A stretch of DNA of 64,000 nucleotides from contig CAVXTP010000017.1 in NCBI GenBank assembly GCA_963764715.1, positions 128,001 to 192,000 of the forward strand. The letters are read 5' to 3'. This document shows, piece after piece, positions 1 to 64,000 of the stretch (the first letter of the stretch is position 1; every line of letters starts with the position of its first letter). The notes beneath the pieces are model-generated. The model was not told the DNA's origin. It worked only from the letters and a program-made list of their open reading frames with translations, and did not search any database. This stretch comes from an uncultured Acidobacteriota bacterium. Its GTDB lineage: Bacteria; Acidobacteriota; Thermoanaerobaculia; UBA5066; Gp7-AA6. The translations under genes and the position numbers were made by a program.

Positions 1-110
1 GAGCGTATTTGGAGGGTGAACACTTCTCCCGTCTTCCCCGGATCCCGTCGGTACAATCCGTCGGTGGTGCCCTCTTTCCTCCTCGTCCGCGCTTTCAGGG
101 TCGCCTGACA

Positions 111-2072
111 ATGCCGAAGCTCGGGCTGACGGGAGGCGGATTCTCCTCCCGCTCGATGCGCGCGGAGCGCCGCGGCCGCGCCGGCTCCGACCGGCCGGAC
201 GAAGCCGGCAGGCCGAAAAAGAAGCTGCCGGTAAAGGTCATCCTCCGGGACGCGTCCGAGCTCATCGCGGCACGCAAGGGCCGGCTCGCCCTCGGCTTCG
301 GCCTTCTCCTCGTCAGCCGGCTCTGCGGCCTGGTGCTGCCCGGGACGACCAAGATCCTCCTGGACGACGTGATCGGGAAGGGGCGCCGCGACCTCCTCGT
401 GACGATCGTCCTGGTTTCGGGGGCTGCAACCCTCGTCCAGGCGATCACCGGTTTCGCCCTCTCCCAGGTCCTCGGAAAGGCGGCCCAGCGCTCGATCACC
501 GACATGCGCCGGTCGGTGCAGCGCCACGTGGGCCGTCTGAAGGTGGCCTTCTTCGACCAGACGAAGACGGGAATCCTCCTCTCCCGGGTCATGACCGACG
601 CCGAAGGGGTCCGGAACCTCGTCGGCACCGGGCTCGTCGAGCTCGCCGGGGGGCTCGTCACCGCCCTCTTCGCCCTCGGAATCCTCTTCTATTTCAGCGC
701 CAAGCTGACGCTCATCGCCCTCGCGGTCCTGTCCCTCTTCGGCCTCGTCCTGCTCTTCGCGTTCAAGACCCTCCGGCCGCTCTTCCGCGAGCGCTCGAAG
801 ATCAACGCCGAGGTCTCGGGACGCCTGACGGAGTCCTTCTCGGGGATCCGCGTGGTCAAGGCCTACCGGGCCGAGCGCCGGGAGGCCCTGGTCTTCACCC
901 GGGGGGTCCACCGGCTCTTCAGCAACGTGGCGAAGACGATGACGGGCTTTTCCGCCGTGGCGGCCTTCTCGACGCTGCTGCTCGGCGTCGTGGGCGTCTC
1001 GATCATGTGGGTCGGCGCCCATGAGATCGAGGCCGGCCGCATGACGGTCGGCTCGTTCGTCTCGTTCACGCTGTACCTGGGCCTCCTCGTCGGGCCGGTG
1101 ATCCAGATCGTCTCGATCGGCAGCCAGATCACCGAGGCCTTCGCCGGCCTCGAGCGGATCCGGGAGCTGCGGGACGAGCTCGCCGAGGACGCCGGCGACC
1201 GCGAGCGCGAGCCGCTCCCGCCGCTCGAAGGGAGAGTCGAGTTCCGGGACGTCTCCTTCTCCTACGAGGAGAACGTGCCGGTCCTGAACGACGTCTCGTT
1301 CGTCGCCTCGCCGGGGACCGTCACGGCCCTCGTCGGCCCGTCGGGCTCGGGCAAGAGCACGATCATCGGCCTCGTCGCGGCCTTCCACCGGCCCACGGCG
1401 GGAACGATCTTCGTCGACGGCCGCGACCTCTCGAAGGTCCGCCTCTCCGACTACCGCGGCCAGATCGGGGTCGTCTTCCAGGACAACTTCCTCTTCGACG
1501 GCAGCGTTTACGAGAACATCGCCTACTCGCGCCCGGAGGCGCCCCGCGAGGACGTGCTCCGGGCCGCCGAGATCGCGCGCTGCGACGAGTTCGTCGTGAA
1601 GCTTCCCCAGGGCTACGACACGATCGTCGGCGAGCGGGGCGTGAAGCTCTCCGGCGGGCAGCGCCAGCGGGTCGCGATCGCCCGCGCGATCCTCGCCGAT
1701 CCCCGGGTCCTGATCCTCGACGAGGCGACCTCCTCGCTCGACAGCGAGAGCGAGGCGCTCATCCAGGAAGGCCTCGCCGAGCTGATGAAGGGGCGGACGA
1801 CCTTCGTCATCGCCCACCGGCTCTCGACGATCCGCCGCGCCGACCTCATCCTCGTCGTCGAGGCCGGCCGGATCGCCGAGCGCGGGCGGCACGAGGAGCT
1901 GCTCGCCCGCGGCGGCCGGTACGCCGACCTCTACAACCGGCAGTACGGGCTGGAGGCGAACCTCTTCCTGAATCCGGGAGAGGGTGTCCGCGTCGAGGAC
2001 GAGGAGAAGGTCCCCGTGGCGGCCGCGGACTCGGGGGCGGTGGGGAGTTTGCCGTTGGTGGGCGGGAATTGA
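111..2072 (+). CDS. ABC transporter, fused permease/ATPase (MsbA/Sav1866-type exporter)
   Basis: N-terminal TM domain; Walker A GPSGSGKS, signature LSGGQRQR, Walker B ILDEATSSLD, H-loop IAHRLST. ATG at 111 preferred over TTG at 9. Confidence 0.93.
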   Translation: MPKLGLTGGGFSSRSMRAERRGRAGSDRPDEAGRPKKKLPVKVILRDASELIAARKGRLALGFGLLLVSRLCGLVLPGTTKILLDDVIGKGRRDLLVTIVLVSGAATLVQAITGFALSQVLGKAAQRSITDMRRSVQRHVGRLKVAFFDQTKTGILLSRVMTDAEGVRNLVGTGLVELAGGLVTALFALGILFYFSAKLTLIALAVLSLFGLVLLFAFKTLRPLFRERSKINAEVSGRLTESFSGIRVVKAYRAERREALVFTRGVHRLFSNVAKTMTGFSAVAAFSTLLLGVVGVSIMWVGAHEIEAGRMTVGSFVSFTLYLGLLVGPVIQIVSIGSQITEAFAGLERIRELRDELAEDAGDREREPLPPLEGRVEFRDVSFSYEENVPVLNDVSFVASPGTVTALVGPSGSGKSTIIGLVAAFHRPTAGTIFVDGRDLSKVRLSDYRGQIGVVFQDNFLFDGSVYENIAYSRPEAPREDVLRAAEIARCDEFVVKLPQGYDTIVGERGVKLSGGQRQRVAIARAILADPRVLILDEATSSLDSESEALIQEGLAELMKGRTTFVIAHRLSTIRRADLILVVEAGRIAERGRHEELLARGGRYADLYNRQYGLEANLFLNPGEGVRVEDEEKVPVAAADSGAVGSLPLVGGN

Positions 2073-2266
2073 GGCGGGGCTTGTCCCCGCCCTCTTGGCA
2101 GTAAGCGGTAAGCAGGGGTACGAAAAAGGGCGGCCACCACCCGGCCACCGAAGGCATACCCCCGGCAGTAGGGAACGCCACGCGAAGCGCGGCGTTAACG
2201 CCGCCCCGACTTTGTCCGGGCGATGGTTACGGAACGTCAGAGTAGGGGCGGGGCTCGTCCCCGCCC
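2073..2266. repeat. Intergenic repeat cluster: two GTAG-type REP palindromes (2073-2092 lacking GTAG; 2242-2266), short heptamer run (2098-2118) and a spacer motif also found at 39271
   Basis: GTAGGGGCGGGGCTCGTCCCCGCCC and GGCGGGGCTTGTCCCCGCCC match copies at 19799, 23430, 42412, 49963. Confidence 0.85.
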
Positions 2267-2271
2267 TTTTC

Positions 2272-2988
2272 TCAGTCTCTCCGACCGCCGAGGAACCGCA
2301 GCATGAAGAGGAACAGGTTGATGAAGTCGAGGTACAGCGAGAGCGCCCCGACGACGGCGTAGGAGCCGACCTGGCCCTCCGGAACGGCGACGGCCATCGC
2401 CTTCAGCTTCTGCGCGTCCCAGGCCGTGAGGCCCGTGAACACGATGACGCCGACGATCGAGATGACGAACTGCAGCCCCTCGGACTTGACGAACATTCCG
2501 ACGACCGAGGCGAGGATCACGCCGATCAGGCCCATGAAGACGAACTGGCCGACGCCGGCGAGGCTGCGTTTCGTGGTCGTCCCGTAGAGCGCCAGCGCGC
2601 CGAACATGCCGGCCGTCACCGCGAAGGTCGTCGCGATCGAGGTGCCGGTGTAGGCGATGAAGATCATCGCGAGGGTGGCGCCGTTCAACGCCGAGTAGAG
2701 CAGGAAGAGGCCCGAGGCCGTGGCCGGCGCGATCTTGTTGACGCGGGCCGAGAGGTAGAACACCAGGCCGAGCTCCGCGATGATCAGGCCGAAGAAGAGA
2801 AGCTTGTTGCCGAAGATCGCCTGCAGGAGCGTCGGCGAGCCCGCCACCCCCAGCGAGACCGCGGCCGTCACGCCGAGGCCGACGAACATCCAGCCGTAGA
2901 CCTTGCGCAGGAACGCCGTCACCCTCTCCGCGGTGGCCGCGGCCGTCGGCGAAAAGGCGGTCGGCGGGGTCATTTCGAATTCGTTCAT
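2272..2988 (-). CDS. Bax inhibitor-1/YccA family membrane protein
   Basis: About 7 TM segments; FLRKVYGWM start, TAWDAQKLK, ALSLYLDFINLFL C-terminal motif; SD GGAGG and TAGAAT upstream. Confidence 0.92.
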   Translation of the reverse strand: MNEFEMTPPTAFSPTAAATAERVTAFLRKVYGWMFVGLGVTAAVSLGVAGSPTLLQAIFGNKLLFFGLIIAELGLVFYLSARVNKIAPATASGLFLLYSALNGATLAMIFIAYTGTSIATTFAVTAGMFGALALYGTTTKRSLAGVGQFVFMGLIGVILASVVGMFVKSEGLQFVISIVGVIVFTGLTAWDAQKLKAMAVAVPEGQVGSYAVVGALSLYLDFINLFLFMLRFLGGRRD

Positions 2989-3059
2989 TTGTCCTCCGAG
3001 AGGGGCATTCTATGCCCCCGATGTAAACGGCCGGGGAGGGGTCGGGGATTCCCGAGGGG

Positions 3060-3539
3060 TCAGTTGACCCGGTAGCGCAGCTCCTCGAGGAACCGGAGCG
3101 CGACCGGATCGTCCGGGCTCTCCGCGAGCGCCCCCTCGAACTCCAGCAGCGCCTCCGCGATCTCGCCGCGCGCCGCCCGCAGCCGCCCGAGGTTCAGGTA
3201 CGGGAAGTGCCGCGGCTCGTAGCGCGGCGCCTTCTTGGCCTTCTCGAACCAGCCGATGGCGTCCTCGGTCTCGCCCTGCTCGACGAGATAGCAGCCGATG
3301 TCGTTGTACGGATTGCCGAAGTCCGGATCGGTCGCGATCGCTTTCCGGCACTCCTCGATCGCCTCGGGCAGGCGGCCGGCGAACGAGTACGCCCAGCCGC
3401 GAAAGGTGTAGGCCTCGGCGGTGGGCTCGGTTTCGAGCGAGCGCGTGAAGAGCGAAATCGCGTCCTCGAGGTCGCCCGACAGCAGGCGGTCGGTGCCCTC
3501 GCGCCAGAGCTCCAGGGCCCGCTCCGATCGCGCGCTCAC
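3060..3539 (-). CDS. TPR-repeat protein
   Basis: TPR repeats (AYTFRGWAY, PYNDIGCYL, PYLNLGRL); GTG start 6 nt after TATAAT. Confidence 0.85.
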   Translation of the reverse strand: MSARSERALELWREGTDRLLSGDLEDAISLFTRSLETEPTAEAYTFRGWAYSFAGRLPEAIEECRKAIATDPDFGNPYNDIGCYLVEQGETEDAIGWFEKAKKAPRYEPRHFPYLNLGRLRAARGEIAEALLEFEGALAESPDDPVALRFLEELRYRVN

Positions 3540-3566
3540 GGAACGATTATAGAATCGAGACCTCCC

Positions 3567-4007
3567 GTGAACGACGACCGGAAGTACCGCCATCGCGGCT
3601 ACCAGGAGTCCGACCGCGACTCCTCTCCACGGCGCCCGTCCGGACCGCGGCCGGATCGCGACGACGGCGCGCCGCGCGGGCGCGGCATCGACCAGAACAA
3701 GGCCGTCGTCTTCCGCTGCAAGCACTGCGGCGAGAAGGTCCTGGACCTCGACTCGATCGCCGTGGGAGCGACCTGCCGCAAGTGCGGCGAGGCGCTGCAC
3801 GCCTGCAGCCAGTGCACCCACTTCGATACCTCGGCCCGCTTCGAGTGCACGCAGCCGATCCCGGCGAGGATCGCGTCGAAGAAGGCCGCCAACGACTGCA
3901 CGTTCTATTCCCCGGCGAAGACCTTCGATCTGACGGGCAGCCGCGGCACGGTGGCGACTCCCGACGACGCCCGCTCCGCTTTCGACGCGCTGTTTCGTAA
4001 GTCGTAG
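3567..4007 (+). CDS. Cys-rich, probable zinc-binding conserved hypothetical protein
   Basis: CKHC, CRKC, CSQC plus two further Cys; charged N-terminus; GTG start downstream of TAGAAT. Confidence 0.78.
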   Translation: MNDDRKYRHRGYQESDRDSSPRRPSGPRPDRDDGAPRGRGIDQNKAVVFRCKHCGEKVLDLDSIAVGATCRKCGEALHACSQCTHFDTSARFECTQPIPARIASKKAANDCTFYSPAKTFDLTGSRGTVATPDDARSAFDALFRKS

Positions 4008-4032
4008 GGGGCGGGTGGCCGCGAGGCCGTCC

Positions 4033-4734
4033 CTATTCTCGTTCCGCCAGCCGGACCGCCCTCCGCAGCACCGCCCGGAGCATCGCCGGCGTCAGCTTCC
4101 CGGTGAACGTGTTCTGCTGGCTGGGGTGATACGTCGCGAGGAGCCGGTCCTCGCCGATCCGCCAGCCCGCGCCGTGCGCGAACCGGGGCTTCGGCTTCGG
4201 CAGGACCGCACCCTCGGCCGCGAGAACGTCGAGGCACGCCGCGAACGCGAGCGCTCCGAGGGCCACGAGGACCCTCGGCCGGCCGAGCGCCGCGAGCTCG
4301 CGCGCGAGGTACCCGCGGCAGTTGGCGAGCTCCTCCGGCAGGGGGCGGTTGTCCGGAGGCGCACAGCGGCAGGCGGCGCTGACGAGAGCCCCGGCGAGCG
4401 CGAGGCCGTCGCCGCGCGCGGTCGACTCGGGCTGGCTCGCGAGCCCCACCGCGTGGAGCGCCGCGAAGAGAAACCGTCCCGACTCGTCGCCCGTGAACAT
4501 CCGCCCGGTGCGGTTCCCGCCGTGGGCGGCCGGCGCGAGACCCACGAGGACGATCCGCGCCGCGGGATCGCCGAAGCAGGGCACGGGCTTCGCCCAGTAC
4601 GCCTGCCCGGCGAACCGGCGCGGCGGATGACGCGCCGCCTCCTCGCGCCACGCCACGAGCCGCGGGCAGCGCCGGCACGCGACGACCTCGCGCTCGATCG
4701 AGGCGATCGCGCGGCCTGTCCTCCGATCCGTCAT
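4033..4734 (-). CDS. udgB: Uracil-DNA glycosylase, family 5 (UdgB-like)
   Basis: CRRCPRL Fe-S motif, GLAPAAHGGNRTG motif A, YHPSQQN motif B; ATGA overlap with upstream gene. Confidence 0.92.
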   Translation of the reverse strand: MTDRRTGRAIASIEREVVACRRCPRLVAWREEAARHPPRRFAGQAYWAKPVPCFGDPAARIVLVGLAPAAHGGNRTGRMFTGDESGRFLFAALHAVGLASQPESTARGDGLALAGALVSAACRCAPPDNRPLPEELANCRGYLARELAALGRPRVLVALGALAFAACLDVLAAEGAVLPKPKPRFAHGAGWRIGEDRLLATYHPSQQNTFTGKLTPAMLRAVLRRAVRLAERE

Positions 4735-6068
4735 GGCGTCCGGCGAAACACGACGACCGCCTTCCGGCCCGACACACGCCGGACCTCGCGAAAGCCCCGG
4801 CGCTCGAGCAGCTCCCGATCCGCCGGCGCGAGATCGGCCGCGTAGAAGGAAGCGGCGTCCACGCCGGCGAGCGCGGGCTCGGCGAGCCCGATCGGAGTCC
4901 GCGGCTCCAGATCCCGGATGTCGACGCCGGGGCCGAGCATCAGCCGGTCCCCGTAGGCCCAGGCCTGCTCGAGCAGAACCGCGCGCACGCCGAGCGAGCG
5001 CAGGTAGGAGGCGGCCTCGACGGCGGACCGCGACTTCTCGCGCATCAGCGCGAGGGTGCGCTCGGCGCCCCACGCCGGCGCGAGGACCAGGGCGGCGACG
5101 CCGGCGGCCCGCCGCCACCGCTGCGCCGAGGCGAGAAGGTCGGCGCACCCGAGCCCCATGAGAAGGGCGAGCATCGGAATCGCCGCCTGGAGGTAGCGAT
5201 AGGCCTTGTACGCGAAGATCGAGTACCCCGCCACGACGAAGAGAAGCAGAAGCGCCGGCTGCTTCCAGCCCTTGCGGCGGGTCGCGGCGAGCACGAGCAG
5301 CACCGCGACCGGGCCCGCCCACCGCAGCACCGACTCTCCGTACCAGAACCAGGGCTTGTCGTAGCGCGGGAAGCTCGGGGGCGGATTCAGGTACGTGATC
5401 CGGACGAATTCCGAAAGGCTCGCGAAGGGACGGCCCCAGGTCAGCGCGTCGGTCAAACCGACGCAGACCGCGGCGCCGGCGAGGAACCCGGAGAGAGCCA
5501 GGCCGAGCGCCACGACGCGCCGATGCCGCGCCCAGACCACCCAGAGGAAGGGCAGCAGGAGGACGCCTTCGCTGAAACGAACGGCGAAGGCGGCGCCCGC
5601 GAGAAAGCCGCCGGGGACCGTCCAGGCGGCCCGGCGCTCCAGCGCGAGCATCAGGGCGAGCATGAAGAACATCGTCGAGATCGGCCGCGGGTAGGGCGTC
5701 GCCCCGTAGCCGAGCGGCAGCCAGTGGGTCGCGTAGAAAAACGCCGCGAGGGTCGCCGCGCGACGCGGCCACCCGAGAAGAACGCCGACGCGAAAGACGA
5801 TCCCGACCGTGGCGGTCGAAGCCGCGAGCGTCGGCAACGCGGCGAGCCAGGCGACGTCGAGCGGGCCTCGCCATCCGAGCATCGCGCCGGCCCCGAGGAC
5901 CGGCGCGACGAGGACGGCGGGATGGAAGAGGCATCGGAGCGACCACGGCGTGTAGTCGAGCGCGAGGGCGTACTTCGCAGCCGCTTCCACGACCTCCAGG
6001 TCGTCGCCCGACAGAAAGCCGTCGAAGCGCACCGCGAGAACGAGCTTCGACGCGGCGACGGCCGTCAT
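4731..6068 (-). CDS. GT-C fold membrane glycosyltransferase (Alg9/PIG-B-like mannosyltransferase)
   Basis: Polytopic; N-terminal loop GDDLEVVEAA..PWSLR, later YKAYRYL motif; true start may lie a little upstream. Confidence 0.72.
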   Translation of the reverse strand: MTAVAASKLVLAVRFDGFLSGDDLEVVEAAAKYALALDYTPWSLRCLFHPAVLVAPVLGAGAMLGWRGPLDVAWLAALPTLAASTATVGIVFRVGVLLGWPRRAATLAAFFYATHWLPLGYGATPYPRPISTMFFMLALMLALERRAAWTVPGGFLAGAAFAVRFSEGVLLLPFLWVVWARHRRVVALGLALSGFLAGAAVCVGLTDALTWGRPFASLSEFVRITYLNPPPSFPRYDKPWFWYGESVLRWAGPVAVLLVLAATRRKGWKQPALLLLFVVAGYSIFAYKAYRYLQAAIPMLALLMGLGCADLLASAQRWRRAAGVAALVLAPAWGAERTLALMREKSRSAVEAASYLRSLGVRAVLLEQAWAYGDRLMLGPGVDIRDLEPRTPIGLAEPALAGVDAASFYAADLAPADRELLERRGFREVRRVSGRKAVVVFRRTP

Positions 6069-6152
6069 GATCCCGAGGACGATCCGAAGGTCGAGATCCG
6101 GCGCCGGGGTCGGGGCGGTCCGCGTCGGGCCCGGTCGATTCCGGAGAATGCT

Positions 6153-6614
6153 TCAGTCCCGCCGGTAGGTTCCGATGAGCTTCGCCTGTGCGAGGATCCG
6201 GCCTTTCATCGCCGACTCGAGCTCGGCCTTCGTGGCGCCGGGCGGAAGGCCGAGGACCCGATCGAGGGCGTAGAGCCGGAACTCGTAGTGGTGCACTCCG
6301 TGGCCCCGGGGCGGGGCCGGTCCGCCCCAGCCGAGCTCTCCGTAGTCGGTCCGGCCGTGCGTGCCGCCCGCGGGGTGCCGCTCCGCCTTGACGACGGCGC
6401 CCGGCAGCGTCGAGACCGAAGGCGGCAGGTCGTAGAGGACCCAGTGGACCCAGGTGCCGCGCGGGGCATCCGGGTCGTCGCAGACGAGGGCGAGGCTCTT
6501 CGCCTCCTTCGGGACCCCGGACCACGACAGCGGCGGCTGGGAGTCGGCGCCGTCCCGCGAGTGCACCGAGGGGATCGGGGCGCCGTCGCGGAAGGCCGAG
6601 CTCTCGAGCCGCAT
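6153..6614 (-). CDS. YbhB/YbcL family PEBP (Raf kinase inhibitor-like) protein
   Basis: DDPDAP, WVHWVLYD, GPAPPRGHGVHHYEFRLYALD; SD GAGG, ATG at 6614. Confidence 0.93.
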   Translation of the reverse strand: MRLESSAFRDGAPIPSVHSRDGADSQPPLSWSGVPKEAKSLALVCDDPDAPRGTWVHWVLYDLPPSVSTLPGAVVKAERHPAGGTHGRTDYGELGWGGPAPPRGHGVHHYEFRLYALDRVLGLPPGATKAELESAMKGRILAQAKLIGTYRRD

Positions 6615-6616
6615 CG

Positions 6617-6784
6617 CTACTTCTTCGCCGGAAGCCCCTTCGGAACGCCCATCTCGCGCCACCGCTTCTTCTTCTCTTCCCAGTCCCTCTCGGCGCGCTT
6701 GCGATTGGCCGCGGCGGCCGCCGCCCGCGCGTCGTCGGGGTTCTCGGGCGGCGTTTCCCTCCGGGAGTCGTCGGCTTCCGTCAC
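6617..6784 (-). CDS. Small 55-aa charged hypothetical protein (absent from ORF track)
   Basis: GTG 6 nt after TAGAAT; VTEADDSRRETPPENPDDARAAAAAANRKRAERDWEEKKKRWREMGVPKGLPAKK*; stop 2 nt before ybhB start. Confidence 0.6.
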   Translation of the reverse strand: MTEADDSRRETPPENPDDARAAAAAANRKRAERDWEEKKKRWREMGVPKGLPAKK

Positions 6785-6813
6785 GCACTCATTCTAGCCG
6801 AGCGCCGCGCGAC

Positions 6814-6841
6814 AAAAAAAAGGCCGCCCTCGCGGGCGGCC
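6814..6841 (-). terminator. Rho-independent terminator
   Basis: GGCCGCCC-GCGA-GGGCGGCC followed by T8 on minus strand. Confidence 0.88.
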
Positions 6842-6865
6842 AGGGGACGGAAAGCCGGGAACCGG

Positions 6866-8011
6866 TCAGGGGTTGACGACAACCGTGCCGGTCATCGCCT
6901 GGTCGTGGACGATGCAGTAGTAGGGGAACGATCCCGCGGTGTTGAACGTGTGGGTCAGGCTGTCGCCGGACTGCGCCGGCCCGGAGCTGAACTGGCCGGC
7001 CGGGGTGCACGGGGGGCAGGGACCCGATTCGACGTTGTGCGTGCCGGACACCCAGACCCAGTGCACCGTGTCGCCGACGTGGATCGTCGACGTGCTGTTG
7101 CCGCTGACCTGGTCGACGTAGTTCGTCCCGCCCTGGCCGACGTTCACGGTCCGCGTCGAGCCGGCGGGCGGCGTCGGGGTCCGCGTCGGACTTGGCGTCG
7201 GCGTCGCATTCGGCTGGGTCGGCGTCACGGTCGGGCCGCTCGGCGTGATCGCCTGCTGCGGCAGGTCCTGCGCGCCGACGACGAAGATCGGGTCGGTCGT
7301 GTGGTTGTCGATGACCGCCGCATACGAGAAGACCGACTGCGTCGACGACACGACGATGATCGCGTTCTCGGTCGCGTGCCCGGCGCCGCCCGCCACGTCG
7401 AAGATCCGGTTGACCTGGCCGCCGGAGTGCCCGGCGATCGAGCGGGTCACGGGATTTCCGACCTGGTTGCCTCCGTCGAAGATCGTGAAGGTCACCGTGG
7501 CGGCGGCGTCCTGCGGATTGAAGACTCCGACGTTGGTGCGAAATCCGTCGCCCGGACCCCCGTTGCGGATGGACGTCAGGACCGTCGTCGGATGGGCGTC
7601 CGACGTGTCGAGCCCGCCGATGAACATCCCGACGGTGGGCGTCGGCGCCGTCGAGAACAGCCGGCTCGTCACGACGAGCTGATCGCTGTCCCCGTTGTGC
7701 TCGAACTCGATTCCGCCGGCCGAGTTCGGGGTGTTGAACTGCGACACCACGATGTCGTCGAAGGCCCGCGACTCGCGGGGCGCCAGCGTGAACGGCACCG
7801 ACGGCGTCGTGGGAGTGCAGGGGCTCGGGATGAAGCACCGGTAGCGCGCCTCGACCGCGAGCGCGTTGGTGTACGACGTGTTGAACGCGCGAACGTCCGA
7901 GAAGAACGGCGCTCCGCCGACGATCGACGCCGCCGCCGGCAGCGTGACTTCCTCGGCCAGGACCGACCCGCCCGCCAGACCCGCAAAGACCAGAAACAAG
8001 AATTTCCGCAT
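6866..8011 (-). CDS. Secreted protein with C-terminal cupredoxin (type-1 Cu) domain
   Basis: Signal peptide; beta-rich N-domain (DGFRTNVGVFN); PT linker; HNV...YYCIVHDQAMTG = H/C/H/M blue-copper ligands. Confidence 0.85.
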   Translation of the reverse strand: MRKFLFLVFAGLAGGSVLAEEVTLPAAASIVGGAPFFSDVRAFNTSYTNALAVEARYRCFIPSPCTPTTPSVPFTLAPRESRAFDDIVVSQFNTPNSAGGIEFEHNGDSDQLVVTSRLFSTAPTPTVGMFIGGLDTSDAHPTTVLTSIRNGGPGDGFRTNVGVFNPQDAAATVTFTIFDGGNQVGNPVTRSIAGHSGGQVNRIFDVAGGAGHATENAIIVVSSTQSVFSYAAVIDNHTTDPIFVVGAQDLPQQAITPSGPTVTPTQPNATPTPSPTRTPTPPAGSTRTVNVGQGGTNYVDQVSGNSTSTIHVGDTVHWVWVSGTHNVESGPCPPCTPAGQFSSGPAQSGDSLTHTFNTAGSFPYYCIVHDQAMTGTVVVNP

Positions 8012-8120
8012 GACGACCTCCTCGAGACATCCTCGAGACCGCAGGCTATGGCCCGGCCCGGCCCGCGAGGCCCCGTTTTAGGAAGCCTTCAGAATGCCGC
8101 ACGTATAATGCTCAGCCGTC

Positions 8121-9332
8121 GTGACTTCCGCTTCGTCCGCCCTGGAGTTTCTGCGCCGCGGCTCGGTCGACCTGATCGAGGAGGCGGACCTCGCCCGCAA
8201 GATCGCGCGCGGCCCGGTCACCGTCAAAGTCGGTTTCGATCCCTCCGCGCCCGACATCCACCTCGGGCACACGGTGGTCCTGCGCAAGATGCGCCACTTC
8301 CAGGACGCCGGGCACCGGGTCGTCTTCGTGATCGGCGACTTCACCGGGGCGATCGGCGATCCGTCGGGCAAGAAGACGACCCGCCCCCAGCTGACGCGCG
8401 AGGAGATCGAGGAGAACGCCCGCACGTACACGAAACAGGCGTTCAAGATCCTCGACGCGGACAAGACGGTCATCGAGTTCAACGGCAAGTGGCTGAACGC
8501 CCTCGGCGCCGCCGGGCTGGTCCGCCTGGCGTCGCGGATCACGGTCGCCCGGATCCTCGAGCGCGACGACTTCCAGAAACGCTGGAGGGCGAACCAGCCG
8601 ATCGCCCTCCACGAGCTGCTCTACCCGCTCGCCCAGGGCTACGACTCGGTGGCGCTCAAGGCCGACGTCGAGCTCGGCGGAACCGACCAGCTCTTCAACC
8701 TGCTCGTGGGCCGCGACCTGATGCGCGCCGAGGGGCTGGAGCCCCAGGTCGTCATGACGCTGCCGCTCCTCGTCGGAATCGACGGCGTCGAGAAGATGTC
8801 GAAGTCGCTCGGCAACGCGATCGGCGTCCTCGACCCGCCGGGCGAGATGTACGGCAAGGTCATGTCGATCCCCGACGCGCTCCTCTGGAGCTGGTACGAG
8901 CTCCTGACGGACGCGCCGGCCGAGGAGATCGCGGCGCGGCGCCGCCGCGTCCAGGCCGGCCAGGAGAATCCGCGCGACGCCAAGGCCGAGCTCGCGCGCC
9001 GCATCACGACGGACTTCCACGGCGCCGAGGCCGCGGACCGGGCGGCCGAGGACTTCCGCCGGGCGTTCTCGCGCGGCGAGGTGCCCGCGGACGTCGAGAC
9101 GAAGGAGCTTCCCGCCGAGGGCGGCGGCCCGGCCGCGAAGACGCTCGTGGCGCTCGGGCTCTGCCCCTCGATGCGCGACGCGCGCCGGAAGCTCGAGGAG
9201 GGAGCGCTGAAGGTCTACGCCGACGGCGCGGGCGAGCCGCGCGAGGTCCGCGATCCCGAAGAAAAGCTCGCCCGACCCGGCGCGTCGGTGCTGCGCCTGG
9301 GGCGCCGCTTCATCCGCGTGGTCTGGAAGTAA
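8121..9332 (+). CDS. tyrS: Tyrosine--tRNA ligase
   Basis: GFDPSAPDIHLGH (HIGH), QGYDSV, GGTDQLFN, KMSKS; C-terminal S4-like domain. Confidence 0.97.
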   Translation: MTSASSALEFLRRGSVDLIEEADLARKIARGPVTVKVGFDPSAPDIHLGHTVVLRKMRHFQDAGHRVVFVIGDFTGAIGDPSGKKTTRPQLTREEIEENARTYTKQAFKILDADKTVIEFNGKWLNALGAAGLVRLASRITVARILERDDFQKRWRANQPIALHELLYPLAQGYDSVALKADVELGGTDQLFNLLVGRDLMRAEGLEPQVVMTLPLLVGIDGVEKMSKSLGNAIGVLDPPGEMYGKVMSIPDALLWSWYELLTDAPAEEIAARRRRVQAGQENPRDAKAELARRITTDFHGAEAADRAAEDFRRAFSRGEVPADVETKELPAEGGGPAAKTLVALGLCPSMRDARRKLEEGALKVYADGAGEPREVRDPEEKLARPGASVLRLGRRFIRVVWK

Positions 9333-9819
9333 ACGGCACGAGGCCCGTCCCGGCCCCTTCCTCGCTCGCGCCCTCCGAGGACTTCCGCCGCGGCCGGCAG
9401 GACCGGCAGATCCCGCGCATCTGGTGCGTATGGGAGAGCAGCACGAACCCGTGACGCTCGGCGACCTCGTCCTGGAGCTGCTCGATGCGCTCCTCGAAGA
9501 ACTCGATGACGCGTCCGCAGTGGTCGCAGATCAGGTGGTCGTGGTGGTCGCCGGCCCGCAGCCGCTCGTAGCGATACCCCGCCTCTCCGATGCGCAGGCG
9601 CCCGACGATGCCGGCGTCGACCATGAGCTCGAGCGTCCGGTAGATGGTGGCGCGGGAGATCTTCTTGTGCTTGGCGCGCAGCCGCACGAGGAGCTCGTCC
9701 GCCTCGACGTGCTCATGCCGGCTGAAGAGCTCGTCGAACAGGGCCTGGCGCTCGTGCGTGAGCTTGAGCCCCCGCCGTTCCAGGTACTTGCGAAAAATCT
9801 GCAGCTCGCGCTTTTCCAT
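9310..9819 (-). CDS. fur: Fur family transcriptional regulator
   Basis: LTHERQALF, ISRATIYRTL HTH, HHDHLICDHCG, CRSC; divergent from FTR1. Confidence 0.92.
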   Translation of the reverse strand: MEKRELQIFRKYLERRGLKLTHERQALFDELFSRHEHVEADELLVRLRAKHKKISRATIYRTLELMVDAGIVGRLRIGEAGYRYERLRAGDHHDHLICDHCGRVIEFFEERIEQLQDEVAERHGFVLLSHTHQMRGICRSCRPRRKSSEGASEEGAGTGLVPFTSRPRG

Positions 9820-9821
9820 GG

Positions 9822-9842
9822 GATTGCGACTCTGTCTCAATT
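9822..9842. promoter_or_regulatory. Putative Fur-type operator between fur and FTR1
   Basis: GATTGCGACTCTGTCTCAATT palindrome; near-copy at 11591-11611. Confidence 0.62.
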
Positions 9843-9902
9843 GCGGTACTCTCCCGCTTCCAGGCCGACAAGTCAAGCCATTCAGCGAAGGGAAACGAGG
9901 CC

Positions 9903-10694
9903 ATGTGGCAGGGATTCACGATCGCGCTCCGGGAGGGCATCGAGGCGTTTCTGATCGTCGCGCTGACCCTCTCCTATCTGGCCCGGACCCGGCGGCCCGC
10001 CCTGGCGCGGGCCGTGTACGCCGGGATCGCCGCCTCGGTCGTCACGTGCGCCCTCGCCGGGTGGTTCTTCTCGCGGGCCGTCAACCAGCCCCTCTGGGAG
10101 GGGATCCTCGCGCTCGCCGCGGCGGCCCTCGTCGGCAGCCTTCTCGTCTACATGAAGCGCGTGGCCTCGCGGCTGAAGTCGGACATCGAGAGCCGGATCG
10201 AGGCGAGCGCCAGCGCGGTCGACCCCGCGCGCGCGTTCTGGGGAGTCTTCGCGTTCACCGTCCTGATGATCACGCGGGAAGGCATGGAGACCGCCCTCCT
10301 GATCGCCACGGCCCTCTTCCAGATGAAGTCCTCCGCCGTCTTCCTGGGCCTCGCGCTCGGGCTGATTTCGGCCGCGGCGATCGGCGCCCTCTGGACGCGC
10401 CTGGGGAAGGGCGTCGACCTGAAGACGCTCCTGAACGTCTCGGCGGTCTTCCTGGCGATCTTCCTCGCGCAGCTCGTCCTCTACGGGATCCACGAGCTCT
10501 CCGAGGCCCGGCTCTTCCCCGCCTCGCAGGCGATCCACGACGCCACCGAGATCCTGGGTCCGGACGGGAAGATCGGCCGGCTTCTCGCCTACGCCCTCGC
10601 CGCGATTCCGACGGTCTGGCTGGGCGGAATGTGGTGGAAGCGCTGGCGCACGCGGGGGGCCGCTCCGGCGGCGCCGCGCACGAACGCGGCCTGA
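9903..10694 (+). CDS. FTR1/EfeU family iron permease
   Basis: Two RExxE motifs (REGIE, REGME), GIHELSEA, about 7 TM. Confidence 0.92.
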   Translation: MWQGFTIALREGIEAFLIVALTLSYLARTRRPALARAVYAGIAASVVTCALAGWFFSRAVNQPLWEGILALAAAALVGSLLVYMKRVASRLKSDIESRIEASASAVDPARAFWGVFAFTVLMITREGMETALLIATALFQMKSSAVFLGLALGLISAAAIGALWTRLGKGVDLKTLLNVSAVFLAIFLAQLVLYGIHELSEARLFPASQAIHDATEILGPDGKIGRLLAYALAAIPTVWLGGMWWKRWRTRGAAPAAPRTNAA

Positions 10695-10698
10695 GCGC

Positions 10699-11481
10699 TC
10701 AGCGCGCCGGCGCGGTCGGGCTCGGCTGATAACGGACGCCCGGGGTCACGGCGGCGCCCGACTGGATCATCGCCTCGATCACGCGCGGCGGAATTCCGTC
10801 CGCCCGCAGCTGCTGGATCTCGGCGGTCGTCAGCGCGTAGCGCCGGTTCTCCGCGCGCACCGCCTCGAGGAGCGCGTCGTCCGAGGCGCCGGCCTGCTTC
10901 ATCCGCACGATGGCCGCGTACGGTTTCTCGCCGGCGGCCGGGGTCCCGAACCACGGCTGGTCCGGCACGATGTTCGCGGGCCGGGGGGGCGTGACCACGG
11001 GCGTCGGCGTGACGGGAACGATCTTGCGCAGAAAGCCGGCCGGATGCCCGCCGCCCGACCCGCAGCCGGCCTTCGCGTCGGCGGAATGCGTGAAGTGGAT
11101 GACGTCGCGGCCCCCCGGAACGTCGACGTACTCGCCGACGAGCTCGACCCGGTCGCCCGGGACCAGGACGAGACCGTCCCCGCCACACGAGAGGTCGTGC
11201 ACCACCCTGATTCTCCCCATCATGTCCACGGGAGTGTTGCGGTCGGCGCCGGCGGGTTGCTCGGCGGCCACGAAGTACGCGTCGAGCGTGACCTCGAATT
11301 CCAGGAACTTCCGGCCGTTCTTGTGAACCGTCTTCCGCGGCGCGGTCTCGACCCGGGCCTTCGCGGTGATCTCGACGTGCGGGCTCTTGGACGACGGGGT
11401 CTTCCCCGGACGGGCCGCTCCGGCCGCCGCCACGAGAACGGCCGCCCCGAGTCCGATCGCCCGCGCCGCGCGTCGAAGCAC
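10699..11481 (-). CDS. Secreted hypothetical protein with DUF3465-like OB-fold
   Basis: Signal peptide; GDRVELVGEY..VIHFTH; C-terminal helical domain; GTG 6 nt after CATAAT. Confidence 0.65.
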   Translation of the reverse strand: MLRRAARAIGLGAAVLVAAAGAARPGKTPSSKSPHVEITAKARVETAPRKTVHKNGRKFLEFEVTLDAYFVAAEQPAGADRNTPVDMMGRIRVVHDLSCGGDGLVLVPGDRVELVGEYVDVPGGRDVIHFTHSADAKAGCGSGGGHPAGFLRKIVPVTPTPVVTPPRPANIVPDQPWFGTPAAGEKPYAAIVRMKQAGASDDALLEAVRAENRRYALTTAEIQQLRADGIPPRVIEAMIQSGAAVTPGVRYQPSPTAPAR

Positions 11482-11590
11482 GCGGGCATTATGGGTCAGC
11501 CGCTCCCGCGGATCCCCGCCCGGGCCCCCGGAAAGGCCGGTGCGCTCTCCTCTTGACGGACCGCGCCCGGGCGCACTATCCTTCCGACGC

Positions 11591-11611
11591 GACTGAGACT
11601 GAATCTCAATC
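11591..11611. promoter_or_regulatory. Putative Fur-type operator upstream of apbE operon
   Basis: GACTGAGACTGAATCTCAATC palindrome just downstream of TTGACG-N18-TATCCT. Confidence 0.65.
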
Positions 11612-11644
11612 CAAACGGACGATGGACGAGGAACGACGACGACG

Positions 11645-12670
11645 ATGCTGCCGCTCCTGACGCTCGCCGCCGCCCTGGCGGCCCCCGCCCGGCCCGTCCT
11701 CGTCGAACGGAGGGTGTCGTCCATGGGCACCGTCCTCGCGTTGACGGTCGCCGCGCCGACGCGCGACGGGGGACTCGACGCCTCCGAGCGGGCGATCCGG
11801 GAGATCCAGCGCGTCGAGGACCTCCTGACGACCTGGCGGGACAGCCCGCTCTCCCGGCTCGACGCGGCCCCGGTCGGGGCCGAGGCCCCGCTCGACGAGG
11901 AGCTCGCCGGCCTTCTCGCGACGACCTTCGCGTGGTCGGCCCGCACGGGCCGCGCCTTCGATCCGACCGTGATGCCGATCGTCCGCGCCTGGGACCTGCG
12001 CGGCGCGGGGCGGATTCCGTCTCCGGAAGAGCTCGCCGCGGCGCACGCCGCGACGGGAACCGGGCGCTTCCGCTTCGCGGCCGACGGACGGTCCGTGGCC
12101 CGGCTCGACCCGCGCGCGGGGATCGAGGAAGGCGCGTGGGGCAAGGGCTATGCGCTCGATCGCGCCGCGGAAAGGCTCGGCGGCGACGCCGGAGCGCTGA
12201 TCGACCTGGGAGGCCAGGTGCTCGCGCGCGGGCAGGACGATGCCGGCCGCGACTGGTCCGTCGCGATCGCCGACCCGCGGCGCCGCGACCGGCCGGTCCT
12301 CGCGCTGCGCCTTTCGAACGCCTCGGCCTCGACCTCGGGTGATTCGGAACGCCGCCGCGTCGTCGCCGGGCGCCGCATCGGCCATGTGCTCGACCCGCGC
12401 ACCGGCGAGCCCGCCGAGGATTTCGGGTCCGTGACCGTGATTGCTCCCTCGGCCCTCGACGCCGACATCCTTTCGACCGCGTTCTTCGTGCTCGGTCCCG
12501 ACGCGGGCCTCGCGCTCTCGGACCGCCTGCGGCTCGAGGGAGTTCCCAACGAAGCCCTCTATCTCGTGGTCCGCGGCGACGCGCTCGAAGCGCGGTCCAG
12601 CCCCGGAGTCTCCCGATTCTTGATCTCGGTCGACACGACGGTCGTGCACGGCCTTTCGACGGAGAGGTGA
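11645..12670 (+). CDS. apbE: FAD:protein FMN transferase (flavinyl transferase)
   Basis: MGT, AFDPTV, GKGYALD, DLGGQ, STSGDSER, GHVLDPRTG, ADILSTAFFVLG. Confidence 0.93.
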   Translation: MLPLLTLAAALAAPARPVLVERRVSSMGTVLALTVAAPTRDGGLDASERAIREIQRVEDLLTTWRDSPLSRLDAAPVGAEAPLDEELAGLLATTFAWSARTGRAFDPTVMPIVRAWDLRGAGRIPSPEELAAAHAATGTGRFRFAADGRSVARLDPRAGIEEGAWGKGYALDRAAERLGGDAGALIDLGGQVLARGQDDAGRDWSVAIADPRRRDRPVLALRLSNASASTSGDSERRRVVAGRRIGHVLDPRTGEPAEDFGSVTVIAPSALDADILSTAFFVLGPDAGLALSDRLRLEGVPNEALYLVVRGDALEARSSPGVSRFLISVDTTVVHGLSTER

Positions 12671-12684
12671 GGAGGATTCTTCCC

Positions 12685-14187
12685 ATGCATCGAGTCTCGA
12701 GAAGCGTCGTCGCCGCCATCCTCGCCCTCTCAGGCGCGCTCGCCGCGACGGCGCAGACCCCGACCCCCTCCCCCACCCCGGCGCCGGCCGCTCCCCTCTC
12801 GCCCGAGGAGCGGATCGAGCGCCTCGAGAAGCTCCTCGCCGAAACGCGCTCGGAGCTCGCCGAGGTCAAGGCGGCCTCCACCGGCGCCGCGACCGACGCG
12901 AAGCTCGCCGAGATCGAGCGCAAGGTCGACATCCTCGCCCAGGAGATCGAAGCGATGAAGCTCGGCGAGGCGGCGGCCTCGGGAGCTCCGCCGGCCGCTC
13001 CGGGCGAGGCTCCCGCCGTGGCCGCCGCGGCCGCGCCGCCCTCGCCCCGCACCGAAAAGCAGTCCCTCGACCGCTTCGGCCTCGGCCTCTCCGCGTCCAA
13101 GATCTACGGAATCAAGCGCGGCGTTTCGATCGGCGGCTACGGCGAGGCGCTCTACCAGAACTTCTCGAGCACGAACCAGAGCGACGAGCCCTCGGACGCC
13201 GAGGACCAGATCACGCTCCTGCGGGCCGTCGTCTACCTCGGCTACAAGTTCAACGAGCACTTCGTCCTGAACTCGGAGATCGAGTACGAGAACGCCGTCG
13301 TCGCGTCCGACAAGGGCGGCGAGGCCTCGGTCGAGTTCGCCTACCTCGACTACATGCACTCGCGCGAGCTCAACGCCCGCGCCGGCCTCGTTCTTCTCCC
13401 GGTCGGCCTCGTCAACGAGCTCCACGAGCCGACGGCGTTCCTCGGCGCCCTGCGGCCGGGCGTCGACGATGTGATCATCCCGACGACGTGGCGCGAGCTC
13501 GGCGGCGGCCTGTACGGCGAGCTCGGCCCCTTCGCCTACCGCGCGTATGCCGTCAACGGGCTCAACGCCGCCGGCTTCACCCCCGACGAGGGCATCCGCG
13601 AAGGCCGTTCGGAGGGCTCGGAGGCGCCGGCGACGAACTTCGCCGTGACGGCCCGCCTCGACTTCACCGCGGTTCCGGGGCTTCTCGTCGGCGCCTCGGT
13701 CTTCTCGGGCGACTCGGGCCAGGGACAGTTCACCCCCTCGGGGCAGAAGATCAGCGGCCTGACGACGCTCTGGGACGCGCATGCGGACTGGCGCTGGCGC
13801 GGGCTGTGGCTGCGCGGCGTCTACGCCCGGACGACGATCGCCCAGGCGAACCTCATCAACCAGCTCAACGATCTCGTCGGCGAGGAGTCGATCGGCAGCG
13901 TGCAGGAGGGCTGGTATCTGCAGGGCGCCTTCGACCTCTTCTCGCTCGAGGCGGGCGGGTCGCGCGCGGCGCTCATGCCGTTCGTGCGCTACGAGCAATA
14001 CGACACGCAGGCCGAGGTCCCGCTCGGCTACGCCCGGAACCCCGAAAACGATCGCACCGATCTGACGCTCGGCCTCGCCTACAAGCCGATCGACCAGATC
14101 ATCTTCAAGGCGGACTGGCAGCAGCGGCAGAATGCGGCCCGGACCGGAGTCAACCAGTGGAACATGTCGCTCGGATACATCTTCTAG
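12685..14187 (+). CDS. Outer-membrane porin (OprO/P-like) with N-terminal coiled coil
   Basis: Signal peptide, coiled coil, IGGYGE, EIEYE, HEPT, IIPTTWRE, terminal ...LGYIF beta-signal. Confidence 0.82.
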   Translation: MHRVSRSVVAAILALSGALAATAQTPTPSPTPAPAAPLSPEERIERLEKLLAETRSELAEVKAASTGAATDAKLAEIERKVDILAQEIEAMKLGEAAASGAPPAAPGEAPAVAAAAAPPSPRTEKQSLDRFGLGLSASKIYGIKRGVSIGGYGEALYQNFSSTNQSDEPSDAEDQITLLRAVVYLGYKFNEHFVLNSEIEYENAVVASDKGGEASVEFAYLDYMHSRELNARAGLVLLPVGLVNELHEPTAFLGALRPGVDDVIIPTTWRELGGGLYGELGPFAYRAYAVNGLNAAGFTPDEGIREGRSEGSEAPATNFAVTARLDFTAVPGLLVGASVFSGDSGQGQFTPSGQKISGLTTLWDAHADWRWRGLWLRGVYARTTIAQANLINQLNDLVGEESIGSVQEGWYLQGAFDLFSLEAGGSRAALMPFVRYEQYDTQAEVPLGYARNPENDRTDLTLGLAYKPIDQIIFKADWQQRQNAARTGVNQWNMSLGYIF

Positions 14188-14189
14188 GG

Positions 14190-14751
14190 ATGAACGTCCG
14201 GCGGCGGGCGCTCGCCTTCGCGGCGGGCGCCCTGCTCGCCTCGTCGCTCGAGGCGAAGGTCTTCCTCACCCGGGAGGAGGCCCTCCGGCTGGCGTTTCCG
14301 GGCGCCGAGGTCACGCGCTCGACGGCCTACCTGACCGACGCGCAGCGGCGCGAGGCGCAGAGCGCTTTCGCGCGACCCCGAGCTCCCGGCGGCGCTCGCC
14401 GCGTACTACACGGCGGTCAAGGACGGCCGCACGGTCGGCACCGCGTACTTCGACGCGCACCTCGTCCGCACCCTGCCCGAGACGATCATGGTCGTCGTCG
14501 ATCCGCGGGGAGCGATCGCGCGGATCGAGGTCCTGTCCTTCGACGAGCCCGAGGATTACCTGCCGCGGGCCGGCTGGTACGCTCAGTTCATCGGCAAACC
14601 CCTGAACGACGAGATGTCCCTGACGCGCGGCCTCCGCCCCGTCGCCGGGGCGACGCTGACGGCGCGCGCGACGACCGACGCGGCCCGCCGCGTCCTCGCG
14701 CTCCATCGCGTCCTGCATCCGCCGCCGCCCGCCGCCTCGCCGACGCCATGA
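14190..14751 (+). CDS. FMN-binding (flavinylated) exported protein; one +1 frameshift near 14361
   Basis: Signal peptide + KVFLTREEAL in one frame continues ALSRDPELP..VRTLPETIMVVVD..VAGATLT in the next; length 3n+1; GAT flavinylation motif. Confidence 0.82.
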
Positions 14752-15185
14752 AACGCTGGGAAGCCTGGTGGAACCACGCGGCGCTCGCCGCAGTCTCGCT
14801 GACGGGGCTCGTCTACGGCATCGCCCGCTATTTCCTCCACAACCCGGACCCCGATTCGCGCCTCGGCCATCCGTGGCAGCCCGGACTGATGAAGGCGCAC
14901 ATCCTGGTGGCGCCGCTCGCCGTCTTCGGCATCGGCCTGCTGCTTCGCCGCCACGCCCTGGCGCGCATCCGCAACGGCGAATCGAACGGGCGCCGGACGG
15001 GAGCCGCGATGCTCTGGCTCGCGCTCCCGCTGGCGCTCTCGGGGTACCTCGTGCAGGTCTTCGTCAGCCAGTCCGCGACGCGGCTGACGGGCTGGTCGCA
15101 CGCCGGCCTCGGCGCGGTCTTCCTTCTCGCGTACGCCTTCCATCCCAAGCGCCGCGCCCCGTCGGACGCCGGCACGGACGAGTGA
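14748..15185 (+). CDS. Small 4-TM His-rich membrane protein (cytochrome b/DUF4405-like)
   Basis: ATGA overlap; His in or next to helices (KAHIL, RRHA, WSHAG, AFHP). Confidence 0.72.
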   Translation: MKRWEAWWNHAALAAVSLTGLVYGIARYFLHNPDPDSRLGHPWQPGLMKAHILVAPLAVFGIGLLLRRHALARIRNGESNGRRTGAAMLWLALPLALSGYLVQVFVSQSATRLTGWSHAGLGAVFLLAYAFHPKRRAPSDAGTDE

Positions 15186-15197
15186 GGCGCCGCCGCC

Positions 15198-16121
15198 TCA
15201 GAAGACGTACGTCAGGCCGGCCGTGTACGCGGGCTTGATGTCCTGGATGCCGTTCAGGTCCTCCCAAACCGGAAACTGGGCGGCCGCGCGGGCGACCAGG
15301 CCCTTGACGACGTTCACGCCAACGCGCGGCGTGATGTACAGGCTCCGGCCTCCGGTGTCCGGATCGGGCACGCCGAGAGCGTCGACCTGGTCCCGCTCCG
15401 CGTCGAGGAAGTTGACCTCCACGACGCCGTCGAGCCAGTCGGTCAGCTTGCGGTCGTAGACGAAGTTGACCTGGACGTTGTCGCCGTACTTGTAGCCGAA
15501 ATCGTTGCGCCCGGTCCCGGTGTACGCGGCGGAGAGATACAGCGACGACAGCTCGTCGACGAGATAGAGCCCCGCGAGGCCGCCGGAGAGGTTGGTCGCG
15601 CCCGTCCCCGGCTGCACGTGCTCGTCCAGTCGCACGCCCTCCTCCGAGACGTCGTTCTTGCCCCACGGCGTCTTGACCGAGAAGACCGCCGAGATCCAGG
15701 CGCGCCGCCCGAGGGGCGACTGGAACGGCGAGGACCAGAGGCGAAAGTAGGCGAAAAAGACCGGGTCGCCGAGGCCGTCGGCGGTCTCGACCTCGTCGCC
15801 TTCCGTCAGGTGATTCCACATCACGGGGACCTGGGCGACGACGGTGAAGCGCTCGCGAAACCCGTAGGAGAGCGTCGCGATCATGGAGTTGCGGACCTGC
15901 TCCTCGAGGTCCGGGCCTTCACCCTGGCTCTGGTTCAGCCGGCTCCAGTCGAGGGCGATCTGGAAGCCGCCGTAGCTGTAGAGCCCCTCGCCGAGCGCGC
16001 TGAAGACGGGATCGCTGCAACGGCACATCGAGCAGGCTCCGGCCGAGGAGGGCACGAGAGCGAGGCCGAGAATCGTGAGACTGAACGCCGCCGCCAGGCG
16101 GAGATTGCCGCGATGCATCAA
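15198..16121 (-). CDS. Outer-membrane beta-barrel (MetA-phenol/SphA-like) with N-terminal CxxCxC
   Basis: Signal peptide then CSMCRCSD; GLGD, QPGTG motifs; terminal YVF. Confidence 0.78.
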   Translation of the reverse strand: MMHRGNLRLAAAFSLTILGLALVPSSAGACSMCRCSDPVFSALGEGLYSYGGFQIALDWSRLNQSQGEGPDLEEQVRNSMIATLSYGFRERFTVVAQVPVMWNHLTEGDEVETADGLGDPVFFAYFRLWSSPFQSPLGRRAWISAVFSVKTPWGKNDVSEEGVRLDEHVQPGTGATNLSGGLAGLYLVDELSSLYLSAAYTGTGRNDFGYKYGDNVQVNFVYDRKLTDWLDGVVEVNFLDAERDQVDALGVPDPDTGGRSLYITPRVGVNVVKGLVARAAAQFPVWEDLNGIQDIKPAYTAGLTYVF

Positions 16122-16172
16122 CGACTCCTTCCTGCTCCGGCGCGCGCGCCGGAGAAACCGGGATTCCGGGGG

Positions 16173-16526
16173 TCAGGAAAGGAGTTTGGGGACCGGGTCC
16201 GGCCGTTCCGAAAGAACGCGCAGGACGAAGCCGGCCGTCATCAAGGCGAGAAATCCCGAGAGCGGCAACGGGGCCGGTCCGGAGGGAAGCGCGGGCGCGA
16301 CGGCCCGCATCGCGGAAGACGGCAGGAACCAGCCGCCGGGAGACGGGCAGCGCCGCAGGGACTCGCCGCCGCCCGACGCGCAGCAGCACGCCATCCCGGT
16401 TCCGTGCTCGCAGGCCATCGCGCAGGCTTGACCCGCCGCCACCGTCGTCGACGGCAGCGCGAGGCTCGCGGGAATCGCGAGCGCGGATAGAAAGAGGATG
16501 CCTCCGAGTCTCCGCACGGGGCGCAT
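16173..16526 (-). CDS. Cys-rich secreted leader-type ORF (DUF2946/CutF-like architecture)
   Basis: Signal peptide, CAMAC..CCC..C, Pro-rich C-terminus RPDPVPKLLS; start may be GTG at 16517. Confidence 0.6.
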   Translation of the reverse strand: MRPVRRLGGILFLSALAIPASLALPSTTVAAGQACAMACEHGTGMACCCASGGGESLRRCPSPGGWFLPSSAMRAVAPALPSGPAPLPLSGFLALMTAGFVLRVLSERPDPVPKLLS

Positions 16527-16571
16527 TGTATAGGCCCGACCGATACGATGTCCCCCCACAAAGGAGGTCCC

Positions 16572-17327
16572 ATGGTGACCCTGATCAAGAGGATCGGACA
16601 CGTCTTGGCCTCGACGGCGATCGCGCTGCTGAGCACGGGCGTCATGGGCGCTCAACAGCCGCGGCCCAACGCCCTGCCCACCACGCGCGAGGTCCCGAGC
16701 GGTTTTGGCGTCAACTCCTACACGGTCACGACGGTCTCGGCGATGTCCTTTTACCCGGGGACCAATCTCGCCTATGGCACGTCCGGCAGCCTCGGCCGCT
16801 ACACGAACACCAACACCCTGGTCGACTACTACGTCGGCCTCGATCTCCCTCCCGGCGTCATCATCGATTACATCGGCCTCAACAGCACGACCGACACCCC
16901 CTTCATCCTCGGAGTCGAGCTGTTGCGCCGGAACAAGTTCGGAAGCCTCTCGGTCATCGGAAACATCGACAGCCAGGTCCACGACTGGGACACGGACATC
17001 AATGCGGCCCCGATCGGCTACCTGTGGCACGGTGACCCCGGCGAGGCGCTGGTCCTCCACGTGCAGAACGGCTCCAGCCCGAATTTCCAGTTCTTCGCCT
17101 GGGCCGAAGTGTGGTGGAAGCGCTCGGTCAGCCCCGCGCCGTTGGCACCGACCTTCAACGACGTTTCGACCGGCCATCCGTTCTACCAGTTCATCGAGGC
17201 GCTCGCCGCCTCCGGTATCACCGGCGGGTGCGGCAACGGCAACTACTGTCCGGACAACCCGGTCACTCGAGCCCAGATGGCCGTGTTCCTGGCGAAGGCC
17301 CTCGGCCTGCACTGGGGTGCGGACTAG
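16572..17327 (+). CDS. S-layer homology (SLH) domain secreted protein
   Basis: SD AAAGGAGG; signal peptide; FNDV..GITGGCGNGNYCPDNPVTRAQMAVFL. Confidence 0.87.
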   Translation: MVTLIKRIGHVLASTAIALLSTGVMGAQQPRPNALPTTREVPSGFGVNSYTVTTVSAMSFYPGTNLAYGTSGSLGRYTNTNTLVDYYVGLDLPPGVIIDYIGLNSTTDTPFILGVELLRRNKFGSLSVIGNIDSQVHDWDTDINAAPIGYLWHGDPGEALVLHVQNGSSPNFQFFAWAEVWWKRSVSPAPLAPTFNDVSTGHPFYQFIEALAASGITGGCGNGNYCPDNPVTRAQMAVFLAKALGLHWGAD

Positions 17328-17339
17328 GGAGCTTCTTCT

Positions 17340-17903
17340 CTACGCCCGGCTGTCCCAGAGAACGTCGGCGACGCCGCGCCGCCGGTTCTCGTGGCGCGCC
17401 ATGACGAAGAGGGCGTCGGAGAGACGGTTCAGGTACCGGACCGTGTGCGCGCCCACGGGCTCCTTGCGCGAGAGCGCGATCACGAGACGCTCCGCGCGGC
17501 GGCAGACGGTGCGCGCGACATGGAGCTCGGCCGCCGACGGGCAGCCGCCCGGGAGCACGAAGTTCTCGAGCGGCGGAAGCTCCTCCGAGAGGCGGTCCAT
17601 CAGCGCCTCGAGCGCCTGGACGTGCCGGCCCTCGATCTTCGGCGCCGGGCGCCGGGCCTTGTCCTCCTCGAGGAGGCACAGGTCCGAGCCGAGGTGAAAG
17701 AGCTCGTTCTGGATCGTCGCGAGGGCCGCGCCGACCGTTTCGTTGACGCCCGCGGCGACGGCGACTCCGATGTGGCTGTTGAGCTCGTCGACCGTGCCGT
17801 AGGCCGCGATGCGAATCGAGTCCTTCGGGACCCGCTGGCCGCCGCCGAGCGCCGTCGTGCCGTCGTCGCCCGTGCGCGTGTAGACCTTCGTGATGCGCGG
17901 CAT
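17340..17903 (-). CDS. pduO: ATP:cob(I)alamin adenosyltransferase, PduO type
   Basis: [40 protein letters not shown]. Confidence 0.95.
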
Positions 17904-17907
17904 CGAG

Positions 17908-19947
17908 CTAGAACTTTACGTCCAATCCGCCGGCGACGAGCCGTCCGGCGGCCGGATATCCCGCCGCCTCTTCGTACGCGTGGTTCGTCAGGTTGATCAT
18001 CCGCAGGTACGGGGCGAGGTTGCGCGTCGCCTGCCACCTTGCGACGAGGTCGACCCGCAGGTACGAGGGGTCCTCGACGCGGTCCCCCGTCCGCGGGTCC
18101 GCGTCGGCGCGCGGCCCGACGTAGAGGAGCCGCGGCGAGAGGTCCACCTCCGGGATCGGCATCCAGGAAAAGCCGAGGCTCGCGCCGTTCTCGGGCCGGC
18201 GCAGCAGCGGGTCTCCGGTCGCGAGGTCCTCGGTCTTCAGGTACATGTACGTCGCGTTCACCGCGAGCCGCGGAAGGACCGTCTGCTGCCAGCCGAGCTC
18301 GACGCCGTACGTGCGCGCGTGCCCGACGTTGAAGTTCTGGAAGGCCGCGAAGTCGTACACGATCAGGTCCGTCAGGTCGTTCCAGAAGACCGAGACCTCG
18401 GCCCGGCCGCCGTCGAAGTAGCGCTCCGCGCCGACCTCCGCCGAGACCGACCGCTCGGGCTTCAGGTCCGGGTTCCCGCTGAAGGGGTAGTAGAGCTCGC
18501 CGATCGAGGGCGCGCGAAACCCCGTGCCGCCCGAGGCGCGCACCTTCCAGAGCTTGTCGGAGGAGAGCCACGAGATCGTCCCGCGCGGGCTCCAGGCGTC
18601 GCCGTAGGTCGAGTAGTGGTCGTAGCGCAGGCCCGCCGCGAACGTGAACGCGCCGAACGTCACGGAGTCCTGGGCGCCGAGGCCCCAGAGCGTCGTCCGA
18701 TCGTCGTCGAGGTTGATCCCGAAGTTGCTCTCGTCGCTGACCTGCCAGCGCTGCCACGACGCGAAGGCCGTCAGCGTGTGGGCTCCGAGCCTCGCCGTGT
18801 CCGACACGTTGGCCTGCAGCGTCTGCGCGTCGGTCTGCGAGGCATAGCCGCCGGCGGTGTCGCGGTAGGAAGGCTCGGAGCGCACGCCCGCGAGGTTGAC
18901 GTCGAGCCGGTTCGAGTCGGAGAGGGCAAACGAGCCGGGGACCGACAGCCGCGTTTCGTGGGTCGTGCCGCGCGCCGTGCTCGGCAAACCGAGCGGGCCC
19001 GGGTTGCCGACCTCGCCGTCGTTCAGGCCCCACTCGATGCCGATGCGGCTCTTCTCGGAGAGACGCGCCTGGAGGCTGGCCGAGCCGTTGCGCTGGCGCC
19101 AGTCGCTGTTGGGGCGGTCGCCGTCGAACGCCACGTACCGGTAGCTCGCCGTCGCGGTGATCGGCCCGTCTCCCGCCGAGACGAAAGCCGAGCCCTGCCC
19201 CTGGCCCTCGTTGCCGGCCTCCCCCGTCGCCCGTCCCGAGACGCCGTCCGACCCCGGGCGCGTGAAGATCTGCACGACGCCGCCGATCGCATCCGAGCCG
19301 TAGAGCGCCGAGTACGGGCCGCGCGCGATCTCGATCCGCTCGATGTTCTCGGTCGTCATGCCCGACCAGTCGTAGCCCGAAAAATACGGCGAGTTCATCC
19401 GCACGCCGTCGACCAGGACGAGCGTCTGCGTCGAGTTGGTGCCGCGGGTGAAGAGCGAGGTCAGCGAGCCCGGCGTCCCGTAGCGCACGACGTCGAGGCC
19501 CGGGACCGAGCGCAGGACGTCCGACACGACCGCCGACTCGTGCTTCTCGAGCTCCTCGCGCGTCACGACCGTGATCGCCGAGCCGACCTCCGTCTCGTCC
19601 TCCGGCACCGAGGTCGCCGTGACGACGATGCTCTCGGAGGCGGGCGGGACCTGTTGCGCGAAGACGGGGCCCGCCGCCGCGAAGAGGACGGCGGCGGTGG
19701 CAAACGCCCGCACGCGACGGCGGCGCGACAGAGCGTCGAGGCCGAAGAGCGTCGCCGTGCCGAGTTTCTGGTGCGTTGCCCGTTTCGGGCCCCGGTACGT
19801 AGGGGCGGGGCTTGTCCCCGCCCGAGGGCGGCCACGAGGGCCGCCCCTGCGACCGAAGCAAGTCGCGAAGAAGAAGGAGAAGAAGGGTGGATGGGGAACG
19901 AGCCGGGACAGGGCGCCGAGCAGAACCAGCAGGATGGCAGTCGTCAT
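17908..19947 (-). CDS. btuB: TonB-dependent vitamin B12 receptor with N-terminal DUF6580-like/REP-derived extension
   Basis: TonB box ESIVVTAT, plug [46 protein letters not shown], terminal F; downstream of B12 riboswitch, upstream of pduO. Confidence 0.9.
19799..19850. repeat. REP doublet inside the btuB ORF
   Basis: GTAGGGGCGGGGCTTGTCCCCGCCC followed by inverted partner GGGCGGCCACGAGGGCCGCCCCTGC, same pair as 42412-42470. Confidence 0.9.
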
Positions 19948-20056
19948 TCGAACCTCCCGTTCGACAGGACGGATCTCTCGAACGGTTCGAGAAGCGTCCC
20001 GCGCCCCGGGAATTCGAAGGCGCGTCTCTCGTGTGGCCCCGTCCGAGAAGCGTGTC

Positions 20057-20253
20057 GTTCGGCAGGTCTCCTGGCTTCCGGATCGACCGCCTGCGGGCTC
20101 CTTCCCGGCTGCGCAACCGGCGTGTGCCGATCTCTCGCATCCAGTGGTTTGCCGCCCGAGGCGTCCCCGGTGACAGTGGCGGGGGCCGCGTGGGATTCAC
20201 ACCCACTTCCCTTGGCCGAACGAGTCAAAGAGCGCGAAGGGCTGGAACCATAA
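20057..20253 (-). promoter_or_regulatory. Cobalamin riboswitch
   Basis: Minus strand: GGTTCC..AAGGGAAGTGGGTGTGAATCCCACGCGGCCCCCGCCACTGT..CCACTG..GGGAAG..AAGCCAGGAGACCTGCC. Confidence 0.95.
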
Positions 20254-20298
20254 CGCCTCGTCCGCCTCCGCGCAACCTCCGCATAGAATGCCGCCAGA

Positions 20299-21078
20299 AT
20301 GCGGGGCCCCGACTACACGCTCGACCTCGATCGCCTCCGGCGCGTCGGCTTCCCGGAGGTCGTGCTCGCGCAGGGAAAGAGCGCGGAGCAGGTCGTCGAG
20401 ATCTGCCGACAGCTCTCCCGGGCGCACGACGTGCTCGTCACGCGGCTCTCCCCCGACGCCTGGGCCGAGGTCGCGGTCTCGCCGCTGCCGGGGCGGGCCG
20501 ACTACGATCCGCGCTCCGAAACCCTGCACCTCTCGGTCGGGAAGCCCATGCCCCGCGTCGAGGGCTCGGTCGCAATCGTCACGGCCGGCACCTCCGACAT
20601 GCCGGTCGCGCTCGAGGCGCGGCGCGCGCTCGAGTACCTCGGCGTCGCCTCGGCGATCGTTCCGGACGTGGGCGTCGCCGGCGTGCTGCGGCTCCTCTCG
20701 CGCCTCGAGGAGATCGAGCGCGCCGAAGTCATCCTCGCCGTCGCCGGCATGGAGGCCTCGCTCTTCTCGGTCATCGCCGGCCTCGTCGGCAAGCCCATCA
20801 TCGCCGTGCCCACCTCGCGCGGGTACGGCGCCGCCTTCGGCGGGCTCGCCTCGCTTCTCTCCGCCGTCAACTCCTGCGCCAACGGAGTGACGGCGGTCAA
20901 CATCGACTCCGGCTACGCCGCTGCCATGGCGGCCTACCGGATACTCTCGGGAGGGCCTCGCCGATGGGACCGAAAGGAAAAAGAGCCGACAGCGCCAAAG
21001 ACTACGTCCACGCCGCCGGCGTCGGCGTCGACCGCCGGCGGAAAAAAGCGCTCCTCGGCCGCCCGACGACGCCGGTAA
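20299..21078 (+). CDS. larB: LarB-like pyridinium-3,5-biscarboxylic acid mononucleotide synthase (AIR carboxylase fold)
   Basis: LDLDRLRRVGFPEVV, TAGTSD, DVGVAG, AGME, VPTSRGYG, NSCANG..VNIDSGY. Confidence 0.88.
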   Translation: MRGPDYTLDLDRLRRVGFPEVVLAQGKSAEQVVEICRQLSRAHDVLVTRLSPDAWAEVAVSPLPGRADYDPRSETLHLSVGKPMPRVEGSVAIVTAGTSDMPVALEARRALEYLGVASAIVPDVGVAGVLRLLSRLEEIERAEVILAVAGMEASLFSVIAGLVGKPIIAVPTSRGYGAAFGGLASLLSAVNSCANGVTAVNIDSGYAAAMAAYRILSGGPRRWDRKEKEPTAPKTTSTPPASASTAGGKKRSSAARRRR

Positions 21079-22082
21079 AGATCCGCAAGTCGACCACCGT
21101 CTCCCAGCTCCTCGATTCCTACCGCGACGCTTCGTTCCAGGCGAGGGCCCTCGGCAAGGCGGCCGCGGTCTTCGAGGGAATGCTCCGCGACCGCCAGCGG
21201 CCGACCATCATGCTGGGCCTCGCCGGGTCGCTCATCGCGGCCGGCATGCGCCAGGTCATCGTCGACCTGATCCAGGAAAACATGGTCGACGTCGTCGTCT
21301 CGACCGGCGCGATCATCTCGCAGGACTACTACCAGGTCCTCGGCGGCCGCCACTACCACGGCCACGCCGACGCCGACGACAAGGAGCTGCGCGACCTCTA
21401 CATCGACCGGCTCTACGACACCTTCATCGACGAGGAGAAGTACTGGGCGACCGACCTCGCCGTCTCCCGGTTCGCGGATTCGCTCGCGGGCCAGTCGATG
21501 TCCTCGCGCCAGTTCCTGGCGCTCCTGGCGCAGAAGGCGCGCCGAGACAAGGGCTCGATCCTCGGCGCCTGCGCGCGCCACGGCGTGCCCCTCTTCGTGC
21601 CGGCCCTGAACGACTCGTCGATCGGCATCGGCCTGACCGAGCACTACCACCGGGCGCGCCAGGAGGGCCGCGAGCCCTTCCGGATCTCCTCGATCGCCGA
21701 CAACTACGAGCTCACCCAGATCGTCGTGAAGAGCTCCGCGACCGCCGCCGTCTACGTCTCGGGCGGCGTCCCGAAGAACTACATCAACGACTCGATCGTG
21801 ATGTCCTACATCTTCGGGCTCGACACCGGCGGCCACAAGTACGCCCTCCAGATCACGACCGACGCGCCGCACTGGGGCGGCCTCGGCGGCTCGACGCTCT
21901 CGGAAGCGACTTCGTGGGGCAAGGTCGCGAAGAAGGCGACGCACGAGATGGCCTTCATCGAGACGTCGGTGGCCCTGCCGCTCCTCTACGGCTACGCCTT
22001 CCAGAAGAACGCGGCGAAGGGACGCACGCGCCTCGCCTACGACTGGCGCGGCGACATCCTCAAGTCCCTCAAGCGGGTATAG
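20964..22082 (+). CDS. Deoxyhypusine synthase-like protein (homospermidine synthase-type)
   Basis: ASFQAR, VSTGA, IDRLYDT, DSSIG, GGVPKN, GGLGGSTLSEATSWGKV with catalytic Lys. Confidence 0.92.
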   Translation: MGPKGKRADSAKDYVHAAGVGVDRRRKKALLGRPTTPVKIRKSTTVSQLLDSYRDASFQARALGKAAAVFEGMLRDRQRPTIMLGLAGSLIAAGMRQVIVDLIQENMVDVVVSTGAIISQDYYQVLGGRHYHGHADADDKELRDLYIDRLYDTFIDEEKYWATDLAVSRFADSLAGQSMSSRQFLALLAQKARRDKGSILGACARHGVPLFVPALNDSSIGIGLTEHYHRARQEGREPFRISSIADNYELTQIVVKSSATAAVYVSGGVPKNYINDSIVMSYIFGLDTGGHKYALQITTDAPHWGGLGGSTLSEATSWGKVAKKATHEMAFIETSVALPLLYGYAFQKNAAKGRTRLAYDWRGDILKSLKRV

Positions 22083-22088
22083 CGGGCG

Positions 22089-22673
22089 ATGCGCGAGCTC
22101 GGCCGCGTCGTCCGCCTGCAGGTCCAGACCGGCGGCCTCAAGCGCGGCGAGCGGCCGAACCGCGTCTACGACCCGGGACCGCTCCTGGCCGTGACGGAGC
22201 TCCTGCTGACGCCCCGGGGCACCGCGGGCGCGATGCCGCACGGCGAGGTCGTCCTCGACGTGCACCACGCAGACCATCCCGCGTCGAAAGCGGCCCCCGG
22301 CCGCGAGGCATCCTTCGGCTTCACCAGCCACTACGCGAAGATGCACGAGCGCTTCGGGGACCGGATGGTCCCCGGCTGCGCGGGCGAGAACATCCTCGTC
22401 GAAGCGCCGGAGATCCACCGCCTCGAGGACTTCGCCCGCGGGCTCGCGTTCCGAAGCGCCTCGACCGGCGCGCTCCTGCGGCTCGCGGCGGTCTCGGTCG
22501 CCGAGCCCTGCGTGGAGTTCTCGCGCTTCTCGCTCGGCGAGGCGGAGTCGTCCCCGCAGGACCTGAAGCCCGTCCTCCAGTTCCTCGGGGAAGGGCTTCG
22601 CGGCTACTGCTTCACGCCCGCCGCCGACTTCACGCTGCGCCCGGGCGACGCCCTCGTGGCCGCGGCACGCTGA
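22089..22673 (+). CDS. MOSC domain protein
   Basis: AGENILVE, EPCVEF, LRGY, LRPGD. Confidence 0.75.
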   Translation: MRELGRVVRLQVQTGGLKRGERPNRVYDPGPLLAVTELLLTPRGTAGAMPHGEVVLDVHHADHPASKAAPGREASFGFTSHYAKMHERFGDRMVPGCAGENILVEAPEIHRLEDFARGLAFRSASTGALLRLAAVSVAEPCVEFSRFSLGEAESSPQDLKPVLQFLGEGLRGYCFTPAADFTLRPGDALVAAAR

Positions 22674-22677
22674 CGCC

Positions 22678-23292
22678 GTGCGCGCCATCGTCCGCATCGT
22701 CCCCTGGGTCCTGGCGCTCTTCTTCGCGGCGGCGAGCGCCGCGCTGATCGTCCGCCTCGCGACGACCGTGCGCGAGTCGCGCCGCGTCGAGGCCGCCCCC
22801 GTCGTCGAGGCGATCCGGAAGATCGCGCACCTCGCGACGGTCGAGGCGCAGATCACGGACGTCCTGCGCTTCGAAGAGGTCAAGACGTTCCTGATCTTCG
22901 ACTTCCCGAAGACCGCGACGATCCGCATGCGCGGCAAGGCGATCGCGGGCTTCGATCTCGCGTCGCCCGACTTTCGCGTCCGGCCCGACGAAGAGCGGCG
23001 GGTGCTGACGGTCGAGCTTCCGCCGCCGCGCATCCTCGCGATCGATCCGCGACTCGAGTGGTTCGACGAGTCGAGCGGCCTCTTCAATCCCATCACGCCG
23101 CAGGACCGGACGCGCTGGATGCTCTGGGCCCGTGGCCAGCTCGCGCGCGCCGCGAAGAACTCCGGGATCGAGGCCCGCGCCGTCGAGCACGCGCAGGAGC
23201 TCCTCTCGACGGCCGGCGCGGCGCTCGGCTGGACGGTGCGGGTGAGCGCCGGGCCGAGCGGCGCGAACGCGACCCCGGTGCCGACGCCGTAG
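22678..23292 (+). CDS. DUF4230 family membrane-anchored protein
   Basis: N-terminal TM; LATVE, GKAIAGFDL, LPPPRIL. Confidence 0.8.
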   Translation: MRAIVRIVPWVLALFFAAASAALIVRLATTVRESRRVEAAPVVEAIRKIAHLATVEAQITDVLRFEEVKTFLIFDFPKTATIRMRGKAIAGFDLASPDFRVRPDEERRVLTVELPPPRILAIDPRLEWFDESSGLFNPITPQDRTRWMLWARGQLARAAKNSGIEARAVEHAQELLSTAGAALGWTVRVSAGPSGANATPVPTP

Positions 23293-23454
23293 GGAGGGCG
23301 CCGGGGCCGTAGGGGCGGGGCTTGTTCCCGCACTCGTGCATCTCGCCATATCCGAACGGAGGGCGCCCACGAGGGGCGCCCCTACGACCGTGACCGGATT
23401 CCGCCACCCGGCAAATTACGAGCCCCGTCGTAGGGGCGGGGCTTGTCCCCGCCC
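23289..23454. repeat. REP cluster (three GTAG palindromes plus a degenerate one)
   Basis: 23309-23333 (+), 23361-23385 (-, GTAGGGGCGCCCCTCGTGGGCGCCC), 23430-23454 (+). Confidence 0.88.
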
Positions 23455-23458
23455 TCTG

Positions 23459-23490
23459 AAAACAAAAACGCCCCGGTTGCCCGGGGCGTT
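23459..23490 (-). terminator. Rho-independent terminator
   Basis: AACGCCCCGG-GCAA-CCGGGGCGTT followed by TTTGTTTT. Confidence 0.85.
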
Positions 23491-23511
23491 CGAATTCCGG
23501 ATCAGTGCGCC

Positions 23512-24607
23512 TTACAGCGCTTCGCCCTTGAGCGGGATCTCGATGACGCTCTTCTCCTTGTCGGTCGTGTGGAGCGTGACCTTGCCGTCGACGGCGCCCT
23601 TCTTCACCTTGTCCGAGGCCTTGACGACGACGGTGTAGGAAACGCCCTCCTGGGTCGGCACGACGTCGGTCATGAAGCCCGGGATCGAGACCTCGGCCTT
23701 CGTGACCTTGACCGGCGTTCCCGGCTTGTTGTTCGTCACGACGATGTTGCGGGTGATGGGGTCCTTGCCCGCCGTGAAGTTGCCGAAGTTGACCGTGATC
23801 GGCGAGACCGAGACGCGCGGCCGCACGATGCCCGAGACCGGGATCTCGAGGGTCGGCTGCTGCTGGACGCCGGTCGTGACGCGGACCGGGGCGTTCAGGA
23901 GGCCTTCGGGAGCGTCGGGCAGCACCGAGACGTTCAGCTTGTACTGGTCGCCCGGACGCCCGGCGATCTTGTCCTTGTCGCCGGCCGGCGAGATCTCGGC
24001 CTTGACGTACGGCTGGGCGGTCTCGGCGACGGTCGGCTTGAAGCCCTTCTCCTCGGAGATCAGGATGACGTCCTGCGAGGCCGGGTCGCCCTTGACGACC
24101 GAGAAGCGCACGTACTGCTGGGGAGCGACGTCGACGAAAGGCTTGACGACCGCCTTGACGAAGAGGTTCATCTGCGGGCGGTCGGGGTCGTTCGAGACGA
24201 CGAGGACCGACTTGGAGATCGGCCCCGAGAAGCTCTTGGTGTCGACACTCGTGTGGACCTTGCCCTCGGTTCCGGGCTTGATGACCTTGTCGAAGGAGGA
24301 GACCGTGCAGCCGCAGGAGGGACGGGCGTCCGAGATGATCAGGTCCGAGCCGCCCGAGTTCTTGATCACGAAGTCGGTCTCGATGACCTGGCCCTTCGGG
24401 ACCGTGCCCATGTCTTTGGTCTCCTGACCGATGTCGATCTTGGGGGCGGCGACCGCCTTGCCGGCCGCCGGGGCCTTCGCGGCCGCCTGGGGCGCCGGGG
24501 ACGCCGATGCCGCCGACTTCGACTCGGCGGGCTTCTGGGCCAGAGGCCACCCCGGCCGTCAGGAGCGCGGCGAACGCGAGCCGGCCGATTTTCAGGACAT
24601 GACGCAT
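23512..24607 (-). CDS. DUF1573 (Ig-like) exported protein; one +1 frameshift near 24541
   Basis: SD AGGAGG, signal peptide MRHVLKIGRLAFAALLTAGVA then shift to AQKPAESK..; RPSCGCT motif; length 3n+1. Confidence 0.82.
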
Positions 24608-24710
24608 CTTCAGTTTCCTCCTGTATTTCGGGATGCCGAAGCGCTGAAACCCTCGAAATTTCGGGGTTATTTCCGAAAACCGTCTAATTAGACCAGACTC
24701 CGCGGGCGAG

Positions 24711-26111
24711 ATGTCGGAAATCCGCCGGTTCCACTTCGTCCCCATCGGCGGGACGGCCATGGTCCCCCTCGCGGCCCTGCTCCTCGAGGAAGGCCATCGG
24801 GTCACCGGAAGCGACCTGAAGCTCTATCCGCCCATGTCGACCACCCTGGAACGGCTCGGCATCCCGGTCGCCGAGGGGTTCGCCGCCGGCCACGTCCCGG
24901 AGGACTGCGACGTAGTCGTCGTCGGGAACGCCGCCTCGCGGGACAACGTCGAGGCGAGCGAGGCGACGCGGCGGGGCCTGCCTGTCCTCTCCCTGCCACA
25001 GGCGATCCGCCAGTACCTCCTGCCCGGGAAGACCTCGGTCGTGATCACCGGCACGCACGGGAAGACGACGACCACGGCCCTGACCTCGTGGCTGCTCCTC
25101 GACGCCGGCCGCGACCCGGGCTTCATCGTCGGCGGGCAGATGCAGAACCTCGGCCGCGGCTACCGCCGGGGGGCCGGGCCGCATTTCGTGCTCGAAGGCG
25201 ACGAGTACAACGCGGCGTACTTCGACCGCGGGCCGAAGTTCCTCCACTACGAGCCGAAGCACCTCTTCGTCGGCAACATCGAGTACGACCACGCCGACCT
25301 CTACCCGGACCTCCCGTCGATCGTCGAGGCGTTCCGCCAGGTCGTGCGCATCGTTCCGGAGGGCGGAACGATCGTCGTCAACGCCGACGACCCGCGCGTC
25401 GTGGACGTCGCGAAGGACGCGCGCGCGGCGGTCGTCCGCGTGTCGCTCGACGATCCCGGCGCCGACTTCTCGGCGCGCGACATCGTGTTCGGCCCGGAGG
25501 GCACGCAGTTCACGCTCCTCGAAGCGGGGCTGCCGACCGCGCGGCTCGCCTCGCCCCTCTCCGGCGTCCACAACGTCCGCAACGCTCTCGGCGCGATCGC
25601 GCTCGTGCGCGGCCTCGGGCTCTCCTCGACCGAGGTCGCGCGCTCGCTCCCCCGCTTCGGGGGCGTCAAGCGCCGGCTCGAGGTCAAGGGCGAGAAGAAC
25701 GGCATCCTCGTCGTGGACGACTTCGCCCACCATCCGACGGCCGTCGCCGGGACGCTCCTCGCCGCGCGCGCGAAGTTCCCGGGCCGCCGGATCTGGGCGC
25801 TCTTCGAGCCTCGCTCGAACACGGCGGGACGGAAGGTCTTCGAGGAGGAGTATGCCGAGGCTTTCGCCGGAGCCGACGCCGTCGTCCTCGCTCCGGTCTT
25901 CCACGCGCAGCGCCTGACGCCCGACAAGCAGATCGACCGGGCCGCGCTCGCCTCCCGGTTCTCGGCCGCCGGCAAGCCGGCCTTCGCGCCCGGCTCGATC
26001 GACGAGATCCCCGGGATCCTCCGGCGCGAAGCGCGCGCGGGCGACGTGCTCCTGCTGATGTCCTCGGGCGCCTTCGGAGGTCTGCCCGAGACGCTGCTCG
26101 ACCGGTTGTGA
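24711..26111 (+). CDS. mpl: UDP-MurNAc:L-Ala-gamma-D-Glu-meso-DAP ligase (murein peptide ligase)
   Basis: IGGTAM, YPPMST, GTHGKTTT, EGDEY..YFD, DDFAHHPTA, FEPRSNT, MSSGAFGG. Confidence 0.92.
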   Translation: MSEIRRFHFVPIGGTAMVPLAALLLEEGHRVTGSDLKLYPPMSTTLERLGIPVAEGFAAGHVPEDCDVVVVGNAASRDNVEASEATRRGLPVLSLPQAIRQYLLPGKTSVVITGTHGKTTTTALTSWLLLDAGRDPGFIVGGQMQNLGRGYRRGAGPHFVLEGDEYNAAYFDRGPKFLHYEPKHLFVGNIEYDHADLYPDLPSIVEAFRQVVRIVPEGGTIVVNADDPRVVDVAKDARAAVVRVSLDDPGADFSARDIVFGPEGTQFTLLEAGLPTARLASPLSGVHNVRNALGAIALVRGLGLSSTEVARSLPRFGGVKRRLEVKGEKNGILVVDDFAHHPTAVAGTLLAARAKFPGRRIWALFEPRSNTAGRKVFEEEYAEAFAGADAVVLAPVFHAQRLTPDKQIDRAALASRFSAAGKPAFAPGSIDEIPGILRREARAGDVLLLMSSGAFGGLPETLLDRL

Positions 26112-27766
26112 GCCGTCGCCGGATTCTCGTCGCCATCCTGGGAGTCGCGGGACTCGCGCTCTACCTCTGGCCGGCCCTGACCGCGCCCGTCGTCCTGTGG
26201 TCCGACAGCGAGATCGATCTTGCTTGGGCCAGGGCAGGACAAGGGATCGTGACGCCAGCGGGAACCCCAGGGCACGCCGCAAAACCGGGCTATCTCCTTT
26301 TCTTGCGCGTCGCTCTGGCGCTCGGCGGAGGAACGCCGCGGGGGGTCGTCGTCTTTCAGTCGATCCTGGTCGTCGGCGCGATCATGGTCGCCTCCTTTCT
26401 CGTGGGCCGCCGCTACGGCCTCGGATTCGGAACCGCCTTTTATGCCCTCGAGTTGTTTTTCCTCCGCACGCGGGATGCCGCCAGCTCCGTCATGAGCGAG
26501 TCCCTCTCGGCGGCAATCTTCCTGCTCGTCGTCGTCGCCCTGCTGGAGCCGCCCCGGCGGCGGTCCGCCCTGGCGGCGCTCGGACTCGCTGTTGGCTTCC
26601 TCTTCCTGGTCCGGCCCAACGTCGGCGCCGCGGCTGGCCTGCTCGCTGCAGCGAGGCTCGCCGCGGAGCGCGAAACGTGGCGGGGACTCGCGGTCTTCGA
26701 CGCGACCGCGGCCGCACTCGTTCTGCCAATCTGGCTCGCCACCGCGGGAGGCTCCGCCGCCGGGACCCGCGGCCTCGCTTTTCAGGTCCTCGAGGCGAGC
26801 GTCGACGACCTGTGGACGCCGGAACTCGGCCGGATCTTTCGCGAAGGCGCGCCGAACGACATCGCGCGCAAATGGCAACGCGAGGCCTTGTCCCGGTGGC
26901 GCGCGACCATCGCGCGCGGAGGGCCCGACGCGACGCGCCAGATCGTCTGGAGGCTGACGCACGGGTTGCTCGGGACCGAGTTTTACGACGCGACTTGGTC
27001 ACCCGCTTACCGCGCCTTCTCCACGATCTCGCGCCTCGCGGCGCCTTTCTTGGTACTTGCCGCAGCCGGCTTCCTGGTAGCCCTGCCCTGGCGCGGCGAG
27101 ACAGGGAAGCTCAAGACGCTCGGGATCCTTCTGCTCGCCCTGCTCTTGATTCAGAATCTCGTCATCGGTTCGCTCCCGCGCTATGTCCTGCCGATGATTC
27201 CGGCTCTCCTCGGCCTCGGACTCCTCGCGGCCCGTGCGCTCGGTCGCTCTTCGCTGCCGCGGCTGGTGTTGGCCGCCGCCATGTTTCTCCTCGCCGTTGC
27301 CGCACTAAGGCGCTTTCCGTCCGGTCTCGGATGGGAATGGGGCCGCTTGGCAGAGGCCGGCGAGCGAATCGCGTTCCGCGTCCCGCGCGCCGCCCTTCCT
27401 CGGAGCGGCCCGGCGGTGCTCCACCTTCGCGTCGCCCCTTCGTTGCTGCCGACACTCGCCGACGCCTCGATCGTCGACGCCTCGGGACTCGTCCTGCCCA
27501 AAGTCCCGTCGGGTTCCGAACCGATTCGCGCGGAATTGGCCGTCGCCCTTCCTGAAGGCCTGCTTCGTGCCAATCTTGATTCCGATCTCGACTTCGAGCT
27601 CGTCGCCACCGGCGACTACGGGCCGGTTCACTACATGCTCTTTCCCGTGATTCCCCGGCCGTTCAAAGGCCAGGCACGACGCCTGCCCTCCGGCGAGCTC
27701 TCACCAACGACTGGGATCGCCGCCGGCGGACTCGACTGGTGGGCGCACGGGCCTCCGATTCCTTAG
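26108..27766 (+). CDS. Polytopic membrane protein, probable GT-C glycosyltransferase
   Basis: GTGA overlap with mpl; WSDS, KPGYLLFL, MSESL, LVRPN, PRYVLP. Confidence 0.65.
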   Translation: MSRRRILVAILGVAGLALYLWPALTAPVVLWSDSEIDLAWARAGQGIVTPAGTPGHAAKPGYLLFLRVALALGGGTPRGVVVFQSILVVGAIMVASFLVGRRYGLGFGTAFYALELFFLRTRDAASSVMSESLSAAIFLLVVVALLEPPRRRSALAALGLAVGFLFLVRPNVGAAAGLLAAARLAAERETWRGLAVFDATAAALVLPIWLATAGGSAAGTRGLAFQVLEASVDDLWTPELGRIFREGAPNDIARKWQREALSRWRATIARGGPDATRQIVWRLTHGLLGTEFYDATWSPAYRAFSTISRLAAPFLVLAAAGFLVALPWRGETGKLKTLGILLLALLLIQNLVIGSLPRYVLPMIPALLGLGLLAARALGRSSLPRLVLAAAMFLLAVAALRRFPSGLGWEWGRLAEAGERIAFRVPRAALPRSGPAVLHLRVAPSLLPTLADASIVDASGLVLPKVPSGSEPIRAELAVALPEGLLRANLDSDLDFELVATGDYGPVHYMLFPVIPRPFKGQARRLPSGELSPTTGIAAGGLDWWAHGPPIP

Positions 27767-29124
27767 ATGGACGAATAGGCCTCAGGCCCGGGATTGATTG
27801 ACGATCGAGATGTCCCGATGCGGAGCCCGATGAGCAGCGTGAAAGCGGGAAACAGGCTCATCGTGATTCGGCGGAAGGCGCCGTCGATCGCATAGAGCGG
27901 GTTGAACGAGGACACGGAAAAGGCGACAGCGTACAGGGCGAGTTGAGCAAGGAATACCAGCAGCAGCGGATCACCCTCGCTCCGTCGGGTCACCAGAAAG
28001 AACGTTACGATCGCGAGCAAGGGCACGACCGCAGCTCGGGCTTCCACGCGGAGCATCCGTCCGACGACGAGCTCAAGAGATTCCAAGAGCTCTCTCCAAC
28101 GATCAGGAGCGAACCGCCCGAAGTCGAAATCTCGCCGTGTCTGATTTCCGCGCACGACGTACAGCAACCCCCAGTGCACGAGCGGAACACCGACGAGAGC
28201 CAGCGTGCCCGGCCACCATCGTGACATTCGCGACCGCCGCAGATTCCACGCGATAGCGAGCCCGAGCAACACCGCGAAGAGTGTGCCTTCCTGCTTCAGC
28301 GAGGCACAAAACAGCGCCGCCACGCCGAGCCGACCGACGGAGCCGGCGCCCGGCGATCGCAGGTAATCGACTGCGGCGGAGGTCGCAAGAACGAGGCCCA
28401 TGGCGAGCGGGATTTCCGCGGTCCCGGCGTTGACGGGCCGGTAGACAAAGAGGCACAACGACGCCAGGGTCACGGCCGCCGCGCCAGCAAGACCCGAGGC
28501 ACGACGGGCAAGCAACCCGGACAGTGCGAGGAGCGTGGCGAGCTCCACGGCCGGGAACAGCGCGGCCAACGCCTGCGAGTTCCAGTCCCCGATGAAGAAA
28601 CCGAGTGAAGCAAGAGAAAGCGGCACGAGGAGCGGGTATTCGCGGTGGGCGAAAAAGAGCGCCGGGTCATCGAAGAGCCGTCGCGGCACCTCCGACATGA
28701 GGAAGATCATCTTGCCCTTGTAGCCCCAGATCGCGAGGTAATCCGTCGACCACATGGGATCGGCCAGCGCACCGACCAGGAATGTGAACCAGGCAGTACC
28801 CGCGACGACTCCCAGGCCAAGCGCGAGCGCGCTACGCGGCGGCGCCGGGGACCGGATCGGAGCGCTGCCGTGCGGCCAGACGCTCCAGGCAATCACCGCG
28901 ACCAGTGCCTCCAGAAACCAGATCGAGAACGCGCTGGGCCGAATCCGGACTGCGAAGTGCAAGAGGATGATCGTGGCTTGCAGCAGCAAACCGCTGGCCA
29001 GCGCCCACGCCGCGCGTTCGCGGGGCCCGAGGTCCCTCGTGATGCCTCGGTTGATCGACCCGCCGGCGGCCGCGGCGGTCGCGAGGCCGAAGACGACTTT
29101 CAGCAGCGCGGCGGCGAGGATCAT
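27763..29124 (-). CDS. Polytopic membrane protein, probable GT-C (family 39-like) glycosyltransferase
   Basis: DYLAIWGYKGK, HREYPLLVP, LKQEG; more than 10 TM; ATGA overlap. Confidence 0.68.
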   Translation of the reverse strand: MILAAALLKVVFGLATAAAAGGSINRGITRDLGPRERAAWALASGLLLQATIILLHFAVRIRPSAFSIWFLEALVAVIAWSVWPHGSAPIRSPAPPRSALALGLGVVAGTAWFTFLVGALADPMWSTDYLAIWGYKGKMIFLMSEVPRRLFDDPALFFAHREYPLLVPLSLASLGFFIGDWNSQALAALFPAVELATLLALSGLLARRASGLAGAAAVTLASLCLFVYRPVNAGTAEIPLAMGLVLATSAAVDYLRSPGAGSVGRLGVAALFCASLKQEGTLFAVLLGLAIAWNLRRSRMSRWWPGTLALVGVPLVHWGLLYVVRGNQTRRDFDFGRFAPDRWRELLESLELVVGRMLRVEARAAVVPLLAIVTFFLVTRRSEGDPLLLVFLAQLALYAVAFSVSSFNPLYAIDGAFRRITMSLFPAFTLLIGLRIGTSRSSINPGPEAYSSI

Positions 29125-29555
29125 CTTCGGCAGAGCTCGCCGGGTCCCCGGATTAGCCCCGACGAAACCGCGCACGCCGTCGCTCGAAATCCGGCGAGGT
29201 AGTCCGCCTCGTCTCTGAGTCCTTCGTCGATGACCCTGCGGGGCGCGAGCTGATAGAGGGCCTGGTAACGGTACACATCCGGTCGTTTCGGGACAAACAG
29301 GGCGATCGTGGCGTCGTTCGGGGTCAACCGTTTCACTTCGCCCAGAAAGTCGGCGTAGCCAGGATCGAACCAGAAGCCCTTGCTCTCGCGAAGCGAGATC
29401 GAATCTCCCGACAGCGCTTTCTCTAGCGACCTCAGAGAGGCCCTTGTTTCCGACAATCTCCAGGGACTTGCGAGACACGCGCTGAGGACGAGGAGCGAAG
29501 CGGTCTCAAGACCTCGGCGCAGCCCGACTAGGGCCCGGGGGGGGGGGGGCGACAT
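29121..29555 (-). CDS. Membrane-anchored hypothetical protein with C13 tract right after the start codon
   Basis: MSPPPPR.., TM, Y..LY.LAPR motif; TACTGT 6 nt upstream of ATG. Confidence 0.58.
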   Translation of the reverse strand: MSPPPPRALVGLRRGLETASLLVLSACLASPWRLSETRASLRSLEKALSGDSISLRESKGFWFDPGYADFLGEVKRLTPNDATIALFVPKRPDVYRYQALYQLAPRRVIDEGLRDEADYLAGFRATACAVSSGLIRGPGELCRR

Positions 29556-29637
29556 TCAATAACAGTATTACGGAGCTCGGGGCGGCGACGCTCGGCTCAA
29601 TAGGGCCGAATCAGGTTCGCCGAGACGTTCGACGCCT

Positions 29638-30273
29638 CTAGGGCGCGGCGACGCGGTTGCGCAGGACGCCGACCCGCTCGATCTCGACTTCGACGACGTC
29701 GCCCGGGGAGAGCGGTCCGACGCCGGCGGGCGTGCCGGTCAGGATGAGGTCGCCCGGCTCGAGCGTCATCATCCGGGAGATGTAGGCGACGAGGAAAGCC
29801 GGCGAGAACACCATCGCCGACGTCCGCGAGGATTGCTTCACGACGCCGTTGTGGCGCGTCTCGATCGCGAGATCCGACGGGTCGACGCCCGAGACGATCT
29901 CCGGACCGACCGGACAGAACGTGTCGAACGACTTCGAGCGCGAGAACTGCTTGTCCTTCTTCTGGAGGTCGCGCGCCGTGACGTCGTTGGCGCAGCAGAC
30001 GCCGGCGAGGGCCTCGAGCCAGCGCTCCTGCGGCCAGGACTTGATGCGGCGGCCGATGACGAGGGCGAGCTCGCCCTCGTAGTCGACGCGCTCCGACTCC
30101 GGCGGGAGGACGATGTCCCCGCCGCCGAAGACGAGCGCCGACGGCGCCTTGAGAAAGAGCAACGGCTCGTCCTCGGGCGCGGCGCTTCCGAACTCGGCCG
30201 CGTGCTCGCGGTAGTTCTTGCCGACGGCGACGATCTTGGACGGGAAGGGCGGCGCGCCGTGAGAGCCGAACAC
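29638..30273 (-). CDS. Fumarylacetoacetate hydrolase family protein
   Basis: KIVAVGKNY..H, DYEGEL, NDVTARDLQ, KSFDTFCP, GDLILTGTP. Confidence 0.93.
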   Translation of the reverse strand: MFGSHGAPPFPSKIVAVGKNYREHAAEFGSAAPEDEPLLFLKAPSALVFGGGDIVLPPESERVDYEGELALVIGRRIKSWPQERWLEALAGVCCANDVTARDLQKKDKQFSRSKSFDTFCPVGPEIVSGVDPSDLAIETRHNGVVKQSSRTSAMVFSPAFLVAYISRMMTLEPGDLILTGTPAGVGPLSPGDVVEVEIERVGVLRNRVAAP

Positions 30274-30285
30274 CGCGATCGGACT

Positions 30286-30507
30286 CTAGCGCCCGACCTG
30301 ATAGACGGCGGGCTTGTAGCGCGGCGCCGGGACCGGCTTTCCGGCGGAGCGCGCCGCCTCGATCCAGGCCTCCCTGGCCCGCTCGACCTCCGCCAACGCC
30401 TCCTGCGGCGTCGGGCCGAGGGCGGAACAAGCCTCGAGGTCGGGGATGTCGGCCACGTAGGCGTGATCCTCGTCGCTGTAGAAGATGTTGATGTGGTAGT
30501 CGGTCAC
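30286..30507 (-). CDS. hicB: HicB family antitoxin (short form)
   Basis: YSDED..YVADIPDLEACSALGPTPQEAL. Confidence 0.9.
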   Translation of the reverse strand: MTDYHINIFYSDEDHAYVADIPDLEACSALGPTPQEALAEVERAREAWIEAARSAGKPVPAPRYKPAVYQVGR

Positions 30508-30755
30508 GGGCGAGGCTCCAGCTTCAAATTATAGCGTTCGACGAGACGAAGAAACTGGCGCACCTGGTAGGGCTTGGCCTCTCCGCCGACCTCCTGGATG
30601 TTGATGAGCTCGGCGAGCCCCGGGTGGCTGAAGATGTGGTGGCTCCCCGCCGTCCGAACGAGAGCGAATCTCATGGTCTCGAGCAAGCGACGCAGGTCGG
30701 GAAATGCGACGTTCTGAACCGCGCCGCCGGAGATTCTCCGAAGATAGGGCCTCAG
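30504..30755 (-). CDS. hicA: HicA family toxin (start uncertain; CTG or frameshifted)
   Basis: GSHHIFSHP, NIQ..GEAKPYQVRQ; GTGA overlap with hicB. Confidence 0.85.
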   Translation of the reverse strand: MRPYLRRISGGAVQNVAFPDLRRLLETMRFALVRTAGSHHIFSHPGLAELINIQEVGGEAKPYQVRQFLRLVERYNLKLEPRP

Positions 30756-30772
30756 GTTTCAGCTTCTCCCCC

Positions 30773-31603
30773 TCACGCCTGCCAGGCCTCTTCGAGGAGC
30801 TCGCCGGCGTAGACCTCGCGCGCGTCGCCCGTCAGGCGCACGCCCGTGAAATTGTCCTTCTCGTCCGAGAACTCGACGACGAGGTCCACACCGCTCTTCG
30901 TCTCGCAAACGACGGGCGAAACGGCGAGGCCCTGGCGGCCGGCGACGATCGCCGCGGCGACGACACCCGAGCCGCACGAGAGCGTTTCGCCCTCGACGCC
31001 CCGCTCCCAGGTCCGGACCTGGATGCGGTTGTCCTTGCCCGCGCGCACGAAGTTGGCGTTGGCGCCCTCGGGCATGGCGGGATGGTGCCGGACGAGCGGC
31101 CCCAGCCGCTCGATGTCCATCTTCGAGAGGTCTCCGCGCATGAAGACCACGAGGTGCGGCACGCCGATCTTCATGGGGATCGCCGTGGGAGGAAGGCCCT
31201 TTCCGGAGATGGGAACGGGATCCGTGGGCGCCGGAACGGTCGGGAGGGCGAGCGTCACGCTGTCTCCTTCGACCCGGGCGGCGATCGGGCCCCAGCCCGT
31301 CTCGAGAACGAGGCTCGGGCCCGAGGCGAGGCCGTGTCGAACCGCATAGCGCGCCGCGCACCGGGTGCCGTTGGCGCAGAACGTGGCGGGGCCGCCGTCG
31401 GAGTTGTAGTAGTCGAGGCGGACCCGTCCGGGGCCGTCCGGCGAAAGAAAGAGCGCCCCGTCGGCGCCGACGGAAAGCCCCCGGCGGCAGACGAGCGCGA
31501 GGCGCTGGCGGGCCCCTTCCGAGAGCGACCGGCCGTCAGCCTCGAAAACGAGGAAGTCGTTTCCGCCGCCGGCCATCTTGATGAATTTCGCGGGCAGGGA
31601 CAT
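30773..31603 (-). CDS. dapF: Diaminopimelate epimerase
   Basis: KMAGGGNDF, GADG, FCANGTRC, GVPH, ERGVEGETLSCGSG. Confidence 0.95.
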   Translation of the reverse strand: MSLPAKFIKMAGGGNDFLVFEADGRSLSEGARQRLALVCRRGLSVGADGALFLSPDGPGRVRLDYYNSDGGPATFCANGTRCAARYAVRHGLASGPSLVLETGWGPIAARVEGDSVTLALPTVPAPTDPVPISGKGLPPTAIPMKIGVPHLVVFMRGDLSKMDIERLGPLVRHHPAMPEGANANFVRAGKDNRIQVRTWERGVEGETLSCGSGVVAAAIVAGRQGLAVSPVVCETKSGVDLVVEFSDEKDNFTGVRLTGDAREVYAGELLEEAWQA

Positions 31604-31696
31604 GGGAGCGGGAGTGTAAACGATGCGCGAAGGGTTTCGGCGGCCTGTTGATTGCCGGCCTTCCGGGGTCCCCGGCGACCGAAGCCGCTCAAACCG

Positions 31697-32895
31697 TCAG
31701 AACGGCTCGGCCACGGCTCGCGGGGAGGGGGCGCTCTGGTTGCCGGCGCGGTCGACCGCGCGGACCGTATAGACGTATTTCCTGCCGGGCCGCGCGGCGA
31801 GGTCGTTGAAGTAGGGGTCGAGGATGGGCTCCTTCGTCAGCTGCACCGGCGGCCCGCCGGCGTCCGACCGGAACACGAGGTAGCCGGCGAGGTCGGGCGA
31901 ATCGACCGGGTCCCACAGGAGACGGACGAGGTTGCCTTCCGAGAGCGCGTCGACGCGCGTGGGCGACCTGGGGGGATAGATGTCGCGCGGCTCCGCGACG
32001 ATCTCGTCGGCCGGCAGGCCCTCGACCTTCGGATTTTTCGCGAGCACGGCCCGCACGGTGTAGGCGAGCGGGACCCCGTATGGGGCCGTCAGGTCGACGA
32101 AGGACGTCCCGAGAACCGGGGTCGCCGTGAGGGGCGCCTCGTACGCTTCCTGCGCCAGCGGACGCCGGTAGACGCGGTACCCGCCGATCTCGACCGGCTG
32201 CTGCAGGACGTTCTTCGTCGGCGCGGTCCATTCGAGGCAGACGCGCCCTTCCTCGAGAAGCGGCGGCATGAGCTCGGGCGCCTGCGGGGCGATCTCGGGG
32301 TCGAGGACGACGATGTTCGACAGGGGGCTGCGCTCGCCGTTCTTCCTCACCGAGACGACGGCGTAAGCCAGCGGCGAAGGGCCCTTTTCCTGCGTGAAGA
32401 GCGTCCGGATCGAATCGCGATAGACGACCGAGGCGCCCCGCGTGGCTTCGGCGATCGCGGCAAGATCGAGGCCCGCCACGAGGCCCGCGTCCCGGTAGAA
32501 GGCTTCCTCGGCCAGGCGCACGTTCGTCGCCGTCCGTCGCGCGGTCGTTCCGAGGCCGCGCAGCTCGCCCGTCGATCCCGCCGACGGCGGCGCCGGCGCC
32601 GGGCCGGCCGCCGCGCGCGGGGGCGCCGTCAGGGACGCCGACGGATTGACGACCCGGTACACCTCGATCGCGCCGAGGTCCGTCAGCGGGGCGCCGGTCT
32701 GGAGCCGGTCCGGGAACGTGAACTTCAGGACGGCGTCGTCACCCTCCTGCTCGACGGCGAGGTCCTTGACGGCGTTGGGCCCGCGCGGCAGCGGAGGCTG
32801 CGGATCGCCCTTCTTGCCGCAGGCGAGGAGGGTGAGGGAAATTCCGAAGGCGAGAACCCGGGTGGCCGTCCGCCGTCCGCCGTCCGCCGTCCGGC

Positions 32896-32899
<4 letters not shown>
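31697..32899 (-). CDS. Lipoprotein with fibronectin type III-like domains
   Basis: Lipobox LLAC followed by GKKGDPQPP; W..V...[23 protein letters not shown]. Confidence 0.8.
32865..32892. repeat. Heptamer tandem repeat (GCCGTCC)x4
   Basis: Four perfect copies at the hslU/lipoprotein junction. Confidence 0.85.
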
Positions 32900-34253
<1,354 letters not shown>

Positions 34254-34254
<1 letters not shown>

Positions 34255-34790
34255 CAAAGCTCCTCGAGCGTGATGTGGTCGTTGGTGTAGATGTCGATCT
34301 GCGAGGCGACGAGCAGGGACTCGCGCGCGACGTCCGAGGCCGACATGTCCGGCCGGTGCTTGAGCAGCGCGCGCGCCGCGGCGAGGGCGTAGGCGCCGCC
34401 CGAGCCGATCGCCAGGACTCCCTCCTCGGGCGAGATCAGGTCGCCGGTGCCGGAGATCAGCAGGGAACTCTGGCGGTCCGCGACGATCAGAAGCGCCTCG
34501 AGCTGGCGGAGCATCTTGTCCGTCCGCCAGTCCTTGGCGAGCTCGATCGCCGAGCGCTCGAGGTTGCCGCGGTGCTCGTCGAGCTTGGCCTCGAAGCGCG
34601 AGAAAAGCGCGAACGCGTCGGCCGAAGATCCGGCGAATCCGGCGATGACGGAGCCCCCCGCGAGCCGGCGGATCTTCGCCGCCGTCTGCTTCATGACGGT
34701 GGTTCCGAGGGTCACCTGGCCGTCCGAGGCCATCGCCACTTTCCCGTCCCGGCGCACGCACAGGACGGTCGTGGAATGCCACTTTTGCAT
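34254..34790 (-). CDS. hslV: ATP-dependent protease peptidase subunit HslV
   Basis: [29 protein letters not shown]. Confidence 0.97.
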
Positions 34791-34804
34791 CGGAAGGAGG
34801 ATAC

Positions 34805-34881
34805 AGCAGGAGGCAGACGGCAGGAGGCGGGAGGCAGGGAACGGATCCGGTCCTGCCTACTGCTTCCTGCCTCCTGCCTCC
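34805..34881. repeat. Heptamer-array hairpin (AGGCAGG)n / (CCTGCCT)n
   Basis: About 5 imperfect AGGCAGG units, short loop, about 4 complementary units; overlaps the stop of the S41 gene. Confidence 0.82.
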
Positions 34882-36113
34882 TTGTCACCGAGCACCTTGA
34901 TCGCCGCCTCGATGATCGAGTCTTCCTGTCCCTCACCCGCGCCCGGCCGGTCCGCCACCGTCACGTCCGGATCGACGCCCCGACCCTCGTAGCTCTTCCC
35001 GTCCAGGCTCTCGATCGAGCGCTCGGAGAACCAGAGTGTCGAGCCGTCGGAGAGCCGCACGGCGGAGGCGCCGCCGCTCGCCATCCCGGCAGTCGTCTCG
35101 CCGACGATCGGTCCGATCGAGTGCGCGCGGAACTTCAGGGCGAGCGCCTCGGCGTTCGACGCGGTCCCCGAGTTCGTCAGGAGCGCGACGGGTAGGGGCT
35201 TGTATTCCGGCGGCACCAGGCGCTTCGCGTCGCGGTCGACGACGTAGTAGTCGGCCGTGTCCCAGCGGCCACGCAGGAAGGTCGCCAGGATGTTGGGGTC
35301 GTAGCCGCCGCTGTTGCCGCGCACGTCGAGGAGAAATCCGGCGATCGCCGGCCAGTCCGAGAGGCCCGCGCGCCCCTGCGCCGCGAGCGAGCGGTCCGAG
35401 AGCATGTCGACGACGACGAGCGCGGTCTCGGCGCTCATGCCCCAGAGCCGCGCGTAGCCCCAGGCCTTGCCGCCGCGCCGGATGACCTTCGCGCTCTTCC
35501 AGGCGAGCGCGTCGCCCGCTTCCTCGGGCGTCCGGACGAGACGGTCGGTCCGCGGCGCTTCGCCCGGCCGCTGCCACGAGACGCTGACCGCGGAGCCGGC
35601 CGGCCCTTCGAAGACGAGGAAGAGGTCGCGGAAGTTGACGCGGCCGGCGCCGTACGGGCGGCCGTCGACCGAGAGGATGCGGTCGCCGATCCGAAGACCC
35701 GCGCGCTCGGCGGAGCTCCCGGGGACGACGCCCTTGACGGCATAGCCGCCGGAGTCCTGCCCGATCCGCAGCCCCGCCGTCGCCCAGGCGCGCTCGGGCA
35801 GCCGGCCCGTCGGCACGCGGAACGTGTGCGAGTCGTTCAGCGTCGCGAGCAGGCGGTCGTAGATCGCGTCCTGGTCGGCTTGCGACGGCGCCGGCGACGC
35901 CGCGAGCTCCGAGGCCGCCCTCGCGACCGCCGGGCTCCAGTCGACGCCCTTGAGCTTCGGGTCGTAGAAGCGCTCGCGGATCGTCCGGTCGATCTCGGCG
36001 AGGACGGGAGGCCGCGCGGCCGGCGCGGGCTGCCCTTCCGCCGGACCGCTCACGAGCAGCCCGAGGACGAGGCCGCCGGCGCCGAGCGCCCGGCTAAGCC
36101 TTCGGATGCGCAT
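34857..36113 (-). CDS. S41 family C-terminal processing protease with PDZ domain
   Basis: Signal peptide, [39 protein letters not shown]. Confidence 0.9.
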
Positions 36114-37017
36114 TCCGGTACACCTCGGCGAGCCTCGCGGCGTCCAGGTGCGTGTACTTCTGAGTCGTCGAGAGCGAGGCGTGGCCCAGGAGCTCCTGGA
36201 TCGCGCGCAGATCCGCGCCGGCCTGCAGCAGGTGCGTGGCGAACGTGTGTCGCAGCGCGTGCGGCGAGATCTCCTCGGGCAGCCCGGCCGCGCGGAGCCG
36301 CCGCTTCAGAAGCCGCGCCATCGAGCGCGGAGTCAGGCGCCCGCCGCGGGCGTTGACGAAGAGGGGCCGGGCGCGGCCGGCGTCGGGGGCGCGGTGGCGC
36401 AGCGCGTCGCGCGAGGGAAGGTACTCGCGCAGCGCCATGTCGGCCGCGTCGCCGAAGGGCACGATGCGCTGGCGGCTCCCCTTCCCCGTGACGCGGAGGA
36501 GCCGCGCGCCGAAGTCGACGTCCTCGAGGTCGAGACCCGCCACCTCCGAGACGCGCAGGCCCGTGGCGTAGAGGAGCTCGAAGAGCGCGCGCTCGCGCTC
36601 GGGCACGAAGGTCTCGTCCTCGTCGGCGGCGAGGAGCTTCTCCGTATCGGGCAGCGTCATCGCTCGCGGGAGCGCCTTCGGCACCCGCGGCGACGGGAGG
36701 CCTCGCGCCGGGTTCTTCTCGAGATGGGCCTCGCGGCAGGCCCACCGGAAGAAAGAGCGCAGCGTCGACAGGTGCCGGGCGAGCGACCGGTTCACGAGGC
36801 CGTCCCGGTGGAGGTGGGCGAGGTAGGACCGCACGGCGAGCGTGTCGACCCTGGAGAGAGGGGTCTTCGCGGCCGGCTGGTTGGCGAACTCGTTCTCCCA
36901 GAAGGCGACGAACCGCGCCAGGTCTTTTCCGTAGGCCTCGACCGTCCGGGGCGAGAAGCGTCGCTCGTCGGCCACGTAGCTCGCAAAGCCGTCGATCGCC
37001 CGCGAAAGCGAGATCAC
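36094..37017 (-). CDS. xerC: Tyrosine recombinase XerC
   Basis: LYATGLRVSE, GKG, SPHALRHTFATH, LGHASLSTTQKYT; context next to hslVU. Confidence 0.92.
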   Translation of the reverse strand: MISLSRAIDGFASYVADERRFSPRTVEAYGKDLARFVAFWENEFANQPAAKTPLSRVDTLAVRSYLAHLHRDGLVNRSLARHLSTLRSFFRWACREAHLEKNPARGLPSPRVPKALPRAMTLPDTEKLLAADEDETFVPERERALFELLYATGLRVSEVAGLDLEDVDFGARLLRVTGKGSRQRIVPFGDAADMALREYLPSRDALRHRAPDAGRARPLFVNARGGRLTPRSMARLLKRRLRAAGLPEEISPHALRHTFATHLLQAGADLRAIQELLGHASLSTTQKYTHLDAARLAEVYRNAHPKA

Positions 37018-37065
37018 GCCCGGACAGTGTAGCGCGCCGGAACGCCGGCCTTAGAATCCCTCGCC

Positions 37066-38334
37066 ATGGAACTGCGACCGTTTCGCTCGATCCGGTTCTC
37101 GCCGCGCGTGATCCGCGAGCGGGGGCTCTCCCAGGTCTTCGCACCCCCCTACGACCAGATCTCTCCGGAGCTCCAGGACCGTCTCTACGCGCAGGCGCCC
37201 GAGAACATCGTGCGCATCACGTACCCGAAGAAGGACGGCGACCCGTACGCCGAGGCCGCGAAGACGCAGGCCGAGTGGCTCGCGTCCGGGATCCTCGAGA
37301 AGGAGCGCCGTCCCGCGCTCTGGAACTACCGCCAGACGTTCGCCGAAGGCGGGAAGACCTACGTCCGCGAGGCGCTCGTCGGCCTCGTCCGCCTCGAGGA
37401 GTACGAGGGGGGATCGATCCGTCCGCACGAGCGGACGCTCGCCAAGCCGAAAGCGGACCGGCTCGCCCTGCTGTCGGCGACGAAGGCGGACCTGGAGCTG
37501 ATCTTCCTTTTGACGCGCGCTCCCCTTTCGGCGGCGCTCGACACGCGGCGCACGCCGAACCTCTCGGCCGAGAGCCCGGACGGCGTGCGCCACGACGCCT
37601 TCCGCATCTCGGACTACGCCGCGCACGTCGACCTCCAGGGCCTCGTCAAGAACGCCGAGTCGATCATCGCCGACGGCCATCACCGCTACGAGACGGCGCT
37701 GGCCTTCTCGAAGGACCCGGCCGCGGAGAAGCTCCCCGGCGCGAAGTACAAGCTCTGCGCGATCGTCGACATGGCCTCGCCCGGCGTGATCGTGCGGCCG
37801 ATCCACCGGCTCCTCTTCGGCATGACGGACTTCCGGCCGGTCCGCACGCTGCACGCCGCACGCGATTACTTCGAGCTCAAGGAGTTCGACTCGCCGGTGG
37901 CGGCGCTCGCCGCCCTCGAAGCCCATGCCCGGCGGTTTCCGGCGTTCGTCCTCTACGCCCCGCCGTCGAAGGCCGTGCTGATGACGCTCAAGGAGAAGCC
38001 CGAGACGCTGCCGTGGCCCGAGGGCCGCTCGGAGGAGTGGAAGGCGCTCGACGTCGCGGCCCTGGAGGTGGCGTTCTTCGACAAGCTGCTCGGCATCCGC
38101 ACCGACGCGATCGCGCAAGGCGAGCGGATCTCGTTCACCTCCGACGCCGCGGCCGCGATCGCCGCCGTCGACGGCGCAAAGGCGCAGGCCGCCATCCTGA
38201 TGCGGCCGACGACGGTCTCCGACGTCGAGGCGGTCGTGGGCTCGGGCGACCGCCTGCCGCAGAAGTCGACGCACTTCTTTCCGAAGATGTACTCGGGCCT
38301 TTTCGGCGTATCCCTCGAGGACGCGGTGTATTAG
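37066..38334 (+). CDS. DUF1015 family protein
   Basis: APPYDQI, IRPHERT, IADGHHRYETA, LPQKSTHFFPK. Confidence 0.92.
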   Translation: MELRPFRSIRFSPRVIRERGLSQVFAPPYDQISPELQDRLYAQAPENIVRITYPKKDGDPYAEAAKTQAEWLASGILEKERRPALWNYRQTFAEGGKTYVREALVGLVRLEEYEGGSIRPHERTLAKPKADRLALLSATKADLELIFLLTRAPLSAALDTRRTPNLSAESPDGVRHDAFRISDYAAHVDLQGLVKNAESIIADGHHRYETALAFSKDPAAEKLPGAKYKLCAIVDMASPGVIVRPIHRLLFGMTDFRPVRTLHAARDYFELKEFDSPVAALAALEAHARRFPAFVLYAPPSKAVLMTLKEKPETLPWPEGRSEEWKALDVAALEVAFFDKLLGIRTDAIAQGERISFTSDAAAAIAAVDGAKAQAAILMRPTTVSDVEAVVGSGDRLPQKSTHFFPKMYSGLFGVSLEDAVY

Positions 38335-38337
38335 ATG

Positions 38338-38429
38338 GGGGTCAGGTCTTCATTTTTCGGATAATCACGGCGAACTCGGGCCGGCAAGAAGCGCCCGCGC
38401 AGAAATCCGAAAAATGAAGATCTGACCCC
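38338..38429. repeat. 92-bp element bounded by 25-bp inverted repeats (GGGGTCAG type; REPIN/MITE-like)
   Basis: GGGGTCAGGTCTTCATTTTTCGGAT ... ATCCGAAAAATGAAGATCTGACCCC, 24/25 match. Confidence 0.85.
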
Positions 38430-38440
38430 GTAAGAAGTCG

Positions 38441-39253
38441 ATGACAGTCAAGGAGTTGACCTCTCGCGCGGCAGAGGCGTTGGCGCAGGGGCGCGCGGCG
38501 GACGCCGTCGCGGCGTGCGAGGAGGCGCTGGCGCTCGAGCCCGACTGCCTTCCCGCCCACGTCTGCATGGCGAGGGCGAAGCTTCCGGGCGACGACTACC
38601 TCGCGCACCTGGCGCGATTCCACGAGGCGCTCGCGCCGCGCGTGTACCTCGAGATCGGCGTCGACGCGGGGCGCACGCTCTCGCTCGCCCGGCCGCCGAC
38701 GCTCGCCCTCGGCGTCGATCCGACCGCGAAGGAAGGCTTCCCCTTCGTTGCGCCGACGCGTCTCTTTCCGGTCGAGAGCGACGTCTTCTTCTCGTCCGGG
38801 CAGGCCGCCGAAGCGCTCGCCGGCCGGCCGGTCGATCTCGCCTTCGTCGACGGCCTTCATCTCTTCGAGCAGGCCCTGCGCGACTTCATCCACGTCGAAC
38901 GCCGCGCTGCGCCGGAGTCCGTCGTCCTCTTCCACGACTGCCTGCCCCTGACGCCGGCGACCGCCGCGCGCAACCGCACGACGGGATTCTGGTCCGGCGA
39001 CGTGTGGAAAATCGTTCCGATCCTCCGGCGCCTGCGGCCGGACCTGACCGTGTTCCTGATCCCCGCCTACCCGACGGGGCTCCTCGCCGTGACCCGCCTC
39101 GATCCCGCATCGCGGGCCCTCGAAGAGGGCCGTGCCGCCGCGGTCGAGGAGTGGCGCGAAAAAGACTGGCGCGGCGGGCCCGATGACCCGCCGCTCCCGA
39201 TCATTCCCAACCGCTGGGAGGACGTGCGCGCGCGGCTCGGGCGGCGCGGCTGA
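38441..39253 (+). CDS. Class I SAM-dependent methyltransferase (Methyltransf_24-like) with N-terminal TPR
   Basis: YLEIGV, DLAFVDGLHLFEQ, FHDCLP, WSGDVWK. Confidence 0.85.
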   Translation: MTVKELTSRAAEALAQGRAADAVAACEEALALEPDCLPAHVCMARAKLPGDDYLAHLARFHEALAPRVYLEIGVDAGRTLSLARPPTLALGVDPTAKEGFPFVAPTRLFPVESDVFFSSGQAAEALAGRPVDLAFVDGLHLFEQALRDFIHVERRAAPESVVLFHDCLPLTPATAARNRTTGFWSGDVWKIVPILRRLRPDLTVFLIPAYPTGLLAVTRLDPASRALEEGRAAAVEEWREKDWRGGPDDPPLPIIPNRWEDVRARLGRRG

Positions 39254-39337
39254 GGAAGGGCGGGGACAGTCCGACCACCAGCGAGTGACCCCCGGCAGTA
39301 GGAGACGCCGTCCGAAGGACGGCGGCCACCCCCGCCC

Positions 39338-39679
39338 CTACTTCTTGGGGGCGAAACCCCGCACGTCGTTCTTCACCAGGCTCTGGATCTGCTCCGGCGT
39401 CAGCTTCTTTCCGAACGGGGGCATGTCGTCCTTGCCCTCGGTCACCGACTTGATGAGCGCGGCGTCGCTCTCGCCGGCCTGAAACTCGGCGTCGGTGAAG
39501 TCGCGGGCCTTGAGCATCTTTCCTTTCGACGTCGTGGCCTTGCCGTCGAGCCCGTGGCACTTGGCGCAATACTTCTCGAACGTCTCCGAAGGAGCCTTCG
39601 TCTCGGCCGCGTAGACCGCGACCGCGACGCCCAGGATCGATCCGAACACCAGACCGCCGAGAACCCGGGTCCGCCTCAT
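39338..39679 (-). CDS. Monoheme cytochrome c
   Basis: Signal peptide, CAKCHG, distal MPPF; ATGA overlap with SCO gene. Confidence 0.9.
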   Translation of the reverse strand: MRRTRVLGGLVFGSILGVAVAVYAAETKAPSETFEKYCAKCHGLDGKATTSKGKMLKARDFTDAEFQAGESDAALIKSVTEGKDDMPPFGKKLTPEQIQSLVKNDVRGFAPKK

Positions 39680-40599
39680 CCATTCCTCGCTTTCTGAAGA
39701 TCCTGGAGCACCGTCTCGGGCTCCCACTGGTCGCCGTAATAGATCGTCGCGAGCCGGCCGTCGGGACCGACGATCGCGACCGCCTGTGTGTGCACGATCT
39801 GTCCCTTGTCGGGGTAGTAGAGGACGCCGAAGATCTCGGCCACGCGCGCCACGGCCTTCGGATCGCCGGTGAGGAACCTCCAGCGCGCCGGATCGGCGCC
39901 CACGTGGCTCGCGTACTGCCGGAGGGCCTCGGGCGTGTCGTTCTGCGGATCGACCGTGACCGTGAGGAGCTCGCCGAACTTCTCCTTCACGAGCCCCGCC
40001 TGGATCTTCGAGAACCGCGCGACCGTGAGCGGGCAGGCCGTCGCGACGGGACAGCGCGTGTAGACGAACGTCACCGCCACGGGCTGGCCTCGGAACTGCG
40101 AGAGCCGGACCGCGGCGCCGGTCTGGTCGGTCAGCGTGAAGTCCGGCACGACGTCGCCGACGGCGATGCCCTTGTTGGGCTCGGGCTTGACGCCCGATCC
40201 GCCGAACGGGGTCGGCGTCGGGACGAAGCCCTTCGTCAGGATCCCCTCGAGGAAGTAGGTGCTGCCGTCGACGACGAGAGTCGCCTCGATGCGGTCGCCG
40301 GGGCGCAGGAAGGCGATCACCTTCGGATCGTCCCGGACCGGAAAGGCCATCGTCATCGCCGACATGAACCCCGGGATCTCCTCGTGGCTCACGGTGATCC
40401 GCGCGCGCGCGGGGTCGATCGCGGTGATCACGCCGCGCAGCGGATACCGCTTCGCGTCGGGGGAGACCGGCGCCGGCTTTTCGACAGCGATCGCGGGCTT
40501 CGTCGGAGCGCCGGACGGCACTTCCGCCTTCCGGCGGCAGGCCGGAACGGCGAGGGCCGCGAGCAGGAGGGCGGCGGCGGCGAAGGCGAGCCTCTTCAC
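39676..40599 (-). CDS. SCO1/SenC lipoprotein with N-terminal CusF-like copper-binding domain
   Basis: Lipobox VPAC; HEEIPGFMSAMTMAF; FVYTRCPVATACP; IVHT. Confidence 0.88.
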   Translation of the reverse strand: MKRLAFAAAALLLAALAVPACRRKAEVPSGAPTKPAIAVEKPAPVSPDAKRYPLRGVITAIDPARARITVSHEEIPGFMSAMTMAFPVRDDPKVIAFLRPGDRIEATLVVDGSTYFLEGILTKGFVPTPTPFGGSGVKPEPNKGIAVGDVVPDFTLTDQTGAAVRLSQFRGQPVAVTFVYTRCPVATACPLTVARFSKIQAGLVKEKFGELLTVTVDPQNDTPEALRQYASHVGADPARWRFLTGDPKAVARVAEIFGVLYYPDKGQIVHTQAVAIVGPDGRLATIYYGDQWEPETVLQDLQKARNG

Positions 40600-41414
40600 G
40601 GCGCCTTTCCTACAGGATTCGACGCCTCGATTTCAAAGGTTAAGGAAGCCCAAAGGCTCTGCCAGTCCGCGTCGGCCCCCGCGGGCGCGGGCCCCATCTC
40701 GACCGCCTTGATCATCCAGAATCCGGCTTTCGGAAGCCGGAGCGCCGCCCGGCCATCGCGGCCGGTCCGCGCGGAGAACGCCGCCGCAGGCTCTCCGTGG
40801 AGCTGCGCGTGGACGAGCGCGCCGGCGAGCGGCTTCCCCTCGAGCAGAAGGCGCACGGGCAGCGCATCGCCCGGGCGCAGCGCGTACGGGCTCTTCTCCG
40901 GAACGAGCTCGAGCGTGAAGCCGAGCGGCCGGTCGAAGCCCGCCGCGCCCGCGCTCCCGACGTCGAGGATCGCCTTGGCGCAGCGCGAGAAGACCTCGCG
41001 GCCGGGCTTGTCCGTCTCGCCTCGTTTCGCGCGCAGGGCCGCGATCTTCTCGAGGCCCTCCTCCTTCAGGTAGTCCTCGAACTTCGCCGCGTCGAGCGAC
41101 ACCGGGTAGTTGAGGCTGCGGTAACCGACGATCGCGAGGCCGGGCTCCGCGACGCGGATCGTCCCGGCCGGGTCGTCGCCGGGCCCGCCGGGAATCGCCT
41201 CTTCTCCGGATGCCGAGACGAGCACGAACTTCGAGACGAGCTGCGGCACGCGCGGAAACGGCTCGCCCTCGAAGTGGGGGCCGACGAAGAGGCGCAATCC
41301 GACCGTCGCGCCGACGGCCGGCCGGAAGCTCGACGGCTCGATCCAGAAGTCGTGCGCCGAAAGCGGCGAAGCCACGAGGGCCGCCGCCAGGACACTGGAG
41401 AAGAGACGCCTCAT
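40596..41414 (-). CDS. DUF4198 family exported protein
   Basis: Signal peptide + AHDFWIEP; FSRCAK; WQSLWASLTF. Confidence 0.88.
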   Translation of the reverse strand: MRRLFSSVLAAALVASPLSAHDFWIEPSSFRPAVGATVGLRLFVGPHFEGEPFPRVPQLVSKFVLVSASGEEAIPGGPGDDPAGTIRVAEPGLAIVGYRSLNYPVSLDAAKFEDYLKEEGLEKIAALRAKRGETDKPGREVFSRCAKAILDVGSAGAAGFDRPLGFTLELVPEKSPYALRPGDALPVRLLLEGKPLAGALVHAQLHGEPAAAFSARTGRDGRAALRLPKAGFWMIKAVEMGPAPAGADADWQSLWASLTFEIEASNPVGKAP

Positions 41415-42385
41415 CCGGCGGCCGCGGCCTTGCGCGAGGCGATGTAGCCCGAGAGCTTTGAGAGATCGACGTTGCCCCCCGAAATCACGACGCCGACCTT
41501 CTTGCCGAGGAAGTCCGCCTTCTTGTACCGCACCGCGGCCGCGGCGGCCGCGCCCGAGGGCTCCGCGAGGACCTTCATGCGCTCGAGCATGAAGGTCAGG
41601 GTCTCGACCATCTCGTCGTCGGACACGAGGAGGATGTCCTCGACCTTCTCCTGGACGATCGGGAACGTGAGCTTGCCCGGGGTCGTGACGCGCAGGCCGT
41701 CGGCGATCGTCGGATTCTGCTTGACCTCGACGCGCGCGCCGGCGGCGAGCGACCGCCTCGTGTCGTCGGCCGTCTCGGGCTCCGCGCCGTAGACCTTGAT
41801 GTCCGGGCGCATGTGGCGCGCGGCCGTGGCCCAGCCGCCGATGAGACCGCCGCCCGAGACGCACACGACGAGGGCGTCCAGGTCGGGCACGTCCTCGAGC
41901 AGCTCGACGGCGCCCGTGGCGGCGCCGGCCATGATGAGCTCGTCGTCGAAGGGCGGAACGAGCAGGGCGTTCTTCTCGCGCGCGATCTCGGCGGCGAGGT
42001 CGTCGCGGCTCTGCATCTGCCGGTCGTAGAGGACGACTTCCGCGCCGTAGCCGCGCGTGGCGTCGATCTTCGATTGCGGCGCGTCCTTCGGCATCACGAT
42101 CGTGGCGGAGAGGCCGAGGAGCTTCGCCACGAGCGCGACGGCCTGTGCGTGGTTCCCGGAGGAGAATGCGACGACGGCCTCGACCTTCCCCCGCTCGCTC
42201 TCGGCCTTGATCTTGTTGTAGGCGCCCCGGAACTTGAAGGCGCCGACGCGCTGCAGGTTCTCGGCCTTGAAGTGGACCTCCGCGCCGCACTCCGCGTCGA
42301 ACTGCTTCGAGTGGAGGACGGGCGTGCGGTGGGCCACCCCCGCAAGGCGTTTTCTCGCCGCTTGGATGTCTTCCCAGGTGGGCAT
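41411..42385 (-). CDS. PLP-dependent serine/threonine dehydratase family (threo-3-hydroxyaspartate ammonia-lyase-like)
   Basis: KAENLQRVGAFKFRGA, SSGNHAQ, GGGL, TIADG, SGGNVD. Confidence 0.92.
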   Translation of the reverse strand: MPTWEDIQAARKRLAGVAHRTPVLHSKQFDAECGAEVHFKAENLQRVGAFKFRGAYNKIKAESERGKVEAVVAFSSGNHAQAVALVAKLLGLSATIVMPKDAPQSKIDATRGYGAEVVLYDRQMQSRDDLAAEIAREKNALLVPPFDDELIMAGAATGAVELLEDVPDLDALVVCVSGGGLIGGWATAARHMRPDIKVYGAEPETADDTRRSLAAGARVEVKQNPTIADGLRVTTPGKLTFPIVQEKVEDILLVSDDEMVETLTFMLERMKVLAEPSGAAAAAAVRYKKADFLGKKVGVVISGGNVDLSKLSGYIASRKAAAAG

Positions 42386-42411
42386 CAGCAGTCACTCCAA
42401 TTCCCCGGGGC

Positions 42412-42470
42412 GTAGGGGCGGGGCTTGTCCCCGCCCTCCCGGATCGGGCGGCCACGAGGGCCGCCCCTAC
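42412..42470. repeat. REP doublet (REPIN-like)
   Basis: GTAGGGGCGGGGCTTGTCCCCGCCC - 9 nt - GGGCGGCCACGAGGGCCGCCCCTAC. Confidence 0.9.
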
Positions 42471-42483
42471 GACCGGGGGCCCA

Positions 42484-43824
42484 CTACGATACGACGACCG
42501 GCGTAATCGAGATCTGTCCCTTCCACTCCCCGATCGCCGCCAGCGCCCGGTCGACCATCCGCTGGCGCCGCACCTGCTTGTCCCGGACCGGCGAGTGCGA
42601 GGTGTCCTCGATCAGGCCGAACGTCACGTTCATCGGCTCGAACTTCTCCTCCGGCGGACGCTCCGAGCAGTGCCGCGCGAGCGACCCGATCGCGGTCGTG
42701 TAGGGCACCGGCACGGGCTCGCGGCCCTCGAGGAGCTGCGCCAGCGCGAGGCCGACGGCGAGCCCGGTCGCCGCGCTCTCGACGTAGCCCTCGACGCCCG
42801 TGATCTGGCCGGCGAAGAAGATCCGGGGCTCGCGGCGCATCCGAAAGAACCGGTCGAGGTGCGCCGGCGCGTGGATGTAGGTGTTGCGGTGGAGCATCCC
42901 GTAGCGCGCGAAGACGGCGTTCTCGAGGCCCGGGATCATCCGGAAGACGCGCTGCTGCTCCGGGATCTTCAGCTTCGTCTGGAAGCCGACGATGTTGTAG
43001 TGCTCCTTCGCGAGGTCGTCCTGCCGGAGCTGCACGACCGCCCACGGAAGGCGGCCCGTCTTCGGGTCGGGCAGGCCCATCGGCTTCATGGGCCCGTGGC
43101 GCAGCGTCTCGCGTCCGCGCTCGGCCATGACTTCGATCGGAAGGCACCCCTCGAAGTAGACGCCCTTCTCGAAGTCCTTGATCGGGACGGTCTCGCCCGA
43201 GAGCAGCGCGTCGAGGAACCGCTCGTATTCCTCGCGCGTCAGCGGGCAGTTCCAGTAGTCCTCGCCCTCGCCCTTGCCGTAGCGCGACATCGCGTACATC
43301 TTCGAGAGATCCAGCGAGGACGCCTCGACGATCGGCGCCATGGAGTCGTAGAAGTAGAGGTCCGCGGTCCCGAGGAGCTCCCCGATCGCACGATCGAGCG
43401 CCGGCGAGGTGAGCGGCCCCGTCGCGATGACCACGTACCCGTCCCGCGGGATCGACGTGACCTCCTCGCGGACGAGCTCGATCTCGGGACGCGCGGCGAT
43501 CGCATCGGTCACGAGGCCGGCGAAGACGTGCCGGTCCATCGCGAGGGCGTCCCCGGCCGGCACCGCCGCCGCCCGGGCGGACCGGATGACGAGCGAGTCG
43601 AGGGCCTCCATCTCCCGCTTGATGAGGCCGACGGCGTTGCGCGGGTTGTCGGAGCGGAACGAGTTCGAGCAGACGAGCTCGGCGCAGCGATCGGTTGCGT
43701 GCGCCGAGGTCGTCACCTTCGGCCGCATCTCGAAGAGCCGCACGCGGTGGCCCCGCCGGGCGAGCTGCCAGGCGCACTCCGAGCCCGCGAGGCCCGCCCC
43801 GACGATGGAGACCGTGTCAGTCAC
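42484..43824 (-). CDS. trmFO: FADH2/folate-dependent tRNA (uracil-54) methyltransferase
   Basis: GAGLAGSE, ELVCSNS, ATGPLTS, FEGCLPIE, GPMKPMGL, AGQITGVEGYVESAA. Confidence 0.96.
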   Translation of the reverse strand: MTDTVSIVGAGLAGSECAWQLARRGHRVRLFEMRPKVTTSAHATDRCAELVCSNSFRSDNPRNAVGLIKREMEALDSLVIRSARAAAVPAGDALAMDRHVFAGLVTDAIAARPEIELVREEVTSIPRDGYVVIATGPLTSPALDRAIGELLGTADLYFYDSMAPIVEASSLDLSKMYAMSRYGKGEGEDYWNCPLTREEYERFLDALLSGETVPIKDFEKGVYFEGCLPIEVMAERGRETLRHGPMKPMGLPDPKTGRLPWAVVQLRQDDLAKEHYNIVGFQTKLKIPEQQRVFRMIPGLENAVFARYGMLHRNTYIHAPAHLDRFFRMRREPRIFFAGQITGVEGYVESAATGLAVGLALAQLLEGREPVPVPYTTAIGSLARHCSERPPEEKFEPMNVTFGLIEDTSHSPVRDKQVRRQRMVDRALAAIGEWKGQISITPVVVS

Positions 43825-43857
43825 GGGGCCGATTCTATGGGCCGGACCGAAAGCAAC

Positions 43858-45766
43858 CTACCAGCCGCCTCCGCCGCCCCCGCCGGAGCTCCCGCCCCCG
43901 CCGCCTCCGCCGCCGCCCCCGCCGGAGGACGACGAAGGCGAGGCCACGCCCGCGGCGAGCGCACCCGCGGCCACGGCCCAGGTGCCGGACGCACCCGCGC
44001 CGCCAAAAGCGCCACCGCCGCCCGTCCAGCCTCCGCCGCTCGAGGACGACGACGAGGACGACCCGCTGCCGCTCGACGATCCCCGCCACGTCGTGCCCGC
44101 CCCGGTCGCGGCCGCCGCCGCGGCCCCGTGCGCCTTGAACCACTGGTCCGCCTCGGCGGTCAGGCCGAAGGCGACGACGTAGGGAAACCACTCGTCCTTC
44201 AGCCGCGGCGCGGGGCTGTGAAGCTCTCCGCCGAAATAGCGTCGGGCCGAGGCCAGGGCCTTGCGCCGCGCGATGCGGCGGGGGCCGTTGCGGGTCTTCG
44301 CGATGAAGAACACGCCGCTGACGACCGCGAGCCTCAGGAACAAGGTCCCGATGACGACGATCGCCGGGTAGCGGCCGCCCTCGCGCACCCCCATCCAGGC
44401 GAACCAGAAGAGCAGCGCCGGCACCCAAAGGAAGAGCGGCGACCAGGCGTCGAGGCGGTCGACCCGCTTCTGGTAGGCCCAGGCGCAGAGCGCGCCGATC
44501 CCGTACACGACGAGGTTGACGATGAAGATCCCGATCGCCGTGCCGAGCTCCTCGGCGTCGGTCAGGACCGCGTAGCCGTGCGCGGCGAAGCCAAGCGAGG
44601 AAGAGCAGCGCCGTGAGTCGCCCGCCCGTCGCCTCCGCCTTGTCCTGAAAGTCGGGAAGGGTCTTCAGCTTCGCCTCGAGGTCCGGCTTGATCTTCGAGG
44701 ACGGGTCGAACCCGCTCGCCTTGTAGTGCGCCTTGATCGCGTCGGTGTCGGTCTCCTTGCGGTTCGAGAAGAAGAGGGCAGAGACGAGGTCCCGGTCGTA
44801 GCCCGAAAGTTCCGAAACGGGCACGAGCAGCCGCATCGAGAGCTTCTTCCCCGAGGCCTCCGTCGAGATCTTCTTTTCGGCCGCGAGCCGCGCGAGGACG
44901 GCCGCGACCTCGGGGGCGCCGATCGTCTCGTCCCAGAGCGCCCCGGCTTCCTCGGGCGCGAGCGAGAGCAGGTTCTTCTCGAGCCAGGCCGCGTCGATCG
45001 CGCCGGGCGGGGTCAGCGGCGCGAACCGGCCGAGCGCCGTCTCGCGCCTGCGCCAGGCGGCGTAGAGCAGCACGATCGCGGCCGCCAGCACGCCGAGAAT
45101 CCCGCGCCGCATCCCCGGGCCCATCACCGACGCCGAAGCCACGGGCGCGCCGCTTCCCGTGTAGGCCAGCGGAACCGTCACGGTGAAGTTCGACTTCGCG
45201 GGAAGGACGCCGCTCTCGTACTTGCCCGGGAACGGCCCGAGGGGCTTCCACACCGGATCGAGCTCGAGCGAGACCCTGAGCTTCTGGATGGGCCACTCGG
45301 CTTCCGGGAGGCCGAAGTTGTGGTCGAGAAGGTAGGTGCTTCCCTGCTTCACGAGGACGCCCGAGAGAACGTAGGCGACCTCGTAGACGAGCGCGGTCTT
45401 CTGGAACTCGGGATCGGTCGGGAGCCGGCTCCGCCACCGCAGCACGCCCGGGCCCGTCCAGCCGAACTCGTCGACCGCCGAGAGGCCGCCCTCCGAGAGC
45501 GGATGCCGCGTGCCGTCGGGGTCGATGCGCGTCAGCGACTCGAGCTTCACTCCCTGGCCGCGGAAGAGGCGGAACGTGCGCTCTCCGCCGTTCCAGTCGC
45601 CCGTGAAGACCATCGACTGCGTCTCGACGACGTGCAGGGCGCCCTCGGCATCGAGCCGGGCCTTGACATCGATCGAGCTCCAGGAGAGCTCGCGGGCCGG
45701 GGCGAGCGACGCCGCCGCGAAAGCGAGGATCGACACCAGGAGCGCGCGATCGAGAGCTCGTTTCAT
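43858..45766 (-). CDS. DUF2207 family membrane protein; one +1 frameshift near 44594
   Basis: Signal peptide, periplasmic domain, TM block, PYVVAFGL, Gly/Ser tail ending GGGGW; length 3n+1. Confidence 0.82.
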
Positions 45767-45804
45767 GACTCGATTCTACGACCCGGCCGCGCGCAAGGCG
45801 CGCC

Positions 45805-46221
45805 TCACGCGATCCGCTCCTTGCGCCGCGCCACGGGAACGACGAACCGGATCGACGTCAGGCGCGGGGAGAAGGCCGCGATCTTGTTGTCGACGAGCCC
45901 AGCCGCGAGCCCCGCCTTCTGGACGTCGATCCAGAGGAACGGAAACTCGAGCTCGGCGACGAACGGCTTCTTCGGAAAGACGATCCAGAGCGAGCCCGCC
46001 GGCTCGAGGCGCTTCTCGAGGTCGGCGAAAAACGCCGAAAGCGAGCCTTCCGGGGGCACCTCGGCCATCAGCCACGCGTGCCGCCCGGCCGGGAGCTTCG
46101 CCACGCGCTCGACGAGCGGGCCGAAGGTCGAGCGCATCGTCTTCACGAACTCGTCGGAGCGGCCGAGAGCGTAGGCCGGGCCCTCGGCCGGGAGGGAGAA
46201 CTTCTCCCAGGGAGCCCTCAT
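45805..46221 (-). CDS. DUF3052-like protein
   Basis: GSLWIVFPKK, GLVDNKIAAF; ATG 6 nt after TAGAAT. Confidence 0.75.
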   Translation of the reverse strand: MRAPWEKFSLPAEGPAYALGRSDEFVKTMRSTFGPLVERVAKLPAGRHAWLMAEVPPEGSLSAFFADLEKRLEPAGSLWIVFPKKPFVAELEFPFLWIDVQKAGLAAGLVDNKIAAFSPRLTSIRFVVPVARRKERIA

Positions 46222-46256
46222 GCGCCGATTCTATGCGGGAGTCCTAAGATGGAGGC

Positions 46257-46976
46257 GTGACCTTCGAGGCGGACCTCTATCCCGACGAGTACTACGAGGG
46301 CCTGCACCGGGTCACCCCCTTCGCCGCGCCGACGCGCAAGTGGCGCGAGCGGGACCGGGACATCCTCCGGCTCGCTCTCCCCGCGCCGGACCAGGTGGTC
46401 CTCGATCTCGGCTCGGCCCGCGGCGACGTCTGCTTCCTCCTCGCGCCCCGCGTCCGGGAGGCGATCGGCGTCGACGCCTCGCGGCGGGCGCTCGAGATCG
46501 CCGAGGCCGAACGCACCCGCCGCGGCCTCGCGAACGTCCGCTTCGTGCGGAGCGACGTCGCGACCCTCGAGGGGATCCCCGACGCCTCGATCGACCTCGC
46601 CGGCGCCTTCGACCTGCTCGAGCACGTCGACGACGGGACGGTCCGGCAGATGCTGCGGGCGCTCGCGCGGGTCCTGAAGCCCGGGGGCGTCCTCGCCGCG
46701 TACACGCCCAACCGCGAGCACTACGTCGAGCGGCTCAAGGCGCACGACTTCCTGCTGAAGCAGTTCCCCGAGCACATCGCCGTGCGCCGGCCGCGGGAGA
46801 TCCGGCGGCTCCTCGAGGAGTCGGGCTGGCGGGTCCTCGCGCTGACCTACTCCCCCGCCCCGTTTCCGGCCGTCCGCTGGATCGAGAAGGCCCTCTGGAG
46901 GCTGCCCGGGATCGGCCGCCTCTTCCGCTACCGCATCCTCCTGCGCGCCGCGCCCGGGGCCGCACGCCGGGGATAG
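46257..46976 (+). CDS. Class I SAM-dependent methyltransferase
   Basis: VLDLGSARG, GVDAS, DLLEHV, LKPGG, TPN. Confidence 0.9.
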   Translation: MTFEADLYPDEYYEGLHRVTPFAAPTRKWRERDRDILRLALPAPDQVVLDLGSARGDVCFLLAPRVREAIGVDASRRALEIAEAERTRRGLANVRFVRSDVATLEGIPDASIDLAGAFDLLEHVDDGTVRQMLRALARVLKPGGVLAAYTPNREHYVERLKAHDFLLKQFPEHIAVRRPREIRRLLEESGWRVLALTYSPAPFPAVRWIEKALWRLPGIGRLFRYRILLRAAPGAARRG

Positions 46977-46988
46977 ACTGGTCGGTTC

Positions 46989-47850
46989 ATGCGCGTGAGC
47001 GTCGTCGTTCCCTGCCGTAACGCCGCCCGAACCGTCGGGCGAGGCCGTCGCGTCGGCGTTCGCCCAGTCCGAGCGGCCGGCCGAGGTCGTCGTGGTGGAC
47101 GACGCTTCGACGGACGGCTCGGCCGACGCCGCGCGCCAGGCCGGGGCCCGGGTCATCCGCAACGCCTCCCGGCGCAACGCCGGCGGAGCCCGCAACGCCG
47201 GCATCGAGGCGACGGAGGGCGACCTCCTCGGGTTTCTCGACGCCGACGCGGTCGCTCCGCCCGACTGGCTGGCGCGCGCCCGGAGCGCGTTCGAGAGCGA
47301 CCCGACGATCGTCGGCGTCGGCGGCCGGATCGTCAACGGCCGGCCGGGGCGCTACGGCGAGCTCGACTACTACTTGAACCACTCCGAGTGGATCGCCGCG
47401 GGCGCGCCCTCGGCGAAGGCCAACATCCCGACGATGGCGATCGTCTACCGGCGGGACGCGATCGGCCCGGTGCGCTTTCCCGAGACGAACACCGGCGAGG
47501 ACACGGTCTTCGCCCTCGCCGTCACGGCCCGCGGCGGACGGCTCTGGTACGACCCCGCGATCGCCGTGACGCACCGCCACGAGCGACTCGACTGGGGCGC
47601 GTTCTGGGAGAAGCAGGTCGCCTGCGGGCGGACGATCTACGAAACACGGCGCGACCACGACCGGCCGGGCAAGTCGCTCGTGCGCTTCCCGGCCCTGCTC
47701 CTCCTCTTCCCGCACCTCTGGATCACGGTCGGCCGGATGCTCCGCGCGGGCCATGGCGGCCGGGCCGTCGCGCTCTTTCCCTGGCTCTTCACCGGCGAGA
47801 TCGCGCGGATCAAGGGCTTCCTCCAGGCCCGGGAAGCCCGGGCCGCATGA
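46989..47850 (+). CDS. GT2 family glycosyltransferase; one +1 frameshift near 47039
   Basis: VSVVVPCRN then VVVDDASTD, ARNAG, FLDAD, GED; extra G in GGG run; length 3n+1. Confidence 0.87.
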
Positions 47851-48954
47851 CCGTTCGCAAGCTCGCGCAGGGCCTCGCCCTCGCCCGCGACTGGATCGCC
47901 CCGACGGACGCGATCGCGCAGTGGACCCACTTCGTGACCTCGGTCTGCAACGCGCGCTGCGCGCACTGCTTCTACCCGATCAACGCCGGCAAGAACGAGC
48001 TGACGCTCGAGGAGATGGACCGCTTCGCCGCGACGCTGCCGCCGATCCGGCTGCTGCTGATCTCCGGAGGCGAGCCGTTTCTCCGGCGCGATCTGCCGGA
48101 GCTCATCCGGATCTACTTCGAGCGCTGCGCCTTCTTCTCCGCCTCGATCCCGACCAACGGCTTCTCTCCCGACGAGATTGCCCGGGCGGCCGAGAAGATC
48201 TGCTCCTTCTCGCCGGACCTTTCGCTCGGCGTGACGGTCTCGATCGACGGCTTCCGGGACTTCCACGACCGCGTGCGCGCCGTGCCCGGGGCTCTACGAC
48301 CGGGCGCTCGCGACTCTCGAGGCCCTGATCGCGCTCTCGCGCCGGACGCCGAACCTCACGGCCGGCGTCACCACGGTCTTCATGCGGGACAACCAGAAGG
48401 AAGTCGAGGATTTCTGCGAGTTCGTCTACGCGAAGTACCGGCCGAACCACCACTCGCTCGGCTTCGTCCGCGGCGAGGCCTTCGACCCCTCCGTCAAGGA
48501 GGACCTCGACGTCGATCTGTATCTCCGCCTGTCGAAGACGATCGACCTCCGCTATCCTCCGGACGAGGCCCGGGGCGGCTGGAAGGGCGCCCGGACCCGG
48601 GCGCGGCGGGAGATCAACCGCCGCCGCTTCGAGTACATCGGCCGCCAGGCGAAGGGCGGAGCGTTCGAGGGGTTCTGCCTCGCCGGTGAAAGGGAGTACG
48701 TCCTGACGGAAGAGGGAAACATCCACGGCTGCGAGCTCATCTCGGACGTCCTCGGGAACGTGCGCGAGTCGGGCTACGACTGGGCGAAGATCCGCGAGAG
48801 CGAAGCCGCCCGGCAGTTCGTCTCCGCCAAGCACGCCCGCCTCTGCAAGTGCACGCACGAGTGCAACGCGCGGACGATGATCCTCTTCGACAAGAAGAAC
48901 GCCCTGCCGATCGTCGGAGCCATGGCCGGCTTCGAGGCGAGGCGCACGTCATGA
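47847..48954 (+). CDS. Radical SAM protein with C-terminal Twitch/SPASM-like Cys; one +1 frameshift near 48291
   Basis: CNARCAHC, SGGEPF, PTNG, SIDG..HD; FCLAG..GCE..CKCTHEC; extra G in GGGG run. Confidence 0.87.
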
Positions 48955-49904
48955 GCAAGGGAAAGAACGGTCTGCGCCTGAAGTCGCTCAAGTACATGCT
49001 CGAGCTGACGTCCCGCTGCAACCTGCGCTGCGGGATGTGTCCCATGGACGTCCTGACGCGGCCCTTCGAGGACGCGCCGTTCGACATGGTCGAGGACGTC
49101 GCCCGGCAGATGCGGGAGCTGAAGCTCCCGATGAAGTACCTGCACGAGATGGGCGAGCCCTTCCTCTACAAGCGGCTGTGCGAAGCGATCGACCTCTTCC
49201 CCGGCGTCTGCGTCTCGACCAACGGGACGCTGCTCTCCGAGCAGTGGGCCCGGGACATCCTCTCCTCGTCGCTCTCGAAGCTCCGCATCTGCATCGACAC
49301 GCTGAAGCCCGAGGTCTACCCGATCGTGCGTAAGGGCGGGAAGTTCGACGCCGTCGTCGAGAACATCCGCCGGTTCCTCGAGATGTCGAAGGGAAAGAAG
49401 ATCGTCGTCGAGATCCAGCGCATGATCACGACCCAGACGCACGACGAGAGCGTGCAGAGCTTCCGCGACTTCTTCCACCTCGACCGCTACCCGCAGGCGA
49501 CGATCATCCAGAAGACCTGCGAGGGCCTCGACACCTCCGAGGTCACCGAGCTCCACCAGGCCTACTACGGCTGCTTCCAGGGAACGCCGTACCAGTGGTT
49601 CGTCATCCTCTGCAACGGCGACGTCACGCACTGCTGCTACGACTACGACGGCACGCAGAAGCTCGGCAACGTCCGCGAGAAGTCGATTCCCGAGATCGCG
49701 GCCTCGCCGTTTCTCGCGACGATCGAGGAGGGGTTCCGCTCGGGCGACTTCTCGAAACTCCCGCGCTGCGCCGAGTGCTTCAAGAACCCGGCGGCGAAGC
49801 CGCCGCTGACCGACCGCCTCTGGCGCATCGCCCAGGCCTTCCCGTGGAAGGACCCCTTCCGGAAGTTCCTGAACGTCCCGGGCGTCCCGGGCGGAGAGAA
49901 CTAG
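48951..49904 (+). CDS. Radical SAM/SPASM protein
   Basis: CNLRCGMC, MGEPF, STNG; GCFQ..GDVTHCC..CAEC. Confidence 0.9.
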   Translation: MSKGKNGLRLKSLKYMLELTSRCNLRCGMCPMDVLTRPFEDAPFDMVEDVARQMRELKLPMKYLHEMGEPFLYKRLCEAIDLFPGVCVSTNGTLLSEQWARDILSSSLSKLRICIDTLKPEVYPIVRKGGKFDAVVENIRRFLEMSKGKKIVVEIQRMITTQTHDESVQSFRDFFHLDRYPQATIIQKTCEGLDTSEVTELHQAYYGCFQGTPYQWFVILCNGDVTHCCYDYDGTQKLGNVREKSIPEIAASPFLATIEEGFRSGDFSKLPRCAECFKNPAAKPPLTDRLWRIAQAFPWKDPFRKFLNVPGVPGGEN

Positions 49905-49962
49905 GTAGAGCTTCGCGGTCGGCGTTCCGCCCGAAGCGCCGGGACGGACCATGCGGCCGCCC

Positions 49963-49987
49963 GGGCGGGGACAAGCCCCGCCCCTAC
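49963..49987 (-). repeat. REP palindrome whose GTAG provides the topA stop codon
   Basis: Reverse complement is GTAGGGGCGGGGCTTGTCCCCGCCC. Confidence 0.9.
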
Positions 49988-52557
49988 GACCGAGCCGCTC
50001 TTTTCGCGGCGCGTGGCTTGGACTTCTTGCTCGCCGCGACGACCACCGCCTCCGGAACCTCCGGCGGCGCCTCGGGCGTGAATTCGACGATCGGCGGCAG
50101 CTCGCCGGCGGGCTTCTCGAATCCGCAGCCCGCCTTGTCGCAGGCGAAGACGTTGCCGGACTTGCGTTCCCGGAAGAGGAGGTACGGGTTGCCGCACTGC
50201 GGGCACTTTTCGGGGATCGGCCGCACCGAGAGCGAGAAGTCGCAGTTCGGGTAGTTGATGCAGCCGTAGAAGGGCCGGAAGCGTCCGCGCCGCTCGGCGA
50301 TGATGCCGCCGTCCTTGGGGCACCGCACGCCCGTGTCCTTCACGGGCTTCGGGGGCTTGTACTTGCAGGCCGGGTAGTTCGAGCACGACACGTACGCGCC
50401 GAAGCGGCCGTGCCGCCGCACGAGCCCGTTGCCGCAGCGGGGGCAGATCTCCCCGGTCGGCTCGTCGGGCTTGGCCTCGGCCTTGCCGCCCGCGACGGCG
50501 ATGTTCACGACGTTCCGGCACTTGGGGTACGCGGTGCAGCCGAGGAAGGTCGAGCCCGTGCGGCTCTGGCGCACTTTCATCGGCTCGCCGCACTCGTCGC
50601 AGGTCGTCTTCTCGAGCTCCGACATGTCGACGGCGTCTTCCTCGGGGTCCGGGATGTCCTGCGTGAACGTGCACTCGGGGTAGCCGCTGCACGCGATGAA
50701 GAGTCCGTTCTTGCCCATGCGAAGCTTCAGCTTCTTGCCGCACTTGGGGCACTTCTCGTCCATGACCGGCACGGCCGAGAGCTTGAGCTTCTTCGCCTGG
50801 GCGAGCGGGATGCCGGCCTTGCCCGAGACCATGCCGTCGAGGGCCCGGTCGCGGTCGCGCGTGAAGGTCTTGTCGAAGTCCGTCAGCGCCTTCGTCCAGG
50901 AGAGCTTGCCCTCCTCGACGTCGTCGAGGGCCTCCTCCATCCGCGCCGTGTAGGCGGTCTCGAAGAAGTCGTCGAAGTACGGGATCAGGAGCTCGATGAC
51001 CGTCCGGCCGAGGGCGGTCGGAATGAAGCGGCGGTCCTTGCGGTGAACGTACCGGCGCTCTTCGATCTTGCGCAGGATCTCGGCGTAGGTCGAGGGACGG
51101 CCGATGCCGTTCTCCTCGAGGAACTTGACGAGCGAGGCCTCGTTGAAGCGCGGCGGCGGCTGGGTCGCCTTCTTCTCGGGCAGGACCTCGACGAGCTTCA
51201 GCGTCTCGCCCTGCGTCAGGGGCGGCAGCTTCGGCGAGTCCTTGTCCGAGTCGTCGTCCTCGTCGGCCGAGACGCCGTAGGCCGCGAGGTAGCCGGCGAA
51301 CTTCAGCGTCGAGCCCGAGGCGCGGTAGACCGCGCGTCCGGCCGTGATGTCGGCCGAGGTCGTGTCGTAGACGGCGGGCGCCATCTGCGAGGCGACGAAG
51401 CGCTCCCAGATGATCCGGTAGATCTTCGCCTCGTCGGCGGCGACGTACCTGGCGACCTCGTCGGGCGGCAGGTCGAGGTACGTCGGCCGGATCGCCTCGT
51501 GCGCGTCCTGCGTGTCGCGGCGGCTCTTGAAGTACCGCGGCGACTCGGGCATCGACTCGGGCCCGTACTTTGCGGCGATGTGCTCGCGGACCGCCGTGAG
51601 GGCGTCGGCGGAGACGCGGGTCGAGTCGGTGCGCATGTACGTGATCAATCCGACGGTCCCCCGCCCCGGGATCTCGCGGCCCTCGTAGAGCCGCTGGGCG
51701 ATCTGCATCGTGCGCCGGACGGCGAAGCCGCGACGGGCCGCGGCCTGCTGGAGCTGCGAGGTGATGAAGGGCGGCGCCGGGTTCTTCCGGCGCTCGGAGG
51801 TCTCGACGGAGGAGACGGTCCACGCGGCCTTCGAGACCTCGTCGACGACCTTCTTCGCCGACGTCTCGTCCGGCAGGCGCGGGTCGGTGCCGTCGAACTT
51901 GAGCTTCTCGCCGTCGAACGACGAGAGCCGCGCCGTGAACTCCGGCGGGACCTTCCCCGAGAGCTTCGCGTCGACCGACCAGTATTCGACCGGGACGAAG
52001 GCCTCGATCTCGTTCTCGCGCTCGCAGATGATCCGCAGCGCCACGGTCTGGACGCGCCCGGCGGAAAGGCCCCGCCAGACCTTCTTCCACAGCAGGTCCG
52101 ACACCTCGTAGCCGACGAGCCGGTCGATGATGCGGCGCGCCTGCTGGGCGTCGACCCGCCGGCCGTCGATCTCGCCCGCCTGCTCCATCGCCGCGAGCAC
52201 GGCCTTCTTGGTGATCTCGTTGAAGCGGACGCGCTGGAACTTCGTCTTGCCCGCGCCCGGCTGGAGGGTCTGCTGGAGGTGCCACGAGATGGCCTCGCCC
52301 TCGCGGTCGGGGTCGGCGGCCAGATAGACGTTGTCGGCCGCCTTCGCCGCCTTCTTCAGCTCGTTGATCGTCTTCTCTTTGCCGGCCAGGACCTCGTACG
52401 TGGGCGCATAGGAATGTCCGCGGTCGATCCCGAGGCCCTTGCGCGGCAGGTCGCGGACATGGCCGTACGACGCGAGGACCTTGAACCCCTTGCCGAGAAA
52501 TTTCTCGAGGGTCTTGGCCTTCGCGGGCGACTCGACGATGACGATGGACTTGGCCAT
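49984..52557 (-). CDS. topA: DNA topoisomerase I
   Basis: IVESPAKAK, DPDREGE, SAGRVQ, ITYMRTDS, GIGRPSTY, several C4 zinc ribbons. Confidence 0.97.
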   Translation of the reverse strand: MAKSIVIVESPAKAKTLEKFLGKGFKVLASYGHVRDLPRKGLGIDRGHSYAPTYEVLAGKEKTINELKKAAKAADNVYLAADPDREGEAISWHLQQTLQPGAGKTKFQRVRFNEITKKAVLAAMEQAGEIDGRRVDAQQARRIIDRLVGYEVSDLLWKKVWRGLSAGRVQTVALRIICERENEIEAFVPVEYWSVDAKLSGKVPPEFTARLSSFDGEKLKFDGTDPRLPDETSAKKVVDEVSKAAWTVSSVETSERRKNPAPPFITSQLQQAAARRGFAVRRTMQIAQRLYEGREIPGRGTVGLITYMRTDSTRVSADALTAVREHIAAKYGPESMPESPRYFKSRRDTQDAHEAIRPTYLDLPPDEVARYVAADEAKIYRIIWERFVASQMAPAVYDTTSADITAGRAVYRASGSTLKFAGYLAAYGVSADEDDDSDKDSPKLPPLTQGETLKLVEVLPEKKATQPPPRFNEASLVKFLEENGIGRPSTYAEILRKIEERRYVHRKDRRFIPTALGRTVIELLIPYFDDFFETAYTARMEEALDDVEEGKLSWTKALTDFDKTFTRDRDRALDGMVSGKAGIPLAQAKKLKLSAVPVMDEKCPKCGKKLKLRMGKNGLFIACSGYPECTFTQDIPDPEEDAVDMSELEKTTCDECGEPMKVRQSRTGSTFLGCTAYPKCRNVVNIAVAGGKAEAKPDEPTGEICPRCGNGLVRRHGRFGAYVSCSNYPACKYKPPKPVKDTGVRCPKDGGIIAERRGRFRPFYGCINYPNCDFSLSVRPIPEKCPQCGNPYLLFRERKSGNVFACDKAGCGFEKPAGELPPIVEFTPEAPPEVPEAVVVAASKKSKPRAAKRAARS

Positions 52558-52639
52558 ATGGGGCGGGGACGGTCTCACATCAATCTGGAAAGCGCAAATT
52601 CGACCATTCCGCCTGCATGCAACATCCGCTTATTCCCGA

Positions 52640-52719
52640 GCCGTACGCCGTCAGCGGTAATCCGTAAGCAGCAAAGGAGTTTGCGCATCGCCTCCTGCTT
52701 CCTGCCTCCTGCCTCCTGC
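52640..52719. repeat. Hybrid heptamer array between dprA and topA
   Basis: CCGTACG CCGTCAG CGGTAAT CCGTAAG ... CCTCCTG CTTCCTG CCTCCTG CCTCCTG. Confidence 0.75.
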
Positions 52720-53829
52720 TCACCTTCGGCCCACCCCGTACCTCCCGCCCTCCACCGCCACCGCCATCCCCGCCGCCTCGAGCTCGAAGAGCCCGGCGAG
52801 GACCGTCGCCGCCGGAAGGTCGAGCGAGAGCGCGATCTCCTCGGGCGAGAGCGACTCCTCGCGGGCCAGCAGCTCGAGCATGCGCCGCGCCTCGGCCGAG
52901 AGCTCGGCCGGGAGCGTCGCGGGCACGCCGGCCGGGCCGGGCGACCCGATCGCGGGGAAGAGCTCGGCGAGCACGTCCTCCGCTCCGCGGCAGAGGATCG
53001 CGCCGTCCTTCAGCAGCGCGTGCGCGCCTTCGGAGGTCGGCGAAAAGATCGAGCCCGGGACGGCGAACACGTCGCGGCCGAAGTCGGCGGCGAGCCGCGC
53101 CGTGATGAGCGAGCCGGACCGGCGCGACGCCTCGACGACGACGACTCCCGACGAGAGGCCCGCGATGATCCGGTTGCGGACCGGAAAGTTCTGCGGCCGC
53201 GGCTCGGTGCCGGGCGGGTACTCGGACACGAGGAGGTGGTCGGCCGCCATGCGCTCCTTCAGACGCCGGTGCTCGCGCGGGTAGTCGACGTCCACGCCGC
53301 ACCCGAGAACCGCGATCGTGCCGCCGGGGCTGTCGAGCGCGGCCTCGTGCGCCGCCGCGTCGACTCCCCGCGCGAAGCCCGAGACCACCGTCACCCCCGC
53401 CGCCGACAGGTCCCGCGCGAGGCCCCAGGCCACGTCCCGGCCGTAGCGCGAGGCGTCGCGGGACCCGACGATCGCGACCGCCGGAAGGCGCAGGCGCTCG
53501 AGCCGCCCGAGCGCATGGAAGAGGAAGGGAGGATCGGCGATCTCGCCGAGCGCGGCCGGGTAGTCGGGGTCGAAGGCCGTGACCACGCGGACGCCGGTCG
53601 CCTCGATGCGGGCCGCCCAGCGCTCGGCCTCGACGTCGTCTCCCGCCCTCAGCACGGCCCGCGCCCGCTCCCGGGAGCCCAAAAAAGCGGACAAGTCCTC
53701 TTCTTCGGAGGACAGGACTCCCTCGACTCCCCCGCGCGCGCGCAGGACCGGCCAGAGACGCTGCGGGGTCACGCTCCCCCGCGCCCACGAGAGCGCCGCG
53801 CGGCGGCCGAGGGAGGAGGGAGGGCTCAC
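52720..53829 (-). CDS. dprA: DNA-processing protein DprA/Smf
   Basis: AIVGSR, VSGFARGVD, FPVRNRIIAGLS, SGSLITA, VFAVPG. Confidence 0.95.
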   Translation of the reverse strand: MSPPSSLGRRAALSWARGSVTPQRLWPVLRARGGVEGVLSSEEEDLSAFLGSRERARAVLRAGDDVEAERWAARIEATGVRVVTAFDPDYPAALGEIADPPFLFHALGRLERLRLPAVAIVGSRDASRYGRDVAWGLARDLSAAGVTVVSGFARGVDAAAHEAALDSPGGTIAVLGCGVDVDYPREHRRLKERMAADHLLVSEYPPGTEPRPQNFPVRNRIIAGLSSGVVVVEASRRSGSLITARLAADFGRDVFAVPGSIFSPTSEGAHALLKDGAILCRGAEDVLAELFPAIGSPGPAGVPATLPAELSAEARRMLELLAREESLSPEEIALSLDLPAATVLAGLFELEAAGMAVAVEGGRYGVGRR

Positions 53830-53931
53830 GGCCTTAAGCCATCTTTCATGGACGGAGCGACGACAATTCTCCGATTCCCCGTCGAAGGGAAACCTATAAT
53901 AGCCACCCCGACACGGGAGGCGGGCGAGCGC

Positions 53932-54300
53932 TTGAGGCAACACCGCACGTTGGTTCTCACCTTACTTCTTGTCGCGAGCGCGTGCACCTCGTACTCCCAC
54001 ACCGAGCGCGCCGACACGCAGATCAAGTTCGGGACCGACGTCGCGAAGAAGGGCCACTGGCGCGAGGCGGCGTTCCGCTACGAGCAGGCGATCACCAAGG
54101 ACCCGGCCAACGCGCGGGCGCACAACAACCTCGCCGTCGCCATGGAAGCCAACGGCGACTTCGCCCGCGCGCTCACCGAGTACAAGAAGGCGCTCGAGCT
54201 CGATCCCAACAACAACTACATCCGGCGCAACTACGCGCGCTTCGCCGAGTTCTACACGTCGTACACGAAGACGACCGGAAAGGCCGTCAGTGCGCCGTAG
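53932..54300 (+). CDS. Small TPR lipoprotein
   Basis: Lipobox ASAC; HWREAAFRYEQA, AHNNLAVA TPRs. Confidence 0.82.
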   Translation: MRQHRTLVLTLLLVASACTSYSHTERADTQIKFGTDVAKKGHWREAAFRYEQAITKDPANARAHNNLAVAMEANGDFARALTEYKKALELDPNNNYIRRNYARFAEFYTSYTKTTGKAVSAP

Positions 54301-54988
54301 GCTCGTCGCGTGCTCGATCGCCTTCCTCCTCGCGGCGATGCCCGCGCTCGCCGGCGTCGACCAGGTGAAGCTGCGGCTCCCCCTGAAGCCCAAGCTCCCG
54401 CTGCGCGGCAACGAACGAATCGCGATCGCGCCGTTCATCGTCGTCACCGACGCCGAGAAGGCGCGGGACAAGCGCCTCGCCAACGTCGACATCCAGGGCG
54501 AGTTCGACCGCTTCCTCAAGAAGCAGCTCGAGAAGAAGACCAAATTCGAGCTCATCCTGACCCCGGCGGACGTGAAGCTGCCGACCCAGAACCTGACCGA
54601 GCTCGCCAAGGCCCAGGAGTTCTGGGCGTCGGTCGGGACCCAGACGGGGGCCGAGATCATCGTCTCGGGCAGCCTCGAGTTCAAGATCGAGGACCGCTCG
54701 GGGTACAAGACCGAGGAGTACACCTCGCCGATCGACGGCCGCACGTACTACCGCCAGGTCTACGTGGAACAGACCGGGTTCATGTTCGACATCGTGCTGC
54801 TCGTCTTCGACGGGCACACGGGCGAGAAGCTCCTCCAGGACCAGTTCAAGGATTTCCGCCAGACCAGCAACCGGAAGGCCGACGAGCTCCAGGGCCTGTT
54901 CGAGAACCTGTTCTCGCTCGAGAGCCAGATCCTCAACACGTTCGTCGCGCGCGACCGCGAGGCCGAGCGCTACATCTTCACCAACTGA
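54290..54988 (+). CDS. Exported protein, CsgG/TolB-N-like alpha/beta fold (tentative)
   Basis: Signal peptide; RIAIAPF, GAEIIVSG, FDGHTGE; overlaps TPR gene. Confidence 0.7.
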   Translation: MRRRLVACSIAFLLAAMPALAGVDQVKLRLPLKPKLPLRGNERIAIAPFIVVTDAEKARDKRLANVDIQGEFDRFLKKQLEKKTKFELILTPADVKLPTQNLTELAKAQEFWASVGTQTGAEIIVSGSLEFKIEDRSGYKTEEYTSPIDGRTYYRQVYVEQTGFMFDIVLLVFDGHTGEKLLQDQFKDFRQTSNRKADELQGLFENLFSLESQILNTFVARDREAERYIFTN

Positions 54989-55004
54989 CGCGCGCGAGAC
55001 CCGC

Positions 55005-57932
55005 ATGAAGAAACTGTTCGCCGCCGCCGCTGTCGCCGTCGCCCTGGCCGCCGCGTCCCCGGCGACGTCCCAGATCCTCGACCCGTACTACACCTACTTC
55101 GGCAAGAACAAGATCGTCTACGACTCGTTCAAGTGGAAGAACTACCGGTCGACCCACTTCCTGATCTACTACCACGAGCGCGAGGAGGTCTCCCTCCAGA
55201 AGGTCGCCTCCTTCGCGGAGAGCGCGTACGACGACATCTCCCGCCAGCTCAACTTCCAGATCCCGAAGCCGATCAACCTCATCTACTACGCGACGCACTC
55301 GGAGTTCGAACAGACCAACACCATGCCGGGCTTCCTTCCGGAAGGCCTCGGCGCCTTCGCGCTCCCGACGCGCAACCGCATGGTCCTCCCGATCGACATG
55401 CCGGACGAGAAGCTCCAGCAACTCATCGCCCACGAGCTGACCCACGTCTTCCAGTTCGAGATCTTCTTCGGCGGCAGCTTCATCCGCGCCTACACCTCGG
55501 GCGCGCCGCAGTGGCTGACCGAGGGCATGGCCTCCTACTTCGCCTCCGACGAGGACTCGCGCGACAAGATGGTCCTGCGCGACGCGGTCCTCTCCGACCA
55601 GGTGCCCGAGATCGCCGAGAAGGGGATCTACGGCTTCTTCGCGTACCGGTTCGGCCACGCCGTCTTCGACTACATGGAGTCGGAATGGGGCAAGGACGGC
55701 GTCCGGGACTTCGTCTTCGAATACCGCGGCCAGCTCGGCCCGAACATCGATCGCGTCCTCCGGCGGACCTTCAGCCTGACGGCCGAGGAGTTCGACATCA
55801 AGTTCCGCCGGTTCCTGCGCCAGCGCTACATCAAGATGCTGACCGAGCGCGGCGAGCCCATCGACTTCGGCGACAGCGTGCGGCTGGCCGAGGAGGGCTC
55901 GGCCGAGGTCTCGGTCCGGCCGTTCCCCTCGGGCGACTTCGGCGCCGCGATCTCGACGCTCGGCAACGACGCCAACGTCGTCGTCTGGTCTCCCCGCGAC
56001 CGCAAGCTCTTCCGCAACCTGACCAAGGGCTTCAAGACCGAGTACGAGTACATCATCGCCCAGTGGCTGACGACGGGCCCGGTCGGCGGCGTCGACCTCG
56101 CCGTCTCGCCCGACGGAAACTCGATCGCGTTCTTCGTCCGCAGGGAGCGGGGCCGGGAGCTCGTCCTCTTGAACGCCCTCGACGGCAAGATCGAGCAGAT
56201 GATCCCCATGCCGGGCCTCGACCAGCAGCTTAATCCCGCCTTTTCCCCGGACGGTCGGACCCTCGCCTTCATGGCCATCAAGGGGGGCGACGCCGACATC
56301 TACTCCTACAGCCTCGAAAGCAAGCTGATCGTCAACCTCACGCAGGACCGCTCGTTCGATTTCGCGCCGACGTTCTCGCCCGACGGGCAGTCGATCTACT
56401 ACTCCTCCATCCAGGGCGAGACCGCGAAGATCTTCCGCTTCAAGATCGGCGTTCCGGGCTCGCGCGAGCAGATCACCTACGGGAACTCCAACGACGAGGA
56501 TGCGAGCGTCTCCCCCGACGGCAAGCGCCTCTTCTTCTCGTCCGACCGCGACGGCGGCGTCTACAACATCTACTCCGTCAACCTCGACACGGGCGAGACC
56601 TTCATGTTCACGAACGTCGTCGGGGGCTGTTTCTCGCCGGCCGTCGTCCAGAGCCGCGACGGGACCGAGCGGCTGATCTACTCGGCGTACTACAAGCGCC
56701 GTTTCGCGCTCTACGTCACCGACTCGAAGAAGCCCTACCGCAAGCTCGCCGAGCTGAACCCCGCGCCCTCGCCCGCGGGCCCGACGACGATCGCTCCGTT
56801 CCAGCCGTCGATCGAGGTCTCGATCGACCCGGAGAAGGTCACCAAGACGAGCCACAAGCTCTTCCTCGAGGACGCCCAGATCCTGGCCGGCCTCGCGAGC
56901 GACGGGCAGTTCCTGTCCAACACGATCCTGACCTTCGGCGACGACCTCGGCGACCGGCGCCTGCAGGGCATCATCCAGACCGTCTCGGGCTACACCAACG
57001 TGAACCTGCAGTACGCGGACCTGTCGCAGCGGATGCAGAAGGGGCTCGAGGCGTTTTACTACCGGCTCTACTACTACATCCTGCAGCCCAACGGCGACAT
57101 CAAGACGCAGACCAACTACGACTACATCGGCGGCAACATCTTCGCGTCCTACCCGATCAACCGCTTCTACCGGGTCGACGGCACGCTCGGGTTCATCTCC
57201 CGCGATTACAACGGATACCCCATCTGGGTGAAGACCGACGAGGGCCAGGGCCAGATTCTCATTCCGACGCACAACGACTTCCCCTCGATCGGCGCGCGGC
57301 TCGTCGGCGACACGACGGAGTACGAGTCGTTCGGCCCGATCTCCGGACGCAAGCTCTCGCTCAACATCAGCTGGGCGCCGTTCATCGGCGGCACCAAGAT
57401 CCCGAACGCGAACGAAACGACGCTGACGTTCGACACGTCGATCGACCTGCGGCACTACTTCAAGATCACGCGGCGCTCGCTCTTCGCCATCCGCCTCTAC
57501 GCGTTCCGCGCCGACGGCAACCTGCCGGACCTGCTCGCCTTCGGCGGCATCGACACGCTGCGCACCTTCCCGGTCTACGGCATCTACGGCAACACGGCCG
57601 GGTTCCTCAACGTCGAGTTCCGTTTCCCGCTGATCGACTTCATCGCGACGCCGATCCTGGGGTTCCGCGAGATCCGCGGCAAGGTCTTCATCGACGTCGG
57701 CGGCGCCGCGCTGAAGAACCAGCCGTGGCAGTTCTGGAGCGACTACACGCTCTGCGGCTACGGCGCCGTGGCCGGGTGTAACGGCTCCCAGGGCGGCTTC
57801 TCGGACTGGGGCTTCGGCCTCCAGACGAACTTCCTCGGCCTGCCGATGCACTTCGACTTCGCCAAGCAGTGGAACTTCAAGAACCAGCTCACCGACTTCA
57901 AGCTGTTCTTCTACCTCGGGCCGGAGTTCTAG
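55005..57932 (+). CDS. Metallopeptidase-PD40/TolB propeller-Omp85 beta-barrel fusion protein
   Basis: FGKNKI, AHELTH..WLTEGMA gluzincin; repeated P.FSPDG; GGIDTLR, NVEFRFP, terminal F. Confidence 0.88.
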   Translation: MKKLFAAAAVAVALAAASPATSQILDPYYTYFGKNKIVYDSFKWKNYRSTHFLIYYHEREEVSLQKVASFAESAYDDISRQLNFQIPKPINLIYYATHSEFEQTNTMPGFLPEGLGAFALPTRNRMVLPIDMPDEKLQQLIAHELTHVFQFEIFFGGSFIRAYTSGAPQWLTEGMASYFASDEDSRDKMVLRDAVLSDQVPEIAEKGIYGFFAYRFGHAVFDYMESEWGKDGVRDFVFEYRGQLGPNIDRVLRRTFSLTAEEFDIKFRRFLRQRYIKMLTERGEPIDFGDSVRLAEEGSAEVSVRPFPSGDFGAAISTLGNDANVVVWSPRDRKLFRNLTKGFKTEYEYIIAQWLTTGPVGGVDLAVSPDGNSIAFFVRRERGRELVLLNALDGKIEQMIPMPGLDQQLNPAFSPDGRTLAFMAIKGGDADIYSYSLESKLIVNLTQDRSFDFAPTFSPDGQSIYYSSIQGETAKIFRFKIGVPGSREQITYGNSNDEDASVSPDGKRLFFSSDRDGGVYNIYSVNLDTGETFMFTNVVGGCFSPAVVQSRDGTERLIYSAYYKRRFALYVTDSKKPYRKLAELNPAPSPAGPTTIAPFQPSIEVSIDPEKVTKTSHKLFLEDAQILAGLASDGQFLSNTILTFGDDLGDRRLQGIIQTVSGYTNVNLQYADLSQRMQKGLEAFYYRLYYYILQPNGDIKTQTNYDYIGGNIFASYPINRFYRVDGTLGFISRDYNGYPIWVKTDEGQGQILIPTHNDFPSIGARLVGDTTEYESFGPISGRKLSLNISWAPFIGGTKIPNANETTLTFDTSIDLRHYFKITRRSLFAIRLYAFRADGNLPDLLAFGGIDTLRTFPVYGIYGNTAGFLNVEFRFPLIDFIATPILGFREIRGKVFIDVGGAALKNQPWQFWSDYTLCGYGAVAGCNGSQGGFSDWGFGLQTNFLGLPMHFDFAKQWNFKNQLTDFKLFFYLGPEF

Positions 57933-57934
57933 AA

Positions 57935-58015
57935 CCAGTAAGCCGTAGGCCGTAAGCAGTAAGCAGTCGCATCGGGCGCAGCACGGCTTACGGCTTACTG
58001 CTTACGGCTGACTGG
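57935..58015. repeat. Heptamer-array hairpin (AAGC[AC]GT)n / (AC[GT]GCTT)n
   Basis: CCAGT AAGCCGT AGGCCGT AAGCAGT AAGCAGT - loop - ACGGCTT ACGGCTT ACTGCTT ACGGCTG ACTGG. Confidence 0.85.
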
Positions 58016-58032
58016 CTTAGAATTCCGCCAAC

Positions 58033-58809
58033 GTGACTCCCCGGAAAGCGCTCGCGATCAGGGCCCTCGGCCCCTACGGAGGCTCCGCGCCCGGCTACCG
58101 GATGACGACGTTCCTGATCGACGGGGAGACGGCCCTCGACGCGGGCGGCCTGACCGACGCGCTCCCGCTCGCCGCACAGCGGCGCATCCGGCGGGTGGTC
58201 CTGACCCACGCGCACCTCGACCACGTCGCCACCCTGCCCTTCCTGATCGAGAACATCTACGGCCGCGAGCGGCCGCTCGAAATCATCGCTCCCCCTCCCG
58301 TGCTCGCGACGCTCGCGCGGCACGTCTTCAACGACGCCACCTGGCCGGACTTCTCGCGCCTGCCCTCGCGGGCGAAGCCCACGATCGTGTACCGGCCGGT
58401 CGCGGCGGGCCGGACCATCCGGGCGGGCTCCGTGCGCTTTACGCCCGTCCCGGTCGACCACGTCGTCCCGGCCTACGGCTACCTCGTCTCGAAGCCCGGC
58501 CGTGCGGTGCTCTTCTCGGGAGACACGAGGCCGACGCGGCGTCTCTGGATCGAGGCCTCGCGCGCGAAGGACCTGAAGGCGATCTTCCTCGAGGTCTCGT
58601 TCTCGAACGCCCAGGCGGCCGTCGCCGAGGCCTCCTGCCACCTGACGCCGCAGCAGCTGCCGGGCGAGCTCGCCAAGGCGCCGCCGCGCGTTCCGGTGTT
58701 CCTGTACCACATGAAGCCGCCCTCGCTGGCGCGGATCCGGCGCGAGGTCGAGGCGCTCGACGAACCGCGGCTGCGCCTGCTCGAGTCGGAGCGCTCCTTC
58801 CGCTTCTGA
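58033..58809 (+). CDS. 3',5'-cyclic-nucleotide phosphodiesterase, class II (metallo-beta-lactamase fold)
   Basis: LTHAHLDHV, VFNDATWPDF, VDHVVP, SGDT, EVSF, HLTP, YHMKP. Confidence 0.88.
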   Translation: MTPRKALAIRALGPYGGSAPGYRMTTFLIDGETALDAGGLTDALPLAAQRRIRRVVLTHAHLDHVATLPFLIENIYGRERPLEIIAPPPVLATLARHVFNDATWPDFSRLPSRAKPTIVYRPVAAGRTIRAGSVRFTPVPVDHVVPAYGYLVSKPGRAVLFSGDTRPTRRLWIEASRAKDLKAIFLEVSFSNAQAAVAEASCHLTPQQLPGELAKAPPRVPVFLYHMKPPSLARIRREVEALDEPRLRLLESERSFRF

Positions 58810-58822
58810 GAACGGCCCCGGA

Positions 58823-60397
58823 TCAGCGGGCCGCCGTCCCCGCCCCCTCGCCCGCCGCCGGGGCGTCGTTTCCGGCCTCGAAGCGCGCCGGACCGTCCCG
58901 CAGGAGCGCCGCCACCACGACCGCCAGTCCCGCGGCGATCACCGCGCTGACTGCCGCCGCCTTCTGGAAGCCGTGCGTGAACGCTTCGCGGGCGGCCGCG
59001 AGCAGCTCCTCGCGGATCGGCGAGGCGAGCCCGGCCGCCGCGGCGACCGCGCCGCCGAGCGTGCCGCGCGCCGCCTCCGCCGCCCCGGGCGGAAGGCCCG
59101 CCGGCACCGACCCGGCCATCGCTCCGCGGTAGACGGCCGTCCCGATCGATCCGAGAACCGCGATGCCGAGCGCGCCGCCGAGCTCGGCGCTCGTCTCCGA
59201 AAGGGCCGAGGCGGCGCCCGCGCGCTCGGGCGGCGCCGCGCCGAGGACCATGTCGGTCACGAGGGTGATCGACGGCGAAAGGCCGATCGAGAACATGACC
59301 GACGCCGTCACGATCGCCGCCACCCCCGAAGCGACGCCGACGCGCGTCAGCACGGCGAACCCGGCCGCCGCGAGGACGAGGCCGGCCGCCATCAGCGGCG
59401 CCGCCCGGAACCGGCGCGCGAGGGCGGGCGTGACGAGCGAGCCGAGGATGAACCCGAGCGACCACGGCAGCGTCCAGAGCCCGGATTCGAGCGGCGAGAG
59501 TCCGAGCACCATCTGCAGGTACTGCGAGACGAAGATGAAGGCCCCGAACGCCACGAAGAGCGCGAGCGTGTAGGTCACGAGGGCCGTGCTGAAAGCGGGC
59601 GACCGGAAGAGGCCGAGGTCGACGAGCGGATGTGCCAGCGTCCGCTGGCGCCGCAGGAAGACGACGCCGAGAACGGACCCGGCGAGGACCGCGGCGGCCG
59701 GCGGCCACCCGGTCCCGTGCTCGGCGAATTCCTTGAGGCCCCAGATCACCGCGAGCACGCTCGAGAGCGACAGGGCCGCGCTCGTCAGGTCGAGCCGCGA
59801 CGCGGATGGGTCGCGGAACTCGGGAAGGTACCTCGGCGCGACGGCGAGCAGGAGCGCCATCACCGGCACGGCGAGCAGGAAGACCGAGCTCCAGTGAAAG
59901 CGCTGGAGCATCAGCCCGCCGACGAGCGGCCCGATCGCGCCGCCGACCGAGTAGCTCGTGATCCACACTGCGATCGCGAACGTGCGCTCCTTCGGGTCGT
60001 GGAACATGTTCCGGATGAGCGACAGCGTCGACGGCGCGAGCGTCGCGCCGGCGACCCCGAGCAGCGCCCGGGCCGCGATCAGCATTCCCGAGCTCCTCGA
60101 AAGGGCGGCCAGGACGGAGGCGACGCCGAAGGCGGCCGCTCCGATCATGAGGAGCCGGCGGCGGCCGATCCGGTCGCCGAGGGTCCCCATCGTGACGAGC
60201 GACCCCGCGACCAGGAAGCCGTAGATGTCCACGATCCAGAGAAGCTCCGAGGCGCTCGGCTTCAGCTCCGCGGAGAGCGCCGGGACCGCGAGGTTCAGGA
60301 CCGAGAGGTCCATCGAGTAGAGGACGCACGGCAGCGCGATCACACCGAGGCCGATCCATTCGCGGCGCGTCGCCCGGGGGATTTCGCTGGCGGCGAT
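58823..60397 (-). CDS. MFS drug:H+ antiporter (DHA2, 14 TM)
   Basis: MDLSVLNLAVP, WIVDIY, GTLGDRIGRRRLL, GAIGPLVGG; start uncertain (ATC after AAAGGA). Confidence 0.9.
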   Translation of the reverse strand: MAASEIPRATRREWIGLGVIALPCVLYSMDLSVLNLAVPALSAELKPSASELLWIVDIYGFLVAGSLVTMGTLGDRIGRRRLLMIGAAAFGVASVLAALSRSSGMLIAARALLGVAGATLAPSTLSLIRNMFHDPKERTFAIAVWITSYSVGGAIGPLVGGLMLQRFHWSSVFLLAVPVMALLLAVAPRYLPEFRDPSASRLDLTSAALSLSSVLAVIWGLKEFAEHGTGWPPAAAVLAGSVLGVVFLRRQRTLAHPLVDLGLFRSPAFSTALVTYTLALFVAFGAFIFVSQYLQMVLGLSPLESGLWTLPWSLGFILGSLVTPALARRFRAAPLMAAGLVLAAAGFAVLTRVGVASGVAAIVTASVMFSIGLSPSITLVTDMVLGAAPPERAGAASALSETSAELGGALGIAVLGSIGTAVYRGAMAGSVPAGLPPGAAEAARGTLGGAVAAAAGLASPIREELLAAAREAFTHGFQKAAAVSAVIAAGLAVVVAALLRDGPARFEAGNDAPAAGEGAGTAAR

Positions 60398-60410
60398 CGG
60401 GCGCTTCCTT

Positions 60411-61685
60411 TCAGCCTTCCGGGTTCCGGGCGCATTCCGCGGCCCGACCGCGGAGGAGCTCGCGCTCGCGCGCATTTTGCGTGAGCGACGCCGCGCGCTC
60501 GAACTCCCGGCCGGCCTCCGCCAGGCGCCCGAGCTTCGCGAGCAGGTCGCCGCGGACGGCCGGGAGCAGGTGGTAGCGGGCGAGCGACGGCTCGGAGACG
60601 AGCGTGTCGGCGAGGGCGAGGCCCGCGGCCGGACCCGACGCCATGCCGAGGGCGACGGCGCGATTGAGCTGCACGACGGGGCTCGGCACGAGCCGGGCAA
60701 GCTCCTCGTAGAGCGACGCGATGCGCGCCCAGTCGGTCTCCCCAGCCGTGCGCGCCCGCGCGTGGCAGGCGGCGATCGAGGCCTGCAGGACGTAGGGGCC
60801 GGGCGGCCCGGGGAGCTTCTCGGCGCGGGCGAGCGCCGCGAGGCCCCGGCCGATCAGCACCCGGTCCCAGCGCGCGCGGTCCTGGTCGGCCAGAAGCACC
60901 GGCTGTCCCGCCGGGCCCACGCGCGCCCGCGCGCGGGACGCCTGGATCTCCATGAGCGCGACGAGGCCGTGGACCTCGGGCTCGCGGGGCGAGAGCTCGG
61001 CGAGGATCCGTCCCAGGCGCAGCGCCTCCTCGCAGAGATCGTGACGGATCAGATCGCCGCCCGCGGTCGCGAGGTAGCCCTCGTTGAACACCAGGTAGAC
61101 GACCTCGAGCACCGAGGCGAGCCGCGCGACGCGGTCCTCCCCCCGCGGAACCTCGAACGGCACGCCGGCCTCGGCGAGGGCGCGCTTGGCCCGGACGATG
61201 CGCTGGGCGATCGTCGGCGCCGGGACGAGAAAGGCGCGCGCGATCTCCTCGGTCGTCAGGCCTCCGAGGAGACGCAAGGTGAGCGCCACCCGCGCCTCCG
61301 TCGGGAGGACCGGATGGCAGGCCGTGAAGAGCAGGCGCAGCAGGTCGTCGCCGATGTCGTCGTCGATCGCGGCCTCGAGCGCCGCGACTTCGGCCTCGGT
61401 CGCGGCCGCGAGATCCCGCGCGATCTCCCCATGCTTGCGATCGAGGAGTGGCCGGCGGCGGAGCTGATCGATCGCGCGGTTCTTCGCCGCCGCCATGAGC
61501 CAGGCGCCGGGATTCTCCGGAACGCCGGTCTCGGGCCACCGCTCGAGCGCCGCGACCAGCGCGTCCTGCGCGAGGTCCTCGGCGAGGCCGACGTCGCGGA
61601 CGATCCGCGCGAGCCCGGCGATGAGTCTCGGAGACTCGATCCTCCAGACGGCGTCGATCGCGCGGTGCGCATCCTTGGCCGGCAC
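60411..61685 (-). CDS. ECF sigma factor with C-terminal TPR extension (ECF42 group)
   Basis: AEDLAQDA, LRLLFTACHP, AQRIVRAK, YLVFNEGY, QDRARWD, SPVVQLNRAVA; adjacent DGPF genes. Confidence 0.92.
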   Translation of the reverse strand: MPAKDAHRAIDAVWRIESPRLIAGLARIVRDVGLAEDLAQDALVAALERWPETGVPENPGAWLMAAAKNRAIDQLRRRPLLDRKHGEIARDLAAATEAEVAALEAAIDDDIGDDLLRLLFTACHPVLPTEARVALTLRLLGGLTTEEIARAFLVPAPTIAQRIVRAKRALAEAGVPFEVPRGEDRVARLASVLEVVYLVFNEGYLATAGGDLIRHDLCEEALRLGRILAELSPREPEVHGLVALMEIQASRARARVGPAGQPVLLADQDRARWDRVLIGRGLAALARAEKLPGPPGPYVLQASIAACHARARTAGETDWARIASLYEELARLVPSPVVQLNRAVALGMASGPAAGLALADTLVSEPSLARYHLLPAVRGDLLAKLGRLAEAGREFERAASLTQNARERELLRGRAAECARNPEG

Positions 61686-61765
61686 GGCCCCGGATTAGAG
61701 CATCTTCGCCCCCGGGCGCAGCCATTCCCTGGAGCGGACGCGTCAATCCAGGAGAATGCAGGCCT

Positions 61766-62254
61766 TCACGCGGCCCCCGGGGACTCCAGATCCCGGCGCA
61801 CCGGCACGAGCGCCGCCAGCCGCCCCTCGCGCAGGTACAGACCTCCCCAGACGAGCAACGCGACGTACGACGGAAACAGAACGTGGATGAAGAGCGGCTC
61901 GCCGAGCCTCTCCTGGGACGCCGTCGCGCCGCCGAGATAGCCCGTCAGGAGGATTGCGCCGAGCACGGCCGTGCGCGGGAAGACGTAGGCCGCCACGCAC
62001 AGGAGCTCGAGGATGCCCAACCCGACGGCGAGGTCTCCGGGGTAGCCGAGGTGCTCGAACGACTCCCGGACCGGGCCGATCCGGCACAGGAGCTCGAGGA
62101 TGCCGATCCCGCCGGCGAGGTCTCCGGGGGAGCCGAGGTGCTCGAACGACTCCAGGACCGCGCCGATCCGGGCGAGCTTGATGCCGCCGTCGAAAAGGAG
62201 GAAGGCCACGGCGAGCGAGCTCAAGACCCATCCGGCGACGCGTTTTCTGTTCAT
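61766..62254 (-). CDS. DoxX family membrane protein with internal 29-aa duplication
   Basis: FDGGIKL, GILEL, PRTAVLGAILLTGYLGGA. Confidence 0.85.
   Translation of the reverse strand: MNRKRVAGWVLSSLAVAFLLFDGGIKLARIGAVLESFEHLGSPGDLAGGIGILELLCRIGPVRESFEHLGYPGDLAVGLGILELLCVAAYVFPRTAVLGAILLTGYLGGATASQERLGEPLFIHVLFPSYVALLVWGGLYLREGRLAALVPVRRDLESPGAA
61997..62170. repeat. 87-bp tandem duplication
   Basis: 61997-62083 vs 62084-62170, 6 mismatches by eye. Confidence 0.9.
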
Positions 62255-62278
62255 GCCGCTCTCCTTACCCCCGGGCCC

Positions 62279-62641
62279 TCAGTGGCCTCCGAAATCGCCG
62301 GGCTCGAAGATCGGCCGGATCTCGCACTCTCCCCCGCCGAGGGCCTCCAGAAACCGCCCCGTCCAGTGCACGGCCTCGTCCATCGACTTCACGTTCAGGA
62401 CCGCGTAGGAGGCGACGAGCTCCTTCGACTCGGTGAAGGGACCGTCGATGACGGTCGTCCGTCCGTTCTCGACCCGGACGCGTTTGCCCTTCGCACTCGG
62501 GTGCAGCCCGTCGGTCGCGACCAGCACTCCGGCCTTCGTGATCTCCCCCATGAACTTGCCCATCCGCTCCATGAGCTCCCGGCTCGGGGGCGCACCCGCT
62601 TCCGAATCCTTGTCCGCCTTGAGCAATCCGAGGCACCGCAT
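62279..62641 (-). CDS. YCII-related (DGPF) protein
   Basis: GLHPS, DGPFTESKELVASY, EIRP. Confidence 0.92.
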   Translation of the reverse strand: MRCLGLLKADKDSEAGAPPSRELMERMGKFMGEITKAGVLVATDGLHPSAKGKRVRVENGRTTVIDGPFTESKELVASYAVLNVKSMDEAVHWTGRFLEALGGGECEIRPIFEPGDFGGH

Positions 62642-62685
62642 GTTCGTTCCTCCTCGTCTGACGTTTGACCGGCTCTCATTGTGAC

Positions 62686-62712
62686 GACGAACCAGGAGCC
62701 GCCGGATCGACA
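62686..62712 (-). promoter_or_regulatory. Predicted ECF42-dependent promoter
   Basis: TGTCGA-N17-CGTC upstream of the DGPF-doxX-ECF42-MFS genes. Confidence 0.7.
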
Positions 62713-62768
62713 GCCCCGTGTCCTTTTCTTCGAGTCTCTGTTAAACAGGCTCCGAGAACTCCGCCCGA

Positions 62769-63614
62769 ATGATCGTCCACCTGCTCGACGGAACGTACGA
62801 GCTCTTCCGTCACTTCTACGGCCTCCGGCGCGGGCATAGCGAAGATCCGCCGTTCGGCGCGGTCTCGGGCGTTCTCCACACCGTCGCGCAGATGCTCGAG
62901 GGCGGGGCCACGCACCTGGGAGTCGCGACCGATCACGTCATCGAGTCCTTCCGCAACGCTCTCTGGGCCGACTACAAGACGGGCGAGGGAATGGAGCCCG
63001 GCCTCTGGGCGCAGTTTCATCCTCTCGAGGAGTCGCTCTCGGCGATGGGCGTCGTCGTCTGGCCGATGGTCGAGCTCGAGGCCGACGATGCGCTTGCCTC
63101 CGCCGCGGCGATCGCGGCCCGCGACGAGCGCGTGGAGAAGGTCTGCATCTGGACGCCGGACAAGGACCTCGCCCAGTGCGTCGTCGATGCGCGCGTCGTC
63201 CAGGTCGACCGGCGGAGCGGCCGCATCCGCGACGAAGCGGGCGTCGTCGAGAAGTTCGGCGTCGCGCCCGAGCGCATTCCCGACTACCTCGCGCTCGTCG
63301 GCGACGCGGCCGACGGGTATCCGGGCGTCCCGGGCTGGGGTCCGAAGACCGCGGCGCGGCTGATCGCGCGCCACGGGCCCCTCGAGGCGTTTCCCGAGGA
63401 CGTCCTGGGCGCCCACCGCGACGCCGCCCTGCTCTTCAAGAACCTCGCGACGCTTCGGACCGAGGCTCCCCTCTTCGAGGACGTCGAAGCGCTCCGCTGG
63501 CGGGGTCCCTCCGCGGGCTTCGCGGCGGCGGCCGCCGCTCTCGGCGACGAGCGGATCGCGCCGCGCGTCGAGAAGCTCGCGAGCCGGCTTTCGGGGAAGG
63601 ATCCCCGGGAGTAG
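62769..63614 (+). CDS. Stand-alone 5'-3' exonuclease / flap endonuclease
   Basis: LLDGTYELFR, YKTG, EADD, DKDLAQ, LVGDAADGYPGVPGWGPKTA. Confidence 0.92.
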   Translation: MIVHLLDGTYELFRHFYGLRRGHSEDPPFGAVSGVLHTVAQMLEGGATHLGVATDHVIESFRNALWADYKTGEGMEPGLWAQFHPLEESLSAMGVVVWPMVELEADDALASAAAIAARDERVEKVCIWTPDKDLAQCVVDARVVQVDRRSGRIRDEAGVVEKFGVAPERIPDYLALVGDAADGYPGVPGWGPKTAARLIARHGPLEAFPEDVLGAHRDAALLFKNLATLRTEAPLFEDVEALRWRGPSAGFAAAAAALGDERIAPRVEKLASRLSGKDPRE

Positions 63615-63634
63615 CCGTCGCTCGACGAAGGCCG

Positions 63635-64000
63635 TTACTTTTTCTCCTCGATCCGGGCGCGCAGCCGCGCCTCCCGCTCCCGCAGCTCGGGCGTGAACTC
63701 GTCGCCGAAGTCCTCCGGCTCGAAGACCGGCCGGATCTCGACGTCCGACTCCTGCCCCGGGAACGGGTTGGGCGCGCGCCTGAGCCACTCGACGGCCTCC
63801 TCCATCGATCGCACCTGCCACAGCCAGTACCCGGCCACGAGCTCTTTGGTTTCGGCGAACGGGCCGTCGAGAACGGTTCGCTTCGACCCCGCGAACCGGA
63901 CGAGCTTTCCCTTCGAGCTCGGGTGGAGCCCCTCGCCCCCGAGCATCACGCCCGCCTTGACCAGCTCCTCGTTGAACTTGCCCATGTCGGCGAGGAGCTT
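63635..64000 (-). CDS. YCII-related (DGPF) protein, 5'-truncated by window edge
   Basis: GEGLHPSSKG, DGPFAETKELVAGYW, EIRPVFE. Confidence 0.9.
   Translation of the reverse strand, partial: KLLADMGKFNEELVKAGVMLGGEGLHPSSKGKLVRFAGSKRTVLDGPFAETKELVAGYWLWQVRSMEEAVEWLRRAPNPFPGQESDVEIRPVFEPEDFGDEFTPELREREARLRARIEEKK

Follow-up and report, generated by a model that had tools for sequence, protein, structure and literature searches.

A DUF6580 carrier fused to a BtuB-like receptor behind a cobalamin riboswitch: a probable two-membrane polyprotein of Thermoanaerobaculia and a copy without its carrier core

A TonB-dependent receptor gene in an uncultured Acidobacteriota genome carries, ahead of a predicted internal signal peptide and in the same open reading frame (ORF), the two ends of a DUF6580 (PF20221) membrane protein that relatives retain whole. 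In this clade of soil bacteria, the ancestral gene likely encodes a two-membrane polyprotein that signal peptidase I would cut to give a carrier in the inner membrane and a receptor in the outer one; cleavage, targeting, B12 as the substrate, and expression in the window genome are the parts that we infer. The fusion, the features of its linker, the fold model, the gene context, and the repeated loss of the carrier were all obtained with computational tools. The interest lies in the fusion family rather than in the broken copy in the window, which is the whole 64,000-nt stretch of DNA that was analysed; all coordinates are positions in it unless a locus is named. The features of the window locus are as follows.

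17340-17903, minus strand: PduO-type cobalamin adenosyltransferase gene (PF01923, E 1.8e-62), starting 4 nt past the receptor stop
17908-19947, minus strand: TonB-receptor ORF of 679 codons (679 aa), open throughout, with no stop
17908-19656, minus strand: predicted mature TonB-dependent outer-membrane receptor, BtuB-like, with TonB box, plug, barrel, and C-terminal Phe
19657-19725, minus strand: predicted internal Sec signal peptide with an Arg-rich n-region, a hydrophobic core, and A97 at -1, containing a GTG at 19713 that lacks a Shine-Dalgarno (SD) sequence
19726-19764, minus strand: C-terminal remnant of carrier helix 6 (codons 62-74), matching the intact relative P0002 from residue 149
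19765-19884, minus strand: in-frame replacement of 120 nt (codons 22-61, 40 codons) that, by alignment to P0002, stands for 127 codons (22-148)
19798-19855, no strand assigned: head-to-head dimer of GTAG-type REP sequences within the replacement, 58 nt, with a twin at 42411-42475
19885-19947, minus strand: N-terminal remnant (codons 1-21, helix 1 and RLxPHPP) of a DUF6580 S-component-like carrier, 21/21 identical to P0002
19942-19971, minus strand: predicted invariant hairpin whose loop carries the ribosome-binding site and whose lower stem takes in codons 1 and 2, from an alignment of 18 sequences
20044-20235, minus strand: cobalamin riboswitch aptamer (RF00174), full model in Rfam, 92 bits against a cut-off of 31.5
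2066-2092, 2242-2266, 23307-23390, 23429-23454, 42411-42475, and 49962-49988, strand not given: intergenic GTAG REP copies, single and as dimers, from a scan of the window

The SD sequence of the receptor ORF (GGAGG) lies 6 nt upstream of its ATG, and the same cobalamin riboswitch leader is found at 17 related loci. A first-pass annotation, made by a model from the sequence alone, had described this ORF as following a B12 riboswitch and a GGAGG, with no stop and with no SD ahead of the internal GTG at 19713, and was borne out by the open frame, the Rfam match, and the absence of any SD-like match before that GTG. Residues 119-653 form the plug and barrel of a TonB-dependent receptor, whose TonB box and C-terminal Phe are likewise present. 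Among solved structures, the receptor comes closest to E. coli BtuB (E 1.6e-49), and its top NCBIfam family is the BtuB equivalog TIGR01779, at 283.9 bits against a cut-off of 599.7, so the receptor is called BtuB-like by context and nearest structure only. The PduO-type adenosyltransferase gene lies downstream of the receptor in 9 of the 10 clade loci scanned. Scans for promoters and terminators found none, and no EcfT/ATPase module was found among the window ORFs scanned. The N-terminal 98 aa gave no Pfam match at E up to 10, PF20221 included, and the link to DUF6580 therefore rests on relatives.

The closest intact form, P0002, is a 765-aa DUF6580-BtuB-like fusion that is 93% identical to the window protein and scores 126.5 bits against PF20221 (threshold 27). 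Residues 1-21 of the window protein are identical to residues 1-21 of P0002, and residues 62-98 match its residues 149-184 at 32/37 positions. The earlier assignment of the ORF ends to DUF6580 thus holds through their match to an intact fusion, and fails at the direct HMM check of the window residues. The full-length model of P0002 consists of two separate domains with a helix at 126-162 and a low-confidence linker at 164-208.

DUF6580 precedes the receptor in 81 of the best 120 relatives listed, and the named taxa are Thermoanaerobaculia. Among longer proteins, a DUF6580 profile search gave 225 matches, the best 120 of which were nearly all the same fusion. The fusion set comprises 145 full-length fusion clusters of one Thermoanaerobaculia clade, drawn from 434 proteins collected; the full-length fusions that the first-pass annotation had expected in related genomes do exist. 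Conservation is equal in the carrier and the receptor half of these fusions (medians of 69% and 66%). At the genome level, DUF6580 stands directly before the receptor in 18 of at least 79 loci, 17 of which have an open junction; a stop that always separates the two genes in relatives was the outcome that had been named as fatal to a fusion reading. The one exception, L009, has a frameshift in the junction and counts against the polyprotein reading. Most other loci have a stand-alone receptor with its own signal. Fusions form one clade in the receptor tree, with one stand-alone receptor that has an ordinary signal (L019:185-1951) grouped inside it at weak support.

In the ESM Atlas the fusion architecture appears as a cluster with an automatic name and 95 members, most of them Acidobacteriota, and annotation labels the fusions no more than 'TonB-dependent receptor' or 'vitamin B12 transporter', a warning that plain receptor or transporter names hide them. 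The architecture is catalogued but uninterpreted, as far as our literature search went: that search, which covered few subscription papers, found no account of DUF6580 or of its fusion to a receptor, and the homologue list in Supplementary Data 1 of the BtuM paper might include DUF6580 proteins.

The linker between helix 6 and the TonB box (30-63 residues) varies in sequence and keeps the make-up of a Sec signal in 145/145 fusions, as scored by self-made rules rather than a trained predictor. Its best hydrophobic 10-mer has a mean KD of 2.67 and a minimum of 1.92 over all 145, whereas the tails of stand-alone DUF6580 proteins, taken as a control, reach a KD of at least 1.5 in 4/180 only. At least two Arg or Lys residues precede the hydrophobic core in 144/145, an Ala or Gly at -1 stands before the first Gln after the core (A/G↓Q) in 139/145, and the -3/-1 rule is satisfied in 137/145 (8 exceptions), with Pro common at -6 and -4 of the predicted cut. 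The three marks of a signal peptidase I substrate (positive n-region, core, and small residues at -3/-1) are thus found in 144, 145, and 137 of the 145, and the putative signal peptide that had been placed between carrier remnant and BtuB from the window alone recurs throughout the family. In 115/145 fusions, 9 residues separate the predicted cut from the TonB box (range 8-19), which is near the spacing in mature E. coli BtuB. About nine residues are far too short for an uncut tether spanning the periplasm.

Under the polyprotein reading, translation would start at the riboswitch-controlled ATG and the first ~160 residues would insert in the inner membrane as a six-helix carrier of the S-component fold that ends on the cytoplasmic side. 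Next in the chain, the Arg-rich tail and the hydrophobic segment would act as an internal Sec signal that sends the remainder to the periplasm, where a cut by signal peptidase I at A/G↓Q would give the BtuB-like receptor a normal N-terminus and free it to assemble in the outer membrane, leaving the carrier behind with the signal as its seventh helix. The carrier is probably BtuM-like, providing facilitated uptake followed by trapping by the adenosyltransferase encoded next. In the window genome, a recent lesion would have swapped helices 2-6a for 120 nt containing a REP dimer, making the gene a receptor with a 97-residue leader that survives because its start and frame were kept.

The model of DUF6580, built from 148 sequences, has six helices and a mean pLDDT of 93.6. 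In a structure search of 48,161 solved chains, its top 15 matches were all S-components (Z 9.6-14.5), followed by an unrelated row at Z 8.1, which places the predicted model in the S-component fold. The best match is BtuM (Z 14.5, rmsd 3.1, 160 aligned), which is also the top Foldseek row, in a search where no match reached E 0.001. The sole PDB sequence match is 6fnp, ECF-CbrT, at a weak E of 0.024-0.038 over the N-terminal half; BtuM was absent from the matches (E up to 10) of the PDB profile search with DUF6580. Together with the 145 fusion clusters, the fold model supports the proposal of the first-pass annotation that the ancestral gene joined an inner-membrane carrier to an outer-membrane receptor. 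The carrier topology it implied also fits, given the fold and the cytosolic C-terminus described for BtuM (PMC6072759).

As far as PMC6072759 describes it, BtuM has six helices with both termini cytosolic, needs no ECF module, binds cobalt via Cys80 with pocket residues H28, D67, Y85, and R153, and has a gene that usually adjoins btuB and the gene of an adenosyltransferase proposed to trap the vitamin. The fused carrier resembles this BtuM in its predicted S-component fold (Z 14.5), in predicted cytosolic termini, in the adjoining btuB and cobalamin adenosyltransferase, and in that no ECF module was seen among the window ORFs scanned; it differs in having neither a profile match to BtuM at E up to 10 nor the loop cysteine, in being fused to a receptor, and in a partner of the PduO rather than the BtuR type. 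The conserved residues of DUF6580 (R15, H19, N22, D54, and Y74) may, by residue order, correspond to the BtuM pocket, and the order of the H, D, and Y residues would likewise equate the loop between D54 and Y74 with the Cys80 loop. The invariant BtuM cysteine is absent: a Cys occurs in that interval in 2/145 fusions and 2/188 others. At best, DUF6580 acts in the manner of BtuM without belonging to that family.

The earlier designation as a B12 carrier agrees with context and fold (riboswitch, adenosyltransferase, and BtuM-like model), and sits less well with two Planctomycetota loci in which the closest stand-alone homologues of the fused domain adjoin a 4-HFC-P synthase gene. In these loci (L065:6001-7278 and L076:6001-7020), DUF6580 lies beside, or in one ORF with, the synthase, which hints at a different substrate. 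B12 as the substrate is uncertain given these neighbours and the missing cysteine, and the substrate need not be uniform across a family of 6839 clusters (50% identity, E 0.001). A cleaved polyprotein whose carrier moves a non-cobalamin substrate, or acts as a sensor or accessory factor, would accommodate these same observations, as well as the use of S-component folds as receptors (PMC11109136, as far as it describes them) and the frequent loss of the carrier detailed below. We regard it as fairly unlikely, however, with a cobalamin riboswitch, a BtuB-like partner, and an adenosyltransferase in one operon, and with nearest relatives by structure (BtuM) and by sequence (CbrT) that are B12 carriers. 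Furthermore, separate genes for the receptor (btuB), DUF6580, and a periplasmic binding protein stand in that order at L057 and L058, with no btuCD beside them among the ORFs scanned (L057:6019-9843 and L058:6001-9309).

In the window copy, both junctions of the 120-nt replacement fall on codon boundaries, and the segment encodes 9 Arg/Lys and no Asp/Glu, with a GC3 of 0.75 vs 0.96 in the receptor. A REP doublet within some 40 codons had been noted previously; the segment is indeed exactly 120 nt and contains the doublet, which spans 19798-19855 rather than 19799-19850. The REP pattern has 6 matches in the window vs 0.31 expected (1/6 unrelated), and these sequences have the properties of GTAG REPs, namely a GTAG foot and short palindrome, multiple and mostly intergenic copies, and dimers. 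The other window copies all lie between called genes, and the best twin, at 42411-42475, is 88% identical to the inserted dimer (E 9e-11), which has a shorter spacer. No cognate RAYT transposase was found among the window ORFs scanned.

The REP dimer makes up less than half of the insert and is flanked by 29 and 33 nt of untraced sequence, for which no match beyond REP was found in the window or the 79 loci and only a REP-like match in plasmids. The flanks were also considered as worn remnants of carrier helices 5 and 6; the best match (SFFFAT vs AVFFTT, codons 105-110, same frame) was not significant (p 0.08-0.21 at the protein level, at least 0.09 at the DNA level). In-frame intragenic GTAG REP dimers coding for 20-30 aa are described in PMC3733652; as far as that source describes them, they are likewise head to head, with their GTAG ends outside, and translated in frame, whereas the window dimer is accompanied by the loss of 127 codons and by 62 nt of untraced flanks.

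The untouched carrier ends suggest a recent lesion, which was found in a single sequence (P0001, 1 member). The carrier core is gone, a REP lies at the site, and the frame was kept, as the first-pass annotation had it; a causal role of the REP in the REP-associated event that it proposed is unproven and rests on co-location, since short forms without a recognisable REP-coded segment arose repeatedly and a REP is thus not needed for carrier loss. It is unlikely that the lesion is an assembly artefact in which a REP-bearing piece was joined into a genome that is really intact, a possibility that concerns the window copy and not the family. Such an origin would suit a lesion found in a single sequence, the tendency of repeats to cause mis-joins, and the chance of about 15% (1/3 x 0.46) that an insert keeps the frame free of stops by itself. 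The window also contains at least one frameshift elsewhere, near 14355-14360 in a conserved gene (14190-14751) that is intact in L001, L003, L014, and L032, which could reflect a sequencing error or a pseudogene. Against an artefact stand the differences between the inserted dimer and its window twin, the codon-boundary junctions, comparable junk-filled leaders in relatives that come from several sources and in some cases have 5-13 members, and a different in-frame loss in P0003, the nearest relative of the window copy by receptor sequence. P0003 kept different parts of the carrier, and its loss is therefore separate.

Among the best 120 relatives listed, 27 (the window copy included) are short forms that keep the native start and run, without the carrier core, in frame into the signal, and all 27 retain the hydrophobic core and cleavage site. 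Their leaders are 20-97 residues long, that of the window being the longest. Another 11 short forms lack the native start and were left out as partial or uncertain, except that two remained in the large tree. In that tree, of 142 receptor sequences (a subset of the 145 fusions), short forms fall in 18 separate clades; in a tree of 54 sequences with hand-picked nearby fusions they require at least 14 changes, and a single clade of short forms is rejected (AU p 1.7e-12). Recombination could be the source of some of these changes. The protein search favours in-frame short forms, and both deletions seen at the DNA level (L014 and L017) are also in frame. Such frequent loss argues that the carrier is not essential, which counts against the polyprotein reading.

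The upstream start is strongly conserved. The leader SD and ATG are invariant in 21/21 sequences (20 loci and the window), and the fusions begin MTT or MAT in 141/145, which a hairpin with codons 1-2 in its stem would explain. In the start-codon hairpin, 99.4% of cells are paired across the 18 aligned sequences vs 10-50% in slid-partner controls, and the hairpin is the consensus fold. No covariation or compensatory change was found in these 18 sequences because the pairs are nearly invariant. When the window fragment is folded as a single sequence, a structure other than the hairpin has the minimum energy. The hairpin is likely the P13/L13 expression element of the riboswitch, with a putative SD-bearing kissing loop.

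It is very unlikely that the two products merely share a frame, with the receptor made from an internal codon and the fusion amounting to a missing stop. Internal initiation is suggested by the window GTG at 19713, which would give a normal 19-residue signal and from whose position the 93%-identical relative P0004 was called, and by plausible internal starts with a 4-nt SD-like match at 2 of the 17 open-junction loci (L002 and L007); these observations count against the polyprotein reading. However, 6 of the 17 have no in-frame ATG, GTG, or TTG within 12-45 codons before the cut, and in the remaining loci the candidate positions vary from -12 to -41. With no stop in between, moreover, translation of the carrier would still yield a fusion that has to be cut, and the upstream start has stayed in frame in the 27 short forms (a sample in which in-frame cases are favoured) and in the two DNA-level deletions. 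An uncut fusion that bridges both membranes as one transporter would explain why both halves share a chain but is extremely unlikely, with only ~9 residues between signal and TonB box, a conserved -3/-1 pattern, and S-components that are thought, according to the account in PMC6072759, to topple in the membrane.

Several known systems resemble parts of the cleaved polyprotein. E. coli BtuB shares the plug, the barrel, a TonB box near the mature N-terminus, and a cobalamin riboswitch, and differs in its ordinary N-terminal signal, the window receptor scoring far below the TIGR01779 cut-off. ECF-CbrT (6fnp) is a cobalamin S-component and the only PDB sequence match, and CbrT needs an ECF module, of which none was found among the window ORFs scanned. 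FbcH of Bradyrhizobium japonicum reportedly yields cytochromes b and c1 from one gene, and may by analogy be the nearest precedent for the DUF6580-receptor polyprotein. FbcH reportedly makes, and the fusion would make, two proteins from one gene in which a multi-pass membrane protein is followed by a signal-like internal linker and an exported protein, and the DUF6580 fusion has this FbcH-type arrangement in a single ORF, apparently with no separate start. The FbcH products are reportedly two inner-membrane subunits of one complex, whereas those of the fusion would go to different membranes, act in series, and be controlled by a riboswitch. To our knowledge, the one-ORF design is known only from FbcH, with both products in the inner membrane.

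If correct, the polyprotein reading would provide a natural case in which one bacterial ORF yields an inner-membrane transporter and an outer-membrane beta-barrel, in fixed 1:1 synthesis under one riboswitch. DUF6580 would gain a fold and a testable function, and a Sec signal may be able to work behind leaders of 20 to ~185 residues. A DUF6580 carrier also bears on an open question presented in PMC6072759, that of the many Gram-negative B12 auxotrophs in which BtuB is present and BtuCDF is missing. We give about even chances to a broader reading, in which a whole two-membrane import pathway is encoded as a signal-peptidase-split polyprotein that arose at least twice (in Thermoanaerobaculia and independently in the protein P0372, with halves unrelated to those of the clade), DUF6580 proteins are unrecognised solitary S-component vitamin carriers that take cobamides without the BtuM cysteine and could fill the BtuB-without-BtuCDF gap, and the repeated in-frame losses are decay of the polyprotein to an ordinary receptor, with the frame maintained by a start codon that is part of the riboswitch.

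In P0372, a single protein sequence of 922 aa, DUF6580 is followed by a signal-like linker and then by a plug and barrel. The two halves of P0372 share 45% and 32% identity with those of P0002 and are placed elsewhere in both trees, and its receptor resembles Bacteroidota-type clusters; by its sequence it is apparently an independent second fusion of DUF6580, signal, and TonB receptor, to be treated as a lead only. Other unusual proteins include P0379 (473 aa), in which DUF6580 and a signal-like linker precede a cytochrome c'-like domain, which may represent the polyprotein design with a different exported partner or else the loss of a stop, and P0386, in which a diphthamide-synthase-like protein (PF01902) is fused to DUF6580. 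A PF01902 gene also recurs in the B12 operons (L004:8993-9592, L007:9252-9989, L015:8997-9677, and L057:9184-9843). In P0118 a receptor fragment runs into the adenosyltransferase, which is probably the result of a frameshift, and P0136 is a partial fusion labelled Gemmatimonadota, attributable to transfer or mis-binning.

Elsewhere in the window, positions 9313-16121 encode Fur, an FTR1 iron permease, an ApbE flavin transferase, a probable outer-membrane protein, and a CxxC-bearing exported protein, a cluster that resembles a flavinylation-linked iron uptake locus. Positions 61997-62170 contain two tandem 87-nt copies that are 93% identical.
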